Origin: Octopus sinensis
Lineage: Eukaryota
Direction of reading: 5' to 3'
Length of the DNA: 64,000 bases
Assembly: GCF_006345805.1 (NCBI RefSeq)
Contig: NC_043008.1
Location: forward strand, 29,822,001 to 29,886,000
This document shows, in pieces, positions 1-64,000 of the stretch. Under the pieces are notes generated by a model. That model made no database searches. It was not told the origin of the DNA and worked only from the letters and a program-made list of their open reading frames with translations. The translations under genes were made by a program, and so were the position numbers. Position 1 is the stretch's first letter. Each line of letters starts with the position of its first letter.

Positions 1-2295
1 CTATCCACACTTCATTTGAATAAACGGACAGCATAAATAAATACAAGCATGCATATATCTAATGTACTTATTTAATGTGCTGATATATACGGTTATGGCA
101 ATCGACACACATGAGACCATTGTGTTCATCTGCCGATGTACGTGGGGACCATTTCGATTTTTATTCAGCTAGTTATCCAAAATAATTATTTTTCTAAATG
201 ATGTGTGGTTATGCTCTCTGATTAGTCACCAATGACCTGAAAACCTAACGCCCCTTATATCTCAGCAAACACCGTTCTGTAAAGACGAATACATGAAAAA
301 GTATCTTACTCACCTTAAAATCAGGAGGGTTACCCTTTGAATGATTTGATCATATTTAATATCGTTATATATTACATCACTATTTCGAAAAAACCAGTCC
401 GAACTTAACTGTTGTTTTTAAAATGATGTTATCGTGAAAACAAGTTAAGTAAAATTTATATTCTACTAATTTCATAGAAATATAAGTTTTACTCCAGGTA
501 ATAGATAAATACATTCAATGATTCACACATATATGTGTGTCTGTGTATGTATACATATGTATGTACAGATACTAGAAAAGTATAAGCAAGAACATATATA
601 TGCGGTGAAGATAAATTTATTTTCATCAGAATGTGATACTCAGAGCCTTTGTAATAAATGTCATAAATATTAATATTGTTTGTGATTTTTTAAACAATGC
701 TATTCAAAATATATTTATCTTAGATAAGCGTTTATCATCTAAATGAATCTAATTTTTCTTTATTTAATTCTAATCGATTAAGATGTTCATATGCCATTAT
801 TTAATCTTGTTCAGTAATATATCTTGTTGATATAAACATATTCTGTAAACGCCACTTGTGACAATATGTAGATAAATGAAGACGTAGAATAATTTACAAA
901 TCTATACTAAGTGATATTACATAACTTTCATATCAATTTCAGGAACGTTATATTAAATTCATATACATCATACATTAGCGAGTGTATTTATGCTATCCAT
1001 TATTGTAAAATTCTTCTCTGAATCAACATTTCTCTTGCTTATGCGAAACATTATATAGTCGATGTAAAATTTGCCAATCAAATTTTATCACAACAGCTAC
1101 TACACTTGATATGAAAATGTATTTGTTTTTATGAAATATTTCTTACTATGAAACATGTTCAACATATTACAGTGCCATAACAACATAAAATTTGTTTCGT
1201 TGGTTTCCAATGGTAGATTGACAGAATTCCTTGCGGTAATATTTTTCCTGCTCGACCTTTCATTCCCAACCTCTCGTTCTCCCCCATCCTCTCTGTAATA
1301 CACACACACACACATACACACATACATACACACACACATACTCTCTCTCTCTCTCTCTCTCTCTTGTACATATACACACACATGCTAGCACACACTCATA
1401 CTCATAATCATACACAAAAACACATTTAAACGCACCTGTAATCAACGTTGATTTTCATTTTTTCAGGATATAGCATAAATACTGCGTTCGAGTTCTCTCA
1501 CAATTCCAACTGTCACTGTATCACATTAATTCAGACTATACAATGAGTTGATAGTTCATGTATCTGTGGAATAATCACTTTCAAACTGAAGTCAAGACAA
1601 AGCATTCAGATGTTTTAAAAACTAATTGGCTTCTACGTCTGACGAAGTATCTACAAAGTAGTGTGTTGACGTACGCCATTTTCCAAGCAATAGCCAACAG
1701 ATGACTTGGAACACGTGCTGAAATCCGCGGCATCTAGAAACACTGCCAAAGCTTTATTGGTAACCTATAGACAGTCTTCTATTAAGCATCGTTTATGAAT
1801 ATGGATATCAATAAGCTCGAACAGAAATAATGTATTAATCACTGTTGATATGAAACTTTGGAACTTATATTTAATGGTCTTATAGCATTATTCATTCACT
1901 CGTAATCTATCCACAACGCTGTCGATTGCAACTAAGATACGTCGTAAGGCCATATGACTGCATCTATTTTAATGTGACTTTAACTTGTTCGAATATTCAT
2001 GATTAATATCTTTCCCTTTCAGGAAGACGGTTATAATCAATCATAGTTAAATAGATGACGTGTCAATTAAGCTGATTAAATAAATATTGCATTATTGAAG
2101 CATATTCAGATTAATTAAGACTTTGTCAGATATTCTATAGTAATTAGATTAATTGATGAATCATTTACACTGTTTTGTCCTGTTACTGGACAATGATCAA
2201 AATGTTAATTTTTCTAATCTATGCTTGCGTAGGTGATTTCTTGTTCCTTTGGCAATAATTATTACGTATATATGTAGATGTGCGTATGCGCGCGC

Positions 2296-2337
<42 letters not shown>

Positions 2338-2972
2338 ATATGTAAGTATATGGAGAAAGAAAGAGAGAAAGAAAAAAGGAGAAATGGGAAAGTGTAGATG
2401 ACAGACTTTTACTTAATTGCTAGACAAGAATTGAAATGATTGTTACTTTATTTCATTTCATAGCCATGACACACTTGCCATCTTTGTTTTGGGGTGAATA
2501 AGTGTGTCCGACATTCCCGTAGTTGAAATTCTTGCAGTCATGTGAGTTTATATCGTATCTCACGTTGACAAATGCCGAATTGATTCAGAATACGTTTTTG
2601 CATACACTTCGCAATTTCTTGGTATTTTCATAGGGTATTCAGAACAAGTGGGCTCTTATAAATTCAGCTGCTACGATATCGAATCATTTCCCTTCAGTGA
2701 ATTAATGGAACGTTTGTTAGTCAAGCAGTGCCGTCCAGTTGTGAGGCTTCTATAGCTTTCATTCCCCTATTTAGGCATGAAGCTCTCCAAAATCATCCAT
2801 ATGTACATATCTAGCTATCTATCTATATCTTTATACACACACACACACACACCACACACACATATATATATATATATTATATATATATATATATAATATA
2901 TATATATATATATCATACATATATATATATACATACATATATATATATATAATATATATATATAATATATAT

Positions 2973-3008
<36 letters not shown>

Positions 3009-4197
3009 CATGTGCTTATACTGTATATATATATATAGAGAGAGAGAGAGGGGGGTACTGTGCAGTGCGACACGTAGCAAAGATCGGGTTCAGTAATAGC
3101 TTTCGTTCTCTACTCTAGTACATGGTGTAGTACGGTACGTGGCTTGAATTTCAGAGTAGAGCAGTGTGCTGATATTGTTACATAACATTTTCAGAATTAT
3201 TATGGAATCTTGCACCTCAACTCATGTGTGTCCGTTTGAGTTGATACAAAATTACGAACACATGCAAACAAAATAACTGAGGTGTGTGATATTGTGCGAG
3301 TGTTAACATAGGTATAAGTATCTGTTATGCATTGCACGCGTGTACATGGCTTTCTCTATAAATCTTAACGTAGGAGACGGTTTATGTAAATATATCTAAG
3401 ATATTTAATCATTCGACAGTACAAGAATGTATAAACATTGAAGAGACATCAATGATGGTCACCAGTTATATGTTTCTGTAAACACGTATAAAAGCAATTG
3501 AATCGCATCTTTATATTACAGTGTATGACTGGATCGTTACATTTTTCAGACACACATCTCACAAGCGCACAAAGACATATAGGCACGCGAGTGTACCCAC
3601 GCACAACTTGACACACTACATGCACAGACACATATATACACGTACGCACACACGCACGCACACACGCGAAAAAACGCGCGTGCACACACGTTACACTCGT
3701 TTAATCCCAGCCCTCCTATCTCTTGGAAGCAACTACATATCTACATACACACATACAAACACACAAACAGATAGTTACAAGACTAATTCTTAGACAGATT
3801 CAAGGCTGACCTTGAAGAGAAAAGAAATATCAGTGATGTGTTCGCGAATAGCGGCGAAAGGACTTTTACAAACAACCAATTGATATTCGTAACCAACACC
3901 TTAAAGAAACGATCGTTTAGTTAGTTGGTTAGATATTTAACAAACTGAATAATTAAGTAGTAATACTGTACAAGTGTGTGCTTTTTATTATTTTTGGTGT
4001 AATGACACTCCCAAGACAAAAAAAAAAAACATTACTAAACTTATTATTCCAATATCTTGGACATGTACATTCATATCACTGTTTGGATGTGATCTAAAAT
4101 GACAAAAGTTTGGTTTCCTGCTTCATTTCCCAAGCTTACACGTTCACACATGCACGCCCATATACCCCACTACACACAAACAAGCACATGTGCACAT

Positions 4198-4626
4198 ATT
4201 ACAACCAGCATACATTTGATGATTAATCATTTATAAAATTGCAGCATAAGAATGCAACGCATATACCGATGCCAACAAATTATCTATAGGCAGAAATTTC
4301 ATCACATGAAACTATAGAAAAGGTTGCAAGACACAATGAAAATTTTAGAAAAATAAAACAGAAATAAGGGGAAAGTTTACCAGTAAGTGTGTTAAATTAT
4401 AAGTAATCAAAAGAGAATGACTCTCCCAAGACACAACAGAATATGCTTCAGCACAGGAACTCACATAAAGATTCTTGCAAACCAAATCCAAAAACGAAAT
4501 ATATATACATATATTCATGCCATGAAATTTCTTCCTATAGATAATTTGTGAGCGTCAGTATATATATTGCATTCTTATGCTGCAATTTTATAAATGATTA
4601 ATCATCATACGTATGCTGATTATAAT
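4198..4626. repeat. Inverted repeat (arms of about 105 bp, spacer about 200 bp); MITE-like or fold-back element
   Basis: 4206-4310 (cagcatacatttgatgattaatcatttataaaattgcagcataagaatgcaa...) is the reverse complement of 4513-4618 with scattered mismatches. Confidence 0.8.
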
Positions 4627-4826
4627 CTCAGAAAATTATATTGAAATTTGTTCCGTTAAATGCACACGTATGACTACTTGTAAAGCATTACCTAATTAAC
4701 TACGGATGTATAAATACGCAGCAAGATGGGACTAATACTGGATTTTGAAACATGCAAATATAAATATATAAATGATTATATACATACATATATGAATATA
4801 TACATGAATATATATATGCATTCACA

Positions 4827-4884
<58 letters not shown>

Positions 4885-4902
4885 CTAAGTGCGTGTATAT
4901 AT

Positions 4903-5289
4903 ACTCTTTCACTCTTTTACTTGTTTCTGTCATTTGACTGCGGCCATGCTGGAGCACCGCTTTTAGTCGAGCAAATCGACCCCAGGACTTATTCTTTGGA
5001 GGCCTAGTACTTATTCTATCGGTCTCTTTTGCCGAACCGCACAGTTACGATAATTTAAACACACCCCCATCGGTTGTCAAGTGATGTTGGGGAGGGGAGA
5101 CACACAAACATATACACACACACACACACACATATAAATATAAACATATATACGACGGGCTTCTTTCAGCTTCCGTCTACCAAATCCACTCACAAGGCTT
5201 TGGTCAGTCCGAAGCTATAGTAGAAGACACTTGCCCAAGGTGCCACATAGTGGGATTGAACCCGGGACAAGCTACTAACCACACAGCCA
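4903..5289 (-). mobile_element. tRNA-derived SINE, family A (octopus-type)
   Basis: Reverse complement of the 22546-23019 copy: tRNA-like head (ggctgtgtgg...gggttcaatccc), gatttggtagacggaa core, internal (CA)n. Confidence 0.85.
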
Positions 5290-6370
5290 ATTAATTTTTA
5301 ATCAATTAACATTGCGTATAATCGTTTCAATTTACACTAAATATAAATTACAAATTATATAACATAATATAATTTGGCATTTTTTAAGACTTTAAGTAAA
5401 ATATCTTCAGGGCATAAAGTGCATTACAGAACCGATGTGTTAGTCAGTGGTAGTATTCCAACAGATTCAATTTTATTGGAATACCTCAACTCATTCGCAT
5501 GTAAATTTCGTAATGTCCTTTATAGCCTGAAGATATTTCGCGGAAAGTCTCAAAAAATGCGAAATGATTTTATCATATACATTTTGCAATTTGTATTGAG
5601 TATAATTGAAATCATAATAGGCAATGATAATTAATTAACAATTAATTTATATCTATTATATCTCTCCATTTTCTTACTAATATTTGATATTTATATAATA
5701 TATATATTAAAGACGTATAACTTCAAAATAAAATGCATTAAACAAGTGTAACTTAGATAAAACTATCCCTGTAAGAGTTTTATATATCATCACAACGACT
5801 ATATATATTGTTGTACATTTATCACTGGCGTGATATGTGACTACTGTTGTACTATAGTTGCTGTTTTACACTCAATGCAACTTCTCATCGGATAGCGTTG
5901 TATCTCTTCGCACTGGAATAGCAATACACCACCTTTGCCTTACTATCGCTGATGCTTCCACAAAACACCGATTAGAAATGTTGATTCCCAACTCTTCGAC
6001 TCTCGACCCTCTGTTGACAACCAGCTAGTGGTCTATTTATAATGACTGGTTCCTACAACTTTTTTACCGGGAGGAGTATACAGTTTCACTGTACATACAC
6101 ATACACACACATATTGTTGTATCTTGAGATGGTCATTTTTTTGTGCCAAATAGACACACATACAATATTTTTTACTCGTTTATTACTGTTATTTTATTAT
6201 TTTAAAGCCTGTCCATAGTCCGGAAATCTTTTTTCACACGTCTGTGACATCTTCAGTGACACTTTTTGTTTCCGTGTGTATTCTCGCTCCACCTACACCA
6301 TTCTGTTCTTTTAATATGTGTATCCTTATGTGCGCATGCATTTGTATTAGGAATTTTTCAAAACGGATTA

Positions 6371-6481
<111 letters not shown>

Positions 6482-6482
6482 G

Positions 6483-6530
<48 letters not shown>

Positions 6531-6555
6531 GGATAGATATAGATATAGATATACA

Positions 6556-6599
<44 letters not shown>

Positions 6600-7113
6600 A
6601 AAACACATATGCTTCATCTTTACGGTAGCAGTTCGAGTTCGATATGAGGCACTCACTAAAAACATTTTTGAGCATATATTTTTCATGTAGACTTTGGTTA
6701 TTTCCGGTCAGGAAGCTATCATCGGTGTCTATAATTACTCTTAATTATATAGGAGACAATACAGGCTGCTCGTCGGGGTCACCTGCCGTCTTTCAAAAGG
6801 TAGATAAGAATAGAATCTTAATTAGCATGGTGGTGAAATATTCCCTGAAACGAAATTCTTCTAATGAAAACCCTCTTGTGAGAGAGACAGAGATATCTCC
6901 CTTCGTACGATTCTAGTTGTGTTGGAAAAGATTCAGTATATATACGGTTTCCGTTCACTCGTCAGCAAAAGCCGAGGTCTATGCTTGCAACATGAATTTT
7001 CTATTGGAGGACACCTACTAATCATATACACAGACACTCGCGTGTGTATACAAGCTTACACACATACACACATACAAACACACACGCTCATAGATGCGTA
7101 TGTACACACAAAC

Positions 7114-7208
<95 letters not shown>

Positions 7209-7225
7209 TACATGTATATATATAT

Positions 7226-7535
7226 CGTGAAGTATATTTGCCACGTAAATGTGGCTTACCCATATGAGACGATGCTACTATATTTTATAACCTCAAGAGG
7301 ACATCTCCTCCAGCTGGTAATGACACACTCTCTGTCTCCAATCGGTATTTGCGAAGTGAAATCATCGTTCACATCTCTAGCCTTACATGATACACATGGG
7401 CCCGGGATTTTGCGGGTTACTAGCCATAGTCTACAGTAGCATCGTCCCATATGGGTCAGCCATATTCAGGTGGCAAATATACTTCACAATGTCGTGCTGC
7501 TACTATTTACATCTTGCTCAGGGATTTATTATTGC
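7226..7535. mobile_element. Non-coding fold-back element, family H1 (relative of the HHR-bearing copies), HHR truncated
   Basis: Inverted arms gtgaagtatatttgccac (7227) / gtggcaaatatacttcac (7470-7487); homologous to 31008, 47645 and 51604 copies; flanked by (TA)n. Confidence 0.8.
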
Positions 7536-7555
7536 TATATATATATATATATATA

Positions 7556-7603
<48 letters not shown>

Positions 7604-7609
7604 AACAAG

Positions 7610-10380
7610 ACAACAAGCATTAACGCAAGGCACACATCTCTAGTTATATGCAATATTATTATAGGAAGTAATGCAAAATCTTACAGGTGTTTTTGGTATA
7701 TCCACCTGTATGGGATATACCTTCATCAGAGACAAATAGGGAAAGCAATAGGGGAAATGTGAATGGTAGAAATGACTAGTAAGGGATTAAGGAGATGGAA
7801 AGAAAGAAGAAAAAGAAGCATAAAATTTCTTAGTTCAACTTTTCGAAGATATAGAAACCACAACGTGAGTCCTCAGCAGCAATCCTGCGTAGATCTATGA
7901 GCATAAGTCTTTAGATGCAATCCTACGTATATCTATGTGGGCAAAAATCATGATATATTGGTCATCCCAAGAGTAGTAGATGTCTGGTAGTCTTAAAGTC
8001 CAAAGTTGTTGGGAAGGAAATTTAGTAGTAACTACTTGTGTCCGTTCAGGCTAAGGACGGTCAGTGGCAGTAGAGTTATTTCTAGCAATGGGGTTATGGG
8101 TATGTAGGTAGTTATGAGTATATAGGCAAACACTAATAGGCAAACTAATACTAAAAATACTAATTATACTTATTATAATTATACTAATTATATATTATAT
8201 TATATTATTATGATTATACTAATTATAATTAATATCATTATACTAATTATATCATAATCACTACAACTAATAATACATATAATTCAACTACTAATAGGAA
8301 TAGCAATAATATTAATATTAACACGAACGGCAACATTATTATTACTTAAAACCGTACCATTATTAACACTCCTGCCAAGAACGCAACTATTAACCATAGC
8401 AATAGCTGCAATATTAATTTCGCTAATACCACCACTAATACTAACACTACTGCTTATGATACTACTACTGCCGCCGCCGCCGCTGCTGCTGCTGCTGCAA
8501 TTACTCCCGCTAATATTACTAATATTACTCGTAATTCTACCAGTACTACTACCATTGTTCCACTTCCATTACTATCACAAACAGCAGTAGCTTTCCTTAA
8601 GTGAATACACGTCATTGATTGGTTGAAATTACCCAAATACGAGACTTTTAACACGAAATAACGTCGAAAATACCAAGTTTTGTGAAAAATGTTCAAATGT
8701 TCAAAGTAAACCGTGATCAGCTTGAGAAGAATACGAAGTATACGATGTTTCAACCTTTTTAGTTTTAACGAAATGATCTGTGAGCCAAATGGAACAGATC
8801 CACTACTGTTGTAATGATAATAATTATTACAACAGCGACGCCGATAATGATAACGACCATGATAAAAAATAATAGTAACGCTGGCATTAATATCGACACT
8901 AGAAACGACAACAATAATAACAGCAATATCACGATCGATTTGCCTAATACCACCACTGCTACTACAAGCACTGTCTCACATCTCTCTCCAATTAAACCAT
9001 CACAGAACCGGTACAGATTGCCCACTGCAGAAGATTCAACGTCGTATACCAATGAACCGTCCACATAGTAATTAACTTCTGTAGCTACTACATTAGATCT
9101 TGCACCAATTTTTAAACAAAGGTATTATGCACATTTAAACTCGTTTAAATATAAGAATACCAATTTCACATCACTAGTCAACCACGACACCATCTAATTA
9201 ATAAAAAAATACAGTATAAAATTTCCTGAGCTATAATAGAGACGGGCACCTTATATCAGTGCCAGCACACCAGTAGTGCATTTCACTTAAAAGAAGCTCA
9301 CAAAATTCTAACCCACAACTCACCACATTTGCTTAATAAACACAACGGGACCTTCACTACCTTCTGCACTTTAAAATTTTTTCATAAATCTAAATGTAAG
9401 CTCACCCCCACTCACATACACAACCCTATGAGCATTAACACATAACGCTTCTATATCTCTATAAATCTTATTTTTACCATTTGCCTTACCCCTATTCTCA
9501 TAACACAATAGGGTAAATACAATTTCTTTAATTTATCCTTAATTCATTTTTACACCTTAACCCAATAAGTCCCCTAATATAAATCTATCAACTCTAACTC
9601 CCACACATAAATAATTTAACATTCAACTAGTTCTTGCATTCTTGACTACCTACACGCCATAACACCATTGCTAAAAATAAATCTACTGCCACTGACCTTA
9701 GCCAGAACGGACACAAGCAGTTACAACTAAATTTCCTCCCCAACAACTTTGGATTTTAAGACTACCTGACATCAACTACACTCTTTAAATTCCTTTCATT
9801 TTGCTCTATTTTTTTACCGTATCTTCCTCTACCTCTTCATCCTCTTATCTTCTCGGCTACCACTTACACAATTCTTAGACACCATACACCTATGCACCTT
9901 ACTTTACCCTATAGCCAATCCCTAAAATCCCCCACCTCACTCTATATACGTCTCTATTTCTTTTCTTTTCTTTCCTCTTACCACTTAATAGCCACATCCA
10001 AGACCATTCTGTTATTGAACGGTGATGTGTTCGCGTCTTTTAACTTGGGATTCCTACTATATCATGATTCTAACCTTCATGGATATACGCAGGATTGCAC
10101 TTAAGCATTTACGCTCGTAGATCTACGCAGGTTTGCTGCTGAGGACTCATGCTGTGGTTTCTATAAATTCGGAAATTTGAACTATGAACTTTTATGCTTC
10201 TTTTTCTTCTTTCTTTCCATCTCCTTATTCTGTTACTCCCTTCCTCTGTGTCGTCATCTCATTAATATATACCATTCACATTTTCCCTGGTGATGGAATA
10301 TCCTAGAAAAAGCTGTAAGATTTTGAATTTCTCCATATAATAATATTCTATACAACTAGAGATATTTACCTTGCCCTCAT
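7610..10380. mobile_element. Decayed Penelope-like element with inverted terminal (pLTR-like) arms
   Basis: 7625-8115 is a diverged reverse complement of 9645-10376 (with internal deletions); each arm has a degenerate hammerhead motif; interior is low-complexity (TAA/ACT/GCT). Confidence 0.6.
7678..7732 (-). ncRNA. Degenerate minimal hammerhead ribozyme motif (GAAA mutated)
   Basis: Minus strand: tct CTGATGA a ggtatatcc catacaggt ggatatacc aAAAAC acct GT A aga; perfect 9-bp stem II. Confidence 0.6.
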
Positions 10381-10590
10381 ATTTTCTGTTCTGTTTCTGT
10401 TCTATTTTCTGTTCTCCATCGGAAATCTAAAATTGCTCCATAACTAACGTCTCGGCTATAACCTTGTAGCCCTAATAATCCGTTACAGCACTTTCCTAGC
10501 GTACCTAATCGTTTAGATGACCTGTGAACTAAACACCCATACTTATATATATGTATATATATATATATATATAAATATATATATATATAC

Positions 10591-10668
<78 letters not shown>

Positions 10669-10680
10669 ATTATATAGAAG

Positions 10681-10733
10681 GAGCTTCTACAGGACTAGAA
10701 CTGTTTCATTCAAGAGAAATCTTCAGGAAGCTT
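10681..10733 (-). ncRNA. Candidate hammerhead ribozyme motif in a short element between (TA)n tracts
   Basis: Minus strand: agcttc CTGAAGA t ttc tctt gaa t GAAAC agttcta GT C ctgta gaagct. Confidence 0.5.
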
Positions 10734-10797
10734 CAATACAGGAAGCTAGTATTGAGTACCTTATTTACTGTGGTTAACCCCGAATCAACCCGGGACC

Positions 10798-10828
<31 letters not shown>

Positions 10829-10829
10829 C

Positions 10830-11127
10830 CTCGTCTGGCCTTATTTACTGCATTAAATGCAACCTATGCGGGATGCTGTATGTAGGACAGACGGGACGCC
10901 GGTTGTCCGACCGTTTCACTGAACACTTGAGGGACGTTCGCCTACATTCTTTTTCTCCCGTCGCACGCCACTTCCGCTCGGCCGGCCATTCCCTAGATGA
11001 CATCTCAGTGTTTGGTCTCGCCCCCCACAATGGTCGCCCACTTTCCAGGCTCCACTTGGAGCAACGCTACATCTTCACTCTACAATCTACCACCCCACAC
11101 GGACTTAACACAGCCCCCTCCTCTTGA
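10830..11127 (+). pseudogene. GIY-YIG endonuclease domain remnant of a Penelope-like element
   Basis: CNLCGMLYVGQTGRRLSDRFTEH...PVARHF...H...LEQRYIFTLQSTTPHGLN matches the PLE C-terminal GIY-YIG pattern (CxxC, Y[IV]GQT, R, E, GLN). Confidence 0.88.
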
Positions 11128-11149
11128 GATCCGTTTTTTTTTCCCGGAC

Positions 11150-13760
11150 ACACCACCCACACACACCCACCCACCTACCTCCCACACGCCTGTTCATACA
11201 CACACATACGTAGACCTATCTACGTACATACATTCACACATTTAATCACACACACTTACAGACATACATGTACACACTAACATACAAACCAACATGCACA
11301 TACACACATACATACATACACACACACATACATACTTACACACACACACACAGACATACATACACACATACACACACACATACATACGCACATACATACA
11401 CACACACTCACACACACACACCGCACGTACATACTTCACACACACACACATGCACACATACATGTAGGCACATACATACATACATACCCACACATGCACA
11501 CCCTTAGACTGAGTGCACACACACATACACCTTTTTGCATCCAGGCAACGCCCCCTCTTTTCTGCTTTCCGGTTTTAGCTGATGGACCCTCGGTTCCCGC
11601 GTAGCGGGGCGTTCGAGGGCCTTTGCGCTCGCGCGCCTTGGCGCGCGCTGGGGGCTTGGTCGGCCCCTTGGGCTTGCGTTGTACTGCTTGTGCGTTGTGT
11701 GCGTGAGCGCGCTTCGTGTGTGTGGGCTTGCTTCGGATGTGCGCGTGCGTAAGTATGCATACATACACACACACACACATACATACATACACACATACAT
11801 ACACACACACATACTTACACACACACACACACACACAACATACCCGCACACACACACACATACATACATACACACACATACCTACTTCAGACATACACAC
11901 ACACAGACATACACCCATACACTCACACTCACACGCATACACACACACACATACACACGCACACGTACACATACACACACACACACACACCTACATACAT
12001 ACATTACACTTGTATACAGACTTACAATCATACACACACACACCTACACAGCCATACCCTCACTCAGACACACACATCTACCTACACACACACAAACACA
12101 CACAGACACACACCCATACATACATACATCTACACACACACGCCTACACACATATATACACACATACATAAACACACACACATACACATACACACACATA
12201 CGCACACACACATATATTTATACACATGCACACACACACATACATACATACACCCATATACATACACACACACATACCTACATACTCCTATACGCACATA
12301 CATACACACAGACATACACACATACACACTCACACAAACATACACACACACATACTTACACACACACTCACCTGCACGCGCATACACATGCATGACAAAC
12401 ACCCATACACTCACACTCACATACGCACACACCAACATAAACACGTACACGCACACACACACCTACACTCCCACACACATACACACGCACCTACATACAC
12501 ACACGCACGCATACACACGCATACACACATACATTACACACGTACACACACACCTACACAGCCATACCCTCACTCAGACACACACATCTACCTACACACA
12601 CACAAACACACACAGACACACACCCATACATACATACATCTACACACACACGCCTACACACATATACACACATACATAAACACACACACACATACACATA
12701 CACACACATACGCACACACACATATATTTATACACATGCACACACACACATACATACATACACCCATATACATACACACACACATACCTACATACTCCTA
12801 TACGCACATACATACACACAGACATACACACATACACACTCACACAAACATACACACACACATACTTACACACACACTCACCTGCACGCGCATACACATG
12901 CATGACAAACACCCATACACTCACACTCACATACGCACACACCAACATAAACACGTACACGCACACACACACCTACACTCCCACACACATACACACGCAC
13001 CTACATACACACACGCACGCATACACACGCATACACACATACATTACACACGTACACACACCTACATACACATGCATACACACACACACACAAACATGCA
13101 CGGACACACCCACACATACATACATACACCTATATACACACGCCCACACACCTACATACACACACATATACACACGCCCACACACCTACATACACACACA
13201 TACATACACACACATACACGGACACACCCATACATACTTACATACATACACCTATACACACACGCCTACACACCTACATACACACACATGCATACACACA
13301 CATGTACGCACATACACACACACATATACGCACATACATATATACCCACACACATGCACACACACACACATACGCACATGCATGCATGCATGCACACGCG
13401 CACACCTACACGCATACACACACACACACGCACGTACACATACATACATACACACACGCATACATACACCCATACACATACATGCATCCTACACACACAT
13501 ACATACACACTCACACATACATACACACACACACACTCACTCACACACATGTATGTACGCGCACACACATGCACATACACACACTTCCCCACACCCACAC
13601 GTACATACATACACACTCATACACACACACACACACACACACACGGACATACATCTATGCACACACATATATACACACATACTCACATACATTCATCGGA
13701 CACACTGCCACCCAGACATACACACAGACACACTCACACATCCACACACATACATACTTA
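11150..13760. repeat. Long degenerate (CA/CATA)n block
   Basis: About 2.5 kb of CA-rich low-complexity sequence; source of the spurious HT/VC-rich ORFs. Confidence 0.95.
12041..13060. repeat. Near-perfect tandem duplication, 510-bp unit x2
   Basis: cacctacacagccataccctcactcagac at 12041 and 12551; downstream sequence repeats at a 510-bp offset. Confidence 0.9.
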
Positions 13761-14502
13761 CGCGCATACTCGCAGGCGCGCGCACACACGCGCTTGCGCC
13801 GGTTCGCGCACGCATACGCGCCGCATGCACCTCGCTCTTGGACCCGACGAGACCTCCCGCCCTTTCCTGGGACCGTCGCTTGTCGTTGGGTTTTCCCACG
13901 CCCGTCTCCGCGGGACCACTCTTCCATCTTCCCCTCAGCTGGAGTCCTTTTTCCTTAACCCCCCCCCCCTTTTTCGTTACACACACGCGCACACATATAC
14001 ACACATTGCTTAAATATATACATTACTCTTACACACATTCAATCTACTCGCCATTAATACTAGCACGACACTGGACACACACACACACTACTACTCAACA
14101 CACGCTGGCACGCTACATACGCCCCCATCCCTTCCCCTCCCTCCCTTCCTCCTTCCTTCTTTTTCTTACTACTGACCTTTGTCTGCTATGCTGACTATTG
14201 TCTCGCCCTACCTCACACGCCTACACACAGACGCACACACTAACACATACATATATTTTTTGTTTTTTATCTCGCCTCACACACACACATACACACACGC
14301 ATACGCACACACTCACACATACACACACATCTGTTGCGTTACCAACCTTGTCTCCACTCTTTTGCCTTTAAAAACCTACTTTGCTCTTGTTATCGTAAAC
14401 TTCCGCCTTTCACCATGTGTAACTCGTAAACACCAGTCGTTTTTTTTCTCTATCCCTGTTGCCCGCTCTGGGATCTTTCTTTCCTCTCTCTTCCTTATTT
14501 AT

Positions 14503-14537
14503 GTTTCCGACGAAGAGCTCCGCTCGAAACGTCATAC
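14503..14537 (+). ncRNA. Minimal hammerhead ribozyme variant (CCGACGA core)
   Basis: gttt CCGACGA a gagc tcc gctc GAAAC GT C atac; 4-bp stem II, palindromic loopless stem III (acgt), GUC site. Confidence 0.7.
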
Positions 14538-15069
14538 CTCCCTGCTTCCATTTCCTGAGCGCCTATTAATAATAATACTGTAATTGTTCCATTGTTGTTG
14601 TTTTTTTGTTTCCCGTTTGGATTAAAATTATATATATATATATATATACATGTGTGTGTTTGGTTAGCACGATATTATTAGATAATTTACAAATGGTTCT
14701 TTTTGTTAAAGACTGGTTCTTTCAAAGAGATACTGATAAAAGAATTCTGTTTGGAAATACTATTAACTATATATTGGCAAATTTAAGCAAATCAGCTTGC
14801 TTAAAAATATGATTATTTTTTGTGGGGGGGGGGTGAATTATAACAGATTGTCTAGAATTATCGATTCTCTTATATAAATTAATTAAAGCAATTTTGCTCG
14901 CCAGTTAAAGTTGGAAAACAAATTTAATATTAACATTTACAGTGAAAATGTTCAATGCATGTTATATCACTGAAATTACTAACAACCAATCCAGTATTAC
15001 CCCTATCATTGTGCTTTTAAAAAACATATTACATACATATTCTTGACGGTGTCGATAAAATATTTGTTT

Positions 15070-15245
15070 CTAATGTATGCACATGGCCAGATATTTTGTA
15101 GGGTGGAGCCCTGTACTTAACTGGTAGTTATTTTATTCCAAAATATTCTGAAAGCCGACCTCATGGTGTTTGCTTAAAAATCTTAAAACCGGAAGAAACC
15201 CTACTAATTAATTTTGTCCGGCCTACAAATCTGACGGCTCGCTAG
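15070..15245 (-). mobile_element. Old SINE family B relic
   Basis: Degenerate similarity to the reverse complement of 21640-21846 (tacttaactggtagttatttta...ccgacctc). Confidence 0.5.
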
Positions 15246-16152
15246 TTCATTTCAGTTCAAGAAAGATGTACGTATAAATCTGCTTCTGTTACTGTGTAAG
15301 TAGCTCTTCCTGTTGCTGTGTACATAGCTGCTTCTAGTAACTCGCATGAAAACTTACTGCTTAAAACCTATGTAGTACATACGAGTACTGAGTAGTTTTT
15401 AAAATTTGGTCAGCAAACAATCAAGAAATACTAATGCCAAATACTCTCCAGATGTTATTACGTTATTTCCTTATATTACAGATTACCTATCTAAAAAAGT
15501 TATACTACATTTAAGATCAAATAGTATAATTGGCGAGGGTATTTGACAAGAGCAGCTCGTAAATCGAATTAAGGCATTCAGGTATCTCTGGAGGAATGTA
15601 AGCCTTAAGTTGAAATTGATACTGAATATATGGAAATAGATGAACCAATCAAGATCCAATTTGTGTTGCTAATATGTGAAGTTTGTAAGGCATTTAATTA
15701 TATCAGTGTATACTTAATTTCTGGTATTCGGTCCTACTATATAAATGTTAGCATAGCTTTTAATTTAATGAAATTAATCATATTAGAATACAAAAACAGA
15801 AAGAACATGTCTAATGGCGTAAGCTTTTCTACCGCAATGATTTTACATTAAAAATATCCATGGAAAACATATCGTGTTCTTCATCATCTAGGATTCTCTA
15901 GAATTAATATCTCGGTTCGAGATAAGCATATACTCTGTGTACATATATCTGATATGAAGCCGAATTCAGAAAGCAATATACTGATTGTAAGATTTAGAAA
16001 TATTGAGGGACTGCGGAGACCTTTGCACAGATTGTAATTTAATGAATATTTCTTAAAATACACAAGCAAATGCATATACCTGAATATTCATATGTATGCA
16101 TCTATATATAGATAGACATATTGATAGATAAGTATTTATGTGTACATGTATG

Positions 16153-16191
<39 letters not shown>

Positions 16192-18654
16192 AAGGAGAGA
16201 AAAACAGAAACAAGGCAATGAAGACAACGTCTACAAACACGTATTTGTTGTCATTATTATTATATAACCCAAATGAAAATGATAACATTAGCAATGTATT
16301 ACTGGGATGTAGAACTAGCTTCAGAATTATTTTCTTACCCCATGAATTACAGGTGTTTTATTGAAAGCAGAACGTAGAAGGTGATTTCAGGAAACTGAGC
16401 ACCGTTTATCAACCCGAACACTGTATATTTATTGTAAAATATTACAACAGAGGAAGTTATGTTTGATCTCGTCTCCCCGTGTCATTAATACCTATAACAA
16501 GAATCATCTTGTACAGCATCAATACTACCATATTCAATACACCTCTAGTTAACATATAGTCTAACCATTGGCAGAAATTTGCAAGTAGAATAGTCGATTC
16601 AGCTGATTTCGCCTCAAAACAAATATAAGGCACAACGTCACACGAGCTGATTTCCAATCAGAACCAAATTTGTGGAAATAATTTTCTGCAAGATATATCT
16701 GACGGTTCTATATTCGCCCATTTTATTTTCGAAAGGATCTTTCTAGCATAGCATTAAAAATTATAGTGAATTATATCGACTTCATAGATGTTGGGCAATC
16801 CGTTCATCCGCTTAAAGGAGAAAAATAAAATTGATCTGAGAACAGTTAAAACCTCGATAGCTATCGCTCCAGGATCCAGTGGGCGTAATGTACTCCTCAT
16901 AAAGGAATTCCATTTTCAGAATGCCCATGAAATTTATAACAGCAGAAACAGAATTCTAGTAAAAATATAGGAGAATGGTAGTCATTGCATACAATCCATC
17001 AAGTATATTATGGCTTGACTAAAGCACATATATCTGGTTCACACAAATTTAAGATGTGCGGACACATTCACTAGTATGAATCAGTCCTTTCATTATGGCG
17101 AGAGAATACATAGTTGAAACCCAGCTCTGTACAGTTTGGTAATACAGTTGCTATAATGCAATACTAAGTGCGCGAGTTAAAGCTACTTTCAATATATTTG
17201 TGAATAATGCTTCAGGGGTCATTCATTGGAAGGTGTGTGTGTGTGTTTGTGTTTGTGCGGGTGTTTGTGTGAGTGTGTGTGCGCGTGTGTGTGCAGAGAC
17301 AGACGGAGACAGGGGGAAGTGTAGGGAGAGGGAAGCTATATTTAATGCTTAGGAAAAGTATCCATCGGCTTGAAAATTAACAGTGAATAACAAGAGCATT
17401 GATTCTACTATGGATGCAACTTGTAGGATCGCGTCTTGTTTCAATAAGAAATGATAGTAGACGCTATGATTATAAATTATACACTAAGCATGGCAAATTC
17501 GGAAATTTAAACGAGTAACAATAGAAATACATACACGCATCAGTTCATCTGAAGTACAACATATATTGAACAATATTATTCATCTCCTTGTAAGCATGGA
17601 TTCGTGGATAGCATAACGCCAAAATTTAGAACCTAAAATTGAGGGACATTTGCGAACAATCAAGAACGACAAATTTTCAAGCATTTTGAGAAATACCTTC
17701 TATACAGAAAGACAGCCTGTTTGGAATGAAACAGATAGTTGAAGATCAAAACCTTTAATATCATTGCTTTTTAACATAGTGCATGGACGTGATAATCAAA
17801 GCGAATGTATTTCTCATAGCTGTCTACTAACACGAAAGGATTGGTAGATCTCAATTACGATACAAGGAGGCGGCTACAATTTACATGAGCCGATTTGACA
17901 TCGTTCTTAGTAATCCGATAAAAGGTCATTTGATTAGCTTTCGTTGACTAGATATTTCTATGCTTGTTTTGAACCGAAATTAGAAGTAGAGATCTGCATT
18001 TAAATTTTAATTGTACTTCAAAAATTTTCAAAAGATCAAAAGCAAGACTATATTCATATTTTAGGGTTCTTGTGTCTAAATAATGGATCACAAATAGGAA
18101 AGAAAAAGTATTCTACAACTTATAAATATGTAGCTCGGTATTATCCTATTAAGTGGAGATCATGGTTGAAGAAGGTGGACATGATGGTGAAACCTGGCAT
18201 ATCTTCATATATACTGATCCCTTATAACTAACTGTTGAGACACACACACGCGCACACTCATAAAATGCCACCATATTCCACAACCTTCCTTTCGCGTAGT
18301 TGCAAGTTTTTGGGTCAAATCTCCAATTTGAGGATGAATTCTTCTATTCTTTCTACCATTAATGTCGGATGCCTTCTTTGAGTTCATATGCAATATATTT
18401 AAAATAATATAAATTAATTAATTTTATGTATTGGCTTATGTTTTTCATTGTTTGATTTGCCTAATAGTGGTTTTATCTCTAATTTAATATAATATAATAT
18501 AATATATTTATACTATAAAATTGGATTTAATCCTAAATCTGATTTTTCCCTGTAAGTTTGGATTTATTCCCTAATATTTTATTATTATTATTATATATAT
18601 ATATATAACAATACATATATACATTTCACACCTATATGTATAGAAGTGTTTATT

Positions 18655-18702
<48 letters not shown>

Positions 18703-20374
18703 TGTGTGTGTGTGTGTGCGTGCGTGCGTGTATGTATGTGTGCGTGCGTGCATGAGTGTGTATGTGTTAATGGCGTTGTTACACATATAGCAAGTGTTAG
18801 GATAGGACCAGAGAGTGTCTTGTTCATGCATATCAAATAGACATTAATGCTGTTAATGGTGTATACTCTCAAATGGGAATCGAAACTGCGAAAATGACTT
18901 TGTTACATACCACTTTATTTATGTCACTCACTACGCTACAATAATAGAAAATCTTATTTTCACTAATATATTTATGGTATAATCAATAGAAAGTTGTAAA
19001 TTCTATAGTTTTTCCCAACAGTATTACCAGTGTATGTGCACTGAATTGGCTATAAGTGTGAAACAAAACCAGATCGATGCTTCATCTTTACGATTGTTAT
19101 AGATAAAAGTGAAACAAGTTAATAGTCAAATACGAATAAAGCACATTACAAAATTATCTGAATTTATAGACGTTCTTCTTTCACGATATTTTCTTTTTTA
19201 TTATACGGAACAGTATTAGATTTCGGGATAAGTAGTACACTGAGCATGCATATTGCATTATAATAGTCTTATTGACACACACCAAAATAAAATCATTTAA
19301 TACGTTGTTGTTGTTTTAAGACGAAAGCAAACATTTATCAAGAATTAATATATCCCAAATACAGTCTTAGACCTTTGGTGTCTCTCTTCATACATTTTCT
19401 CTTTAATATCCATAGGATTTGAACACGTTTCCGTTTCCACTTTAGGGAAGTTTCAAAATGAATTCAACCGTTTGGCAAATAGTGATCTCCTGATGATTAT
19501 TCCATGCACTAAACCTCTGACTGTTGATGATATAGACATATTTACCTTGGAATTGCAGAATGCCTTGTATGGCCTGTGACGAATATATCAGATACTCTTT
19601 CAGTAATATACACGTACTGCCAAATAACAATTTTACAACCAAAGAAAGAACGGAATCAGGATATAAACAAAAAGCGGGAAGTAATAGTATGCTCTTGTGA
19701 GATGGCATGAAAAGACAATATAAATACCATTCCATTTCTTCTAACAGACCACCTAGAATACTGGACTAATTATTCTTTGATTTATTGCTTTAAGGGAGTT
19801 ATGCGAAATTGCACGCATAATCGACACATTTATCAAAATGAAACAATGTCATGAAAATCCATAGATCTTCAGAAATATCTGTGTAATCATGCAACAAAAC
19901 AGCACTAAAATTATCTCATAAAACAATAGAATTAGGCCGCACAATATGATGTGTTTCATCATAATGTACTCTCGTCGTCATTATTTCAAGATGATGACTA
20001 TATAGATAAATAGGCCATGCTCCTTCAAGCAAAATTCAACTCCAGAATATAAGCACAATATTTATGTGGGATATTCCTTTCTGCTTAAAGAGATCTTTCC
20101 ATATGGACACATAATGGTGGAAAATATGATTATCAATCTTTGAATTATATCTGAAATATTTTGATTTGCATTCCAGTGTACTGTGCAAAGTGACCTAAGT
20201 CCTCACACTCCTCAACTTGATATCATTGGGGGAAGTGCTAAGTTGATATAGTCAGTGTTAGAAAGAAATTATAATGATCCTAGGGGTAGATGCACTCCAG
20301 TTTCATAAATGTTAGAGTTGAAGCGCAACCTTTTCTGGATATAACTTTATATGGTCAATCTATATTACTCCGTA

Positions 20375-20595
20375 AAGAGCCTGGGACCTGTTTCTCAATT
20401 TTTATTTTATGTAAAATCCTCTCTGGATGGGACAATGTTCCGTCGCAAGTTTACTCATTTTTACCACATGAGTGGACTGTAACGGAAAAGTAATTGCTTT
20501 GCTCAAGAACCCCACTCATCGCCCGGTTCAGGAACTGAGCTCACAATATTTCGATCAAGAATCCATCACCGTAAGCGTAATGCCATGCATTCCAC
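20375..20595 (-). mobile_element. Old tRNA-type SINE relic (family C)
   Basis: gagtggactg...ttgctcaagaac...gaactgagctcacaat...cgatc; resembles 36660-36932 and 44188-44395. Confidence 0.45.
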
Positions 20596-21199
20596 TTTAT
20601 ATAGTTTGATTCGTAAGATTTTAAACAGCTCTTTCAAGAGTCCATCTCCTTAGTAATGTCAAATGGCATACTTATAATACTTACTTGAAATGATTTTTTT
20701 TCTAGTACATGCAAAAATGCAAACAGAAGACAAACAAAGAAAACATAAGCACCACTGATAACCTGTATTAATCTTTCATTGGATGCAGCATGTAAAAATC
20801 ACTCTTAGTTAACTTCATGCGACTTACTTTAACTATTAACTTAAATCGTAAATCCTACACTGATTATCAATGCAATCCGTCAAATCTTAATATATGTTTA
20901 GATAATGCTGTCATATATGTCAGAAAAGTTTTTCCTTCCTTCTATTCCATGTTCTCGATTCACTGTATATCTAGGCAAATATTACCTGTAACACAAAATA
21001 AATTTCTTTACTTTCTTAATCCAGCATAATAACAAGTTTCGATTTCTGGCAACATCTGCTTAAAAAGGGATTTGGGAGGATAAAGTTTACAATACATTAC
21101 GAATATCTAGTGATGAGAAGGGTGTAAAGGAGCAAGGAGACAAGGAATCACATGTTGTTTCGAGTGTTTCCTGTAGAAAATGGCTTTAGAGTAAACATC

Positions 21200-21465
21200 T
21201 TTGAGTTTTCCAGTTAAAACGGTGATGGCATTGTCTTTCATTTTTTATGCAAGATATTGTCCAGCGCCAGGATCCCAAGGTACTTGTACCCATTATTATC
21301 CGGGTCTTCCATTCTCTCTCCGTTTGGAAATTCTATTCCCCTACAATTTACTCTTTTCCCCTGCTTCAAAGAAAGCACTGTACACTTCGAGATACCGAAT
21401 TCCATCCCTATATCCTTGCTGCACATTTGCACAGTCTCAACCAGCCTCTCCATTTCAGGCTCTGT
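21200..21465 (-). pseudogene. R4/Dong-clade RT fragment
   Basis: LVETVQMCSKDIGMEFGISKC...YKYLGIL, homologous to the post-YMDD region of the ORF at 59373-60923. Confidence 0.8.
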
Positions 21466-21639
21466 TTTACGAACAGTTTTGAAACATCCATGAAGAGAAA
21501 GTGGTTGAGAGGAGGTCCATTTTCTCAGCTCATCGTAGGCATTGACTACGTAGAACTACAGAAAGTGGGACCAAGTCTATAACAAGTAACAGAGCTGAAC
21601 AAGAGTCTTCTTGGAGGATAATTCTTTTGATTGTTACGT

Positions 21640-21846
21640 CGGCTTCCAGAATCGTTAGCATGCCGAATGAAGTGCTTGGCGGTATTTCGCCCGTCACTAC
21701 GTTCTGAGTTCAAATTCCGTAGAGGTCGACTTTGCCTTTCATCCTTTCGGGTTCGATAATTTAAGTACCAGTTGCGTACAAGGATCGATAAAATCGGCTG
21801 GCCCCTCCCCCAAAATTTCAGGCCTTGTGCCTATAGTAGAAAGGAT
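21640..21846 (+). mobile_element. tRNA-derived SINE, family B
   Basis: cagaatcgttagca...gagttcaaattcc (B-box-like)...gtcgactttgcctttcatcctttcggg...ccttgtgcctatagtagaaagg; several other copies in the window. Confidence 0.85.
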
Positions 21847-21864
21847 TATTATCATTATTATTGT

Positions 21865-22227
21865 CATTTACTTTTAATCTTCATGTTTGATGCAATCACT
21901 TGCCGGGGCACACCCAGCGCCCTAGGGCAAGTGAAGGTTAAGAGTTGTTGAAATATAGCTGAAAGCTTGGGGAGGGGAAGTAGAGAAATATCTCCATGTA
22001 ATACAACACAAACAATTACATTGATAGGGTTTTTCCAAGGATGTGGGCAGTACTTGTTAACACAATCTTTTGGATTTCCTTGAGACATGGTTTTCCAGGG
22101 ATATTGTCTAGGTGTTTCTGACATCCCTTTTTTGTCATACCTACAATAACAGGAACAGTTTTTTTTTTAAGATTCCACATCTTTTGTATTTCGATTTCCA
22201 GGTCCTTATGTTTACTAAGTTTGTCTA

Positions 22228-22228
<1 letters not shown>
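21865..22228 (-). mobile_element. R4/Dong-clade 3' fragment (end of REL domain plus 3'UTR)
   Basis: Minus-strand translation DKLSKHKDLEIEIQKMWNLK...VPVIVG...EIQKIVLTSTAHIL; flanked by (ATT)n. Confidence 0.8.
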
Positions 22229-22303
<75 letters not shown>

Positions 22304-22545
22304 TTCTTTTTAGTTCTGGTTTTCTTAGATGTACTCGATTCTTGCATGCGTAGCGGGCTTGCTGCACTATCAAACGCGGCTGTGTTCCTTGGGTATGTGC
22401 TGTACTTTGTTGTGGTGTTCCTATTTTGACTGTATTGAAAGTGCTTTACATAACGTGTGCAGTGCCTAGTAGTACAATTTTCTGTATGTTTTATATATTC
22501 GTAAGTCCTGATGTTTTAGTTATGTATATGTCTGAGTGGTTTTTA

Positions 22546-23019
<474 letters not shown>

Positions 23020-23210
23020 CGTACCTATTATTATGGGGATTGTTTCTGGTTTTAGGCTCCACATTCGGGTTATCTCCTTCTAAAGATCTTTGTATTTACA
23101 GAGTTTCACTCTTACTTTTAGAGATACACTGTTATCTATTGGGCTTGATACAGCGATTAGAAGAAATTTTTTCTTTTGGTTTCTGACAACTATATTCGGT
23201 CTATTACCCT

Positions 23211-23248
<38 letters not shown>

Positions 23249-23332
23249 TATATACCGGAGTAAACACATAAATGTGAAACAAGGTGGAAAAAAGAGTACT
23301 CAAATACCAGTGGTACAGTAATATGCTTTATT

Positions 23333-23636
<304 letters not shown>

Positions 23637-24072
23637 ATATTATATATATATATATATCATTCTCTCTCTTTGGATTCCAGATTTTTAAAAAACTTTTCTT
23701 GTTTCTTCTTATTCTTCATACTTGTCAAGTACTATGAACGCTTTCTTGTATTTTCAGCTTCCTTAAAGACAGAAAATAGTTTTTTCCCCTGGGAGATGGG
23801 GCTTTGTGGCTATTTGTACTAGATTTCCTTGCTTCTGAATTACACATCTCTGTAATCTTATGGTTGTTATTTTATGATAGTTTTCTATTTGTATAAGTCC
23901 TCTATCACCTTCAATTTATTGCATATATAACCTTTCTATGTCAGACTTTGGGTGGTGCATCCTAAAATCTGTAACTATTTTTCTTGTTTTCCTCTCTAGT
24001 TTGGTTAGTTTATTTAGAGTCCAATTAAAAATATTGTAACTACAACTTATTATTATTATTATTATTATTATT

Positions 24073-26764
24073 CTATGTTTGACTTTTGCTTTATATTTGT
24101 ACAAGTTGGCTCCAAGTCTCACCCAGAGACCTCAAGAGACAACAGGGTTGGAAGTTCATGTTGTTGTTATGCCTAGTGTGCCATATATTTGGGAGGTGGG
24201 GATGTTGTACTAATGAATGTTTAAAAAAAAAAAAAAAAGTTTTTTTTTTTTTTTTTTTTAAACCGAAAATTATGGTTGTTTTAAACCTTGAGGTTACATA
24301 GAGAGTATTTTGCGTAGGATATGAGCAGTTCCCATGAGCACTATCTTTTGAACTTCTGCCATTTTTGGGTTTCCTGGTATCTGAGTTAGGTAGCTATCAG
24401 CCCCTTTTGCTATCATTCCCAGGTATTGTTTTAGTCTTCAGCTTCCACATTTTGCTGATTTCTATTTCAAGATATTTATATTTGCTCAGTTTTTGGTAGG
24501 CCCTGACAGATACGTTTATATCGATTGGGACAGTCATATCAATGAGGAGGCATGTTCTTTGTTTGAAGTCTTTCAATATGATGTCTGGCCTATTTGCATC
24601 TATCTTCCTGTCAGTTTGAATGGTGAAGTTCCAGAGGAGTGAGATGTGGTCATTTTCAAGCACTGGGGGTGGTTTGTGTTCCCACCAGTTTTTTTCATGG
24701 GGCAAATCCAGGTTTTTACAGATTACCCAGTGAATATATTGTGCAGCTCTATCGTGCCTGTTGAGATACTCTGTAGGCGCTAGAAGACTGCACTTGGAGA
24801 CCACATGGTCAATGGTTTCATTTTGTTACTTGCATACACGACACGTTGGACTGCTTCTGATCTTTAATATGTTGGCCTGGTAGTTTCTTGTTGGTAGGCA
24901 TTGATCTTGAGCTGCTGTTTCAGATTTTAAGCCAGAGGCCATTAGCCATTGATGGGTCAGGGCTTTGTCGATATCTGCATTATTCGCTATCTTTGGGTAT
25001 TTGCCATAGATAGGTTTTTCTTGCCATTTATTATTCAGAATATCTAAGGCCGCAGTTTTGGCACGGGTTTTCATGCGCCTAGCTTTTTCTGTGCTTGTTT
25101 CTTGTATGTCTATCTCTAATTCCGAAATTGGTTGTATTCGGAATTCACTTAGATATTCCTTTGCCTGTTTTGTGACTGAGTATGATGCTTTCTTGTTTTC
25201 ATGTTTTGAGACAAGTTTTAACATCCAGTCCTCAGAGTTTTTCAGGTAGGTGTCTAGGCCAATTGTAGCAATCTTCATTGTTATTGCCTGTTGCAAAAGA
25301 CCACGGCCTCCCTCTTTTCTTGGCAGATAGAGTCGTTCTGTATCTGCCTTAGGGTGGTGCATTCTATGCATTGTCAACAGTTTCCTTATTTTTCTGTCGA
25401 GCTGACATATTTCAGTAATTGACCAGTTAACAATATTGAAACTGTAAGTCACGACTGGTATAGCTAATGCATTGATTGCTTCGATCCTGTTTCTTGCATT
25501 CAGCTCTGTCTTGAGTATTGCTCTCACTCTTCGATAGCATTCTCTCCTGATCCTTTCCTTCATCTCTGAATGCCTTATTCCGTTCCCTTCAATTACCCCT
25601 AGGTACTTGTAGCTCTCCGCTGGGTCTAGTTCTTTTATGACATTCTGTTGGTCAAGGTTAACGTTAGATGTTTCTGTCATTTTTCCTTTGATAAAGGTAG
25701 CCTTTGCACATTTATCGAGGCCGAATTGCATTCTGATGTCGTCACTGAATTGTTTGACTATCGCTAGTAAGCCCTTGAGTTGTTGATCATTTTTTGCAAA
25801 AAGCTTAAATCATCCATGTAAACGAGATGATTTATATTTATCAAACATTTTATACCCGTACTGCGCGTCATTGAGCAGCTTTGAGAGAGGTATTAAGGAT
25901 AAACAAAAGAGGAGTGGTGACAGTGAGTCACCCTGGAAAATGCCACACGAAATTTACATCACCAGCATTTAGGGATTCACTGTCACTGTTCAGAGTTAGT
26001 GTGGTTCTCCATGATCTCATACTTACAGTCAAGAAGTTTCGCAGAGTTGGTGCTATCTTATACATTTCAAGGCATTTCCTAATCCAGCTATGTGGTAGGC
26101 TATCAAAAGCCTTTTTATAGTCTATCCAGGCTATTGATAAGTTTTTGTGTCGTTTGTGACAATCTTCTAAGATCATCTTATTGATGAGTAGTTGGTCTTT
26201 ACAGCCGTAGGATCCACGTTTACATCCTTTCTGTTCATTAGGGAATATGCTGCTGTCTGTTAAAAAAACTATGGTATATTCCGTCAGGACAGATGTTAGT
26301 GTTTTGTACATAGTTGTTAAGCAGGTTATGGGTCTATAGTTTTTTGGTTCATTTGTTTCTTCACTTTTTGGAAGCAGGAATGTTAACCCATTAACTAGCC
26401 AAGGAGGCATCCTACTAAGGTGTTGCAAAACATCATTGTACAGTTCTGTTAGCAGTTCATGGCTCTCTGGGAAGGCATTCAGCCAGAAGTTAGGAATTTT
26501 ATCCTTTCCTGGAGACTTCCATTTGCTTGACCTCCTGAGAGCAGATCTTATATCTTCTACCTTGACACCCTCCACTTTTGCTCTTCTAAGGGGTCCAGTT
26601 CTGTAGATATTCTGTCAATCCAGGGGGCCTTTTCGTTGTGTGTTTTTTCTTCTGCCCAGATTTTATTCCAAAATCTCTGCACTTCTTCTTTTGATGGTAC
26701 AGACCCTGCAGTAAACGCTGTTTTTCCTATCTTCCTGTAAAAATTCTTGGTGTTATTTTTGAAC

Positions 26765-26766
<2 letters not shown>
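24073..26766 (-). mobile_element. 5'-truncated R4/Dong-clade non-LTR retrotransposon (RT + CCHC + REL endonuclease), disrupted
   Basis: ORFs 26557-26766, 25928-26575 (KSPGKD, YRPITCL, EQKG, WIDYKKAFDS), HLVYMDD near 25810, 24826-25731, 24397-24804 (RHD, RPDII, KY); (ATT)n both sides. Confidence 0.93.
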
Positions 26767-26813
<47 letters not shown>

Positions 26814-26990
26814 GAGTGAGAGAGCAGTTCATGCCATCAAAGTGACACTGGGGTAAAATATACGAAACCCATATACCCGTCTGAAAAGGTACACCAGGCA
26901 CATGCATCACAACCATATGTGCGCGACATGGTGATCTCATATCAAGATAAACAGCACCTGACCTTGCAGTGGGGCCCAGTTAGAATTTTC
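26814..26990. repeat. Unclassified interspersed-repeat fragment next to an (ATT)n tract
   Basis: GC-richer island between the (ATT)n tract and the PLE start; family not identified. Confidence 0.35.
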
Positions 26991-26999
26991 TGAGGGTTG

Positions 27000-27034
<35 letters not shown>

Positions 27035-27038
<4 letters not shown>

Positions 27039-28886
27039 CAACCCTCAGTACACCATAATCCAGTCCACTACACTGTCACTCCACCACAAATATAATACAG
27101 ACTTTCCACAGCAACCCAGCTACTTCAAACATTTTTTTAGACCGAAATCAGAAAAACAGCGATGTGAAATGGAACAAAATGTACTAGAACAACCTAAAAT
27201 AATCACCTTATCAAAGAAATTCCTAAGTACCACACAAACTAAAATCGTAGCAAGAGTTTTAAAGTTTACACCAGATCGAACCCGAATGAAATTAAGGACT
27301 TTTGTCGAAACTTACGTCTCACAGAAATACTTCACAACTACACCAGCGAAGATGACTCAATAGTAAAAAACAAAAGCGAATACTGTCCTACAAAAGGCAG
27401 AAATAAAGCACTTGATGGTTATTGTGAACACATTACCAATTTTCCTTTCAACACCCTACGAATTAAATCCAACCTTAACATAAATGAATGAAAAAAACCT
27501 AATCGAGTTAAAAAAAATGATATAAACCTGACCAGTAATGAAGCCGATAAAGGAAGTGCGGTAGTGGTGATGAACACAGAGTTCTATAAAAAAATTTAAT
27601 ACTCTACATGTTGGAAAACAATATTTACTATGAGAAAATAGTACAATACAACCCACAGAAGATACTTAAAACATATCCTCCTTTCTACAAATACATGGAA
27701 AGAAATTGACTATTTATCCAATTTTAAATACAGAACAAGTCTATTGTACGAGCCTATACATTAACGTCCCTCCCCCTAGTGACCTCAAACTAAGACCCAT
27801 CGTTGCTGTCCCTGCTTGTAAAACTCAACGTTGAGTAATTTCCTCGACATCCTATTCAAACCATTTCTAAAATACGTGAAAAAATTCATGAGGGATGACT
27901 TAGATGACTTAGATGCTTGACCACCTCCTGAGGACAATAAATGAAGGAAGCCTGTTAGTATCATTCGATGTGGTGAACTTGTACACCAATATTCCACACG
28001 ATTATGGTATAGAAGCAATGACCTTCTGGCTAGAAAAATACCTAGGAGAGATCTCAGGAAGCATCAACCACTGATTCATAATCGCAGCACTGAAATTCAT
28101 CCTACTAAACAACTATTTCATGTTCGATACAGCTTACTATCGACAAAATGTGGAATTGCAATACTCGTAAACGAATACTCCTTGAACTCCATTTGAAACA
28201 AGGTGAAATATTTAAGATTAAATCAAATTTCACTTGTGCCTCGGAAAATCTAATCTATGCCATTATCTGCTTAATCAATATTTTGGCCAAACAGGAATAT
28301 CACTCCGTTGAAGAACCACCTTCACAAAGAACAAATCCGCCACACTCAATACACACAGATACAGGTCAGTGAACACATATAAAAGTGTGCTAGGAACCTT
28401 AATCTTAACCCTAAATTCCTAATTTTCCCCTTCTATGAAAGTTCACAGAATACCGCAGTACAGCAAAAAATGAACAAAGAGGCAACTTTCATCAATAAAT
28501 TCCACCCACAACATAACACAAACACATAACACAGTACAGAACTCTACTAACCTTACCAATAATACCACTAACTTCCATACACCATTCTTATTACAGTATT
28601 ATATCTACCCTAAGTTCACCATATCCATAACTACATACCTTCCTCACACATAATCTTTTTACTCATGGACTTGTTGACCCAAGAAAGTTTGATAATCGGT
28701 GCGCATTCAAAGCCAGGGAACAGCAGATAATTAAATCGGTATGACTTTGAATCCCTTTAACAATCCATAATAATGACTTTTATTCCTCTTAATTGTATCT
28801 CAGTTCATCTAATTGTATATATTTATCGTTACTTTTCATAAACAAAGCCTTTATTTTTTTTATAACCAATATTACTTTCCCTATAA

Positions 28887-28890
<4 letters not shown>
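27035..28890 (+). mobile_element. Decayed, internally deleted Penelope-like retroelement (RT + GIY-YIG + pLTR)
   Basis: Frameshifted motifs ADKGSAVVVM (about 27545), LRPIVA (about 27790), LVSFDVVNLYTNIPH (about 27955), NNYFMFD..YYRQKCGIA (about 28110), FKIKSNFTCASENLIYAIIC (about 28210); ends in (TA)n. Confidence 0.88.
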
Positions 28891-28928
<38 letters not shown>

Positions 28929-30585
28929 TAGATAGATAGATAGATAGATAAATGTTTTATCAGAAATACCACATAACTCTTGCTAGTTCTTTCACCCCAC
29001 ACTCATGCTGCGGCTAGCTATTCACTTCCATGTGTGTGTGTTGTCGCCAGAACAGAAACTGAATGGGTTACCGTGCCAGGACATCAAAATTTCAGCACGA
29101 AATTAAATAAAATGACGTACTATTGCAGCATATAAACACTTTCCTATATAGACGTGTGTATACACTTATACATGTCTACCATACATCGAATTATGTGGAC
29201 AAGGCAGCTCGCAGAACATACATACACACACGCGCGCACACAGTCACATAAAACCTGGGTAGTTAAAGTTTGTCAACGTCTCCTCCGTAGTTCCTCGTCA
29301 AATATTTCCTCTCATTTAAAAGGTTTCTTATTAGAGTCTAAGGAAGCTAATCATTGCTCGCCAAGCAATAATGTGTATTTTGCAGAATTAAGACGTATCT
29401 GATCTATGTTACAAATGTAAAGATTTATTCACATTCGTTATTCTGTTGTAACATTAAAACTCCAATCGCACCATCTCGGTATATCCAGTATGTCTGCACT
29501 TGCCAGAATTCACCTGTATAAGAGATGGTTTTCTTTATTTCAAACCATATAATTACTGAAATTATTTGGGAAATTGTCAGGTTTGCTTTTGATGTAAAAG
29601 TAATCCGGTTTGTGCGGGGGATTTTACTTTTTTTCACTTTTTTGATATTTATGTTGTGCAATGTTTAAATAATCTCTCAAGAGACAGCTTCCATTTCATG
29701 TTTAAAAATACGCTTCAAAACAACTACCAGTAATACATTATATGACTTTCCTTTATTATATTTATTTTTTGCAAATTTTTAGCGGTCCATACTTCGTTAT
29801 GGAAATAGCTTTTTCTTTAGAATAATTTGGAACTAATACAATTTTGTGTTTATCCCTCTATGCTGGAATCCCATCAAATATATTAACTTGTATACCCGTG
29901 TTTTCGTTTCAGTAACTATAAATATAATACAGTTATTGATCAACTAAAGCTCCAGTGGCGTTCCTGTAGAATGCAATATTTTTAATAAAACAGAAATGTT
30001 AAACGTTGAAATGATACTAAACGTGATTTGCAGGAAAATTCTAAAATTCACGGCAAACAATTAGCAACAACAATTATTTCATTTTCTTCTCTACGTTGAG
30101 GTTAAACCAATAAAACGGGGATTAAACATGAGTTTTAAGTTGGTACTTCTGCAAGTATTTTTCTCTTCACGCTGCAGAAGCATGCTTTACAGGGACGAAA
30201 TCGTAACATACAGGATATAGTTCGGTGAATTGAATTAAAATGCCAGTTCCTTTTCAAATTCCGAAGACAGGGTGGCAATTACAATCTAGCCTTGATGTCG
30301 TTCCAAGCAGATGAGGAACAACTTTATATTAGTGAATATTTTGACTGACATTTTTCATATTTTGTTTGCTATAATTTTCCATTCACAGGTTACTAATATA
30401 TTAATTGTTCTAAATAGTAAAGGCTTATGGTAGACATATCATTACTCTGAACATTTTGCAATTTCACCAGTATTATAACGTTTAAGTTTAAGAAAGATTC
30501 AAATTAGAGAACATTAAGCCATGTTTCAAATCAAACGAAAAGCGATTTAACAGCTATCTATAAATCGATGATGAAAGATATACAG

Positions 30586-30915
30586 TGGCGGAAGCGTGGC
30601 TGTGTAGTAAGAAGCTAGCTTCCCAACCACATCGTTACGGGTTCATTCCCACGCCATGGCAACTTGGGCAAACGTATCCTACTATAGACTCGAGACGACC
30701 AGTGTTGTAAGTGGATTTGGTTGACGGAAACTGAAGTAAGCCCGTGGTATGTGTGTGTGTGTGAATGTGTGCGTGAGTGTGTGTGTGCGTGTATGTATGT
30801 GTGCGTGTGTGTGCGTGTTGGGGGTATTTGTTTGTATTGCCTTTGTGTCTGTTCCCCACGCCTGCTTGATATCCAGTCTTTGTTGACGTCCCTGCAACTT
30901 AGCAGGTCAGCAAAA
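30586..30915 (+). mobile_element. SINE family A
   Basis: gcgtggctgtgtagtaagaagc...gggttcattccc...gatttggttgacggaaactgaag. Confidence 0.85.
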
Positions 30916-31007
30916 AGTATAATATCGAGGTCTATTTCATTCTTCTGTTGTCTTGCCGTTACTATTAATATATATGTATGTATGCGTGTGTGTCTGTATG
31001 TGTGTCA

Positions 31008-31168
31008 GACACAGACGATGTGTCGTTAGCCAGCTGGAGGAGATGTCTTCCAAGGGCTATAAACAACAGAAACATCGTCCCGTATGGATCCGCCACATTT
31101 AGGTGGCAAATATACTTCACGATTCCATGCTGCTACTGCTTATTTCTCACTCAGAGATTTAATATTGC
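31008..31168 (+). mobile_element. Family H1 fragment (3' part, no HHR)
   Basis: gccagctggaggagatgtc...gtggcaaatatacttcac...gatttaatattgc matches the 7226 and 51604 copies; ends in (TA)n. Confidence 0.8.
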
Positions 31169-31199
<31 letters not shown>

Positions 31200-31285
31200 G
31201 AAACCGAAAATGAAAACGTACTGATGAAAAGCAATTGACTTACAGTAATTAATATTTATTAATTCAGTGCAAATAGACTGCATTG

Positions 31286-31407
31286 CATCTAACAGATGTT
31301 TCTGCTTACAATGTTGTATGGTATTCCTATTGATATACCAAGATATGTAAAAATCTCATCATATTTGGTGATAAACCCGCTCCCAAACAAGGAGCATCAT
31401 CAGAGGG
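31286..31407 (-). ncRNA. Candidate hammerhead motif with a long stem II insert, in a pLTR-like segment ending at (TA)n
   Basis: Minus strand: CTGATGA tgc...(about 90 nt)...gca GAAAC atct GT T aga. Confidence 0.5.
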
Positions 31408-31616
31408 AAGAATAAATAAAGAAGAGCATAGTGAAAAATAAGGTAAAAGTTAAATATGGTTGTAATCATACCATTTTGTTTGTGTGTCTCTTTGGGACGT
31501 TAAGTAAAACACTAAACCAAAATAGCAACTGGTGGATTAATCTTTCATACGGGAGGAGGATAGGATGGATAAATAATAAGAATTAAAAAAAAGTATAAGT
31601 GGGATACGCCAATATA

Positions 31617-31680
<64 letters not shown>

Positions 31681-31718
31681 TGTGAATGTATATTTGAATG
31701 TATGCGTATGCGCATGTA

Positions 31719-32500
31719 TTGGATTGAGGAATAATTTATGAGCGTTTTTTAAAATTTATTTTAAGCTAAAATGTTAAACAAATTAATCAATAATATACCC
31801 TGTGTTTTTTACGACTTCTTCAATAAGTTTTTCGATGACTCGGCGGTTAGGAATTTCTCGTTGTGACTCAAAGAATTTGTCCAACCAAGCCCTCAATTCC
31901 ATGTCATTATTGAACGATACACCGCTCGAAGCGCTCAAAAATAGTCGATAGAGATGAACGTCTGACGGCGCAAAATCTGGAGAGTATGGCGGACGAGGCT
32001 GCACCTCCCATTTGAGATCTTAAATAACAGCTATGGTCATATTGGTGTTGTGAACATTACCCATTCAGTGAAGGTGGTTCATCACAGTTGTTTTTAACAC
32101 AATCCATCTACTCCGCCAATTCTCTGGTCGTTTCTCGTGAATTTTCGTGAAGAATTTGCTTCAATCGCTCTTCACCAAACTCAGTAGGTCGACCGGTGTC
32201 TGATCCGTCTTTCAGGTCAAAATTCCCATTTTTGAAAGGCGAAAACCAAATTTGAGGCATTTCCCCTTCTCCATACACAGCACAAATCTAACGAGCAGCT
32301 TCGGAAGCCTTAACACTTCTATTAAATGGAAAAAGCAAATTGTGTCGTAAATGCTCAGTTTTGTCCACTTGACGTTTCATTTATGGAACTGAAAATACGC
32401 AAAAACAAATAAAAGTAAAAAATCAAAACACACTGTCTTGTAGAGCAACAAATTCTCATTTAAATAACATAAAACATTTTGTCAATGCGTTTTATTTAAA
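31719..32500 (-). mobile_element. Decayed mariner (DD34D-type) DNA transposon
   Basis: PPYSPDFAPSDVHLY matches the mariner HPPYSPDLAPSDYHLF motif; N-terminal HLRHNLLF.FN..VKASEAAR.IC.VYGE at about 32260-32390; tattggattgagg terminus at 31718. Confidence 0.85.
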
Positions 32501-32614
32501 ACATTCTTCCCAAATATATATAGAAGTGTATAAATATATGGTATAAATTCACTATTTCATATGTGCATATATATTTATTTATTCACCGATTGCAAAACAT
32601 ACAATTATTTATTC

Positions 32615-32840
32615 TGTTCCTTGTTCAGTCATGTGATTGCGGCCATGCTTGAGCACCACCTTTAATCGAACCAATTGATCCCAGCTTAGTACTTATTATA
32701 TCGGTACTTTAAGCTGAAACGCTAAGTTACGGGGATAAACACAGACACACAAACAAACATGTATACATACATGGACTTCTTTCAGTTTCTGTCTACTACA
32801 TCCACTTACAAGGATTTAGTCTGCCCAAATAGAAGACTTT
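32615..32840 (-). mobile_element. SINE family A relic
   Basis: cagtcatgtgattgcggccatgcttgagcacc...ctttcagtttctgtctac. Confidence 0.75.
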
Positions 32841-33197
32841 TCCAGGTTTTTATGGTGTTTACTAACTGTGTAAAACGTTCCAGCAACCGAACACAGAAAA
32901 TTATTATAAGAAGGATAAATGTGTGCATATTTGAAGTGAGAAAGTGGAGGAATATTAACACGTGTATGCAAGGTTAAGGAGAAGCTCTTGCAGGAAACAC
33001 AAATATGGAGAGAGAGAGAGATACAGACAGACAGACAGGCAGTGTGAAAGTATGTGTGTCACAGAATGAAATAGATTACAATAAAAAAGACTAAAGACAA
33101 TAAACCCTAGAGCAAAGACTGAGGGAGAGACAGAGAGAGGTGGAAGAAGATAGGTAAATTAATAGATAAATATATAGATAGACAGATAGACAGACAT

Positions 33198-33286
<89 letters not shown>

Positions 33287-33939
33287 AAGTACACAGATGG
33301 GTAAACATAGAGGAAGATAAAACGATGGAAGGAACGGTGATTGCAATTGACAATCGAAGGCTGAAATTGTGAGAGAGGAACTTGTTTTGTAATTTTTCCA
33401 CTTTAATCCTAGTAGGAACATATCACTTTTTACTCTGTTTATTCAATTTTCGTTACTTTACATCCAGGATTTGGCAGCTTTTATGAAGTCACACTTCTGG
33501 ATTCAGCAGTATTGAAAATCTGTAGGGATTTCTCATTCACAACGGCTGAATTTTTTTCGTGGTGTATGTTAATTTGTTCTGATCCATTGTTTTTGGTTTC
33601 TAGTTTTTCAGTTTGGATCAAGCAAATAATTAAAGAGAAAAATGCTTGTAGTACAAGTTTATAGAAATGTATACAAAATGCCATCAAGTATAAAAAGCTC
33701 AGATTTTGAAATAGCTTTAATTCGGAGAAAAGATATAAAGAGAAGAGTAAGGGTAAATAGAACCAGCCGAGAATGACGAGCATAAATAAGGTTTTTAAAA
33801 TGCAGTAACACAAGAGATCATGAGATTCTGAACAAATACGAGCAAAGAAGACACGAGAGACACAGCTGGATTCGAGCTACGTGGGAACATACGCAAAAGT
33901 AATTAGAGCAAGTACAAATTTTATTATCAATTTCAAATA

Positions 33940-34072
33940 GCGGCACAAGCTCAGTAAGTTCGGAGAAGGGAATGAGTTGATTACATCGACCTCAGTGCGA
34001 AACTGGTACTTGTTTTATCGACTCGGAAAGGATGAATAGCAAGGTCGATTTCAGTGGAATTTGAACTCAGAA
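33940..34072 (-). mobile_element. SINE family B fragment
   Basis: aactggtacttgttttatcgac...gaaaggatgaa...gtcga...gaatttgaactcagaa. Confidence 0.75.
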
Positions 34073-35034
34073 GTGTAGTTTTAATTATTAGAAAATAGAG
34101 AGAGAGAGAGAGAAAGGTTGATGGATAGGTTGATAGATGGATAGCTGGATAGAAGTAGCTATACACTGATATATGGAATTCTGCATCTAAATATATATAT
34201 ATATATGCATTTCGTTATGTATGTATATGTGTGTGTATACATATACAAACACATTCACACACATTTGCATGTGTATATAACTATGTATGTACGTAAATAA
34301 ATGAACGTATACTTAAATATGTGTATGTATATACATGTATATGATTGTAAATGTATATACATATAGAAGTTCATGTGTCTGCGTTTATATTTTTGAATAT
34401 GTATGAAATATTTTGAAGATACGCTTCATATACCAACTGACGGATCGTAATGGACAAATTTTAGATAGGATGTGCGAATTTTAGCATAACCTATAATCAA
34501 AATTTTACATCATGATTCCTAAATTTTAAAATTGGATTCTTAACGATACATGTGCAATTACTGTATAACACGTATCTTATGAATCCAGGCAACTTAAAAC
34601 ACATGCAATTTTCACTCATTTGTCAAAAGCAAATAATACAGTGCTCAGACGTGATTACCCTTGTAAATTTGCTTTACAAAAATGAACAAAATGAAAATCT
34701 ACGTAGTGTTACTAACATAATAATGTTCTAGATTGAATTTCAAAACTGTTCCCCAGTTATGAATACACAAATTAAAGGTTCATGTATTTTGCAGCGAAAG
34801 TGAAAGCATAGAAATTGCTACAAAATCTCAGCTCGACGTATGTCTTAGTACAACAGGCGCACATTCGTTCATGGTTTTACTGTTTTTCCTTTCACTCTCA
34901 ATTTAAATAAGTGTGAGGGAGAGTGAGTATGTAATTACTCGTGAATGCATATATATATATATATAAACATATATATCAAGAGAGACGGGAGAGAGAGAGA
35001 GATATATATATATGTATGTATATATAGATATATC

Positions 35035-35078
<44 letters not shown>

Positions 35079-35300
35079 TATATATACATATATATACATA
35101 TATATATATACATGTATATGTATATGTATTTACATATATATATATCTATATATACATAACGTATATATAGAGAAAGCATATACACATATGTATGTATATA
35201 TAAACACATATATGTATACATGCTTCTATCAGTATAGATGATTATATGTGAATATATGTGTATACACAAATATATTTATCTATACAGTTATCCTTATATG

Positions 35301-35386
<86 letters not shown>

Positions 35387-36335
35387 TATATATTATATAT
35401 ATATATGTATATATAACATTGTCATATATAGATTATTTAATTAGTAAGGAACAAGTGTTTCAAGCCATGCTACATAAATGCAGTAATAACAGTTATTTCA
35501 CGAATTATATCTTGGAAGATACTTCTAAATAGGAATTCATCGATGTATTTGTAATAATTCAATTTGACTAATGCACACTTTGATGTTGGTTTAAAGATAA
35601 AACTATTTATAATCGTACTTTGATCGATATGTCAGTTATCATTGAATTGGATTTTCATGCCGCAGAGAGAACTTCGGCGTATATTTCAAATAAAATCTAT
35701 ATGAAAACACAGTCACTTGAGCGTGTGTAAGATTTCTTGAAAATGTAAACAATTTTAAGCTTTTACTATGGATGCTCGTATAAGAGATGCTCTTAGACAA
35801 CCGAGCAATCCATATCAAACATTGTTAACAGTCTTTCTTCCGAGAAGTAGTGTCTACAATCATCATGTATGACGCAAGAGATTAAACTTCTACCAAATTC
35901 GATAGACTAGTTAAATAGTTTTGATAGAACAGTATGTTACTTTTGTAATACAAGCATATATGTGTATATGTATGAATTGTTGGATGTATACTTAGATATA
36001 TGTATGAATATACATACACACCCACACGTAGAAATTGGATTGATTGGTGAGATAGTTTCCATACAACTATACAACATTATGTTTTTTAATATATGCATGT
36101 TTGTGTTTTTGTATGTATAGGCGTATATTGGGATATAAGTGTGTGCCAAATAGTCATGAAGTGTTATGACGGTAGAATCACTAAGCAAGTTGTTTATCCC
36201 ACCGGTGTGAAGCTAGGGTAACTGGATAGCTACCAAAAGTTTTATTTCTGAATGTAGTTAAGCTAGGACCACTAACAGCATGTTCTAGTTAATCTGAAAG
36301 AACGAAATAACAATTATGTAACGAGGTACATTATT

Positions 36336-36443
36336 ACACCGACTGATGAGATGCCACTCCACTATGGAATGCAACGAAATTCATTCTATAGTTTGCCATC
36401 CGTGAGGGAGCAATTAAGGATGGGTCGAAACGATCGTTGTGAT
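36336..36443 (+). ncRNA. Candidate hammerhead motif with branched stem II
   Basis: CTGATGA gat (36343)...gtc GAAAC gatc GT T (36427); palindromic stem III acgatcgt; stem I weak. Confidence 0.45.
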
Positions 36444-36659
36444 CCATAAAGTTTCCTTTGTATTCCATTTCCTATCTCTATCGTTTCTGTTGTACTCACT
36501 GAACAGTGACAAAATCCTGATGTAAATCCAGTGACAATCGTTCGATTACCGTGGATGATGTCAGGTAGCCATAGGCAGCCAGTGTACTTAATTGGCGTTC
36601 TGCTAGGGATATACCCAATACGTAAATTTTAAATTTTATCTGATTGACTCTCCCGTCGC

Positions 36660-36932
36660 AAATGACGAGTAAGCGTTCAGTTTTTGCTGGACCACCTGCA
36701 TAAATGAATTGCTTAAGATGATCAAATGTTTGTGCTGTACATATGCTCCCTTCATTCATCAAATCGACGTTGTCTGAATAGGTGCAGCGTATGGCAGGCG
36801 TCAGATGTCGAAGGGATCGCATGAGATGAAGTGTTTTACCGAAGAACACAATGCACCACACAGTCTTGTAACTGAAACCACGATCTCGCAATCGTGAGTC
36901 TAGCACTCTAATCACTAGGCCGTGCGCCCTCA
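36660..36932 (-). mobile_element. tRNA-type SINE relic (family C-like)
   Basis: Minus-strand head gggcgcacggcctagtgattagagtgctagactcacgattgcgagatcgtggtttcag is tRNA-like. Confidence 0.65.
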
Positions 36933-37219
36933 TATATATTTTTGCCCCCACTCTCTCTAATTATTCAATGACACTTCTTCGTGCTGGGGTGAGACTAATA
37001 GTAGGCATAAAGACGGTGAAGGTGGTGGTGAAGACAGAGAAAGAGAGGGAGAGATAAAGAAAGATAAAGAGAGGGAGCGAAAGAGAGAAAAAGAGAGGGA
37101 GTGAAAGTGAGAGAAAGAAATTTAGGGAGAGCTGATGATGTTTTATTAAAAGAAGTAGTATTGATGGTGACAATGGGATTAATAATAATAATAATAACAA
37201 CAACAACAACAACAGCAAA

Positions 37220-37295
<76 letters not shown>

Positions 37296-37438
37296 TGAGG
37301 GAGATTGGGTATGTGAGAGAAAGAGGGAGATGATGTACAACTTTCCTAGATAGAAATTCCTGTGGCTAGCATGTTGAACTAACTACTAAACACTATCATT
37401 TGTGTTTTATTTTTTATTTTTATTAATTCGTGCATATA

Positions 37439-37469
<31 letters not shown>

Positions 37470-38187
37470 ACTTGTATGCATACACATACACATACAGGTA
37501 CACACAGATATATATATATATCAATATAAGGGTAGCAAAAAATTAAAGAAAAATTTTCCGCCACCAGCGGTCTAGTGAGAAAGAAAAAATAGTCACAGAC
37601 TATATAATATACATTCAACAATATTAAGGAATGGCCTATCAGGGCCATTCCTTGATATTGGTGTTTATATATAAAATATACCAAAATTGAAATACAGTTT
37701 TCCTAAGCTTAAACATATCTTATATAATAAATGTGAATATCAGTGTGTCACATTTTTTCAGCTTTATTCCAAGAGGCTGTAGCACAACATATACTACTTT
37801 TTTGGAATGATCCTCAGTCTGTGAGAAAATTAAATTATTCCGGGCCGAATCCGGACCTGCAATCCTGAAATTTCGTATTTTTGTTTTCCTTACTGCGATG
37901 GTTTTCGGCGATTTTTTTACTTGATTTTTAGCGATGAATATGATCATCATTGGGGTAAAACTCCGGAGGAAGCAATTGCAACAAATTCTCCAAAGCAAGT
38001 CAGATCTTCCCATTCGTTGTTAGTTGCTTAAAAGCTACATACTAGCTTAAAAGTTTGTGTATATATAAATATTTATGCACAAAATATATTTGTGTGTATG
38101 AATGTATGTGTATGTGTGGTTTGAGCTGGCAGAATTGTTAGCACATCGGAAAATATATTTATGTGTACACATATATATATATGTATG

Positions 38188-38221
<34 letters not shown>

Positions 38222-39610
38222 TGTATGTATGTATGTATGTATGTATGTTGGTATGTATGTTGGTATGTATGCTGGTATGTATGTATATACATCTGCATAG
38301 AAAGAAATGTCTTTCAATATGTGGTCTTTAACCACTCTGACAGGTATATTGAATAGAAGAATGAGCCGATTATATACTCAGGTAGAAGGAAGACGTATTG
38401 TATACGCATTGAAAACTTCAGAGAATCTATTCATTTGACAAAGACTGTATGATACAATGGAAATAGAATTGCACACATCTCTGCACATACAAAAACTTAA
38501 ATTATTAAGTTTTCAGGGAAAAATGTATCAATTTTTTACACGTCTCGATGCCGAACAATTATTTACATTATGAAATAAATATTGTTTATAATGTAATGAA
38601 TATTCTTTCTTTTTTTTTAGAATTTCAGCTAAATGAAATGGATCATATGATTTTGTGATAACATTCAGTCAGAGTGATATACGCTACTGTATTTGGGTCA
38701 GCATTCTAAAGACACATCACCATTTCTACATGTTTGTGGTAATTCCAATTGACTCTCGGATAACACATTTACACCAGTCAGGTGACACCCCTTAAAGTCA
38801 TGGTTTTGTTTGGATAGTCGTGGCTAGTGAGGGTTTTACGAAGTCCGTGCGTAAATCCTACCACAACCTAATTTGGTCGCATTTTACGAAAACCTGTTAA
38901 GCCAATTCTTTGGCATTTGGCAATTGGCATGCCGATGCCCACACAATACTATAGGATGTGCAAATAAGTATTTTGCTAAAAAATATAACACACTGCCCGG
39001 TGATCGTGAGTACAACACCTGACCACTGTGCCTGCAGCGATTTTCGATATAAGGCCAAAATATATTTTAATTATGAAGGTGAATTTTAATTGCGAAATAT
39101 ATGCACTTTAACACTACGCACACACACAAAACAAAAAAATGAAATACTATCATATGAGAACAAAACTTAAGAATTCGGTTGAACTCAGTTTACTGAAATA
39201 TTTCCATATTAACACGAAATCTGTGTTTCGTTAATGATTTTATGGAAGAAAACTTGCAAAAGAATATTGCAAAATTGTTACACTTCTCTTAAAGTGAAAA
39301 TTATTGACAAAGATTTTATTGATTTAAACACATTTACACGGCCAGGAGACTATTGTTGATTATATCGACTGCAGTACATTATTTGTGCATTACATTATCG
39401 ATCTCGAAAAAGGTAAAATGCGAAGTAGTCTTAGGCAGGATATACCTCGCATTTTTACGTATACATACTAGAATAGCCACGGGCCGAATTATGTCTTGCA
39501 AATTTAAAGTAGTAGGCATACTATGTGCAGAATGTGATTTTATTTGCGTATATATATTTATATGCGTGCTTGTATGCGTGCGTGTGTGTGTGTGCGCGTG
39601 TTTACATATC

Positions 39611-39998
39611 CAGGCGCAAGTGTGGCTGTGGGTAAGAAGTTTGCTTCCCAAACACATGGTCCCGGGTTCAGTCCCTCTAAGTGTCACATAGGATGTCTTC
39701 TGCTATAGGCTCGGGTCGACAAAAACCTTGTGAGTAGATTCGGTAGACGGAAACTGAAAAGCCCTTCGTATATGTATATATCTGTGTGTGTCTTAGTGTC
39801 TGTGTTTATCCCACCACCGTCGCTTGACAACCGATGCTAGTCTGTTTATTTTCCCGTAACTTAGCGGCTCGGCATAACAGGCCAATGGTTAAATACTAGG
39901 CTTACAAAGAATAAGGTCTGGGGTTTATTTCCTCGTCTAAAAATACGTTTAAGGCGGTGCTCCAACACAGACACAGCCAAATGACTGAAACAAATAAA
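39611..39998 (+). mobile_element. SINE family A
   Basis: gtggctgtgggtaagaagtttgcttcc...ccgggttcagtccc...gtagacggaaactga...aaatgactgaaacaaata. Confidence 0.88.
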
Positions 39999-40036
39999 TG
40001 AATACACACACACACCACACACACACACACACACAC

Positions 40037-40107
<71 letters not shown>

Positions 40108-40309
40108 ATATATGTATGTGTATATATATATATATATATATATCGGGAAGCTTTATGAAAATAGACAAAAGACGAAGGCAGGTGGAAAACAAACGAACAA
40201 TTGTATATATATACATATGTATATATGTATGTGTATATATATATATATTATATATATATATAATATATATATATGTATATATGTATGTGTATAATATATA
40301 TATATATAT

Positions 40310-40700
40310 ACAAATTTAAACGAATGACCACCAAAAGTGGATTCCTAATATGCTAAAGATAGACGTCAAATCGCCTCACCATGAAGAGCGTGTTCTGAAG
40401 ATAATTTCAGAAAACGCCAGAATATAAAAATTAGCAAGACAAATGAAAATATACGAAATAAAAATGATTAGCTACATACCATGGTTTCAATTGTTAATAT
40501 TCATGAATGTAAATATCTATAAACTCCACACCGTAGACTGGCGCTTACAAAACACAATTTCCAGAACTAGACACAGAACGCTCACCCGAAAAAGAGCCCT
40601 CTTAATTTGTATGTAATATAACTTTTAATCTCCGGATTTTTTAAATATGCTAAGCCACTGGTTTTAATTGATTAATGTCAATTTCCACCCTCATTATTTA
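40310..40700. mobile_element. Non-coding (TA)n-flanked element, family H2 (relative of 50962-51245)
   Basis: Both ends match the 50962-51245 element (gacgtcaaatcgc; ccactggttttaattgattaat). Confidence 0.7.
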
Positions 40701-40725
40701 ATTTATATATATAATAATATATATA

Positions 40726-40760
<35 letters not shown>

Positions 40761-40870
40761 CCCACACACACATACACACATCAGTTCCTGGAAGTTGAAT
40801 AAAAACTGAACTCTCCAGTAAAAGGTACATATAATGCGCCCTGTAATAAAATAAGAACTACTAATAGTTT

Positions 40871-41269
40871 TGTAACGAGGATCTGTTATCGATTCACTGA
40901 AAGGGTGTCGATATCCGATCTAGTCACATACAATTTTATAAGACAATACAGACGAAGTCAGGTTGTAGGTAAAAGACAGCAGTTCGTTTATTTATTGCGA
41001 TGGCGTACGTGTCTGATGGGAGAAGGACAGCCTCTGATGTACAGCTTCTTGTTAGTTTGTTGAAGTTTGTTGATGGTCGTTGGCGGCTATGTCGGTGAGG
41101 TTGTCAGAGCCTGTTGAATGTACGTCCGTTCGCTGTGGGCTGACTTGCCGGAGAGAAAGATTTGAGTTTGGCGGGCTTGAGGGAACGTTTCCCGCACATA
41201 CGCATGGGGAAGACTTCCGGTGGCCACCTGGAAGTAGTCCCATTCTGCGCATCCGCGCTGAACCCTACA
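40871..41269 (-). mobile_element. Probable solo LTR (about 400 bp)
   Basis: tgta...taca termini, GC-richer than flanks, AATAAA on the minus strand near 40990; no clear target-site duplication seen. Confidence 0.5.
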
Positions 41270-41607
41270 CAGTAGCATCACTACAGTTTCCTAGCATTAT
41301 GAAACGTGGTCAAAGCAAAATAGCATATATGTTTGCATGTAAAAGTTACGAGAGTACAGATGATATCAAAGCAATATAGACGATCAATTTGAGGATATTG
41401 TTTAGGAATTTTACTACAAGCACCTCACATACATTTTATAGAAGTGTCACCCTTTTTGATGTTCAGATATGATACTTCTCCTTTGTTATTGTATTAGTCG
41501 AACAATTTGAATAGACTACAGATATTCTCGCCACTGCATTAGATCTTTCAAGGGAAAAAACTCTTTGTGGCGTAATTGTAAGATCTTGGCAAACCCCTGA
41601 TTATACT

Positions 41608-41722
41608 CGACTTTGCCTTCGATAAATTAAGTACTAGTTACGCACTGGGGTTGATATAATCAACTTAATCCCTTTGTCTGTCCTAGTTTGTCCTCTCTAT
41701 GTTTAGCTCCTTGTGGGCATTA
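41608..41722 (+). mobile_element. SINE family B 3' fragment
   Basis: cgactttgcctt...gataaattaagtac...cactggggttgat...ttgtctgtcc...tatgtttagc. Confidence 0.75.
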
Positions 41723-42042
41723 AATAAATATATACTCTCGTTAAACTAATATATATATGCGGGTGTGCTAGCGTGCGCGTGAGTGTGTTTGTATGTAGAT
41801 ATGTATGTGTATATATAGATGTGTGTGTGTGTGTGTATATGTACATATATATATTTATATATGTATATGTGTGTGTGTGTATAAGGATGAAAAGGAACAC
41901 ACGAGTTGATAAATATGGAAAAAAAAGTAAAGATAGAAAATGCTAAAATAATTTTATAAAAATTTCAGTCATTGATACTTTTTCAACTGTAACAATTAAA
42001 TAATTAAATTTAGAAAAATTAAAAGAAAAGTTTTTATTAAGG

Positions 42043-42192
42043 AACCCACAAGGGGCTAAACATAGAGGGGACAAACAAGGACAGACAAACGGATTAAGCC
42101 GATTAGATCGACCCCAGTGCGAAAATGGTACTTTATTTATCGAACCCGAATGGATGAAAGGCAAAGTCGACCTCGGCAGAATTTGAACTCAG
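42043..42192 (-). mobile_element. SINE family B inserted in the left arm of the palindrome
   Basis: ggatgaaaggcaaagtcgacctcggcagaatttgaactcag; absent from the right arm. Confidence 0.88.
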
Positions 42193-43044
42193 AGTGTTCA
42201 AATACAAGTGGCATTTCCCTTGTTTCTTCCCGTCTGTGTCTCTCTTGTTTACTCTTGTGGGTTCGAGGTCGTTGTGAATTCTTGGTAGGGAAGAAGAAGG
42301 AGGAGGAGGAGGAAGAGTAGAAGGGCAAGAAGAAGAATAATTTGGGAGTGCCATGAAAGTAGTATTTTGAATGGTCAGTGGATGATAGCTATCGCTGCTC
42401 AATTCATGAATATATTTCTTTTGAATGTTTTGTTTATAGAATTCGCGTAGGTGTTATTCGAAAAAGCATTAGTGATAAAGTTATGTAGAAGAAGAAGAAG
42501 AAGAAGAAGAAGAAGAAGAGGGAGGAGAAGAAGAAGAAGAAGAGGAAGAAGGAGAAAAAAAAGAAGAAGAAGAAAGAGAAGGGTGAATAAGAATGAATGT
42601 AGATACTACTACCTACATTCGTTCTTATTCTCCCTTCTCTTTCTTCTTTTTCTCCCTCTTCTTCTTCTTCTTCTTCTTGTGGTTCCTAACTTTATCACTA
42701 ATGCTTTACGAATAACACCTACGCGAATTCTATAAACAAAACATTTAAAAGGAATATTTTCCTGAATTGAATAGGGACTGCTATCATCCACTGACCATTC
42801 AAAATACTACTATCATGGCACTCCCAAATTATTATTATTCTTCCTCTTCTCCTCACCTCCTCCTCCTTCTTCTTCTTCTTCTTCCTACCAAGAATTCACA
42901 ACGACCTCGAACCCACTAGAGTAAACAAGAGAAACAGAGACAGGCAGAAACAAGGAAAATGCTACTTGTATTTGAACACTATAGAAATATTCTTTTAAAA
43001 AATCTTTTCTTTAAATTTTTCTAAATTTAATTATTTAATTGTTA

Positions 43045-43080
43045 CAGTTGAGAAAGTCTCAATGACTGGAACCGGTACTG
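43045..43080 (+). ncRNA. Degenerate hammerhead motif in the right palindrome arm
   Basis: cag TTGAGAA agtc tcaat gact GGAAC cg GT A ctg: all three stems retained, core mutated. Confidence 0.5.
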
Positions 43081-43130
43081 AAATGTTTTTTATAAAATTA
43101 TTTTATCATTTTCTATCTTGACTTTTTTTT

Positions 43131-43179
<49 letters not shown>

Positions 43180-43597
43180 AGAATTAAAATCAACACGACA
43201 CCAAGTAACTAAATATATATATAAAGAATGAAGAGTAGATTGCACAGCTTTGAGGAAATAAAAATGAAGGAAACAATGGGAATTTATGTCTAAATAGTAT
43301 TATGAAACTTTAAACCTTAAAATTGAGAATTACATATAAACCTTTCAGAAAACTTTTAATAGTTAAATAATTAAATAAGAGATTATTAAAAAGATTGAAT
43401 ATTGAAATTAAAAGTTAAAAATTAATATTGCATGTGAAAAATTAATAGTAGTAAGACATTAAACAATGGAAAACTTAAAGATTAACTTTGAAATAGACAC
43501 TGAAAATGAAAACATTTTGGGGATAAAATAGTTGTTTAGAAAGTTGAATTTATAAAAAGATTTTTTTTTTAATCACAAAATACGTTAGTTACAAATA

Positions 43598-43755
43598 GCA
43601 CAAGGCCAACAATGTCGAGGGAACGATAATTCAATTACATTAACCCCAGTGTTCAATTGGTACTTATTTTATCATCCCCCAAAAGATGAAAGGCATACTT
43701 GACGGAGGAAATGCCGCTAAGCCTTTAGCCAGTAATTCTGCTAGGTCGTCACCTT
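43598..43755 (-). mobile_element. SINE family B relic
   Basis: gcacaaggcc...ccccagtgttcaattggtacttattttatc...gatgaaaggca...aaatgccgctaagc. Confidence 0.7.
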
Positions 43756-43984
43756 GAATGAATAAATATATATATAAATATTTTTGAAATTAAAATTTTA
43801 AAAATATGTGTGCAAAACTTCGAAAATAATAATTTTGCATTTAAAATCAAAAGATTACGGTTGAAAAGTTCGTTGAAGATAATATAACATTAAAAAAGAA
43901 CATTGAAATTAAGAGTCGTAAAATGCGAGTAGAAAAGGGAAAGCCCATATATATACTTATACACCTGCAGAAATATATATATAT

Positions 43985-44130
43985 AACTTTGGGTCTCGAC
44001 AAAATAAGCCAATAGAATAATTACTTGGACTACAAAGAATAAGTCTAGTGTTTATTTCTTCAACTATAACCCTCCAAGGTGATCCTTCAGCATGGCCGCT
44101 GACAAAAGACTGAATCAAAAACAAAAAAGT
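43985..44130 (-). mobile_element. SINE family A 3' relic (sequence reads in the same orientation as 22880-23010)
   Basis: aatagaataa...tacaaagaataagtc...cagcatggccgc...gactgaa matches the 3' part of family A. Confidence 0.4.
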
Positions 44131-44187
44131 ATAAAAGAATAATCGAATATGTACATTCGTAACGGCACACATTTATCATTCACATTC

Positions 44188-44395
44188 TGGCATTCCGTCA
44201 GTTACAATAACGACGGTTTTACTTCATCCGACAAACGTAATAGACTGCTCGTGGAATTAACGTGCATGGGTGAGCACTCAAGAGACACGCGTACCCTCGG
44301 CGCAATTGTCGGGGTTGTTCAATGCGACACACTATCTGCCAGGGCTGGTAATTTCAAACAGAAGTACTACTAATTTTTGCCAGCTGAGTGACCTG
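44188..44395 (-). mobile_element. SINE family C body fragment
   Basis: tggcattccgtcagttac...ctgctcgtggaattaacgtgca...gacacgcgtaccct...atttttgccagctgagtg; recognised from memory as an octopus SINE body. Confidence 0.55.
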
Positions 44396-45249
44396 AATAG
44401 AATTCCCCAACCACCTAGACACGCCCCGTCACGAGTCACATTTACACGCATGGGTGAATCCACATGAATTGACGAAACAAAATATATGGGGCGTTTGTCC
44501 ATCTTTACCATCGATGCTACGATCTCAATGAACAGAAGTACTGATTCCTCTTTTTGAATTTACCTGTTAGTTCTTTTGAGACACTTTGGGAAAGACCTTC
44601 AGCTGATAAAAGCTGTTCCACACAGTCCTATGCATTTATCCAATAAATATCCTGTAAGCTCAACAGATGTATAAACATCTGTCCGTGAATAACGAATAGT
44701 TCTGGGCCTGACACCACTCTGTCAATCACGCTAAGAGCTTCCCCGCCATATCCAAATTATCAACTGGCCGGGCATCCGACTCCTCCCCGTGTACACTTCA
44801 GCATCAACAATGTCACCATTTGCACTTTCTGTTAACAATACTAATATAAATATACGGAATAAGGGCACTCTCTGTAGACAAATATAATATAACTGCTTAG
44901 GTTTTGATGACATTCTAATTACAACTAATGTTACTACAATGTTGTTTCTTAGTTTACTCGATGCCATTTTAAAGCCATAAACTGATTTATATAAGTGAGC
45001 TGAAACTGTACATTTATATGATTACTTCGTTTCTTATCTGCTTGTTTCAAGCTACATCTTCGATATATAATAACTAGTCCAAATCGTGTTGGCTATGTCT
45101 TCGTCGATATTTCAAATCTTACTTGTTTAAAACTTTTCATACATTGTAGTGGATTATATATTTTCATGTAACCTTTTTTGACTGCATTAAATACCGAACA
45201 AGCAGCCGTATATGTGTGTTTACTTCTCATATATGTCTCTCTGTATGCT

Positions 45250-45334
<85 letters not shown>

Positions 45335-45359
45335 TGTGTGTATACATATATACATATAC

Positions 45360-45397
<38 letters not shown>

Positions 45398-45489
45398 ATA
45401 AAATAACAAAAGAATAAATAAAATATATGCATATATACATACATATATGTACGTACCTACATCTATTTGTATATATACATGCATATATG

Positions 45490-46150
45490 GGTACAGGGCA
45501 CAAAAAAACGTCGAACACAATGAGAAACGAAAACATAAAAAGAGAACCATGGAAACGGAAATTTTTTTAAGCAACGAAAAAACAGGTTACAAGACATACA
45601 ACACAAGGAAAATTCCCCTTCTTCAGCCGCCTCCGTTTCGTCTACACCGTGTTTCGAAGGTAAAGGCGAGACACGACTTCGGTGAAACGGTCCTTCCCTC
45701 AAAGCAAATTAACTAAAATTTGAGATTTTTTTGCGGAGGGGTAACAGTGGTAACAAAAACAGGACAGTAAAAACAATACAAGGCAGTAAAAATACAAATA
45801 AAAACAGTAAACGACAGGACAAGTAGAATAACAGTAATACAACCGTTAAGGGTTGTTAAGCCGAACGAAAGAAAAATTATTTTGAACGCGTGAGCACAAC
45901 GACATAAGAAAGGAATAGGATGCCGGCTACACTTGTTGAAGGCTGTGGTCAGAAAGACAGAAGGACTCTGGTCACATGTCAGCGACGAGAGGGAGGAGGA
46001 GGAGTAGTAAGAGAAAGGGAACTGTGAAAGGGAGAGAATGGTAGAGAAAACCAGAAAGAATGAAGAATGTGCGAGAGGGGCACAGTAAGGCTAAGAGTGT
46101 GCATATAATTATTAAGATAAAACTTACTTGGAAGAGGATGCGTGGAGTTC
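45490..46150 (-). mobile_element. Non-coding pLTR-like repeat between (TA)n tracts
   Basis: Strongly strand-biased (T-rich on minus), flanked by (TA)n, contains GAAAC and CTGAAGA motifs at 45620-45660. Confidence 0.45.
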
Positions 46151-46166
46151 CGTATATACATATATG

Positions 46167-46243
<77 letters not shown>

Positions 46244-46283
46244 TATGTATATATATCCATATGTATACACACGCACACACACA

Positions 46284-46326
<43 letters not shown>

Positions 46327-47366
46327 ATGTATGTATGTGTATGTGTGTGTATATGTATGTCAATATATATATATCCACATACATATATATATGTATGTGC
46401 GTGTACGTGCGCCCGCACGTATGTGTGTGTTTTTATAGATATATGCCACTGGATCTGTAGAAGATAAATGCATGTGGTTTTAGAGCATTTTGTAAATATG
46501 TCATATGTGAAGGTATTCTTACGTTTTAATGGAATGCTTTGTTACCTTTTCTCAAATAAATTCTTTTTTCTGAATTGTAGTCTGTCCTTAATGTGTCAAC
46601 AATTATTCAACAGTTGTGTTACAGGAACTAGTGAGTATGACCAAGATATAATCTATTAAATATATTATTGTTACACAGGAACAATAATGAATCACCGAAC
46701 AAATAATAAGAATTTCTAGACCACATATTAAAGTTTCATGAACAATATGCTTTGACAATTACGAACGTAAGAATATCTCGAAATATTGCTATTTCATTAT
46801 CTATACAACGAATTCATGTAAGCACATACCTCCTGGCCGTCATGGATAACACCTGATCTCAGAACTAGAAAAGGTAGCTCTTATCAAATATTCTTAGGCC
46901 TAGTTACATATTTTAAATTAGTATTGATATGTGCGTACCATATAGAATCTACTTGAAAAAGCAGACTAAATATCTTGGAATAATATGTCCTGTATATAAT
47001 TAAAATATGACAAAAGTTGATTTCAGCATAAAGAAGGGTATAATTGAACAATTGTAAAAACAGCTAGGCAGCGATTATAACCAGAGCACTTTAACCATTT
47101 GTACTATTTGCTAAGATTATTTCCTCTTTCATGCAATTTATTCATATTAATTTCAACGAGGCTCAGTAATTTTTTCCGAATCTCGAGAGGGTGAATTTCA
47201 AACAATTTAGAATTTACCGTCATCGCATTGAATAGAAAACATCGTTTACTTCAACCCAGCGCACACAATTTGATACTGGCACAGACAGACACATACATAC
47301 ACACACACACATATATATTCATTTATGCATACACGCATATATGTATATATGTGTGTATATACATAT

Positions 47367-47397
<31 letters not shown>

Positions 47398-47594
47398 AAT
47401 ATACATATATAAATATATAAATATACATATATATATATAAATAAGTTCGTTCAGGATTATTTTCTGTGCCTTGTCTGATCACAGAATACATCTAACACCA
47501 GGAGTTGGCTAATTGACTTGGATACACTTTACTTTTGTATGTGTTTGTATGTAGGTATGTACATATATACAAACTTCCATAGCTGTATATTTCC

Positions 47595-47629
<35 letters not shown>

Positions 47630-47644
47630 ATCTATATATATACG

Positions 47645-47997
47645 TCACGATGTGTTACCGCTACTGTATATAACTCACTTTGATATTTATCATTGTTTGA
47701 TTTCACTTTTTCAATATCAGCGACAGTGGACGCTGGAAAAAGTATAAGTATTTGTGAAGGAAATCTAATTCTCGGCGACAACTATGATTGTCACACGCTG
47801 ACGAGAGGTCAATACCTCGAAACTCGAGTCCGTGTGTATCATAAGTTGAAGACGGGAAGGATGACTTCCCTTTGCAAATACTGACAGGACACAGATAGTG
47901 TGTCTATGGCCAGCTGGAGGAGTGTGTCCTCCTGGGGCTAAAAACTACAGTAGCATCCACCCTTAGGGGTTAGCCATATTGAAATGGCAAAAATACG

Positions 47998-48001
<4 letters not shown>
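47645..48001 (+). mobile_element. Family H1 non-coding element carrying an intact hammerhead ribozyme
   Basis: 3' part homologous to the 7226, 31008 and 51604 copies; (TA)n on both sides. Confidence 0.8.
47792..47836 (+). ncRNA. Minimal type-I hammerhead ribozyme, canonical core
   Basis: cacacg CTGACGA gaggt caat acctc GAAAC tcga GT C cgtgtg: 6-bp stem I, 5-bp stem II closed by G-C, palindromic stem III, GUC site; predicted cleavage after 47830. Confidence 0.92.
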
Positions 48002-48033
<32 letters not shown>

Positions 48034-48907
48034 CATGGTGCGTAAGGTATTTGAGGACATATATTTTTGGGTCATTGCTATATTGTTTGCTAACCCTGCA
48101 TAATCTTTGTTTCAGAAAATAATTGTACCAGACTCTCCGCTTGCTCAAAAAATGGAGAGGCATGCTGTTATTGTGGTTATAAAGACTAAGCATTGGGATT
48201 TAGCAATATCTCGATTTTTAAAAGTCGCCAGAACTTTCGTCTATAAAGTTTGTATGGAGCTAAAGAAACGTATCACTAATATCAAAACATAAAACACATT
48301 CTCAACGCTTTAAAATCATCTGAACACCTGAATTTATCCAGAAAATTCAAGAGACCAATGATTACAATCCAATAAATTTCATGTGGTCAATTGCAAACGA
48401 TCTCCATGTGTCAAAAGAAACAGTCAGAAATGTCCACGAAGAAAGGTCAAATTGTCAGAAAAAGCAAAAGAAAATCACTACATCAGATCTAAAAGCCTCT
48501 TAAACAAACCGAAAATTCCAGAAGATTTGATTTGGCTTTTCTCAAACGAGAACAACTTCGACCTGGATCAAACAGTTAACAACAAATGACAAGTGTTTAT
48601 GTGCAGAAGTTTTGTGCATACAAAATTTCCTGGAACTGTCATGGTTTTCGGGGTTCTCAATAATGAAGGACATGTGATGCCTCCTTACTTCTTTGCACAA
48701 GGGCTTATAAACCAGGACCACTTGATTCGAGCATGTAGAGGATTTAGATCTCAAATAGAAGCAGTTGTTGAAGCTGAAGGTGGCGATATTGAATAACATT
48801 TTAGAAAAGGTTTATTTTTATCATCATAGCATTTTTGATAAATTTATTATCTGTTATTTTACATATATTTTATTATAAATATAAATCTGTCCTCAAATAC
48901 CTTACGC
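48034..48907 (+). mobile_element. Internally deleted Tc1/mariner-superfamily transposon (maT/DD37D-like)
   Basis: Perfect 20-bp TIRs gcgtaaggtatttgaggaca (48040-48059) / tgtcctcaaataccttacgc (48888-48907); transposase remnants WLFSNENNF, TKFPGTVMVFGVL..EG.VMPPYFF, RACRGFRSQIEAVVEAEGGDIE. Confidence 0.88.
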
Positions 48908-48919
48908 TCTCTCTCTCTC

Positions 48920-49033
<114 letters not shown>

Positions 49034-49715
49034 ATATATTATATATATATATAATATATATATATCAGTAGGTTTTCAAAGCTATTACTTTGAAGAAAAA
49101 TAAGCAGAATAGACAATGGTTATGTGATTACTTTAATCGAAAATGTTAATTCCAGTTTCCATAAATCATTCATCTTTGCTATGTCGTAATTATTTACATA
49201 CTTATTCATCAGCATATGATTGGATGCCTGGATACTATTACACATAAGGAATAAGCATGAATTATTACTAGTTATTACTTTCTACTACATTAAAACTCAT
49301 ATTTAATTTCTGTATTACACTGTTGTTAATTTCGTAACGAAAGAATATTATTACAGCTGTCAGACTTTACGTTATCGACTCTTTCCCAAGTTTTTACTAG
49401 ACACTAAAGTTTTCTGAAATGTTTTAATTTTATTTCACGAAAGATAGTAGCAATGAAACGGAAATAGAAATAACACAAAGCATTTCTCATCCGATTTTTC
49501 TTTTTCTTATGAAAAATTCGCATTAATGATATTGGCGATTAAATTGTCGCTCTTCAAAGAGTATTAAGATAGTAATCTTAGCTGAAACAATTATTAATAT
49601 TTTCGTTTGAAAGATTCGAAATGTACGCGCGCGCACACACACTCACACACTTTCACTTTTATATTATATCATGTTACACTAAATATGTATGTATATATCT
49701 ATATCTCTCTATCTG

Positions 49716-49748
<33 letters not shown>

Positions 49749-49835
49749 ATATATATATATATATATAATATATATATATATATGTATGTATGTATATATG
49801 CATATATTGCATTAATATATATGTAAGTTTATATG

Positions 49836-49918
<83 letters not shown>

Positions 49919-50171
49919 ATATATATATAAGTATGTATATATAGATAGATAAATACCTACATACAATCATGTTAATATGTAGACACATGCATGTGTGAGT
50001 GTATGTGTTTATTTCCGTACGTGTGCGCGTGTACATGTGGATACATACCATAAGTATATTTAAACCTATATATATGCACATATGCCGGTGTGTGTGTTTG
50101 TCTGTGTGTCTGTGTGTGCATGTAGTTGTGCATACATAACATAAGTATATGTAAATCTATATAAGCACATA

Positions 50172-50221
<50 letters not shown>

Positions 50222-50839
50222 AGAGAGCATTATTCTTTAAGTTTTGTGTGCCTTGTAGAAAATAATCAAGTCATTATGAAATCAACACGTCTTTTAAGAG
50301 CTAAGGTACTTTTAGCTAGTGTGTTGGTATGACCATAAATTGTTTCACGAATTGGGATATAATTTTAATGTTGACGTTTGATGTATTTATGTATCGTATA
50401 TTTTGCCGGAGTGTTGCTTTTGTCACTGGATTTGCGAACTGTTGTAGTTGGATTTTATATGTCTACACAGAAATTACTGGAATAAACATGGTACAAACTG
50501 TAATAAAATTTTCTGCATATCGATGTGTTCAACATGCTATATACTTCAGACAACAAAAGAATTTATTTGCATATACTGGAGAAAATTATATTCCACTATA
50601 GTATGTTAATAATAGGATACTATATGTATGTCCACTTGAATTATTCAAGTACATACTCATATCATGAGCAGAAAAATAGGGCATAATATAATTTATGACA
50701 GCACACAAACTACTGACAGTTTCACCGACCTTCAGATTGAAAAAGGAAAACATTGGGGGTACTTATAATTCAAGTGGAAATGGCGATAAATTGATTAAAG
50801 TACATCTTACTAATATATCCATTTCATTATATTCGTGTA

Positions 50840-50890
<51 letters not shown>

Positions 50891-50961
50891 TATATATATA
50901 TTATATATATATATATATATAATATATATATATATATATACATACATACTTTCATATATAT

Positions 50962-51245
50962 ATACAAAATTTAAAGGACTAACCACTAAAAGTGGACAGC
51001 CAACATGCTAGATACAGACGTCAAATCGCTATTTTCCACAAATAATATGTTCTCAAATAAAGAGAACATATTCTTTGTGGAATATAGCGATTTGACGTCT
51101 ATATCTAGCATGTTGACGGTCCACTTTTAGTGGTCACTCCTTTAAATTTTGTATGTAAAAGTATTTTAATCTTCGGATTTTTTAATATGCTGGACCACTG
51201 GTTTTAATTGATTAATATCAATTTCTACCCTTATTAAATTTTTAA
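50962..51245. mobile_element. Fold-back element, family H2 (arms about 93 bp, 7-nt loop, one-sided tail)
   Basis: 50962-51054 pairs with 51062-51154; tail 51155-51245 matches 40610-40700; (TA)n/(CA)n flanks. Confidence 0.85.
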
Positions 51246-51269
51246 TTACACACACACACACACACAGAT

Positions 51270-51319
<50 letters not shown>

Positions 51320-51361
51320 TATGTATATATGTATATATAAATATATATATATACACACACA

Positions 51362-51518
51362 TACGATGGGTTTATTTCAGCTTCCGTCTAACGAATCCAC
51401 TCTCGAGAGTTTGGTCAGCCCGAGGCTAATGAAGACACTATCCCAAGTTGCCACGCAGTGAGGCTGAACATGGAACCCTGTTGTTGTTAGGCAAGCTACG
51501 TACCACACACCCACACCT

Positions 51519-51522
<4 letters not shown>
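51362..51522 (-). mobile_element. SINE family A 5' half
   Basis: tttcagcttccgtcta...ttggtcagcccgaggcta...ccacgcagtgaggctgaac. Confidence 0.8.
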
Positions 51523-51569
<47 letters not shown>

Positions 51570-51603
51570 GAGAGAGAGAGAGAGAGAGATCACTGTGGTT
51601 ACA

Positions 51604-52020
51604 CTCCCTAATATTATATATAATACATCTCTGAACGATGTAGCTGCACGACAATGTGAAGTATATTTGCCACTTAAATGTGGCTAATCACTAAGGGTGG
51701 ATGCTACTGTACCTTGTAGCCCCAGAAGAACATCTTCTCTAGCTGGCTATTGACACATTTTCTGTTCCCAGTAATTGCAAAGGGAAGCCATCCTTCCCAT
51801 CGTCGAACTGACGTAATACGCACGGACCCAGGTTTCTGGGTATTTACCCGTCGTCAGCGCACGACATTCACCGGTCTTTGATGCGGATGGCTTCCCTTTG
51901 AAATTACTGGTCACAGAAAGTGTGTCAATACCCAGCTGGAGATGTTCTTCTGGGCCTGCAAGCTACAGTACCATCCACCTTTAGTGGTTAGCCACATTTA
52001 ACTGGCAAATATAATTCATA
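51604..52020 (-). mobile_element. Family H1 fold-back element with a hammerhead ribozyme in the loop
   Basis: Arms 51655-51793 and 51885-52020 are inverted; the HHR lies in the spacer; the tail 51604-51654 is present on one side only. Confidence 0.85.
51819..51863 (-). ncRNA. Minimal type-I hammerhead ribozyme
   Basis: Minus strand: cgtgcg CTGACGA c gggta aa taccc a GAAAC ctgg GT C cgtgcg; full core, stem I with two G-U pairs, C-A mismatch at the base of stem II. Confidence 0.85.
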
Positions 52021-52084
52021 TTATATGTGTGTGTGTGTGTATTTCCATTTACACACACACACACACATTATTTTATTATTTTAT

Positions 52085-52263
52085 TACTTTACTTATTTCA
52101 GTCATTTGACTGCGGCCATGCTGGATCATCGCTTTTAGTCGAACAAATCGACCCCAGGGCTCATTCTTTATAAGTCTAGTACATATACACTCAGTCTCTT
52201 TTGCCGAACCACTAAGCATGTGTTTTGGAAGCAATCTTCTTACCACACAGCCACTCCTCTGCC
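52085..52263 (-). mobile_element. SINE family A, internally deleted
   Basis: cagtcatttgactgcggccatgctgga...cttcttaccacacagccactcc. Confidence 0.8.
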
Positions 52264-52707
52264 TATATATGGAAAATCGTCACGAACACATTGCGTTTGG
52301 ATGTTTATATTTATGTGTGTATGTGTGTGAGCTCGCGTGTGTGTCAGTTCACAAATGAAGTAGATATTAATAAATGAACTCCATCAATTTACAACTGTTT
52401 ATGATATAAGTTGCAACGCACACATTCATATATTTCTCACAATGTGATGTTTGTGAAATTGTGAGTAGATGTTAGATAAGGTTTATTGCAAACCAGATTC
52501 AAGTTTTCATGACTGAGTTGATTAACGAGCTGATATTCTTATAAGTACTTAATATTTTGATTAGAATCATGTTTAATACATCCAATGACATGTTAAGAAT
52601 AAGTTAATCGTCTTTTCCACTGGAAATAGTCAAGTGCCTAGAAATTTTCTGAAGAACACAAGAATACGAACGCTGATTTTTTATACTTTCTAATTGTTTA
52701 TCTGTAA

Positions 52708-52845
52708 TCGTTCTAAGTTCAAATTCCGCAGCCTGTCATCCTCTCGGGGTCGATAAATTAAGTGCCAGTTGCGTACTGGGCTCGATCTAATCGACTGCCC
52801 CTTCTCCAAAAATTTCGGGCCTTGTGCCTAGAGTAGAAAAGAAAA
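52708..52845 (+). mobile_element. SINE family B fragment
   Basis: agttcaaattccgc...ggggtcgataaattaag...aatttcgggccttgtgcctagagtagaaaag. Confidence 0.85.
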
Positions 52846-53138
52846 GAATTGCTTATCGGTAATGAAGTTTCTAGATTGAATACAACTGTGATGAAGAATT
52901 TCACCGTCATTACCATTGTGAGACTGATATATTGTTGCAATATGAGACATATTTAACAAACATGATACTAATTAATACATAAATATAATACATCTGTCTC
53001 CTATATTCTTTTTCTTTTATTAGAACACTGTCTGCATGTTTTCCTTTTGTGATATCAAGGGTAGAAATGTACCCAAGTTGTTAAGTTGGGAAATAGCATA
53101 AGTTTATTACTTAAGACACATATACGTATATCTAAGTC

Positions 53139-53191
<53 letters not shown>

Positions 53192-53193
53192 GC

Positions 53194-53278
<85 letters not shown>

Positions 53279-54359
53279 TATATACACATAGATATATATT
53301 TCTCTATACTAGCACACATCTGATACTCTTGCATATATATGTGTGTGTATGTGTTTTTGCGTGTGTGTGTGTATGTGTGTGTGCGTGTGTGTGTATGTGT
53401 GTGTGCGTGTGTGTGTATATTAACGCATATAAACGAAGGAATGAAGCACTAAACTCATCCTGTATGAGTAACACATAACTTTCTGCCTCATACAAGTTAA
53501 ACTTTTGTAGGCTACTTAAAAGATCCTAGCTCGTCAGGTTCAGGCAGTACAATAGAAAGGTGCCGAGATTTCAAGAATGGTACAGGAAAGTGAGATGCAA
53601 TTGGTTAAGGCGGGTCATATGGTGTTATTACAAGTGGAATCTAAACTCCAATGACTCCAGATGCATAGAAACGGTGAAATTCTTGGATTGCTTGACTAAT
53701 GGCTTCACGATTCCAGGGTTGTCATTGAAAGGACTTGTACTACATCGTATGCATTGTCAGCAACAGTGCGAAGATATGAGAGTCTAATGGCTATATGTGT
53801 ATAACTGCTATGCGTGTGGAGGGATACGCGTGCATGTAAACAGGCATGTGGATCAGCGATAATGTAATCCGCATGTTGGTGCACATATGCATGTTTGCTG
53901 TGATGTCTGCACGATGAGTGTGTGTGCTAATCAGCCGTGTCTGACATCTTGCCTGCTTGTATATATGGGTATATATGTCAACTGCGTATATCTGCGGATG
54001 CATGTGTATCAGATGTGTCTGATCGAATAACAGTATGAACGCGTTAGGACCTAATGCGTGCGCGTGTGCGTACCTAGAGTGTTTTAAAAACACATACCCT
54101 CGTCGACCACGGATCCGATGTCACACAAGCCCCTTCTAAAAACATCGAGGCAGCGTGAAGCCACCAGCTTTCTGTTCAATAATTCTCCTTTTAAATGTAT
54201 TAAATGTATTAGGTAATTTCGATTCTCACTTCTAACACTATTTAACCCTCCATGATCAATAACAGCCCGGTTTCCAGAGGTCCACTTCAATTTTTGCATC
54301 TCTCCATTGGGCTGCCTGAATCCTACGAGCTAAGTTCTTGTAAAAACCTGACCGTTTTC

Positions 54360-54414
<55 letters not shown>

Positions 54415-54434
54415 TATTATTATTATTATTATTG

Positions 54435-55088
54435 CCTTTGCACAGCTTCTAACGCTGGAAATGTGTACTACGGTGTCAGCCGTTCACTACCAGTGAACTA
54501 CGGTAAAACCTCATATTTTTCGAGCACCTTCCGGGGTTTTCGAACGTTTCCAAGCAGTGCAAGCGCCCCAACCTTATTGCAGCCCTTATTTGTTCCATGT
54601 ACTTCTCGAGATTTTTACTCAGTATTCCCTGGGCTCTGACAATTAATGGTACCACTACCATATTTTCTCATCGACCACAACTTCTTTGCTTCCCAAGATG
54701 ACCTGTCATACTTATCGGCTTCTCTTGGTACCACCACAAACCCGAAGGCCTCATCGAAAATGATAATGCAAAGATCCTGTGGGATTTTATGACTCATTGC
54801 GACCATGAGATAGAGAATAGGAAGCCAGACATAGTCTTAATTGAGAAAGAAATTAAACTATGCTGGATCATAGATATATCATGTCTAGCTGACAACAAGG
54901 TATTTATCGTATACCTTGTTGTCAGCTAGACATGATATATCTATGATCCAGCATAGTTTAATTTCTTTCTCAATTAAGACTATGTCTGGCTTCCTATTCT
55001 CTATCTCATGGTCGCAATGAGTCATAAAATCCCACAGGATCTTTACATTATCATTTTCGATGATGCCCTCGGGTTTGTGGTCGTACCA
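54435..55088 (-). mobile_element. R4/Dong 3' fragment with an internal inverted duplication
   Basis: Minus-strand WYDHKPEGIIENDNVKILWDF...NRKPDIVLI...WIIDISC, then an inverted copy, then KLWSM...VVVPLIV; (ATT)n on both flanks. Confidence 0.85.
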
Positions 55089-55100
55089 ATTTTATTATTA

Positions 55101-55145
<45 letters not shown>

Positions 55146-57423
55146 GGTGATAATCATGATGATGATGATGATAGTATATAAGTCCATAATACGTGATAAA
55201 TCTTAAGAATTTTTTCCCTGAGAGATTATTAGACATGTGTCCTTGGCATAGTTTATTATGAACTGTTTTGCATCAATCTCAATTCAATTTCGTATATTTC
55301 TAAGCCTTAGCTACTTATCTTTATTTTTTAATATTTTACACCTAATAGGAGAAAGATAAACATTTCAAATATTCCATGTGATTCAAATTATATTCGCTTT
55401 TCACTATTATGGATTTCATACGAAACTTCTTCATGTCCTGGGAAAGATAAGAGCAGATAATTGTTTTGATACATCTCTCAAGAGAGCAAGAGAAAATGAA
55501 ATATTTTCATGTTGCACTACACAACAACGAAAAAATGCTCAATTCTTTGCAGAAATATAATTCAGCAGCTTGTATACTTGTTATAGAAATATTTCTGCAT
55601 CTTTGGTGCTGGTAGCGTCACTGAGATCATAGCCACTTTGGTACTTATGATCAGTCTGATTATTTTTTTGCCGATCACTTCTTTTATTATTGCATTCGAA
55701 ATATAAAAATAAAGCAAAATGTATATTGCACAAAAACACCGAAAGACGCAATCGCGTAAATGCATGTTACTCTATTTTATCCATTACATATCGCTCCGAA
55801 TGGATAAACTCATTTATTTCCTCTAGATACCATCTAAATACTATCGATTTTCCTCCCTCTCCACACAAAGCTCTGAAGCTGGCTATATGCTTTACAGGTA
55901 CCAGGTCAGAAGTGGAATTAAGAAAGCAATGAATTATGCTAGGTACCATGAATTATTTTGTCAGGCACTGAAAGCTCTGAGAATTCGCATAGAAATGCAG
56001 ACGTACAAAAACACTCACTCGATTACAGATTCACTAATAAACGGTCTCTTCTACTACATCTACTGGTTTGGTGAGTGGGTGACGGGACTCATATAGACTA
56101 ATCATTGCGCAAGTATACTCGATAAAGTGATTCACTGCATTCCGCATATAGTGGGATATAAACGTTCATCTACAGGAAAAGTATTTTATTCTACAGATGA
56201 ATACGTACACGCCCAAATAAATGTTAAATTCTACCCACTTTCATTTATTCAAATTCTCGAATGGATGTAGATACACACATGGTTTCAGGTGTTCAGTGTT
56301 TGTGTAGACCGCTTCCGTACCGATTTATTTTACTAAAGATGCTAGTAAATTAGAAAAAATAATTTAAACAGACTTCTTTGCAAAGAAAATTCTTGAATAC
56401 TTTAACGTTTATTTCTTTTGACATATCTAAGTAAAATAATTCTGATGATTTCTAAAATACACAAAAATATTTCACGCTTTGTTTAGAATTTATAATAGCA
56501 CTTAATATGACAGACTGTCAATAGGATAAAGAGAAAATGTTCGAGGGGTGATGAATAAACTGAACAGAATACAAATAAACACTGTTCCCCCTCCATATTT
56601 TCAATAAAATTATATTTCTCAGAAAATACGAAGTAACTTTTAGATTGTCTAAAGACATACACTGACCGCACAGACTAGAAAACGTCGACTTGTTAAAAGC
56701 TGATTACAAATTAGTTTGTTCTGCGATATAAACTGTTGTTTATTTCTTCATGGTCAGACACTAAACCATCATACATATCAGAGATGTAGCACGGCATATT
56801 TTCTCATCATCACAAAATTAAGTTACATACCTTATTTATATCATTTGCTCAGCTATTTCGTTCTACATTTCGGCTGTTGTAAAACATATGTTTCATTCTG
56901 AGTTTACAAAAGACAGATTTTATGTTGAACTACTTTCCCACATCAAATGCTATTTGTTTTCATATATTCCACAGAAAGTAGCCATTGTCAGTTATCTGGA
57001 GTTGTATACAAAGAGACCTAAAACTGTCAGTAATACTCGAGCAGTAAACCCCAGAGGTATTTAAAATGCTTGTAGTTTATGCACCTGTGAGTTAAACTGT
57101 ATATCTGGTATCTTACCATTGACAATACAATAAGTGAAATTTGTTAAACATTCCATTTCAATCTATTCTAACATTAATCTGTATATAGCTAACTCATACA
57201 GATACAAATCTTGTACTAAGAACACAAGAATGGTGTTCTTAGCACATAAGATTTATAATAAAATGCGTGCTCTGTAACCTACTGTTCTGTAGTTCAAAAG
57301 TGTGTCTAAAGAAATTACTAGGAGGACTATACCATAACATCCAATCTGCAATGAGCTAAATATCATAAGTATTATTTTTATTTATTAATTTTTTATTATT
57401 ATTATTGTTATTGTTTTTATTAA

Positions 57424-57455
<32 letters not shown>

Positions 57456-57508
57456 TATTATATTATTATATTATTATTATTATTATTATTACAATTATTA
57501 TTATCATT

Positions 57509-58655
57509 CAGTAGTTTTATTTTTATAGCGTGCTTTCACTTCACTACCGAGCGCAGCTCTGTGTGCCTTGGGTATGTGCTGTGATTTGTTGTGATGCTCT
57601 GATGGTTATTGTATGGAAAGTGTTCTGCGTAGGATGTGTGCAGTGCCTAGTAGTGCAATTTTCTGTATGTTATATGTGTTTGTAAGTCCTGGTGTTTTTG
57701 TTATGTATTTGTCAGAATATTTTTTTATCATGCCTAATGCACCTACTATGATAGGAATTGTTTCTGTTTTCAGATTCCACATTCTAGTTACCTCTATTTC
57801 CAGGTCTTTGTATTTTGAGAGTTTCTCCATTTCTTTTAGAGACACGTTGTCATCTGCCGGTATTGATACATCAATTAGAAAGCATTTTTTTTCTTCGTGA
57901 TCTCTGACAACTATATCTGGTCTGTTGGCCTTAATTTCTCTATCTGTGTGTATCGGCATATCCCAGAGTATGGTTGCTTTCTCGTTTTCTGTGACCTTTT
58001 CTGGTGTGTGCCTATACCATCTTTTTTCTGTTGTTATTCCATAATGTTGGCATAGCTTCCAATGTATGTAGGTTCAAACTCTGTCATGTCTGTGAATATA
58101 TTCCTTCTTAGCCAGGACTGGGCAGCTAGAGATAATATGATTTATTGTTTCTTGTCCATCTCCACATATTCTGCAGTTACTTGTAATATTTCTTTTCATT
58201 ACATGTTTTTGGTAATTTCTGGTGGGGAGGCTTTGGTCTTGTGCTGCAATTAAAAATCCCTCTGTCTCTGCTTTGAGTCCTGAGCTTCTCAACCATTGCT
58301 GGGATTTTTCTTTGTCTATTTCTTTTGCGTTTAGTTTAGTCCAGTATTTACCATGAAGGGGCTTTTCTTGCCATCGTTTTATCATGGTTCGTTGCTGTTC
58401 TATATTTAGTTTGGATTTCATTTGTTTTATAGCTTTTGTTGTTTCTTCTTCTTCTTCTTCTTTTCTTCTTCTTCTTCTTCTTCTTCTTCTTCTTCTTCTT
58501 CTTCTTCTTCTCTTCTTCTTCTTCTTCTTCTTCTCTTCTTCTTCTTCTTCTTCTTCTTTTCTTCTTCTTCTTCTTCTTCTTCTTCTTCATGTTTATTAGG
58601 TGGTATGATTTCTTGTTTGTATTTGTCAGCTTCCTTAAATACTGAGAACAGTTTT
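57509..58655 (-). mobile_element. 5'-truncated R4/Dong element (CCHC + REL), containing a (CTT)n expansion
   Basis: ORFs 58074-58421 (KPLHG, AAQDQ, CRICGDGQETINHIISSC, RHD) and 57606-57959 (NRPDIVV, KYKDL); (ATT)n flanks. Confidence 0.92.
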
Positions 58656-58673
58656 ATTATTATTACTATTATT

Positions 58674-59133
58674 CAGTAGTTTTATTTTTATAGCGTGCTT
58701 TCATTTCACTACCGAGCACAGCTCTGTGTGCCTTGGGTATGTGCTGTGATTTGTTGTGATGCTCTGATGGTTATTGTATGGAAAGTGTTCTGCGTAGGAT
58801 GTGTGCAGTGCCTAGTAGTGCAATTTTCTGTATGTTATATGTGTTTGTAAGTCCTGGTGTTTTTGTTATGTATTTGTCAGAATATTTTTTTATCAAGCCT
58901 AATGCACCTACTATGATAGGAATTGTTTCTGTTTTCAGATTCCACATTCTAGTTACCTCTATTTCCAGGTCTTTGTATTTTGAGAGTTTCTCCATTTCTT
59001 TTAGAGACACGTTGTCATCTGCCGGTATTGATACATCAATTAGAAAGCATTTTTTTTCTTCATGATCTCTGACAACTATATCTGGTCTGTTGGCCTTAAT
59101 TACTCTATCTGTGTGTATCGGCATATCCCAGAG
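58674..59133 (-). mobile_element. Second, shorter copy of the same R4/Dong family (REL + 3'UTR)
   Basis: Near-identical to 57509-57968; ORF 58771-59136. Confidence 0.92.
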
Positions 59134-59200
<67 letters not shown>

Positions 59201-59201
<1 letters not shown>

Positions 59202-62200
59202 CTTTATTTTTCTTCTTTCAAATTTGCTTCCATTTCTTGCCGAGTGTCTTCCCGACTCCTAGGGCAAAGAAACTCATAGTATACATTGGTAGGCCATTAA
59301 ACCAAACTCAGTTGTTCGTTCATTTTTTTTTTTTTTTTAAGTTAACTTAAAATACATGAGCAGCAACAGTTCTCACATCGACAATGCTCTTCTCAATACG
59401 TGTGATGTACCAGTTAAGACAATCTTTTGCACTTCTTGCAGGGATGGTAAGCCAGGGATCATTCTCATATAACTTTCGGTTCCCTTCCTGATCATTCCTA
59501 GTGCTCCTACGATCACTGGTATTGTAACCGCCTTGAGATGCCACATTTTCTCAATTTCAATGAGTAGGTCTTTATATTTCCTGAGCTTGTCAAACTCTTT
59601 CGCTGAGATATTATGAACACAGGGGATGCTCATGTCGATCAATAAGCAAACTTTATTGTTTTGGTCTTTCACAACAATATCTGGTTTATTGGCCTTGATG
59701 GTTCGGTCTGTATGTACTGGAAAGTCCCACAGAATGGTTACATTTTCTCCTTCAGTTACAGCCTCAGGGTGGTGATTATACCACTTGTCGGCAGTTTTGA
59801 TATAGTAATGCCGACTTATTAGCCAGTGGAGATATTGGCCAACTCTGTCATGTCTTAATTTATACTCCACTGGTGCTAAGACTTTACATCTAGAGATTAG
59901 GTGGTCCACTGTTTCAATCATGTCGTTGCAGAATCGGCATTTTGGGTCTGCTCCATTTTTCATCACATTGGCCTGGTAGTTCCGGGTTAATAGGCTTTGA
60001 TCTTGAGCAGCCAGGATGAAACCTTCGCTCTCTGCTTTTAGCCCTGAGCTCCGTAGCCACTGATGGGTTTGCTTCTGGTCAACATCAGCTTGTTTGCTGC
60101 GGGTCACATATTTGCCGTGCAGAGGTTTCTCCTCCCACCTATTAGCCAATTGCTCGTGCGCTTTTTTCATTGCCATCATTTTCACCTTCTTTGCAGCAAT
60201 AGTTGCCGTACTACCCTCGGGTTGTTCAGTTTGGGTATCCTGCACGAGATCAATAGCAAATTTTTTGCTTTCCTTTATGATAGAATGAAGCTTCTTTCGT
60301 CTCTCATGATTTTCCACGAGCTTTAGCATCCAGTCATTCGATATTTCGAGATATTTGGCCAGTCCAATTGTGGTTGTTTTGTAAGCTAGTTCAAATTGGA
60401 TCAGACCTCGACCTCCTTGGGCTCTGGGAATGTAAAGGCGATCTACGTCTGCCTTTGGGTGGTGCATCCTATTACAACTCAGCAGCTTGCGTATTTTTCT
60501 ATCTATATTCTTTACTTCACTCATATTCCAGTTCAACACATTGTAGCTATAAGTAACAACTGGAACTGCTAAGGAATTTATAGCTAACACCTTGTTACGT
60601 GCATTTAGTTCAGATTTCAGGACTGCACGAACTCTCCTATAATATTCCTTCCCGATTTTCTCTTTCATGCTTGTATGCTGAATACCAGAGCCTTCATTTA
60701 TCCCTAAATATGTGTATGTTTGTTCTTGCTCAAGCTCTCTTATGACTGTGTCAACATCTAACACGACTGAATTTGTGGTCTTCACTTTTCCTTTCTGGAA
60801 AGTGGCCTTGGCACACTTCTCAAGTCCAAACTCCATCCCGATGTCATCGCTGAATGCTTTCACGGTGCGCAATAGGCCTTCAAGTTCATTATTGTCTTTA
60901 CCATAAAGTTTTAAGTCATCCATATAAAATAGATGGCTTATTTTTTTATTGGCAATTTTATACCCTTACCCTGTTCTGTTTAATTCACTTGTAAGGGGTA
61001 TTAGGGCTATGCAGAATATTAAAGGTGAAAGTGAGTCACCTTGAAAAATTCCACAGTTGATGTTTATATTTTCTGAGGCAAGTACTCCATTAGAGTGGTA
61101 TAATTGGAGATTCGTATTCCACAACGACATATTGTGCTTCAGGAAGTTTGAAATCACAGGGGAAATTTTGAAGATGCCCAGCGATCTCAAGATCCATGGA
61201 TGCGGTATACTGTCGAAGGCCTTTTTATAGTCAATCCATGCGGTGCTGAGTTTTCTGCGCTTGTTGTGACAGTTCTCAAGGATCATACGATTGATTAGCA
61301 GTTGATCTTTGCATCCGTAAGAGCCTCGGCGGCACCCTTTTTGTTCCATGGGGAAAATATCGTTCTTCTCCATGAATGCATATGTTTTCTCCGCCAGGAT
61401 AGATGTTAGGATTTTATACGTGGTGGATAGACAGGTTATAGGCCGATAGTTTTTTGGAAGGTTGGTTTCGTTATTCTTTGGGAGTAGGTAAGTAATGCCA
61501 CTTGCTAACCATTCAGGTGTTTTCTTTGGGTCTCTCATAATTCCATTGAGCAGCTGAACTAGCTTACCGTGTGCGCATGGGAGCGATGCGAGCCAGAAAT
61601 TCGGCACCCTATCTTTACCGGGGGATTTCCAATTATGGGCCTTCGTGAGTGCCTTTCTTAGGCCTGCTATTGTGATGTCTTCCCATGCTTGTTGTTGTAA
61701 ATTTTGGTAGGATCCTTCAGTTTGTATAATCCAGTCTGCATTTATGTTGTACGTCTTCTTGTCACTCCAAATCCTTTTCCAAAAGTTTTGAACTTCTTCC
61801 ATGGGAGGGGGGTCTTTAACGGTTACTTTCTCCTTCCCTATTTCTCTGTAGAATTTTTTGGCATTGGATGTGAACAGCGTTTTTGCTTGTTTCTCTTCTC
61901 AAATCTTCGTATTCTTTGGACTTTTGCTTGGACTTTTTGTTTCAGCGTTTCTTTTATTGATATCAGTTCTTCTCTTGGTGAGGATCCAAATTTTCTCTTC
62001 ATCTTTCTTCCTGTTCTGGATCTTACATCATTTCCACATATTAGTTCATTTAATATTGATATTTCCCCTCTCATAAATTCAATCTCTTTTTCAATTTTAC
62101 TTCTCCAGGTTTGATTTCTTCCCAGGTTTTGTTTTCTTTGTTTTTTCGGGGGCATACAGCTGGTTTCAATTGCCCTAGCAGAAGCGTAAATAATTTCATT

Positions 62201-63122
62201 TAACTCAGTAAAATCAGGTTTTATTTCTCGTATTATTTCATTTGTTATATAGTTGCCAATTTTGATTTGTTTTTTATTTTGGTTTGTATTTGAGAGTTTA
62301 TGAAGTGGTTCTCTATCATTCATACTTGTATGTTTTACAACTTCAAGCGTATTCAGGATTTTCTGCCTCATTTCTGCCATAGACTCTCTGTGTTCTTCAG
62401 CAAATGCGAGATCTTCAGTTACTGTTTTTTCGTTTTCCTGGCTATCTTTAACAGGTACAATAGAATTTCTTGTATCTTCAGGCCTTTGCGTACATTGGTC
62501 AGATGGCAGTCTTTCAATTAAGCCTCGTGGCGGGCTATACTGTTCATCTGATTATTCATTTCCTTTGTGTCTTATATTTATGTCATTTTCCGTTATGTGC
62601 TTGATCGCGCTTATTTCACTGTCTGTGAGTCTGTTATTTCTAGGGATATCCCTCCTCACATTTGCTAATTTGTTCTCGTCCAAATAGGGCCTACTGTCTT
62701 GATTCCGTGTTCTCCATGTACTGTAAGAGTTTCCGGTGTGTCTCTCTTGAGATGGCCTACCTAATGCATAGTAATAAGCGTATATTACTTCTTTATACTC
62801 TTCTCGGGTCCATTTGTTCCGCTTACATTTTTCTTTCTGTGGTGGTTGTGGTGGTGAACTTGGAGGGCTCGAGTTGGGGGATTTCCCGTTCAAGTGACCA
62901 TCCATGTCCGTATTCGGAGAAGAGCTTGTGCCAGTTGATGACTTTTCGATCCCAGGCTGGCTCTTCCCTGGGGGACGCGCTTCCAGATTAACCATAGGAC
63001 AAGCGATTTGGTATACTGATTTAGTTTTCCTTTTAGTTTCCAAAAACATTTTGGTGCTACGATAATGTTATCATTTTTTAGCTTTGATTGGCTCGTGGGG
63101 AGACGGCCATCATTGCCGTTAC
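59201..63122 (-). mobile_element. Near-full-length R4/Dong-clade REL-endonuclease retrotransposon
   Basis: N-terminal Myb-like segment (KWTREEYKEVIYAYY), RT, CCHC, REL domain; 3' end abuts (ATT)n. Confidence 0.93.
59373..63049 (-). pseudogene. Single R4-type ORF broken into four pieces (62552-63049, 61838-62380, 60966-61802, 59373-60923)
   Basis: KSPGKD, YRPITCL, EQKG, DYKKAFDS, GIFQGDSLSP, HLFYMDD, YLG; CRFCNDMIETVDHLISRC; RHD...KPD...D...KY. The stop at 60966 is in frame with the last ORF. Confidence 0.93.
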
Positions 63123-63548
63123 AATTATAACCGTACCATTATAGCAGCCGTAGTCGGCTTATTATTGTTATTATCATCACCATTACCATCACTATCATCA
63201 TTATCACCACCATTACCATCATCATTATCATCATCACCATCACCATCACCATCATCATCATCAATGATATTGTTTTATGTGTAGTCACAGCAGTATCTTA
63301 TTATTATTATTTTTGTTTTTTTTATCATTATCACCATCACAGTAGTGTCTGTCTGTCTCGTTGGCTGGCTTGGTGGTTGGCTGGCTGACTGTCTTCAACA
63401 CCAGAGTTCTTGCCTGTCAAATAATACTTTCTTTGTGTTGGTTGAACTCTTTGAGTGTGTGTGTGTGTGTAGATAGATAGATAGATTATCAGCACTATTA
63501 CTATCATTATTATCATCATCACCATCATCACCATCACCATCAGTGATA

Positions 63549-64000
63549 TTTTTTTTTTTTTTTTTAGGTGGGGTCCTATCGGTCAAAAAAAGTTCAGATG
63601 TTTACTACTATTAGGCTTAAGAAAAATTAAGGAAGGGCTGTTCTGTATTGTTTGTGAATAGAGAAGTTGTGTTCGACCAGAGAGAATCTTAGCATTATCA
63701 TTTTTTTTTCCATGTGCGTTTGTGTTATTGCAATAAAAAGTGTTTGTATATTTCCTGTAAGGTAATATTGTGGAGGTTGAGGTTGACTTTTCTAGAGATG
63801 TTTGTATGTCCAGTTAGAAGAACAGGTGTGTTTTTACAATAAAAAGTATATGTTTACATTTATATTTGAATATTCAGGGAGGAAGCAAAGAAAAGTCAGA
63901 TTTTCATAGAAAGTTTTAGGGTTTTGTAAGTCCACAAAAAGAAAAGCGTGATGTTTTTAGAGAGAAGAAAAAAAAAGGATGTTTACAGAGGCAATTGTGG
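63549..64000 (-). mobile_element. Possible 3' end of a decayed LINE with a poly(A) tail
   Basis: T-run at 63549-63565 followed by strand-biased sequence (A/C-rich on minus); no diagnostic motif recognised. Confidence 0.3.

What the first reader, a model, noticed from the sequence alone, without database searches (positions are those of the whole stretch)
51604..52020. Second H1 copy: ribozyme in the loop of a 135-bp hairpin, with compensatory stem changes
Seen in sequence: the minus-strand HHR (cgtgcg CTGACGA cgggta aa taccca GAAAC ctgg GTC cgtgcg) keeps the same core as the 47792 copy while stems differ yet still pair: stem I cacacg/cgtgtg versus cgtgcg/cgtgcg (two G-U), stem II gaggt/acctc versus gggta/taccc. 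It sits in the spacer between two long inverted arms. Inference: the covariation points to selection on RNA structure in the family, and the arms leave the ribozyme unpaired so it could fold and open the hairpin loop. The C-A pair at the base of stem II may weaken this copy.
Basis: partly seen in the sequence, partly recalled or inferred. Interest (0 to 1): 0.75.

Follow-up and report, generated by a model that had tools for sequence, protein, structure and literature searches.

The report
Decayed retrozyme copy with inverted arm
This is an old, likely dead copy of a very abundant small jumping element that carries a hammerhead (self-cutting RNA) motif, and the long hairpin around the motif is likely a by-product of how Penelope-type retrotransposons paste such copies into DNA, not a device that controls the ribozyme.

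Summary
The motif and hairpin are real: a type I hammerhead (51819-51863, minus strand) in a 91-nt spacer between 138-bp inverted arms. The family is large (1,665-2,964 contigs laid per DNA run, three organism labels). Stem changes against the 47792 copy are mostly compensatory, so family-level selection on the fold is weakly supported (two lineages only). The proposed design is not. The insert has the Penelope-like signature: an inverted 5'-truncated copy, a tail on one end only, a 9-bp target duplication and TA-rich flanks. Only 1 of 12 other fold-back joints seen holds a whole hammerhead. Predicted folding gives the hammerhead helices about zero probability with or without the arm. Three copy-private changes damage it, and none of the 15 arm mismatches is a G-U pair on its strand. 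The C-A at the base of stem II is the subfamily's majority state, not this copy's decay. Helix III is palindromic, so cleavage likely needs two ribozymes. The sister copy (47640-48001) looks like one 353-nt, strongly self-paired retrozyme-type unit. The point worth keeping: a retrozyme-like unit with Penelope integration marks supports the published, unproven idea that Penelope elements mobilise animal retrozymes.

The parts
51611..51619 (+). Left copy of a 9-bp target-site duplication (ATATTATAT)
   Evidence: Identical to 52018-52026; 12 of 2,911 composition-matched windows, and 10 of the 521 holding TATAT/ATATA, share a 9-mer or longer with this flank
51620..51655 (-). One-sided 3' tail: 36 nt here, 48 nt in the 31-kb copy; absent from the inverted arm
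   Evidence: Alignment A2; 60-85 contigs per DNA run leave the alignment together at 51640 with one tail consensus (table 7)
51656..51793 (-). Sense arm: the 3' part of the element, ending at the recurrent short end TTCAC; holds small conserved hairpins, e.g. 51669-51684
   Evidence: heterogeneous loose ends at 51655/51656
51813..51871 (-). Type I hammerhead with extended stem I: stem I 51863-51858 with 51824-51819, core 51857-51851, stem II 51850-51837 (C-A at base, loop AAAT), GAAA 51836-51833, helix III with near-palindromic loop 51833-51826; predicted cut between 51825 and 51824
   Evidence: private changes at 51830, 51815, 51867
51872..51888 (-). 5' truncation point and head-to-head junction, inside the zone where the element's upstream strand is naturally complementary to its downstream strand
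   Evidence: junction crossed by X1 record 8 with 0 differences; other contigs leave the alignment at 51885
51885..52017 (+). Inverted, 5'-truncated second copy, ending at the short end without tail
   Evidence: shares two rare states with the sense arm: A at 51774 (98-99.8% of laid depth has T) and a 4-nt deletion near 51769
52018..52026 (+). Right copy of the 9-bp target-site duplication
47640..48001 (+). Sister copy: one complete permuted 353-nt unit (tail, 90 nt, hammerhead 47792-47836, arm, short end) with a 9-nt terminal direct repeat, in (TA)n
   Evidence: Direct repeat D4, spacing 353; 5' end homologous to the 7-kb and 31-kb tails, 0 of 2,000 shuffles each; fold z -8.42; Rfam RF00163 32.2 bits
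7227..7537 (.). Second fold-back copy: long arm (minus) with only the 3' half of a decayed hammerhead and the short end; short inverted arm (plus) carrying the tail; (TA)n flanks
31008..31167 (+). 5'-truncated copy: arm and tail only, ending in (TA)n

Best explanation
This is a decayed, 5'-truncated insertion of an abundant short repeat carrying a type I hammerhead, likely a non-autonomous retrozyme-type unit of about 350 nt that was likely pasted in by the enzymes of a Penelope-like element (PLE), which would have made the hairpin as a by-product. Shown in sequence: inverted truncated copy, tail at one end only, two recurrent 3' ends, 9-bp target duplication, TA-rich target, both arms from one rare lineage. 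Inferred mechanism: a PLE GIY-YIG endonuclease cuts both strands of an AT-rich site 9 bp apart; reverse transcription starts from each cut at one of two internal start sites (one gives the tail, the other the short end); both cDNAs stop early and are joined head to head. Here one cDNA ran about 20 nt past stem I of the hammerhead and the other stopped 25 nt short of it, so the ribozyme lies in the loop. The ribozyme's likely job belongs to the source RNA: two neighbouring hammerheads in a tandem transcript pair through their palindromic helix III loops and cut out unit-length RNA, which may circularise (inferred from published retrozymes, untested here). This solo copy is predicted to misfold and has been drifting since insertion (arms about 10% apart).
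For: PLE signature in print: inverted 5'-truncated copy plus a 30-40-bp tail at one end (PMC8557442); 8-10-bp duplications around inverted pLTRs (PMC3846280); a PLE protein cuts and extends both strands and starts at two internal sites that define the tail (PMC11167929). Here: TSD; tail on the ribozyme strand at 51.6 kb but on the inverted arm at 7.5 kb; laid depth falls 5'-ward in X1 from 217,839 (51695-51709) to 26,079 (51785-51799), about 3,500-3,700 over the hammerhead and 737 at 51875-51889, with the same shape in X2 and X3 (relative only); 1 of 12 visible fold-back joints holds a whole hammerhead. Retrozyme type: 353-nt unit, z -8.42, upstream strand pairs with downstream strand (0 of 5,000 shuffles), canonical 6/4/2-bp helices with palindromic loop (PMC4209133), helix III self-duplex -9.8 and -10.7 kcal/mol against +2.9 as a hairpin, stops in all three frames of both hammerhead copies. 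Decay: 51830, 51815 and 51867 differ from 75-89%, 98-99.6% and 98-100% of laid depth; gap to the double-hammerhead fold 22.9 kcal/mol as is, 9.6 with 51830 at the majority letter, 5.6 with four sites at the majority, 2.3 for the 47-kb copy; 0 of 15 arm mismatches are G-U on the ribozyme strand.
Against: No tandem array of the unit was seen (64 kb only; no genome held), and unit length rests on one copy. No autonomous partner is linked: the GIY-YIG remnant at 10828-11124 (PF01541, 20.9 bits, below the 22.6 cut-off) and the minimal-hammerhead-like stretch near 14508 share no BLAST hit with this family. The tail in other copies (48 nt) is longer than the 30-40 bp in print. Homology of the 47-kb 5' end to this copy's own tail is weak (56 of 2,000 shuffles). 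In the 31-kb copy and the 7-kb inverted arm one frame is open for 54 and 36 codons, so a PLE ORF start is not excluded. The joints are short-sided (19-52 letters where given), 8 rows were not shown, and junctions identical to this copy's or upstream of 51885 cannot appear. Energy models ignore tertiary contacts and protein help (the PAc hammerhead cuts only with protein). Even with four majority letters the monomer does not favour the hammerhead fold (penalty 9.7 kcal/mol).
Confidence: 0.68

Rival explanations
1. The same integration by-product, but the sequence is simply the truncated pseudo-LTR of an autonomous Penelope-like element; the 47-kb copy is a partial tandem, not a self-standing unit.
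For: All structural marks are those described for autonomous PLEs. One frame is open through arm and tail in the 31-kb copy and the 7-kb inverted arm. No tandem array seen.
Against: The hammerhead is the canonical type with a full helix III loop, which PMC7229834 assigns to retrozymes, whereas PLE pLTRs carry minimal forms. In the 47-kb copy tail, 90 nt and hammerhead fold as one unit. Both hammerhead copies have stops in all frames.
Confidence: 0.2
2. One reading: the arms are a selected frame that keeps the ribozyme unpaired so that it can cut and open the hairpin.
For: The whole hammerhead does lie in the 91-nt spacer; the core is intact; stems covary between the two copies.
Against: The arm changes the predicted folding penalty by under 1 kcal/mol (13.4 against 14.0); scattered breakpoints; no G-U buffering on the ribozyme strand; private damage to the ribozyme; helix III likely needs a second hammerhead.
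Confidence: 0.05
3. A fold-back DNA element (MITE-like), or a local inverted duplication that arose after insertion.
For: Long terminal inverted repeats with a target duplication look like a MITE, and the window holds several unrelated fold-backs. The arms share rare states, which a later duplication would also give.
Against: The ends are asymmetric (tail on one side); arm lengths and inner breakpoints vary among copies; most copies are single, 5'-truncated arms; the target duplication encloses both arms, so they arrived together.
Confidence: 0.04
4. The host uses the hairpin as a double-stranded RNA (small-RNA source or editing substrate), with the ribozyme irrelevant.
For: Very stable hairpin; all 6 transition mismatches between the arms give G-U pairs on the plus strand, none on the minus (p=0.03, n=6, post hoc).
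Against: 9 of 15 mismatches are transversions that break pairing on both strands; no evidence that this locus is transcribed.
Confidence: 0.03

Closest known systems
Non-LTR (animal) retrozymes (Cervera and de la Pena 2020, PMC7229834; Li, Clavereau and Pollet, bioRxiv 10.64898/2026.07.22.740005)
   Same: Canonical type I hammerhead in a short, low-GC, non-coding, self-paired unit (353 nt; mussel units are 350-390 bp). A mismatch at the base of helix II is known in an axolotl family (U-U there, C-A here). Dispersed monomers are described.
   Different: No tandem array or circular RNA shown here. Neither text describes an inverted copy or a tail: 'inverted' occurs 0 times in PMC7229834; in the preprint 'inverted' occurs once, in a reference title, and 'tail' 0 times.
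Insertions of endonuclease-bearing Penelope-like elements with an inverted pLTR and tail (PMC8557442, PMC3846280, PMC11167929)
   Same: Inverted 5'-truncated copy joined head to head, tail at one end only, 8-10-bp target duplication, AT-rich or (TA)n target, hammerhead upstream of the two 3' ends.
   Different: No RT or GIY-YIG ORF in the element; canonical rather than minimal hammerhead; tail 36-48 nt; no partner element identified.
Dimeric metazoan type I hammerheads with palindromic loop 3 (PMC4209133)
   Same: Helix I 6 bp, helix II 4 bp, helix III 2 bp with palindromic tetraloop; loops differ between copies (TCGA; CCGG as subfamily majority) yet stay self-complementary.
   Different: C-A instead of the usual G-C at the base of helix II; this copy's loop has decayed to CTGG.

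Membership tests
Canonical metazoan type I hammerhead | Core CUGANGA, GAAA and NUH triplet in type I order | tested here: met
Canonical metazoan type I hammerhead | Helix I 6 bp, helix II 4 bp, helix III 1-2 bp with palindromic loop | tested here: met
   the loop is a perfect palindrome in the subfamily majority and pairs through two G-U in this copy
Canonical metazoan type I hammerhead | G-C pair at the base of helix II (10.1-11.1; consensus recalled) | tested here: not met
   C-A in this copy and in most laid contigs; met in the 47-kb copy
Canonical metazoan type I hammerhead | Rfam RF00163 at the gathering score | tested here: not met
   47-kb copy 32.2 bits against 34; 51.8-kb copy not listed at E<=10
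Canonical metazoan type I hammerhead | Self-cleavage | not testable with these tools
   Folding predicts a misfold for this copy
Non-LTR retrozyme | Unit of 150-450 bp, GC under 50%, non-coding, with a canonical type I hammerhead | tested here: met
   353 nt in the one complete copy; GC 0.43-0.47 over matched parts; stops in all frames
Non-LTR retrozyme | Tandem arrangement (dimers to multimers) | tested here: inconclusive
   None among 6 family segments in 64 kb; only one unit plus 9 nt at 47640-48001; no genome held
Non-LTR retrozyme | Highly self-paired RNA | tested here: met
   z -8.42, 0 of 100 shuffles; 63% paired as a circle
Non-LTR retrozyme | Expressed as unit-length linear and circular RNA | not testable with these tools
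   Only contigs were available
Penelope-like element insertion | Inverted 5'-truncated copy adjoining the 5' end | tested here: met
   Two cases in the window and 12 joints in contigs
Penelope-like element insertion | Optional tail at one end; two recurrent 3' ends | tested here: met
   3 segments end at the short end and 3 carry the tail; loose ends
Penelope-like element insertion | AT-rich or microsatellite target, short target duplication | tested here: met
   9-bp duplication; (TA)n at the other 3' ends
Penelope-like element (autonomous) | ORF with RT and GIY-YIG endonuclease | tested here: not met
   No such ORF in or beside the element
Penelope-like element (autonomous) | Shared pLTR sequence with an autonomous partner | not testable with these tools
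   No host genome or repeat library held; no match to the PLE remnant in the window

The most novel reading that the evidence does not exclude
A 353-nt retrozyme family, shared by at least three organism labels, whose thousands of genomic copies bear the full Penelope integration signature (two fixed start sites, one-sided tail, head-to-head inverted copy, 9-bp duplication): direct structural evidence that PLE enzymes mobilise animal retrozymes. Two further readings are not excluded. The 47-kb copy records one full lap plus 9 nt round a circular template, since both terminal repeats carry the same rare G. And the two cDNAs are joined by annealing through the element's own stem below the hammerhead, which would explain why this ribozyme ends up capping a long hairpin. 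The main subfamily would also be a working hammerhead with a C-A pair at the base of helix II.
Probability: 0.35. Interest if true: 0.55.

Novelty: new member of a known kind. Interest (0 to 1): 0.3.

Why it matters
The locus itself is likely a fossil. The family matters modestly. How animal retrozymes get back into genomes is open: PMC7229834 names PLEs as candidates and the 2026 preprint adds co-occurrence and pLTR phylogeny, but neither shows insertion signatures. A high-copy unit with fixed start sites gives a direct test: does a host PLE protein start reverse transcription on this RNA at the two mapped ends? It also warns that such fold-backs can be mis-filed as MITEs or as regulated ribozyme hairpins.

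Tried and rejected
No whole genome is held, so a genome-wide alignment and R-scape were impossible. Pattern scans for further copies found 0 in metagenome contigs, 0 in prokaryote genomes and 0 in viral contigs. No RNA holder was listed. Run X19, only guessed to be RNA, laid 152 contigs; this is no evidence on expression. The first alignment A1 mixed orientations and was discarded for A2. RNAalifold on A2 found only the arm hairpins, because 3 of 6 rows lack the hammerhead region. The miRNA-family Rfam matches are microsatellite hairpins far below gathering scores. Promoter and terminator scan at chance level and bacterial in type; no tRNA gene in the window, so no ARAGORN support for a tRNA-derived SINE. 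Other CTGANGA...GAAA strings in the window fail the stem test. Earlier findings by sequence and by place: none. Joints dropped before the count of 12: three plain skips within the sense strand (51684-51734, 51684-51770, 51687-51808) and three opposite-strand rows that only hop to the mirror position of the other arm (51702, 51714, 51769). The permutation p=0.0007 after removing three copy-private sites is post hoc and is not relied on. The host was not identified: 'octopus-like' is my recollection of microsatellite-rich genomes and was used only to pick search terms.

Full report
Setting. The window is AT-rich (GC 0.27-0.46 per 2 kb), full of microsatellites and of broken RT-bearing ORFs: a repeat-rich eukaryote, most likely an animal. 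No genome is held. The host was not identified.

The observation. A scan requiring core plus stems finds only this one and the one at 47798; 0 perfect-core hits in each of 20 shuffled windows. The arms 51653-51793 and 51885-52022 align over 138 bases with 15 mismatches and a 3-nt gap. A short-read contig crosses the junction without a difference. Rfam gives the 47-kb copy 32.2 bits (cut-off 34) and does not list this copy at E<=10.

The family. BLAST and a profile search find six family segments at four loci in the window. Laying four runs at 80% identity placed 1,665, 1,873 and 2,964 contigs from runs of three organism labels, and 152 from a run guessed to be RNA (4 of the 24 runs listed). 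Depth falls steeply towards the 5' end in X1, X2 and X3, as expected for target-primed retroposition with 5' truncation; the tool warns that depth is no copy number, and divergence between subfamilies will add to the fall. Copies end at two places: three segments stop at TTCAC, three run on through a tail of 36-48 nt. The contigs show the same two ends (table 7). At 51.6 kb the ribozyme strand has the tail and the inverted arm the short end; at 7.2-7.5 kb it is the other way round. The 51.6-kb insert is enclosed by a 9-bp direct repeat, matched by 12 of 2,911 control windows. The two arms share two states rare in the family (A at 51774; a 4-nt deletion near 51769), so they came from one template lineage. 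Leaving out the boundary base they differ at 14 of 136 sites, about 5.5% per arm.

This is the published Penelope-like pattern: an inverted 5'-truncated copy next to the 5' end and a 30-40-bp tail at one end (PMC8557442, passages); 8-10-bp duplications round inverted pLTRs (PMC3846280, passages); and in vitro a PLE protein cuts and extends both DNA strands and starts at two internal RNA sites that bound the tail, with hammerhead mutants inserting normally (PMC11167929, passages and second part of the main text). PMC4209133 also notes hammerhead pairs on opposite strands 100-700 bp apart (first of four parts and passages).

Is the ribozyme placed in the loop on purpose? One search shows 18 distinct joints (15 in table 5, 3 more in table 5c; 8 rows hidden). 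Six were dropped (three simple skips, three mirror hops). Of the 12 fold-back joints, 8 hold no hammerhead sequence, 3 stop at its edge or inside it, and 1 has a whole one on one arm and a cut one on the other. Limits: sides are short, and junctions like this copy's or further upstream cannot show. The second hairpin in the window lacks CTGANGA. Folding gives stems I and II probability 0.0 in the full hairpin, without the arm and in the spacer alone; the penalty to reach the hammerhead fold is 13.4, 14.0 and 14.0 kcal/mol, against 5.1 for the 47-kb copy. None of the 15 arm mismatches is a G-U pair on the ribozyme strand; all six transitions give G-U on the other strand, which I cannot explain and n is small.

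What the ribozyme needs. Helix III has two pairs and a 4-nt loop. As a hairpin it costs +2.9 kcal/mol; as an 8-bp duplex between two molecules it gains -9.8 (this copy) or -10.7 (47-kb copy). The loop differs between copies but stays self-complementary, the dimer design described in PMC4209133. Most laid contigs have the perfect palindrome; this copy has lost it at 51830 and has two more private changes in the extended stem I. The gap to the double-hammerhead fold is 22.9 kcal/mol as is, 9.6 with 51830 at the majority letter, 5.6 with four sites at the majority, and 2.3 for the 47-kb copy. So this copy is likely dead. The C-A at the base of stem II is not its own defect: in X1 all 12 listed changes from T are accounted for elsewhere, so no variant of 5% or more is listed at 51837, while 6-19% of depth has U instead of C at 51850. 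An axolotl retrozyme family has a U-U there (PMC7229834, passage).

Covariation. Between the two hammerheads 16 positions differ in columns 14-72; five pairs changed on both sides (2.2 expected, p=0.017), four keeping the pair, one of them across loop 3. The pair counter reports 89.7% of cells paired (4 of 500 shuffles), 4 both-side changes (19 of 500) and a covariation score reached by 37 of 500. With two lineages this is suggestive only. It speaks for selection on the source elements, not on this insertion.

The unit. The 47-kb copy begins with the last nine bases of the arm and the tail (0 of 2,000 shuffles against the 7-kb and 31-kb tails; 56 of 2,000 against this copy's more decayed tail), runs through 90 nt into the hammerhead and arm, and ends on the same nine bases, 353 nt on. 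Both repeats carry a G that the other five segments lack. The 353 nt fold with z -8.42. The strand upstream of the hammerhead pairs with the strand downstream (0 of 5,000 shuffles), and the tail pairs back on the arm when the unit is closed into a circle. This fits a retrozyme monomer (mussel units 350-390 bp; PMC7229834, sections 14 and 17), but a partial tandem of a longer PLE is not excluded. The junction of the 51.8-kb copy falls within that natural stem, where the inverted arm and the true upstream strand resemble each other. Annealing of the two cDNAs there is a hypothesis resting on this one junction.

What is known. Retrozymes as PLE dependants is proposed in PMC7229834 and argued from co-occurrence and pLTR phylogeny in bioRxiv 10.64898/2026.07.22.740005 (parts 1-3 of 5 and a term search). 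Six literature searches turned up no paper describing a retrozyme with tail and inverted copy; 'hammerhead ribozyme' with 'octopus' gave 5 papers, 4 listed, none on such an element by title or abstract start. PMC13282606 (passages) has no mention of ribozymes; its supplement was listed but not read. PMC8969392 was seen as passages. The library lacks most subscription papers, preprint supplements are closed, and Repbase and Dfam were not searchable, so the family may already be catalogued under another label. One earlier AI note from another genome reached a similar verdict on a different fold-back; it is not independent support.

Verdict. A real hammerhead and a real hairpin, in a decayed copy of a retrozyme-like, likely PLE-mobilised repeat. 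The hairpin is likely an integration scar. Interest 0.3.

Noticed in passing
window:10828-11124 and 14500-14545: A GIY-YIG fragment (PF01541, 20.9 bits, below cut-off) followed by about 3 kb of (CA)n-rich sequence and a minimal-hammerhead-like stretch with a changed core (CCGACGA) near 14508: likely the decayed 3' end of an autonomous PLE of another family.
   Followed up: partly
window:50959-51157, 54725-55089, 5289-5647, 42193-42980, 4198-4626, 41618-42144: Six unrelated fold-back or terminal-inverted-repeat elements (74-96% self-identity). The 199-bp one at 50959 has a partial second copy at 40305-40374. Likely MITEs or inverted SINE pairs.
   Followed up: partly
window:57606-63067 and 24397-26614 (minus): Broken non-LTR retrotransposon ORFs with RVT_1 (and zf-RVT) matches; several 3' fragments lie in a row.
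   Followed up: no
window:51653-51793 against 51885-52022: All six transition mismatches between the arms form G-U pairs on the plus strand and none on the ribozyme strand; five of nine transversions are C/G. Unexplained, small numbers.
   Followed up: partly
window:51669-51684 and equivalents: A 5-bp hairpin just upstream of the short 3' end is kept in all six segments; its inner pair is C-G, U-A or U-G in five and broken in one. A candidate signal for the reverse transcriptase.
   Followed up: partly
window:6945-6975 (minus): A CTGACGA...GGAAAC string with a very short insert; it fails the stem test and has no second copy in the window.
   Followed up: partly
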